From: an uncultured virus (IMG/VR IMGVR_UViG_3300047548_000808)
Taxonomy: Duplodnaviria; Heunggongvirae; Uroviricota; Caudoviricetes
Virus record (IMG/VR): IMGVR_UViG_3300047548_000808
DNA length: 20,000 bases
Reading direction: 5' to 3' (one strand)
How positions within the stretch are numbered: the stretch's first letter is position 1; every line of letters starts with the position of its first letter. Below the pieces are notes generated by a model. It saw nothing but the letters and a program-made list of their open reading frames with translations. It was not told the DNA's origin and searched no databases. A program made the position numbers and the translations under genes. Positions 1 to 20,000 of this stretch are shown here, one piece after another.

Positions 1-98
1 TAGCACCCAATGAGCTAAGACACTTCTCTCCTGCATTTGGATTCTACGTAAAACTAGTATTTTCTGGCAAGGGACAGTTAATGATCACTTCCCTATAA
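1..98 (+). CDS. 3' end of an upstream hypothetical gene (partial)
   Basis: Frame starting at nt 3 is open ([31 protein letters not shown]) to TAA at 96-98, 28 nt before thyA; fits tight same-strand packing. Confidence 0.5.
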
Positions 99-126
99 AG
101 TAGTATACAGAGAAAGGACTAATAAA

Positions 127-921
127 ATGAAACAGTATCTTGACTATCTTCGGCACGTCTATGAGAATGGAACTCCCAGTGGAGATCGTACTGGTACCGG
201 AGTACGTAAAGTATTCGGGTACCAGATGCGTTTTGACCTTAGCAAAGGTCTTCCGCTTGTTACAACGAAGAAGCTACATTTCAAGTCTATTGTTATTGAA
301 CTACTATGGTTTCTACGTGGTAGTTCTAACATCAAGTTTTTGACGGATAATGGTGTAAGCATCTGGAATGAATGGGCGGATAAAAACGGAGATCTGGGTC
401 CACTATATCCTGTACAGTGGCGTTCATGGCCCAATCCTGATGGGTCTACTACGGATCAAATCGCACAGGTAATTGATTCTATCAAGAATAATCCAGAGTC
501 TCGCCGTCATATCGTGTGCTCATGGAATGTTTCTGATATTCCAAAAATGGCTCTTTCTCCATGTCATCCGTTCTTTCAGTTCTACGTCGCTGATGGAAAG
601 CTTAGTTGCATGATGACGCAGCGATCAGTTGATTCCGTGCTCGGTTTGCCGTACAATGTAGCTAGCTATGCGCTTCTTACGCACATGATTGCGCAGCAAT
701 GTGACCTAGAAGTCGGGGAATTTATTTGGTCCGGCGGCGACTGTCATATCTATGATAATCATGTAGAGCAGGTAGAACTACAACTAACACGAGAGCCCTA
801 TCCACTACCAACGCTCACGTTTGCACGTAAACCAGACAGTATTGACGACTATAAGTTTGAAGATTTTATTCTCAATAACTACGTAGCCCATCCACATATC
901 AAGGCACCAGTAGCAGTATGA
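127..921 (+). CDS. thyA: Thymidylate synthase
   Basis: 264 aa; DRTGTG, PLVTTKK, ELLWFL, WNEWAD, SRRHIV, catalytic PCH, QRSVD..LGLPYN, GDCHIY and C-terminal [18 protein letters not shown] upstream. Confidence 0.98.
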
Positions 922-1406
922 TTACACTCTCAGTTGAACTAGTAGTAGCTGTAGCTAACTATGGAGCTATTGGACACTCTGGCGATCTAGTATGGAAGAA
1001 TAAAAAAGATCTAGCTAGGTTTAAGGCTCTTACTACTGGACATCCTGTTATAATGGGCCGAAAGACTTGGGAATCGCTTCCAAAGAAACCACTACCTAAC
1101 CGCGTAAACGTAGTTGTGTCTAGCACTATGGACGCACCCACGGGGGCAGTTGTCGCAAGAAATCTAGATGAGGCGCTGGATGTAATTAAGGGATACGAAA
1201 AAGCATTCGTTATTGGGGGTGCTCTGCTATATGCAGAGGCTGAGAAACTATGTTCTAAAATTCATCTAACCAGAGTATTTAGTACGTTTAGAGCAGATAC
1301 ATTCTTTCCACATGTTGATTATACTAAGTATAAAGTAGAGCTTGGAGAGTCTTTTGTTGATGAAAATGACGTAACCGCTACGTTCTATACTTACACTAAG
1401 AAGTGA
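918..1406 (+). CDS. folA: Dihydrofolate reductase
   Basis: [58 protein letters not shown] overlap with the thyA stop. Confidence 0.96.
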
Positions 1407-1407
1407 T

Positions 1408-1440
1408 AAAGGCGGGATTGTTTAAACAATCCCGCCTTTT
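1408..1440. terminator. Intrinsic terminator, probably bidirectional; perfect 32-bp palindrome
   Basis: AAAGGCGGGATTGTTT|AAACAATCCCGCCTTT (1408-1439) directly after the folA stop, with flanking A and T tracts. Confidence 0.85.
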
Positions 1441-1455
1441 CTCGCGTCTATATAC

Positions 1456-1465
1456 ACTGTTAATG
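1456..1465 (+). promoter_or_regulatory. Candidate phage promoter motif ACTGTTAATG
   Basis: Intergenic, between the terminator and the clamp gene; an identical 10-mer lies upstream of the polymerase (16972-16981). Confidence 0.45.
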
Positions 1466-1497
1466 TCTTGCAACTACAACTGTAACATAGAACAAAC

Positions 1498-2592
1498 ATG
1501 GCAACAAAAGCTACCTCCTCCACTACTAGCCTACCTCAACTGCTGAAGGTAGTATCTAAACTATCAGGAATGTTTACGGATCTAGTATTTTCGTCCCAAG
1601 ACGGAAAACTACAACTATACATAGCTAATGCGTCTACTCAGATGACGGTGGACCTTCCAGGAAAGTCATTTGTGGAAGATGGTTCTAGTATATCTATTGC
1701 GTATAGTGCAATGGAAGCAGCACTGTCAAAACGCAAAGAACCTACGCTAGCGCTAAAAGATGGTAGCCTAGTAATAACAGAAGGCCGAACTGTAGTTGAA
1801 ATTCAGGCTAAGGACCATACTGGTGTACCACCTATAAATATGCCAGAGCCTGAGTCGTCTGTTGAACTAAAGATTGGATCTGAAGTATGCTCGTTCTTGA
1901 ATGACACGCTTGGCGAGTTAAAGATAGAGAAGATTCATCCAGCACAGCCTGATTTTAGGCTATTCATTGCTTTCATGAAAACAAAGACTGTGCTAGCTAC
2001 TTTCGACGTTCATCAGATGGCGTATATTGTATCCGATAAGGTATTTCCTAAAGTACGCGGTAAGTTTAACCTACCCTATGCGCGATTCTCTCAGATTCTA
2101 AAGGACAATCCGTTCAGTGAATCTACTCTTCTAGTTTCAGAAGATACTATCGGCCTAGTATCTGGTAGCATAAAGATGTCTACTATTACACCTCCTGCCG
2201 AGGGTCTTCAGGGTGATGTTTCAGAAGTAATTCTTGGTAAGATTAAACAACTAGAAGAATTTGAAGGCAACCGCTTAAGTGTCAAACTAGAACCCATTTC
2301 AGATTTTCTTTATACTAGCAAAGCAGTTGCATCTGAAGACGCTCATATATCCTTTTCTGTAACTCGTGGAGACAAGTTAACCTTGAAAGTTGTATCCTCT
2401 ATTGGTAGCGCTAGCACTGATATTAGACTTACAGAAAAGGTAACTACGGATTTCTCTTTCCGTCTTGATATAAGAACAATCAAATCTTTGATTGGTAAGT
2501 GTAAAGACTTAATGGTTTTACGTATATCTGATTCTGAGGTATTTCTTGACCTACCCTCGATCAAATATATTTCTGCGCTTACTGAGGGCTGA
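1498..2592 (+). CDS. DNA polymerase sliding clamp, beta-clamp-like (divergent)
   Basis: 364 aa, matching beta-clamp size; repeating beta-strand/helix pattern; LATFDVHQMA at about residue 170 resembles the DnaN VATDGHRLA motif; first gene of a replication block. Confidence 0.7.
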   Translation: MATKATSSTTSLPQLLKVVSKLSGMFTDLVFSSQDGKLQLYIANASTQMTVDLPGKSFVEDGSSISIAYSAMEAALSKRKEPTLALKDGSLVITEGRTVVEIQAKDHTGVPPINMPEPESSVELKIGSEVCSFLNDTLGELKIEKIHPAQPDFRLFIAFMKTKTVLATFDVHQMAYIVSDKVFPKVRGKFNLPYARFSQILKDNPFSESTLLVSEDTIGLVSGSIKMSTITPPAEGLQGDVSEVILGKIKQLEEFEGNRLSVKLEPISDFLYTSKAVASEDAHISFSVTRGDKLTLKVVSSIGSASTDIRLTEKVTTDFSFRLDIRTIKSLIGKCKDLMVLRISDSEVFLDLPSIKYISALTEG

Positions 2593-2594
2593 AA

Positions 2595-3026
2595 ATGGTT
2601 CTTAAGGAATCCTACGTAGCTGACAGGTTTACTTTGGTATCTAATGACTCAGGGACAGCACTATATTTTATACCTGTAGTTACTCAGTTAGAAAACACAC
2701 ATATATCTATCAAGGTTGTTGATTCCCTAGAAGATCTTGATATCAAAGTAGGACTAGCTTTAAAAACAGAAGAGTCAGGTGAAGTATCTCGCGTTGGTTA
2801 CCTAGTGCGCACCCGAGAACGTGCAATTAACTTTGGAACAGGGCTACTTCTCGTAAAGAACTCATGGTACTCAGTGTCTAAACTATCTAAACCTATAGTA
2901 AACGAAGATATATCATTACGTATAAAGTTGGAAGGGCTTATTGCGTATCATGTACCAAATAAGCTAGCTATATTCACTACTCCAAATTTATCAACTAAGC
3001 TTCACGAATATCTAACAATGATCTAA
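2595..3026 (+). CDS. Hypothetical protein
   Basis: 143-aa ORF packed tightly between neighbours, GAGG RBS; no motif recognised. Confidence 0.75.
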   Translation: MVLKESYVADRFTLVSNDSGTALYFIPVVTQLENTHISIKVVDSLEDLDIKVGLALKTEESGEVSRVGYLVRTRERAINFGTGLLLVKNSWYSVSKLSKPIVNEDISLRIKLEGLIAYHVPNKLAIFTTPNLSTKLHEYLTMI

Positions 3027-3034
3027 GGAACATA

Positions 3035-3568
3035 ATGTCAGAACTAACAGAATCGCTGAAAGAAGATCCAATATACGAAAAGACCAAAACAATATATAAA
3101 AGCGTTATTACAATGTATCAAGAAGAGAAGATTGTAGCCGAGATTGATCTTCTGCATAGTACTCGTAAGTCACGTAAATTAGCCGTAAATAAAGTTAATC
3201 CCAAGACACTACAGGAAGCTATTCTTATTGAAATGTCTAATAGATCTAGACTCATTGAGCTTAGGTCCATGTGCTCTAGAAATCACCAGCTAATCTCTTC
3301 CGCTAGAGAAGTTCTAAAGAAGCATATTCTATGTACGTATCCAACATTGCTTAAAGCTGAATATGGTAGCACTATTGGAGAACGTAATAACGCAGTTGAT
3401 AGCCTACTGTCAAGGTTTTTTAATCTGCAATCTCGTATTGAAGGGACTATCAACATGATTGATCTGGCTGTAAAGGATATTGATCAATCTTCGTATCAGT
3501 TCCGTAATCTTATTGATATTATGAAGCTAGTTCTTGGTGGCGGAAGCTCAAACCTAGAAACAATGTGA
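3035..3568 (+). CDS. Putative UvsY-like recombination mediator (all-helical)
   Basis: AAGGA RBS; C-terminal MIDLAVKDIDQSSYQFRNLIDIMKL..GG resembles the T4 UvsY C-terminal pattern; adjacent to a UvsW-like helicase. Confidence 0.5.
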   Translation: MSELTESLKEDPIYEKTKTIYKSVITMYQEEKIVAEIDLLHSTRKSRKLAVNKVNPKTLQEAILIEMSNRSRLIELRSMCSRNHQLISSAREVLKKHILCTYPTLLKAEYGSTIGERNNAVDSLLSRFFNLQSRIEGTINMIDLAVKDIDQSSYQFRNLIDIMKLVLGGGSSNLETM

Positions 3569-3575
3569 GCACAGC

Positions 3576-5174
3576 ATGAGCCAAGAATCTGTAATTAAAA
3601 TCTATAAGGCTGAAGCTTATTATCTACCAATAGCTAGTACACCACCTGAACTAGTAGCTGAACTAGAAGACGAATTTACATACTCGTTCTACAAAGAATC
3701 AGCTTGCGCTAGGTGCCCGTATTTAGAGGACCGTCCTTCTGAGAACTGTGATGCATGCGAATCCTTCCTTGGGCAGCGAGCTACTGGGGGACGAAAGACT
3801 GTAAAAGAAAAGCATTTCTTGAAAGTTCCTAGAGGTGGTCTGAAAAAGCTTACTAATGTTCTCAAGCATCTAGGCATGACTGATAGAGCCAAGTGGTTTG
3901 ATCGTATGCCTAAACCTGCGGAAATGTCACGCAGGATTAAACTTGCTGCGGACGTAAAGCTAAGAGATTATCAAACTCCAGCTATACTAGATCTAGTTTC
4001 TGCATCGGAAGGGGTATTAAAGGCACCCCCTAGGAGCGGTAAAAGTCTCGTCGCCGCAGCAGTCATTTCTAGACTAAATCAGAAAACACTCATTCTAGCC
4101 TCTCAAAACGAATGGCTCTGTCAGTTCAGAGAAACGTTTATTGGGTCAGAAACCGTAAAGGCTATGACTACGTGTAAGCCATCCCAGATTGGATTTCCAA
4201 AGACCGTAGAAGACTTTGATAAGTACGATATATGTCTGTGTACACTTTCCAAGTTCAAATCTGCTAATGGCAAGAAACTTCTTGAGCAAATCAAGGATAA
4301 GTTTCCAGTAGTAGTTATTGACGAAGTACACTATGTTCCAGCAGACGGGTGTGCGCGTGTAATTGCCAATCTAAATGCTAGATACATATTTGGCCTAACT
4401 GGTTCGCCAGAGCGCAAAAATACAGCAGAATATCAGATTGTAGAAGACCTAGTTGGCCCAATCATACATGAAGTTAAGATGGATAGAGCTAGGCCACAAG
4501 TAGAACTTCTGCCTATGCCCTCAGGCAAGAAGAACGAATTCCAGATTAAGGGCCATGGTCCATACGCATTTACTTCATTGGTGTCAAAGTTAGAGGCTTC
4601 AACCGTAAGAAAAATAGCTATATGTGACAAAGCTATTCAGCTAGCCAAGTCTGGTCACATGGTTCTGATTCCATTGACCAGAGTAAATTCTATTCTTGAG
4701 TACACTAGGTATATAAACGAAAAAGTAGACCGCCCAAGATACGCGCTTCCTTTCTATGGAAAGATAAAGAAGGAAGACCGTATGAAGGTTATTGATGCAG
4801 CTAGAAACTATAAGTGTAAGGTTCTAGTCGGAAACATAGCCTTGCTATCAGTTGGTCTTAATATACCTAGAGCCTCGGCAATTATTGAGTGTGGAATCAA
4901 TAGTAACTCTCCAGCGTGCAAGCAGCGCTTAGCTCGCGTGCTAACACCAATGGAGGATAAACCTACACCGCTATTCGTATTTACTATGGACGACTGCGAC
5001 ATAATGCGCAAGTGCCGTAGAACAGAGTGGTGGAACACGATTACCCCAACATTCAAACCAGTAGTTAGTTCTGAAACGAAAAAAGCTCTTAACGCTTATT
5101 TTGCAGCTTCGTCTAGTTCTGTTAAAGCTAGAAAAGGCGCATACGCACATATTAATATAAATGAGGACTTATGA
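3576..5174 (+). CDS. Superfamily 2 DExH helicase (UvsW/XPB-like) with N-terminal Cys4 cluster
   Basis: Q motif LRDYQ, Walker A APPRSGKS, Walker B VVIDEVH, motif III LTGSP, motif V SVGLNIP, motif VI KQRLARV; CARC...CDAC near the N-terminus. Confidence 0.9.
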   Translation: MSQESVIKIYKAEAYYLPIASTPPELVAELEDEFTYSFYKESACARCPYLEDRPSENCDACESFLGQRATGGRKTVKEKHFLKVPRGGLKKLTNVLKHLGMTDRAKWFDRMPKPAEMSRRIKLAADVKLRDYQTPAILDLVSASEGVLKAPPRSGKSLVAAAVISRLNQKTLILASQNEWLCQFRETFIGSETVKAMTTCKPSQIGFPKTVEDFDKYDICLCTLSKFKSANGKKLLEQIKDKFPVVVIDEVHYVPADGCARVIANLNARYIFGLTGSPERKNTAEYQIVEDLVGPIIHEVKMDRARPQVELLPMPSGKKNEFQIKGHGPYAFTSLVSKLEASTVRKIAICDKAIQLAKSGHMVLIPLTRVNSILEYTRYINEKVDRPRYALPFYGKIKKEDRMKVIDAARNYKCKVLVGNIALLSVGLNIPRASAIIECGINSNSPACKQRLARVLTPMEDKPTPLFVFTMDDCDIMRKCRRTEWWNTITPTFKPVVSSETKKALNAYFAASSSSVKARKGAYAHININEDL

Positions 5175-5764
5175 CTGTACCAAAGATTATAAAACTACCT
5201 AGTCGAAATCTGTTTCTGGGGCGTGGATGTGATATTCCAAACCATATATGGACTTCGCCAAAAACTAAGCTAGATACGTGTGACTTTGCTACGGACGAGA
5301 AAGACGGATTGAACCAGACAGTATACACTGCAGTGCAGCAGGATGCATCGTTTGATGCGTTCGTGCAGGATCCGTCAGAACCTAGAATCTATGGCATCTG
5401 CTCGATGCCTAACGACTCAGTAGCTAGCGTTATGGCTGCGTACATGACTTCGGTATTTTTACAGCAGTCTGCCCCAAATCAACTAGCATACTGGAACAAG
5501 ATAGTATGGAGTGGATTTGACAAGAACGTATTTACATGCGGATGTAGCTTCTTAGTCATCTCAAGTATTTCTCCAAACACATCAGTAGCTAGGCTAGAGT
5601 ATATACAGGAAGTCATTGATCGTTACGCCGGCCGCATTCCCATTTTAGTAGTTGGAACTGGGTTTGATCCTATAACTATGTTTTCTACCAAGTTGTTTCG
5701 GAAGCCTACGGATATATTCTTCCACTCAACTTCGCTAGTAAAACGACGAACTGAGGTCATGTGA
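5171..5764 (+). CDS. Hypothetical protein, possibly a degenerate DnaC/IstB-like helicase loader
   Basis: GAGGA RBS, ATGA overlap; FLVISSI...LEYIQEVIDRY...PILVV follows the DnaC-like Walker B-to-sensor layout without catalytic residues; directly upstream of DnaB. Confidence 0.4.
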   Translation: MTVPKIIKLPSRNLFLGRGCDIPNHIWTSPKTKLDTCDFATDEKDGLNQTVYTAVQQDASFDAFVQDPSEPRIYGICSMPNDSVASVMAAYMTSVFLQQSAPNQLAYWNKIVWSGFDKNVFTCGCSFLVISSISPNTSVARLEYIQEVIDRYAGRIPILVVGTGFDPITMFSTKLFRKPTDIFFHSTSLVKRRTEVM

Positions 5765-5768
5765 CCGT

Positions 5769-7169
5769 ATGGCAAAGATATTTTCTCCACGAGCTGAGGC
5801 CCAAGCTATCAGAGCACTTTGCGCGAAAGACCCTAAGATTTCAGGTTTAATGCTAGGCAACCTGAATCAGACGTTCTTTCACAGCAAAGCTGCAGTAGAA
5901 ATATATAAACGCATTCAAAGGTTTAATGAACGCAAGGGCACAGTACCTGCTATCTCAGTGGTACGTGAAGACCTAGGTTTATCTGATGACGCTAAAGCAT
6001 TCATTGATTCTGAAGTAAAAGCACCGAGATCCTCAGAAGATGCTGAACAGCTTATCGGAGTTCTAGATAAATATCGTAGAACTCGTGTTATGTACAGAAT
6101 GTGCCGTGAGGTTCTAAACGATCTAACTGGTAATTCTGTAGATATTGATACTTTACAAGAATTTGTAATCAATAAACTTACTGAAATTCAAACCAGACGC
6201 ACCACGGATGCCGATGTTATACACCTCGGCAAGGATGGAAACGCACTGGAGAAGATTCATAGTATTCTGTTTGACGAAGGAACTGAGCAGGTTATTCCAA
6301 CAGGATTCAGAGACTTTGACACAGTAAACGGTGGTTTCTTTAGAGGAAGTCTACAGGCTATTGGTGCTAATACTGGTGGTGGTAAAAGTCTGCTTACTAA
6401 CCAGTTATGCATTAATCAAGCCAAACTAGGGTACAAGATTGTCCTGGTTCCGCTTGAAATGTCATTAGACCAAATGCTGTCTAGAACTATGTCATCCACT
6501 ACTGGATACAATAGTATTGACATCTTCTTGAAAAGGTTGGCTACAGGAGAAAAAGAAGACGCAATGAAGAAAATGCGTCGAATGAATCGTGAGATTGAAG
6601 GCAGAGGTGGACGTTATACTGTATTCAAGCCACGAGAGGATATGACCATTGAGCAGTTACTTGCTTCTGTTCATTCCTACAACGCAGACGTTATCTATAT
6701 TGATTATTTGAACCTACTAGCCGGTGTTTCTGATTCAGAAGACTCCTGGCGTAAACTTGGTAATGCTGCTCGACACGCCAAGATCTATGCAGAGAACCAT
6801 AACAAAGTTATCGTGCTACTGACTCAGGTTAACGACGAAGGTCAAGTGCGGTATTCAAAGGCTGTTGTAGAACATTGTAATGGTTTCTGGACCTTTGTTA
6901 CTACAAAGGAATCCCGCGAAGCTGGATACATGAACATTGTTCCAATCAAGTCTCGTAATCAAGTTCCTGATCCATTCACTCTAAAAGTAGACTTTGCTAA
7001 AATGCAGGTTACTGACTTGAACGACGCAGATCGTTCAAAAATGAATAAAGACCATGCCAGCAAACAGATCGACGTTAGTGGAAACAAAGACGGCGAGCGT
7101 TTCCGTAAAAAGCGCACTCAAGTAACTGATCGTCCTAAACGCGATCAAGCTGACCTAACTGGAGTTTAA
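5769..7169 (+). CDS. dnaB: Replicative DnaB-like (SF4) helicase
   Basis: IPTGFRDFD, Walker A GANTGGGKS, LEMS, IYIDYLNLL, LLTQVN, KSR arginine finger; helical N-terminal domain. Confidence 0.92.
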   Translation: MAKIFSPRAEAQAIRALCAKDPKISGLMLGNLNQTFFHSKAAVEIYKRIQRFNERKGTVPAISVVREDLGLSDDAKAFIDSEVKAPRSSEDAEQLIGVLDKYRRTRVMYRMCREVLNDLTGNSVDIDTLQEFVINKLTEIQTRRTTDADVIHLGKDGNALEKIHSILFDEGTEQVIPTGFRDFDTVNGGFFRGSLQAIGANTGGGKSLLTNQLCINQAKLGYKIVLVPLEMSLDQMLSRTMSSTTGYNSIDIFLKRLATGEKEDAMKKMRRMNREIEGRGGRYTVFKPREDMTIEQLLASVHSYNADVIYIDYLNLLAGVSDSEDSWRKLGNAARHAKIYAENHNKVIVLLTQVNDEGQVRYSKAVVEHCNGFWTFVTTKESREAGYMNIVPIKSRNQVPDPFTLKVDFAKMQVTDLNDADRSKMNKDHASKQIDVSGNKDGERFRKKRTQVTDRPKRDQADLTGV

Positions 7170-7173
7170 TACT

Positions 7174-7779
7174 ATGTCTAATTCTGTACTCACACAATAC
7201 AAAACTAAATTTATCAATGCTCTAGACTTCATCGTTGAAGACCTTCGTTTGTCTGAAGACGAGGTTCAAGAACTTCTTACTTGGATGACTAGGGCTACAC
7301 GTAGCCGTATTTTCCGACCTACTTCCTATGCAGAAGAGACTACAGTTCAACAAAACGAGCAAGAGAGGAACAATTTTGAGGCAGTATTCATTCCAGATCT
7401 AGACGAGCTGGACACTAAGCCCCGTCCGAAGGAAAAGAAAAATGAAGTCATTAAACCTACCAATGGCAGTAGTAAGCCCGTCGTTAGCCAAAGCACTGAG
7501 CGAGGAGTACAACAAAAAGCAAAGGCCAAAGCTGTCTCGCCAGCAAGTACTGGAGGAGCAAAGCCTACGGGAAGCACAAAACCATCCGTTCCTAAACTTC
7601 CTGGAAACACTGGAGGAGGAACCCAAAAAGCAAAAGCTACAAGTAAAACAGAAAAAGCTTCAGTTAAAAATATCACCTCAGCCGTTGCCTCCAAAACCAG
7701 CCCCATCAAACAAGTATCTGCTCGACAGGTCATCAAGCCTATCAAAGCAGCTACCAAGCCTAGTAAACCAAAAAACTAA
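7174..7779 (+). CDS. Hypothetical protein with basic K/A/S/T/P-rich low-complexity tail
   Basis: GGAG RBS, starts 4 nt after the dnaB stop; helical N-terminal part, then a histone-H1-like disordered tail that overlaps the next ORF. Confidence 0.7.
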   Translation: MSNSVLTQYKTKFINALDFIVEDLRLSEDEVQELLTWMTRATRSRIFRPTSYAEETTVQQNEQERNNFEAVFIPDLDELDTKPRPKEKKNEVIKPTNGSSKPVVSQSTERGVQQKAKAKAVSPASTGGAKPTGSTKPSVPKLPGNTGGGTQKAKATSKTEKASVKNITSAVASKTSPIKQVSARQVIKPIKAATKPSKPKN

Positions 7780-8107
7780 GGACTTAACTGAGTTCGTTTT
7801 AACGTATGTAGCGCCGAACCAGATGGCGCTATTTAACGGTATTGAGGACGCAGCAGTCATATTAAAAGATACCCTAGGCGACGACCCCCGCCTGGGGGCT
7901 TTTTCATTAACGGCCGAAAAGTATTTGACTTTCGGAGTTAAAGCTAGACTTGCATCTGAGGTATCAAGGCTTCTAGATCTAACTGAAGTCGAGCGTGATC
8001 TGTTTCTACTACAAGTAGTATCGAAAGACTTCTCCGTTGACATGACTTCAGAAGCTATAAATGCTATGCTAACAAAGATAGCCAAGAAAGGCGGATCTAA
8101 TGGCTAG
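7442..8107 (+). CDS. Hypothetical protein (small terminase candidate by position only)
   Basis: AAGGA at 7429-7433 lies 8 nt before ATG 7442; the ORF fills the otherwise empty 7780-8099 gap and overlaps the terminase start; true start uncertain. Confidence 0.6.
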   Translation: MKSLNLPMAVVSPSLAKALSEEYNKKQRPKLSRQQVLEEQSLREAQNHPFLNFLETLEEEPKKQKLQVKQKKLQLKISPQPLPPKPAPSNKYLLDRSSSLSKQLPSLVNQKTKDLTEFVLTYVAPNQMALFNGIEDAAVILKDTLGDDPRLGAFSLTAEKYLTFGVKARLASEVSRLLDLTEVERDLFLLQVVSKDFSVDMTSEAINAMLTKIAKKGGSNG

Positions 8108-11100
8108 TTTAATTAAGCCTAGTTGCATGAAGTGTAGCAAGTATATTGCTTGCAGAGATCCATTAAAGGGGCCAAAACACTCATGCAAGTCTTTTGTTAG
8201 ACTAAAAGAGATAGGATCTTTTGAAGATCTGTACGCATCTATTTCTATGCTTCCGCAGGGAGTCGAAGACCCAGACATTGCACTTGAAAAAGAAACCTCT
8301 GGTATAAAGATACGGGATCTAGTTGACGCTACTCCAGGTATTGCTAAAACAAAGCGAGTTTTAGATGGGGTAAAAATAGCAACGCCAGAAGAAGTTAAAG
8401 GCGGAGTAAACGATGTGGAAGGTGACTTCATTTGGCAAGCAATGCAGTCTTCCTACGATCCGTTTACTAACTCAGTGCGGGACATCAAGATTGACGACCG
8501 AGCACTAAAGCTATCAACAAACTATTATCATTTCTGTACTAAGATTGCAGGGTCCGCTATCAAAGCACCATTTTCTAGGCAGCTATATGTAGCGATGATA
8601 CTGCTAGGAGAATACTGTCCAAGATGTACGGATGAAAAATGGCTAGATATTACTAACGTTCCAGTAGACATGGAATCTAAGGACTTAGTTAAGAAGGTAG
8701 TTCTTCTAGACAATGGAGTATGTCCTAAGTGCTCTGCCACAAAATCAGGATTGATTCTTGGTGGAGAGATGAAAGACTACAATGAGCTTGCTATTGTTCA
8801 GGGCCAGCGTTGCGTTGTTGGAGCTACTCGATTACAGACTAGGATAGGATTCAAGACCTTTACTGATCTTGAGGAAATTCACGCTGACTCCAGCGGCTCC
8901 ACTGGATTCGTAGAATATAAGGGTCCAGACCTAGTTGACTACGATGGAAGTTTTGTGAGGCCATCATACTTCTATAGATCTGGAAAAACTAAAACTCTAA
9001 AGCTAACTACTAGCATAGGCCAGGAGCTTACTGGAACTCCAGAACATCCGTTGTGGACTAAACACGGTTGGAAAAAACTATCCGAGCTAAAAGTTGGTGA
9101 TGAACTAGAACTTCATATAGGACAAGATGCTTGGAGCACAGACGAGTTCTCGCTAGAAGGAATGGCTGACTCCATTATCCTGAGTGAACATCATACTAGG
9201 CATCAACAATCAGCTAGTACACTAACTCCCAAAATAGCTGGTCTTATTGGGTTCTTAGTATCTGAAGGCAGTTCCTACGTAGTTGATGACGTTCTAAAAT
9301 CAACCAGGATACATAACAATGATATAAATGTTATTAACTATTGCAAGGAAGCCATACTCACGATATTCCCTTCGGCTACGCTACAGTATAGAGACAATAC
9401 TTTATTTATAGGAGAAATGCATACAAGACTTTTCCTTAATAAGCTAATGGATAACCGTCTTATAGTAGATAGAAAATCTGCTGGACGAGTAGTACCAAGT
9501 TGCATAAAAGTATCACCAAAGCCTGTAGTGCAAGAATTTCTTAGGTGTATGTTTGAAGGAGACGGAGGGCTTAACGGTAATAGCGTAGAGTACACCTCAA
9601 TCAGTAAGACTCTAGTGGCAGATTTACACGCTATGCTATTAAATATTGGTATACCCTGTAGAGTAAGAAGCAAGATGGCTTGGGCCAGTAACGGTAGTTC
9701 TGAGCAAGTAAGTAAGCCCTGTTATATACTAGAAGTGTCTGGTTCATACGCAGTATACAAGTTCAAGGAGATCATAGGATTTAAGAGCCAAAGAAAGAAC
9801 GCACTTCTTAGTAAAAAAGCATCTCTATACAACAACTATGTACGAGAAACAGAACCCTCTTGGTATGGTTACCTTAGTTCAGTTGATAGTTCTAGAGTTA
9901 TTGCCATGTACGAAGAAATAAATTCGGAGCTTAGGGCTGGTAGAGTAAAGTACTATAACGGGGGGCGCAGTTCCCAGGTAAGTCTACGTAGTGCATTCCA
10001 ACTACGGGTTAGAACAACTACAGGGCTTGTCACAAAGTATAATGCTGCCTTACTTTGTAATTCTGTACTAAATGCTTCAGATATAGTAGTTCACCTGTCT
10101 GACTCAGTACTAAAAAAGCTTAGGTATATTAAGAGACTATCGGAAGACAGAAGTACTATACACATTACAGTTAAGTCAGTGTCTAATGAGGAAAAACAAG
10201 AAACATACGATGTACATATACCAGGTACACATAGGTTCATGGCTGAGGGCCTTCTAAATCATAACAGCGGAAAATCGGCTTTCTCTTCAACGCTTTCTGC
10301 ATATCTACTTCATAGATACATGAAAGCGCCAAGAATGTCCGATATCTGTCGAGGCATTCAGGAGTTCACGCCACTAACTGCTACTTTCGTAGGACTTACA
10401 GCAGCGCGAGCAATCAAGAACTTGTGGAATCCATTCATGTCTATCGTGAACGGAAGTACATGGTTCACTGAGTATTTTGAAATGCTACGTGATTATGGAC
10501 GTAGGTATGACAAAGAACTATACAAACGTGCAGGTCTTTATCTACGTATTTTTCATAGAAATCTAGACCTATACCCTGCTCCTCCGCTTAAGCGCACTCT
10601 ACGTGGCGATACTCGTTTCTTGGGTGCAACTGACGAACTTAGCTTCTTCAACTTTAATCCCAATAAGAATGCTGATGGAGACGACGATGACGAGGAAAAG
10701 GAACATGCTGATGGCGAGGAAGTTCAGCAGTCCCTATCGAACTCTCTAACTACGGTAAGAACAGAAGTTTTGCACCTGTATAAAAAGGGAATTAATACCA
10801 TTCCTACTGGTTATAATCTTAGTATGTCCTCCCCGTTTTCGGAGAACGATACTTTATGCAGACTAGAACGGGATAGCCATAACGAAGATTCTCTTACTTT
10901 TGGTATCAGGCTGCCTACTTGGGAAGTTAATCCATTATACCAAAGAAATCACCCCATCATCGTAGAAGCCTATCGTAGAAATACAGTAAAAGCAGAACGT
11001 GACTTCGGAGCTAATCCTCCCCAGATCACGAGCGCTCTGTATCAGCCTGGAACTATTGAAATGCTGTTTACTCCAGGTAGACCTAATTCACATAGACTAC

Positions 11101-11822
11101 TATACCTAGATCATGTAAAGTATACCCGTGGAAAGTCAGTTCACGTAACACCTAAAGACGCATATCAACCAGCAATTATGACACTGGATGCAGGTCTAGT
11201 TAATAACGCATTTGCTATGGTAGTAGCTCACCGTAGGGATACGACAATGGAAGTTGATCTAGTTATTGAACTAGTTCCACAGCCAGGAAAACAGGTTGAC
11301 TTTCCATTCTTATATGATAATATAATTCTACCTATTATTAAGGATATGAACGTAGTTCTAGTATCAGCAGATAGATGGAATAGTATTAATATACTTCAGC
11401 AGATAGAAAAGGACGTGGAAGGATGTAAGGTTAGTCAAAAGACTCTACAATACAAGGACTTTACTCATTTTAGTGCATCAGTGTACGCAGGAGAGGTTAA
11501 ACTACCTGCATTAGAGATGCCTATGGATAGAATACTAGTAGTTAGAGACTTTAAGAAAGAACTACTAAATGCTCCTATATCGCACCTAGCACTACAGATG
11601 ACTACAGTAAAGGACACGGGCGTTGCAGTTGTAAAGGGTGATGGTTACACTGACGACATGTTTAGGGCACTAGTTCTTAATCATCAACAGATGTTTTCTA
11701 CCAAGCATAAAACACACATGAATAGGGCTAGAATTAAAAGCTCAAGTGCAAAGAAAACGGATAAGTCTCGCGCATTTGTTATATCAGCGCCTAGGTCTAT
11801 ATATAGCAGGGGTGGAATGTAG
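8100..11822 (+). CDS. terL: Terminase large subunit, intein-containing precursor (about 755 aa after splicing)
   Basis: Adenine-binding PFSRQ; Walker A GQR|SGKS restored by removing the intein; Walker B GATDE; coupling motif SSP; RNase H-like nuclease residues TLDAG, SADRWNS, TDDMFRA; upstream of portal and protease genes. Confidence 0.9.
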   Translation: MASLIKPSCMKCSKYIACRDPLKGPKHSCKSFVRLKEIGSFEDLYASISMLPQGVEDPDIALEKETSGIKIRDLVDATPGIAKTKRVLDGVKIATPEEVKGGVNDVEGDFIWQAMQSSYDPFTNSVRDIKIDDRALKLSTNYYHFCTKIAGSAIKAPFSRQLYVAMILLGEYCPRCTDEKWLDITNVPVDMESKDLVKKVVLLDNGVCPKCSATKSGLILGGEMKDYNELAIVQGQRCVVGATRLQTRIGFKTFTDLEEIHADSSGSTGFVEYKGPDLVDYDGSFVRPSYFYRSGKTKTLKLTTSIGQELTGTPEHPLWTKHGWKKLSELKVGDELELHIGQDAWSTDEFSLEGMADSIILSEHHTRHQQSASTLTPKIAGLIGFLVSEGSSYVVDDVLKSTRIHNNDINVINYCKEAILTIFPSATLQYRDNTLFIGEMHTRLFLNKLMDNRLIVDRKSAGRVVPSCIKVSPKPVVQEFLRCMFEGDGGLNGNSVEYTSISKTLVADLHAMLLNIGIPCRVRSKMAWASNGSSEQVSKPCYILEVSGSYAVYKFKEIIGFKSQRKNALLSKKASLYNNYVRETEPSWYGYLSSVDSSRVIAMYEEINSELRAGRVKYYNGGRSSQVSLRSAFQLRVRTTTGLVTKYNAALLCNSVLNASDIVVHLSDSVLKKLRYIKRLSEDRSTIHITVKSVSNEEKQETYDVHIPGTHRFMAEGLLNHNSGKSAFSSTLSAYLLHRYMKAPRMSDICRGIQEFTPLTATFVGLTAARAIKNLWNPFMSIVNGSTWFTEYFEMLRDYGRRYDKELYKRAGLYLRIFHRNLDLYPAPPLKRTLRGDTRFLGATDELSFFNFNPNKNADGDDDDEEKEHADGEEVQQSLSNSLTTVRTEVLHLYKKGINTIPTGYNLSMSSPFSENDTLCRLERDSHNEDSLTFGIRLPTWEVNPLYQRNHPIIVEAYRRNTVKAERDFGANPPQITSALYQPGTIEMLFTPGRPNSHRLLYLDHVKYTRGKSVHVTPKDAYQPAIMTLDAGLVNNAFAMVVAHRRDTTMEVDLVIELVPQPGKQVDFPFLYDNIILPIIKDMNVVLVSADRWNSINILQQIEKDVEGCKVSQKTLQYKDFTHFSASVYAGEVKLPALEMPMDRILVVRDFKKELLNAPISHLALQMTTVKDTGVAVVKGDGYTDDMFRALVLNHQQMFSTKHKTHMNRARIKSSSAKKTDKSRAFVISAPRSIYSRGGM
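8811..10265 (+). mobile_element. Full-length intein with LAGLIDADG homing endonuclease (485 aa) in TerL
   Basis: Starts CVVGAT; block B LTGTPEHPLW; LAGLIDADG blocks LIGFLVSEGS and FLRCMFEGDGG; block F TYDVHIPGTHRF; ends LNHN followed by Ser+1. Confidence 0.95.
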
Positions 11823-11826
11823 ATAC

Positions 11827-11849
11827 AATTTTAACTAACTAACTAGGAG
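11827..11849 (+). promoter_or_regulatory. AT-rich intergenic spacer with (TAAC)x3 and AGGAG RBS; possible late promoter
   Basis: AATTTTAACTAACTAACTAGGAG before ORF 11855. The RBS is clear; the promoter role is only inferred. Confidence 0.35.
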
Positions 11850-11854
11850 AATTT

Positions 11855-12235
11855 ATGCTGAATGCTGACAAAATTACCACGGCATTCAGCAGGTTTTTAC
11901 AGCCTGCTGAATCTACGGAAGTAACTGCTGGAAGTGCTACAGAACACCATATTACAGCTAAGTGGGAAATTATTTCTGCAGATGTATGTCCAGACTGCAA
12001 ACAGATAATGCAGCCAACGCTGTGTATGAATACGAAGGCACTAGTATGTATGCCGTGTCGAATAATGCTTCCAATGCCAAATGGATATACACCTAATCCA
12101 GCAGCAAAAACTCCTTCTATGCCGAGTGAAGATCGTAGTAATAATGCTCAGTTCAATATCAGGCTTAATCCAATGGATCAAGTGCCTGAAGGAAGAACTA
12201 GTCCACCTCCTATATACTTTGATACGTATAGCTGA
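11855..12235 (+). CDS. Hypothetical protein with possible zinc ribbon
   Basis: Strong RBS; CPDC...CMPC pairs; proline-rich tail. Confidence 0.75.
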   Translation: MLNADKITTAFSRFLQPAESTEVTAGSATEHHITAKWEIISADVCPDCKQIMQPTLCMNTKALVCMPCRIMLPMPNGYTPNPAAKTPSMPSEDRSNNAQFNIRLNPMDQVPEGRTSPPPIYFDTYS

Positions 12236-12237
12236 TC

Positions 12238-12648
12238 ATGGAGTTATCAGCTAAACAGGAGGCGGTCCTAGCCCTAAAGGAACGCCTCCTATATAAATTA
12301 AGAAAAGTATTTCACAAATTCGATGGGGCTAGGTATAGTTTTAGAAACAAACTAGGATCGGGCAGCGTATACAGGCCCGAGCTTTTTACTAAACGAGTTC
12401 ATCCTTACGTATTTGTTGGGCTTGAGTTAAGAGAAACTTCATTTAAACCAAATGTAGTTGAATTCCTGAAAGAGCTTAATCCAGTTCTAGCTAGTTTTGA
12501 GTTTAACGACTTGATAGATACTGGCCCAAATTCGTATAAGGCAGTACTATTAAAAGACAATCTAACTTCTATACTAACTTTAGTACATGATAAAGGATAT
12601 GTCATGGCTACATATTTAGAAGTATTCTCAGAGGACATATATGATTAA
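12238..12648 (+). CDS. Hypothetical protein
   Basis: 136-aa ORF packed between neighbours and overlapping the portal start. Confidence 0.75.
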   Translation: MELSAKQEAVLALKERLLYKLRKVFHKFDGARYSFRNKLGSGSVYRPELFTKRVHPYVFVGLELRETSFKPNVVEFLKELNPVLASFEFNDLIDTGPNSYKAVLLKDNLTSILTLVHDKGYVMATYLEVFSEDIYD

Positions 12649-14998
12649 AACACGACTATCAGCAGGATCTAACATTCTACAGAAAACGTACTCTAGCAGT
12701 AGTGTTACAGCAAACGTACTACGTCCAAAATCAGGATCAAAGGAAACGGGCATTAATGCCTCTTTTCTTCCTTCAGCTAGTACTGGTGGCCCTGTATCAA
12801 CTTCATACTTTGGTGGTCCTGGGTACACTACTCTACTGCAGGGCATAGTTCCGGATAAGAACCCAATGGCAATGATCCCTTATTATAGGGATTGCTACTA
12901 CACTGATGGTATTGCTGGTGCTACTGTAGACATGTCTAGCACCTTTCCTTTTAGTGATTTCTCGCTAACGGGTTTACAGTCTGGTGAACTAGATGTATAC
13001 AATGACTCTCTGTCTAGGCTGAACATGCGTTCACTGATGTCAGAAATAAGTGCTGCCTATCTAGTGGATGGAGCATTTATAGGCACTCTTGTATTTGACC
13101 CGGCATCTAGATCGTTCCAGGATGTACTTGTACACGACACCGCAAACGCTCAGATATCTATGCAACCCCTGCATAGTCTGGATCCAGTAATTAAAGTAAA
13201 TAGTGCTAATGCTTTAAACCAGTTTCTAGGAAGTGATAGTCCCTATGTAGAGTCAATGCTTAGTGCATATCCGCGTTCTATCATTGAAGCATATCTAGAA
13301 GGTAACGTAGCGCTAGATCCATTGTCTACGCTATTTGTTCCCCGTAGAGGACTACAAGATTCTACGCATACTTCTTACCTACATAGAGTAATGCCCTCTT
13401 ACCTATTTGAAAAGGTAATGTATCGTGGCACGCTGATTGAAGCACACAAACGACAGAGGTCTACTACCCATATTAAGATGGGGGATGAGAACTGGATTCC
13501 ATCTGACGAAGAACTAGCAATGACCCTAGGGGAGTTTCAAAGAACTGAAATGGATCCACTAGGGGCCTGGATTGCTACCCGCCAGGGTATTGACATCTCT
13601 GAGATAAGGAGTCCTTCAGACAGCTTCAAATGGACCGAAATCGTAGATACTATGGTTCCAATTAAGCTACGCGCTCTTGGAATTTCAGAAGCATTTTTAT
13701 CCGGAGATGCCTGTCTAGCTGGCGATACGCTAGTACGTATGTGTAATGAATACGGTGAACTAGAGTCTGAAGTATCTATATCAAGTTTAGGACCAACTGA
13801 ATTTGAACCTAATAAGTTCTACGATGTATCGGATAAATATTGCGTATCTAGATATGGTGTAGGAAAGATTGTACGTTGGGCCTGCAACGGAGAAAGAACT
13901 ACCTATATCATAAAGCATTCACTGGGTATCCTACGCGCTACTGATAATCATCGGGTTCTAGTATTTGATGGTTCTAGTCACACCTGGACCAGAGTTGATG
14001 CTCTTACCACTGGGCAGTATCTATGTGAAAAACAGTATGCGTCTAGTGCCTATCGTTATGCGCAGATTGGATCAATAGAAGAATTCGGAAAAGAACTTGT
14101 ATATGATCTTACTATGGAAGAGGGCACTGAACCAGCTTTCGTAGCTAATGGAATAGTAGTACATAATTCATATTCTACCGCAGAGTCAGCCGTAAATAGT
14201 TTCACGGATTCTATGCTGTCTTTCCGACAGTTTCTAACCTATAAGATCTTTCAATCAAGAATTTTTCCTCTTATCGCTGTACTTCATAATCTATATAAGG
14301 ACAAGTCTAGAGCCTCCACCCTGGACGAGTCTATTGGAACTATTTACAAAAATCTTGGTAATATAAACAACCTGAAGATTCCTACTATTCAATGGCATAA
14401 GTCTCTGGAGGGTAAAGACTCAGAATCCCAGTTTGATATGCTTGAGCGCTTATCCGAGAAGGGGTTTGTTATTCCTCTACGCATGTGGGCCTCCAGTGCT
14501 GGTCTTGATATGTCGGCTTTGATGCGAGATTTAGCAGAAGATTCACAGATCAAGGCTGAGATGGAAAAAATGACGGGCAAGCGAGCAGAGACTATTGGTA
14601 ATGAAGATAAAAAGGGCTTTGATGACAATGCTTTCCTAGCCGAAGACGAGTCTTCAGAAGCTGGTGGTGAAGCTCCAGAAGGAGAGCTTGGAGCTAGCAT
14701 GATTGCTCGCAAAAAGTTCTTGGCTAGTCATTTGCGTCCTTCTACAGCTAGTTCAAGAATACCTATTCTAGCTAGAGATATGACCAACCTTGATTTGCCT
14801 AGAAACGCTAGACTATCAAAGAGTGGTGCTAACCTGCATGCTAACTACGGGGATCATCGCCAAGACAAGATAGCTAATGACAAAATTATTAAAGCTATTC
14901 GTGCTCTTAAAGATCCGGAACACGCTAAAAAGGTACGTGAGGCTAGACTAAAAGCGCGGGCCAGCGGTGTACGACTTATTCCAGGAGGAATGATATAA
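12641..14998 (+). CDS. Portal protein, mini-intein-containing precursor (about 633 aa after splicing)
   Basis: GAGGA RBS; lies between TerL and a protease-like gene; portal-like segments AYLVDGAFI and LRALGISEAFLSGDA|SYSTAESA; acidic then basic C-terminal tail. Confidence 0.75.
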   Translation: MIKTRLSAGSNILQKTYSSSSVTANVLRPKSGSKETGINASFLPSASTGGPVSTSYFGGPGYTTLLQGIVPDKNPMAMIPYYRDCYYTDGIAGATVDMSSTFPFSDFSLTGLQSGELDVYNDSLSRLNMRSLMSEISAAYLVDGAFIGTLVFDPASRSFQDVLVHDTANAQISMQPLHSLDPVIKVNSANALNQFLGSDSPYVESMLSAYPRSIIEAYLEGNVALDPLSTLFVPRRGLQDSTHTSYLHRVMPSYLFEKVMYRGTLIEAHKRQRSTTHIKMGDENWIPSDEELAMTLGEFQRTEMDPLGAWIATRQGIDISEIRSPSDSFKWTEIVDTMVPIKLRALGISEAFLSGDACLAGDTLVRMCNEYGELESEVSISSLGPTEFEPNKFYDVSDKYCVSRYGVGKIVRWACNGERTTYIIKHSLGILRATDNHRVLVFDGSSHTWTRVDALTTGQYLCEKQYASSAYRYAQIGSIEEFGKELVYDLTMEEGTEPAFVANGIVVHNSYSTAESAVNSFTDSMLSFRQFLTYKIFQSRIFPLIAVLHNLYKDKSRASTLDESIGTIYKNLGNINNLKIPTIQWHKSLEGKDSESQFDMLERLSEKGFVIPLRMWASSAGLDMSALMRDLAEDSQIKAEMEKMTGKRAETIGNEDKKGFDDNAFLAEDESSEAGGEAPEGELGASMIARKKFLASHLRPSTASSRIPILARDMTNLDLPRNARLSKSGANLHANYGDHRQDKIANDKIIKAIRALKDPEHAKKVREARLKARASGVRLIPGGMI
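13712..14167 (+). mobile_element. Mini-intein (152 aa, no endonuclease) in portal
   Basis: Starts CLAGDTLV; block B LRATDNHRVL; block F VYDLTM; ends FVANGIVVHN followed by Ser+1. Confidence 0.95.
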
Positions 14999-15579
14999 TG
15001 CCTTTACCTAAAGTAAAACGAACTGAGCAGCTAGACTTATCAAAACATCATAAACTATCTATTCCAACGGAAGGTTTTGGCGTAGTATATGAGATTCTGG
15101 ATGGAAGAACTGTAGCTGCTATTACACGAGATATTCTTAATATAACTTCAGAACTGCCAGCTACTAAACGTCTTGTTGTATACTCTCCAAACGCTACTGA
15201 ATTAAAAGCAGCTATTGGAGTTCTTGATGTAGACTTTAGTAATGGAGTGTTTGAACGCTGTGGAGCTTGGAAGGCTTACTATGTAGAGAAAGCCCCTAAG
15301 CCTCCGGCTGGAGTTAAGTTTGATTTTACACAGAAACTAGGAACGGATAAACTAGATAAGCCTGTTTTTACTGATAGAAAATCTTATCCTAATATTGATA
15401 GAGTTGTGGACAGAATTATTCCTCTGTCTCAAGGACCAAATCAGCTAAAGAGTCCACCCAACCGTGCAGTGAATCCTTGGGCTCCTGCAATACAGCTATT
15501 TAGTAGTACACAAACTAGCATAGACACTACAGAGGAATACTTAATGAGCTTAGGAACAGATGATGGCAAAACTAATTAA
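14998..15579 (+). CDS. Hypothetical protein
   Basis: AGGAGG RBS, TAATG overlap with the portal stop; 193 aa, no motif recognised. Confidence 0.75.
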   Translation: MPLPKVKRTEQLDLSKHHKLSIPTEGFGVVYEILDGRTVAAITRDILNITSELPATKRLVVYSPNATELKAAIGVLDVDFSNGVFERCGAWKAYYVEKAPKPPAGVKFDFTQKLGTDKLDKPVFTDRKSYPNIDRVVDRIIPLSQGPNQLKSPPNRAVNPWAPAIQLFSSTQTSIDTTEEYLMSLGTDDGKTN

Positions 15580-16261
15580 ATGCAACAGTACTCCAGTTAT
15601 CCTAGAACCGGATAGTAGACAGCAAACAGAATATGGTATACCAAACGATTTTGAAAGCAAGCTACCATTTCTGTCAAAGAACTACCATCTAAGTGACAAG
15701 ATATCTGACTATTTCCTAGTACCAGTTATTATGTTTCACTCCAATATAGCTAACCGTAATGGGTACATGTTCCCTACGGAATCGCTAATTGAATGGAATA
15801 ATGACAGGTTCTGTCTTGCGTATGAAAGTTGGAAGTATGCTCCACTACACGTAGAACATCGTAGTGAGGACATAACAAAAGCTATCGGCGTTATTGCAGA
15901 CGTTTCTATAAAGAAAGAACTAGGATACTCTGACGACTCTATCTATAAAGTAATAGCTCTCGCTGCCGTAGATAGAACTAAGGAAAAGAAACTGGCTGCG
16001 GATATTGAATCTGGGAAACGTAATAGCTGGTCCATGGGCTGTAACGCAACCCATATATTCTGTTCTTACTGCGGAGCTACTCAGGGACAATGTACTCACA
16101 TAAACGATACTGATCCGGTCATCTTCTACCAGCTAAACGGAAAGATAGTATGTAGAGCTGCTTCAGGTCTATCCGGTATAGAACTTAGTAGTGTAGGGAC
16201 TCCAGCGTTTGCTATGGCAGTTAATAATAAAGTTAAACCTTATGCAGAGGCTGAAAAATGA
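15560..16261 (+). CDS. Putative prohead maturation protease (HK97/assemblin-like fold) with Cys/His insert
   Basis: N-terminal NRNG, His in HVEH, candidate nucleophile in SWSMG, C-terminal IELSSVGTPA (E.S.V..PA signature); CSYC....C.H insert; downstream of portal. Confidence 0.65.
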   Translation: MMAKLIKCNSTPVILEPDSRQQTEYGIPNDFESKLPFLSKNYHLSDKISDYFLVPVIMFHSNIANRNGYMFPTESLIEWNNDRFCLAYESWKYAPLHVEHRSEDITKAIGVIADVSIKKELGYSDDSIYKVIALAAVDRTKEKKLAADIESGKRNSWSMGCNATHIFCSYCGATQGQCTHINDTDPVIFYQLNGKIVCRAASGLSGIELSSVGTPAFAMAVNNKVKPYAEAEK

Positions 16262-16680
16262 TTAGTGCTCTTGATAAAAAACTAGTGCTAGAATCGTTAG
16301 CTCTTAGTGTGGTTAGCGGTGTATATAAAGCTTCCAACATATCTAAGCCATCTCTTAATACGTATACTAAGGGCGTTCCTTTTGTATACGGATTTAAACC
16401 AGAGACTGCTCTGGTTTCAAAAGCTCAATACGAAAAATCTATTAAGGCTGTACCTCTCCAGAAGGTAGATCTTGAGATTCAGGAAATTTCTATAGGATCT
16501 ACTCCAGGTTCCCTTAGGACCGTAGCCGAGTCTTATAAGCTTGTATCCGTATCCGTTCATCTGGTATCATCTACTGACTATCTACGCAAAAACGAAAAGG
16601 CAAAGGTAGAAAACTTCCTAGTAGAAATTATAGTATGCCCACAGGCGGGAATGCTTTCTGCTAGACTAAGTAAGGATTAA
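16258..16680 (+). CDS. Hypothetical protein
   Basis: GAGG RBS, ATGA overlap; 140 aa. Confidence 0.75.
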   Translation: MISALDKKLVLESLALSVVSGVYKASNISKPSLNTYTKGVPFVYGFKPETALVSKAQYEKSIKAVPLQKVDLEIQEISIGSTPGSLRTVAESYKLVSVSVHLVSSTDYLRKNEKAKVENFLVEIIVCPQAGMLSARLSKD

Positions 16681-16682
16681 TT

Positions 16683-16970
16683 ATGTCACCACTACAGCTA
16701 GCACAAAAACTATCTAGTACAAAGCAAGATACGCTAGGCATACACAGTATAGCTATTACATCGTCATCTGATACAGGATGTGTATTCCTGGTTTCCTTTA
16801 ATCCTGGTGTAAGCTCTGCAGTCTTTCTTACACGAGTAGCTGACCAGTTCCCTGAGTACAATGCTGCACTGTCCAAGGAAGAGTGCCTTACTGTTGATAA
16901 CATAAGCATAACTCCTATATCATCAGCACCAGGAAGATGTTACTTTAGTGTATCCTACGTAGGTGCTTAA
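16683..16970 (+). CDS. Hypothetical protein
   Basis: AAGGA RBS; 95 aa; ends just before a terminator hairpin. Confidence 0.7.
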   Translation: MSPLQLAQKLSSTKQDTLGIHSIAITSSSDTGCVFLVSFNPGVSSAVFLTRVADQFPEYNAALSKEECLTVDNISITPISSAPGRCYFSVSYVGA

Positions 16971-16971
16971 T

Positions 16972-16981
16972 ACTGTTAATG
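16972..16981 (+). promoter_or_regulatory. Candidate phage promoter motif ACTGTTAATG
   Basis: Identical to 1456-1465; overlaps the left arm of the hairpin upstream of the polymerase. Confidence 0.45.
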
Positions 16982-17014
16982 GCTAGTAGTTCTAATCGGC
17001 TACTAGCCATTTTT
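16978..17014 (+). terminator. Intrinsic terminator closing the packaging/head block
   Basis: 12-bp stem AATGGCTAGTAG / CTACTAGCCATT, 10-nt loop, followed by a T run. Confidence 0.75.
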
Positions 17015-17024
17015 GCATATAAGT

Positions 17025-19478
17025 ATGACTACTTTTCAAGATATGTTTGATTCAGGTTTTGGAAATCTGAAAGACTTCAGAATAGTGAAGGATGGATATA
17101 AACTATATCCAAAGGTGCATCCATCCTGGAAGACTGCTGACCGTAAACTTCTAGTTGTACTAGAGACTGTAGACCGTGTAGACATATTTGAGAACACCTT
17201 TCTATCTGAGTCCGTTGATCCAGATAGGGGTAACTATAAAAACTCTATGCGTAACATAATTCCAAAGATTATGGACGCTGCCTGGAATCAGGTTAACGTA
17301 TACAGAGGTAAGGAAGAGAATCCAGTTGAAAACCCGTTCTCTCTGGCTCTAGTTAATTTCAATGCTACGAAGACAAGAGATCTTGAAACTTCAGAACAGG
17401 CTTCGTACAATGTAATTTTTGCCAAACGCATACTAGCTTTGATAGAGAGGCTGAAGCCAACGCACATTTTATTCAGTGGTGCTACTGCGTACACTAGTAC
17501 GCTAAAACTTATTGATCCATCGTTAGTTGTTTCGTATTCTGCAGTAAAACGTGGATGGGTTGAGCGAGTAAAGCATAATGATCTAGAGTTTAAGGTAACA
17601 CATACTCTTGACCTTGAGCCTTTATACAATCCTAATACCAAGAAGACAGAAGTATCAGATGACGAAGAAGACCTAGCAGATAAGTTTGCTCTAGCTGATC
17701 TTTTTTACTTTGTATCCAGGAACGTGGCTAACTTGCTAAACGGCAAGCACATGTATTCGGTGAAACGGGTAGAAATTAAGCCAGTATATGTGGATACGAT
17801 GGAAAAGGTTGATAAGCTTTTCGACCTTCTTCAGTCAAGCAAAACTATAGCATTAGACTGCGAAACTAACAATCTAGAAACGTATCATAATAAGATAAAT
17901 GTTATTCAGTTCGCAGTAAGCAAAGACGTTGGATACGTACTTCCAATTCAGCACGTAAAATCGCCGTTCTCTTTAGAAGACCAAGAAATTATTCTAAAAA
18001 GACTGCGTAAGTTCATGTATGACTGGGATCCAAAAAATCGCAAGGATTTCATTGTACTAAATGGAAAGTTTGATTTCCGTGTTATACGCGGTTTGTTGAG
18101 CATACCAGTCATATACCACAGAATCTGGGAATTAAACTACGCAGAGTCCCTGATAGACGAAAATGTAAGTCTTCTGTCTAAGTCTAGTGCTAAGGTTCGT
18201 GCTGGAACTGACTACGTGCTTACCTCGTACCAAGGGCTACGTAATCTGTGCGTTCTATACGAAAACGACTTCTACTATAAGGCCGTCCTATCCAAGGAAG
18301 AACGTAATACTCTAGGATCTATTGCGCCGGATGATCCTGAAGCTTTGCTGTACGAGGCCGCTGACGTACAACTACCGTTTGCGATTGCAGAACAGCAGCA
18401 ACTCCTAGCTAATAATATCAGGTATCGTCCTAGCTTTCAGTCTGAAGAACTAGTATCCTACGGGAAAGCTTTCAGGTTGAATCTGCTACACCAGATGAGT
18501 AATACCGTTCATGGTATTTCTACTATGGAGCAGAACGGTTCCCCATTAGACGTTAAGTACCTAAAAAGCTTGCTAGGTAAGGACTCTCCATTAAGAAAAC
18601 AACTACGAGAGTATCGTGAAGAACTGGAAGCTACCCCTGCTGTACGCAAGGTAGAAGAGCTGATAGCTGGAGAGAGTGGAAGAAAAGTATCTGGTATTTT
18701 TGGTGGTAAGCTGGTACAGAAACTATTCAAGTTAAGTAAGAAAGATCACCAGGAGTATTTGTTCTTTGATGTTCTTGGACTAGAACCTGTACGGCTGACA
18801 AAAACAGGTAAGCGTGCAGTTGACAAAGCATTCATTGCCAACTACGAGCATGATCATCCAGAAGTAAAAATCTTTGGTTTATATTCCAAAGTATTCAAGA
18901 TTCTATCTACCTATGTAGTTGGATGGAACAAGAAGATGGATAGCAGCCTTGATTCTGCTGCTGACTTCTGCCTACGTGCGGCTTTTGGTATCGTTACAAC
19001 CCGACGACTTTGTTCTTTCAATCCTAACCTACAGCAGATTCCTAGTCGTGGTCCGCTAGCCAAGATCGTTAAACGCGCATTCGCTGCACCTAAGGGTTTT
19101 CTGAATATTGCATATGACCTATCAGCTCATGAAGTGCGGATGTGGGCTAATCAAAGTGGGGATAATGCATTGGCTGGAGCGTTCCGTGCAGGACAGGAGC
19201 TTAGACAGAAATGGATATTAACTCCAACTGATGAAGTTAAAAAGGAACTTAAACAGAAGGGTGATATTCATATTCAAAACTACTATCGTTTCCATAAAGT
19301 ATGGCTAGACCGGGCCACTCAGGGGGACGCACGCGACGGAGTCAAGAGAGTTGTATTTGGCGCTATCTACGGAAAGTCCGCAGCTACACTAGGTAAAGAT
19401 CTGAAATTAGAAAAACTAGATAGCCTCTCAGCTAAGCGTCGAGAACTCATGAAACAAATTCGCGCTTTCAAAAGTTAA
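17025..19478 (+). CDS. polA: Family A DNA polymerase, N-terminal part (UDG-like domain, 3'-5' exonuclease, thumb, motifs A and B; motif C absent)
   Basis: ExoI IALDCET, ExoII NGKFD, ExoIII YEAAD; TTRRLCSFNPNLQQIP; motif A YDLSAHEVR; GDIH; motif B RDGVKRVVFGAIYG; stop 34 codons later. ATG 17025 preferred over TTG 17013, which sits in the terminator T tract. Confidence 0.9.
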   Translation: MTTFQDMFDSGFGNLKDFRIVKDGYKLYPKVHPSWKTADRKLLVVLETVDRVDIFENTFLSESVDPDRGNYKNSMRNIIPKIMDAAWNQVNVYRGKEENPVENPFSLALVNFNATKTRDLETSEQASYNVIFAKRILALIERLKPTHILFSGATAYTSTLKLIDPSLVVSYSAVKRGWVERVKHNDLEFKVTHTLDLEPLYNPNTKKTEVSDDEEDLADKFALADLFYFVSRNVANLLNGKHMYSVKRVEIKPVYVDTMEKVDKLFDLLQSSKTIALDCETNNLETYHNKINVIQFAVSKDVGYVLPIQHVKSPFSLEDQEIILKRLRKFMYDWDPKNRKDFIVLNGKFDFRVIRGLLSIPVIYHRIWELNYAESLIDENVSLLSKSSAKVRAGTDYVLTSYQGLRNLCVLYENDFYYKAVLSKEERNTLGSIAPDDPEALLYEAADVQLPFAIAEQQQLLANNIRYRPSFQSEELVSYGKAFRLNLLHQMSNTVHGISTMEQNGSPLDVKYLKSLLGKDSPLRKQLREYREELEATPAVRKVEELIAGESGRKVSGIFGGKLVQKLFKLSKKDHQEYLFFDVLGLEPVRLTKTGKRAVDKAFIANYEHDHPEVKIFGLYSKVFKILSTYVVGWNKKMDSSLDSAADFCLRAAFGIVTTRRLCSFNPNLQQIPSRGPLAKIVKRAFAAPKGFLNIAYDLSAHEVRMWANQSGDNALAGAFRAGQELRQKWILTPTDEVKKELKQKGDIHIQNYYRFHKVWLDRATQGDARDGVKRVVFGAIYGKSAATLGKDLKLEKLDSLSAKRRELMKQIRAFKS

Positions 19479-19502
19479 AAAGTGTGCTTTTATCTATCTG
19501 TT

Positions 19503-19539
19503 AAGGGTCTGTGTACGTTAGCTGTACACAGACCCTTTT
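19503..19539 (+). terminator. Intrinsic terminator after the truncated polymerase
   Basis: Perfect 14-bp stem AAGGGTCTGTGTAC / GTACACAGACCCTT, 7-nt loop, ending in TTTT. Confidence 0.8.
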
Positions 19540-19559
19540 CCTACTTACCGGAGCCAAAA

Positions 19560-20000
19560 ATGAATACTTCTCTAAAGAACCTATTTACCATTCGTGATGG
19601 TCTTGTCCATATTTATGGGCAACCTATTAGTCGGCATGAAACCTATCCTTGGCTGTACTGTGCCAATGATATCCATAGAGCACTAGTTAAGCGCGCAGTA
19701 CGCATGGCAGAAAAGAGTGGAAAGGACGTAGAAAGAGCTAAAGCCAAAGCTATGAGGAGGCGTCCTGGAGATTGGATTTCAGATAAAAACAAGACTCCTG
19801 CAATATGGGCTAAACATTTTAATAAAGCTGGTAAAACTGCTTTTAAAGAGTACACAGATTCAATGCCGGATGTATCCGGCATTGAAAAACCAGAGTGTCC
19901 TAGGCTAGCAGCAATTCAAACCAAGATTGGTAGATATGGTGGTACATTCTTGTGTGAGCAGCTTATAACGGAGTACTGTGCATGGACTTCGGCTAAGTTT
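19560..20000 (+). CDS. KilA-N domain DNA-binding protein (partial; not in the ORF track)
   Basis: GGAG RBS, ATG 19560, open to the window end (147 codons). My translation MNTSLKNLF...LYCANDIHRA...RPGDW...GRYGGTFLCEQLITEYCAWTSAKF matches the KilA-N patterns Y.LNDLHRA, P..W and GGTY...L...YA.W.S..F. Confidence 0.85.
   Translation, partial: MNTSLKNLFTIRDGLVHIYGQPISRHETYPWLYCANDIHRALVKRAVRMAEKSGKDVERAKAKAMRRRPGDWISDKNKTPAIWAKHFNKAGKTAFKEYTDSMPDVSGIEKPECPRLAAIQTKIGRYGGTFLCEQLITEYCAWTSAKF

Follow-up and report, generated by a model that had tools for sequence, protein, structure and literature searches.

The window, by which we mean the whole 20,000-nucleotide stretch of DNA analysed here, was found to carry the first part of a family A DNA polymerase (PolA) gene, the remainder of which constitutes a separate gene on an adjoining contig (L004). 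Textbooks present family A polymerases as enzymes of a single chain. The reading that we favour, with a probability of about 0.8, is that a phiRSL1/PaBG-type jumbo phage here possesses a family A DNA polymerase split in nature, the two chains of which assemble non-covalently. The enzyme is encoded by two genes, the break between them lies at a defined position that recurs in related phages, and the catalytic residues are conserved in both halves. As the cut passes through the catalytic domain, the two catalytic aspartates are placed on different proteins.

The gene encoding the N half (17025-19478, plus strand) specifies a protein of 817 aa, terminates at the TAA of 19476-19478 and was delimited on the basis of its open reading frame (ORF), Pfam matches, motifs and conservation in relatives. 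The protein comprises an N-terminal region, a 3'-5' exonuclease domain (PF01612, residues 254-454, E 2.9e-06), a thumb, the palm with motif A, the fingers with motif B and a 34-residue amphipathic tail helix. Its match to DNA_pol_A (PF00476, residues 570-797, E 7.6e-27, 94.7 bits) covers only positions 32-234 of the 381-position profile. Exo I (DxE; D278/E280, nt 17856), Exo II (NxxxD; N346/D350, nt 18060), Exo III (YxxxD; Y443/D447, nt 18351), a TGR-type block at residue 658, motif A (D698 and E703, nt 19113) and motif B (R770, K774, F778 and Y782-G783, with G783 ending at nt 19373) are all invariant across 21 split N halves, in agreement with an earlier, sequence-only reading of this DNA, which had regarded exonuclease motifs I-III and polymerase motifs A and B as intact. 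The same reading had placed the stop 34 codons past the motif B YG (817 - 783 = 34) and had described both alternative frames as closing early, and the two other frames do end soon past the stop. The tail following the motif B YG (residues 784-817; 19371-19475, plus strand) corresponds to helix 1 of a fingertip hairpin that is specific to this polymerase family.

It had also been claimed that the remaining fingers and palm would be encoded by a separate gene, for which a motif C ORF of 150-250 aa was predicted. Such an ORF is present directly after the KilA-N gene that follows the N half, approximately 1 kb downstream of the N half and just past the window end (L004 597/606-1478), although at 293 aa (approximately 290 aa if the second ATG is used, as in relatives) it shows the predicted size to have been somewhat low. 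The C half carries the NSPIQG block and the His-Asp of motif C, here HDA, and matches PF00476 profile positions 235-355, complementing the N-half match that stops at 234. When both are placed on the Taq polymerase chain 3po4_A, the profile of the N half stops at residue 390 and that of the C half starts at 395, and these adjoining ends indicate that nothing is missing between the two halves. The polymerase motifs are thus not all found on one chain, but are distributed over two ORFs, between which lies a gene for a 308-aa protein. Motif C reads HDA rather than HDE across the whole family, including the cultured phages with a single-chain enzyme, and the Pfam and PDB matches of both halves were all to family A, with none to family B.

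Since the window ends within the inserted gene, at an assembly-graph break, the stop might stem from faulty assembly or sequencing, or the join to L004 might be false. We consider the likelihood of either to be very slight. The link is one between assemblies, in which the window and L004 overlap exactly over 127 nt, and a full 308-aa KilA-N protein (P0197) that is letter for letter the window part plus the L004 part bridges the junction. P0197 is encoded on a 113,030-nt contig, and the longest contig for the C half (P0003) likewise measures 113,030 nt. A 36,048-nt contig generated by an independent assembler from run X1, possibly the source sample, matches 18800-20000 without a single difference and extends further. 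Within the KilA-N gene lies a perfect palindrome of 13+13 nt (19859-19886), the centre of which (19872-19873) is GT in the window and AC in two other samples, whilst the adjoining contig starts at 19874; the coincidence of this two-base variant with the contig break explains the assembly-graph bubble. The stop itself is not peculiar to the window, as the N half ends at the same place in 11 relatives of 45-92% identity.

Gene order on L004 (polA, one ORF without a family match, primase) supports the link as well, in that it matches the arrangement in phages phiRSL1, BcepSauron and Motura (polA, two hypothetical ORFs, primase). Runs X3 and X4 yielded a 1,780-nt contig that holds only part of the KilA-N gene and does not include the polymerase junction. 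Matches were not obtained from a megablast of 16500-20000 against deposited phages, an exact-pattern search of IMG/VR for the stop/hairpin junction, or a first metagenome scan with a pattern taken from the overlap, and a related-locus search with the C half as sole query returned the same contig alone.

The position of the break was examined against a model of the uncut BcepSauron PolA (pLDDT 89.6), in which helices 755-773 and 779-801 flank a five-residue turn (774-778). Whole relatives carry such a helix-turn-helix, of roughly 50 residues, inserted after motif B. By alignment, the N-half tail falls on helix 755-773, with N-half residue 811 corresponding to BcepSauron residue 771 and C-half residue 6 to residue 776, hence on this model the polA break maps to the five-residue turn of the post-motif-B helix-turn-helix. 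A break in the turn makes the N-half tail and the C-half head the two helices of the fingertip hairpin, and both the tail (34 residues) and the head (about 34-37 residues) are matched by the hairpin helices of whole relatives.

When the two chains were co-folded, as the sequence-only reading had suggested, an ipSAE of 0.83 was obtained in three of three runs, compared with 0.01 for the best control. Of 157 solved complexes, 116 attain the co-fold mark, as do 2 of 215 mismatched pairs, a calibration that holds roughly only, since our own alignments were used. At least 94% of contacts agreed between runs, and the partner pLDDT was at least 84. The predicted interface includes the N-half tail (793-815) and the C-half head (11-32), both with a 3-4 residue spacing (i, i+3/4). 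A coiled-coil zipper at the fingers tip, together with a motif C partner bearing an amphipathic N-terminal helix, had been anticipated, and the placing of the break at the helix-turn-helix turn and of both segments at the predicted interface fits that expectation. The co-fold supports binding of the polA halves, though likeness to, or memory of, solved single-chain PolA structures may explain the score.

Whether related phages break at the same site was a further question raised by the earlier reading, and one answered by 74 stand-alone C-half homologues (35-100% identity) and 21 N halves other than that of the window, as well as by six of the 72 IMG/VR relatives in which both halves could be seen, these six being split at the hairpin. 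The N half is conserved in relatives as a protein of 743-835 aa, the 12 closest homologues (at least 51% identity) all measuring 752-832 aa, and the 22 N halves, including that of the window, stop 33-47 residues past motif B. In the 41 of these 74 C halves that were aligned, residues R95, R96, N99, Q103, G104, H143 and D144 are invariant. The split trait requires seven changes on a FastTree tree (89 rows), at least six changes were forced by the starred branches of an IQ-TREE tree (54 rows), and a single clade of split polymerases was rejected (p-AU 1.3e-87). Hence the same spot appears, from these phylogenies, to have been cut several separate times in relatives (about seven changes).

These observations also bear on the possibility that the gene is dead, the N half persisting as a protein that acts as an exonuclease alone or binds DNA, while a different polymerase replicates the genome. 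The C half alone scores 19.3 bits, under the Pfam cut-off of 34.3, and the record of L004 is estimated to be 28% complete, both of which would be compatible with such decay. However, every catalytic residue is kept in both halves across 35-100% identity, the C half still adjoins replication genes, and no other PolA piece was found in the 66.8-kb record. Moreover, the clade of the 12 nearest relatives is split in its entirety, and a decaying gene would not persist for so long. A dead gene is therefore considered unlikely.

The gap between the halves is highly variable in relatives. It ranges from nothing, with a 4-nt overlap of stop and start in one relative (L024) and a spacing of 1 nt in another (L073), up to about 2.1 kb, with at least 2.75 kb of mobile-type ORFs in L081. 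The ORFs in the gap include DUF559/REase-like ORFs in L081 and DUF7487 ORFs in L026 and L033; Pfam searches were uninformative for the ORFs inserted in L006, L008 and L050. A conserved cassette of hairpin plus ORF was considered and discarded, the L081 region upstream of its KilA-N gene giving no convincing alignment to the window hairpin region. Some relatives (L041, L065, L066 and L075) are cut near the exonuclease/polymerase boundary instead, and inteins are found within the same polymerase family (L063, P0172, P0176 and P0178). One family thereby contains, as a natural series, enzymes left whole, halves that abut, halves separated by cargo and, at or close to the fingertip turn, an intein.

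The presence of inteins in the family, and a layout of gene half, free-standing ORF and gene half that resembles the 'fractured genes' described in the available part of Dassa et al. (2009, PMC2677866), might suggest that a split intein joins the halves after translation. Yet Pfam detected no intein domain in either half, as the sequence-only reading had noted for the N-intein, and the 34-residue tail and the head of about 34-37 residues are explained by the hairpin helices of whole relatives, leaving no space for intein halves. Judged from these sequences, a split intein is already contradicted, and we assign it a negligible probability.

Downstream of the N half, a stem-loop (19503-19537, plus strand) comprises a 15-bp stem (19503-19517 with 19523-19537) and a 5-nt loop, followed by a short T run. 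Its predicted stability (ViennaRNA) was -29.5 kcal/mol (z -4.59), equalled by 0 of 200 shuffles. The hairpin of a claimed 14-bp terminator is thus present, albeit with 15 bp, but a consensus terminator scan did not list it, such that 'terminator' is a reading only. Lying between the N half and the inserted gene, it may serve to terminate transcription or to stabilise the RNA, and so strong a hairpin ahead of the KilA-N gene might uncouple the two polA halves in expression, a point against the favoured reading.

The inserted gene itself begins at an ATG (19560), preceded by 6 nt by a ribosome-binding site read from the sequence (GGAG, 19550-19553, plus strand), and runs on the plus strand through 20000 to L004 position 613 (window-equivalent 20486), the first 147 of its 308 codons lying in the window. 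The window's 146-aa piece falls below the KilA-N cut-off (E 0.0094), but the full 308-aa protein passes (26.1 bits vs 23.8) and nine of nine homologues match the domain, which upholds the earlier identification of a KilA-N gene with its own ribosome-binding site after the polA ORF. A domain search of the window's inserted protein revealed KilA-N alone, with no domain assigned to the C-terminal 150 residues, and no recognisable nuclease domain, and its AlphaFold model (mean pLDDT 48 from a 9-row alignment) was not good enough to be used in a fold search. The KilA-N ORF has the frame of the polymerase ORF, separated from it solely by the single TAA. Read-through of the TAA was entertained and rejected, as the spacer is 69 letters long, vs 67, in a related sequence from run X18, and the common frame is therefore probably due to chance.

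Phage polymerase genes are known targets of introns. A group I or other self-splicing intron containing the KilA-N ORF, the removal of which from the RNA would restore one polA frame, was therefore weighed. The shared frame of the N-half and KilA-N ORFs, with one stop between, is in keeping with this, and polymerase introns have been discussed for the OM43 phages, the available text leaving an intron possible for the MEP401/MEP402 polymerase (PMC10580990). Against it, no Rfam family was matched at E<=1 in the window and L004, just two chance-level matches being seen elsewhere in the window, and 11 split relatives gave no Rfam match at the gathering score. Only 81 nt of non-coding sequence precede the inserted ORF and its 3' end overlaps the C half by 8-17 nt, which leaves no space for an intron core; nor is there any space in L024 and L073, where the halves abut with nothing between. 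Furthermore, tail and head each consist of a conserved amphipathic helix that has its counterpart, by alignment, in whole relatives. An RNA library (X18) yielded a 151-nt contig in which the end of the N half passes without splicing into the beginning of the KilA-N gene, but this is weak evidence, as the contig may derive from DNA carry-over. Overall, splicing appears highly improbable.

In the two-chain enzyme that we propose, chain 1 (817 aa) would provide the exonuclease, thumb, motif A strand and motif B helix, and chain 2 (293 aa) what remains of the fingers, together with the motif C hairpin that bears the second catalytic Asp. The gene is cut at the helix-turn-helix turn, such that one amphipathic helix ends chain 1 and another begins chain 2. 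The chains would join without a covalent bond, the tail and head helices re-forming the hairpin as an intermolecular two-helix coil, and the palm would be rebuilt by pairing of the chain 1 motif A strand with the chain 2 motif C strands. The cut may have arisen when a selfish or mobile ORF, here that of the KilA-N protein, was inserted into a loop that tolerates such structural change. As its ATG overlaps the stop of the KilA-N gene, chain 2 probably has its translation coupled to that gene.

A more speculative extension, to which we attach a low but not trivial probability, is that the fingertip hairpin is a ready-made clasp, the turn of which has been cut at least six separate times to become a slot for mobile genes, and that the two-chain form may alter the enzyme. 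Such a clasp would let a cut PolA survive, so that the turn could be opened at least six times whilst mobile genes come and go. If so, the split may loosen nucleotide selection at the fingertip, as did an engineered fingertip split in Pfu polymerase (available portion of PMC3061061), and polymerase assembly may depend on expression of the inserted gene.

A paper on the fingertip-turn cut site of PolA was not found among open-access papers and preprints. As far as the available text of a 2023 survey extends, it describes a split between the exonuclease and polymerase domains alone, and calls it the first for family A (PMC10201439). Here, a single turn has apparently been opened again and again across a large group of uncultured jumbo phages. 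The series of whole, abutting and interrupted enzymes could serve to examine how an essential enzyme withstands invasion by mobile genes and how the pieces of a split enzyme are held by a helical clasp, and could supply naturally validated split points for the engineering of Pol I-type polymerases.

The closest named sequences are the PolA proteins of Ralstonia phage phiRSL1, Burkholderia phage BcepSauron and Achromobacter phage Motura (36-40% identity), which have the domain order, HDA motif C and neighbouring primase in common with the window phage but are each encoded by one ORF (1050-1056 aa) rather than two. The PolA of phiRSL1 and BcepSauron contains the same helical insert, whereas that of Motura lacks it. 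The PaBG paper was set aside as a parallel, its 'split' referring to tree statistics and not to a split polymerase.

Other divided polymerases and enzymes, as described in the sections of the cited sources available, resemble the window polymerase in part. The family A polymerase of T7-like cyanophages such as S-SBP1 is likewise encoded by two genes with predicted reassembly (Czernecki et al. 2023, PMC10201439), but there the cut parts the exonuclease from the polymerase domain, whereas the cut in the window lies within the polymerase domain, separating motifs A and B from motif C. The jumbo-phage replicase of PhiKZ also consists of two polypeptides, DNAP-N and DNAP-C, in a stable 1:1 complex (PMC13648687), yet is a family B polymerase from a different phage lineage, and the split DNA polymerase of OM43 phages MEP401 and MEP402 (PMC10580990) belongs to a different phage group too. 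In Aeromonas phage Aeh1 (nrdA-a/mobE/nrdA-b), a free-standing mobile ORF similarly cuts an essential enzyme gene, and two chains rebuild the active site without RNA or protein splicing, the terminal tails being important for assembly (Crona et al. 2011, PMC3045599). The Aeh1 tails came with the insertion, whilst the two helices of the window polymerase pre-exist in uncut relatives, and mobE encodes a homing endonuclease, in contrast to the insert of the window with no recognisable nuclease.

The nearest parallel in form is the T4-like gp43 (Petrov et al., via the accessible parts of PMC3061061 and PMC2988022), which is likewise cut in the hypervariable tip between antiparallel fingers helices. 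It is encoded by two ORFs 2 bp to 3 kb apart, sometimes with mobile endonuclease genes in the gap, and the gp43 halves of phage 25 co-purify and are active (PMC3061061, PMC2988022). Unlike gp43, which belongs to family B, the window polymerase is a family A enzyme with an unrelated fingers fold, known here from sequence and model, and is cut in a lineage-specific helical insert after motif B. By analogy, the window polymerase can be regarded as the family A equivalent of T4-like gp43 with its split fingertip.

The window was found to carry a large-phage replication and morphogenesis block whose main ORFs all lie on the + strand, with other products including a thymidylate synthase, a DHFR, two helicases, a DnaB-like helicase, a portal and a head protease. 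The N half of the family A DNA polymerase (PolA) is an 817-aa ORF at 17025-19478 (+ strand), in which Pfam placed a 3'-5' exonuclease domain at residues 254-454 and DNA_pol_A at residues 570-797, the latter covering only positions 32-234 of the 381 in the profile. The exonuclease motifs, a TGR-type block, motif A and motif B, which were invariant in 21 homologous N halves, bore out the placement made in the sequence-only reading, and a TAA closes the frame 34 codons beyond the YG of motif B, as that reading had claimed; the split it described is thus confirmed. Its proposal that the remaining part is a separate gene is supported by a 293-aa ORF, the C half, on an adjoining IMG/VR contig (L004), which matches PF00476 positions 235-355 in continuation of the N-half match and carries both the NSPIQG block and the motif C His-Asp. 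This ORF is followed by one without a family match and then by a DnaG-type primase, an order that resembles those of phiRSL1, Motura and BcepSauron. Motif C itself (L004 1018-1029) reads His-Asp-Ala, not the usual His-Asp-Glu, throughout the phiRSL1/PaBG-type polymerase family, split or whole.

The adjoining contig, IMGVR_UViG_3300047548_000297, was retrieved by an exact pattern from the window end, and its first 127 bases are the last 127 of the window. Between the two halves lies a KilA-N gene, opened by a GGAG and an ATG at 19560, which leaves the window and ends at position 613 of L004. A 308-aa database protein, P0197, is identical to the window and L004 parts of this gene, and the 113,030-nt contig that carries P0197 matches the longest-contig figure for the C half, from which we infer a single contig. 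A 36,048-nt contig from sequencing run X1, which may be the source sample of the window, spans 18800-20000 with 0 differences and then continues. The window/L004 break comes immediately behind 19872-19873, where runs X3 and X4 show a two-base variant, and looks like an assembly-graph bubble, not a real end.

Readings in which the interruption is removed or is artefactual were also considered. An error at the stop is very unlikely given its conservation in homologues: the 12 N-half homologues that come nearest (at least 51% identity across residues 420-817) have lengths of 752-832 aa, and N halves end 33-47 residues past motif B. An intron interrupting polA is very unlikely since no Rfam match was found for the split region and the inserted gene is flanked by only 81 nt of non-coding DNA on its 5' side and none on its 3' side; an Rfam scan of 11 split relatives likewise gave no match at gathering score. 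In an RNA library (X18), a 151-nt contig runs from the end of the N half across a diverged spacer of 69 letters into the start of the KilA-N gene; it is the same arrangement in another sample, and hints no more than weakly at unspliced RNA. A split intein was ruled out, in agreement with the earlier claim that an N-intein half is lacking, as the Pfam search found an intein domain in neither half and the termini are fully explained by the hairpin helices described below. Of the 14-bp terminator proposed past the N-half stop, the strong hairpin stood (19503-19537; -29.5 kcal/mol, with none of 200 shuffles folding equally well), though its stem has 15 bp and it is absent from the list of a consensus terminator scan. 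A second perfect hairpin, of 12 bp with a 10-nt loop and followed by TTTTT, was read from the sequence just upstream of the N half (16978-17011), so that the N-half gene is bracketed by strong hairpins.

The closest named relatives of the split polymerase, those of phiRSL1, BcepSauron and Motura (36-40% identity), are each a single ORF of 1050-1056 aa, and the PolA of Erwinia phage phB78 is likewise one ORF. When aligned to the former three, the N-half tail and C-half head fell in an insert of about 50 residues after motif B, present in phiRSL1 and BcepSauron and absent in Motura; of 35 undivided homologues, seven have 16 residues between motif B and the conserved block that follows it, 27 have 50-75 and the remaining one has 183. 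When the complete BcepSauron enzyme was modelled with AlphaFold (36-row alignment; mean pLDDT 89.6), the insert resolved into helices at 755-773 and 779-801 with a 5-residue turn between them. N-half residue 811 aligns with position 771 and C-half residue 6 with position 776, either side of this turn, hence the cut falls in the turn and leaves one helix on either chain. Mapped onto Taq polymerase (3po4_A), the profile of the N half stops at 390 and that of the C half starts at 395; we take this to be the fingertip loop that follows the O/O1 helices.

We put the probability that the two chains together form the polymerase at roughly 0.8. N-half residues 470-817 were co-folded with the C half in three runs alongside three controls, giving an ipSAE of 0.83 in all three runs versus 0.01 for the best control. 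The halves thereby passed the co-folding check that had been proposed, at a mark that 116 of 157 solved complexes and 2 of 215 mismatches attained, although this pass indicates likeness to PolA structures, not binding, because the enzyme to which the two halves belong has been solved many times as a single chain. The runs shared at least 94% of contacts, with partner pLDDT of at least 84, and the confident contacts paired the motif A strand (691-697) with the motif C strands (146-152) and included the tail (793-815) and head (11-32) at a spacing of 3-4 residues. The C half starts at L004 597 or at a second ATG at 606, the start used by close relatives, and so overlaps the stop of the inserted gene, which suggests that it would be translated by coupling to that gene.

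A search with the C half retrieved 74 proteins of 161-513 aa (mostly 275-315 aa; 35-100% identity), some on contigs of up to 178 kb, and in the 41 of these that were aligned the catalytic residues were invariant. With the C-half alignment 76 IMG/VR loci were fetched, of which 72 show both halves, three are cut by contig ends and one had no match. A single polA ORF was present in 61 of the 72; related phages do break at the same site, with six loci split at the hairpin (L006, L008, L024, L026, L050 and L073), whilst one (L033) is split near motif A and four (L041, L065, L066 and L075, with L065 and L066 near-copies) near the exonuclease/polymerase boundary. Cuts inside motif B were also seen, the N parts P0151 and P0158 stopping immediately past VVFG with a handful of unrelated residues, and the C parts P0036, P0040, P0043 and P0053 beginning M-VLYGKSA; insertion of an intron or an endonuclease into a conserved motif could account for these.

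A FastTree phylogeny was built from 89 N-region sequences (P0001 and P0078-P0165, without P0077, identical to the window, and the too distant P0166 onward), with four rows cut elsewhere left unscored. The hairpin split required seven changes on this tree, and the window fell in a starred clade of 12 sequences, all of them split. After removal of 35 rows chosen in the light of this first tree (the four cut elsewhere, together with near-copies and long branches), IQ-TREE with 54 rows again gave seven changes, at least six of them forced by starred branches, and forcing all split rows together cost 657 log-likelihood units (p-AU 1.3e-87). These trees suggest that the hairpin split recurs about seven times, in a count by parsimony that is blind to fission versus re-fusion and with gene recombination possible.

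The contents of the gap varied widely among loci. The window has one KilA-N gene, L006 a 337-aa ORF without a family match, L008 four ORFs, L026 a DUF7487 ORF (3326-4507, - strand) and L050 two small ORFs; there is nothing in between in L024, where the halves abut with a 4-nt stop/start overlap, or in L073, with a 1-nt spacer, so that neither has space for an intron. In the close relative L081, whose C half is 86% identical and where no N half was found within 2.75 kb upstream, there are a DUF559 endonuclease-like ORF, a 189-aa KilA-N ORF (41% identical to that of the window) and a KilA-N-like protein that also has a restriction-endonuclease-like domain. The DUF559/restriction-endonuclease-like ORFs lie at 3-1142 and 2009-2752, and the fusion of one to a KilA-N-like N terminus is plausibly a homing endonuclease architecture. 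The KilA-N protein of the window has nine homologues (62-100% identity) with many invariant residues, consistent with a maintained gene, and no nuclease domain was found in it by domain search. Within this gene, 19859-19886 forms a perfect 13+13-nt palindrome in which the adjoining assembly contig begins (at 19874), and its central GT is AC in the X3 and X4 contigs, equal to the palindrome flipped.

Other insertions were observed in these phages. A DUF7487 ORF also occupies the motif A cut of L033 (4544-5665, +), and its presence at two polA cut sites in two phages suggests a marker of a mobile gene family. In L063 an intein of 457 aa that includes a LAGLIDADG domain lies in frame (4630-6000), at or adjoining the fingertip site where other relatives are split into two genes. 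In L017 (5209-5757) and L024 (5120-5689), and also in L039 and L089, PolA has an in-frame insert of some 185 aa close to motif A, with HNH_3 and AP2 domains and without an intein match; the polymerase appears to contain an endonuclease as an internal domain. Also encoded in the window is a 1240-aa large terminase (8100-11822), with its terminase match at residues 683-1214; its N-terminal part has a LAGLIDADG_3 domain and matches Intein_splicing weakly, so it probably carries an intein, as reported for terminases of related phages in the PaBG paper (PMC7412058).

Split phage polymerases are already known, and what is new here is the cut site and the lineage. OM43 phages have a split polymerase (PMC10580990) and PhiKZ a family B enzyme of two chains (PMC13648687), whilst a survey (PMC10201439) describes family A splitting only between the exonuclease and polymerase domains, in T7-like cyanophages. 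A search of open-access papers and preprints found no paper on this PolA cut site. The split merits attention for its recurrence, for the use of a pre-existing helical hairpin and for a PolA active site shared out between chains. Its nearest analogue is the family B gp43 of T4-related phages, split at the fingertip, for which PMC3061061 and PMC2988022 describe gaps of 2 bp to 3 kb, associated mobile endonuclease genes, and halves that co-purify and are active. In the Aeh1 nrdA/mobE system, as described in PMC3045599, an active site is likewise assembled from two chains with the help of terminal tails; those tails came with the insertion, whereas the helices of the PolA split predate the cut.
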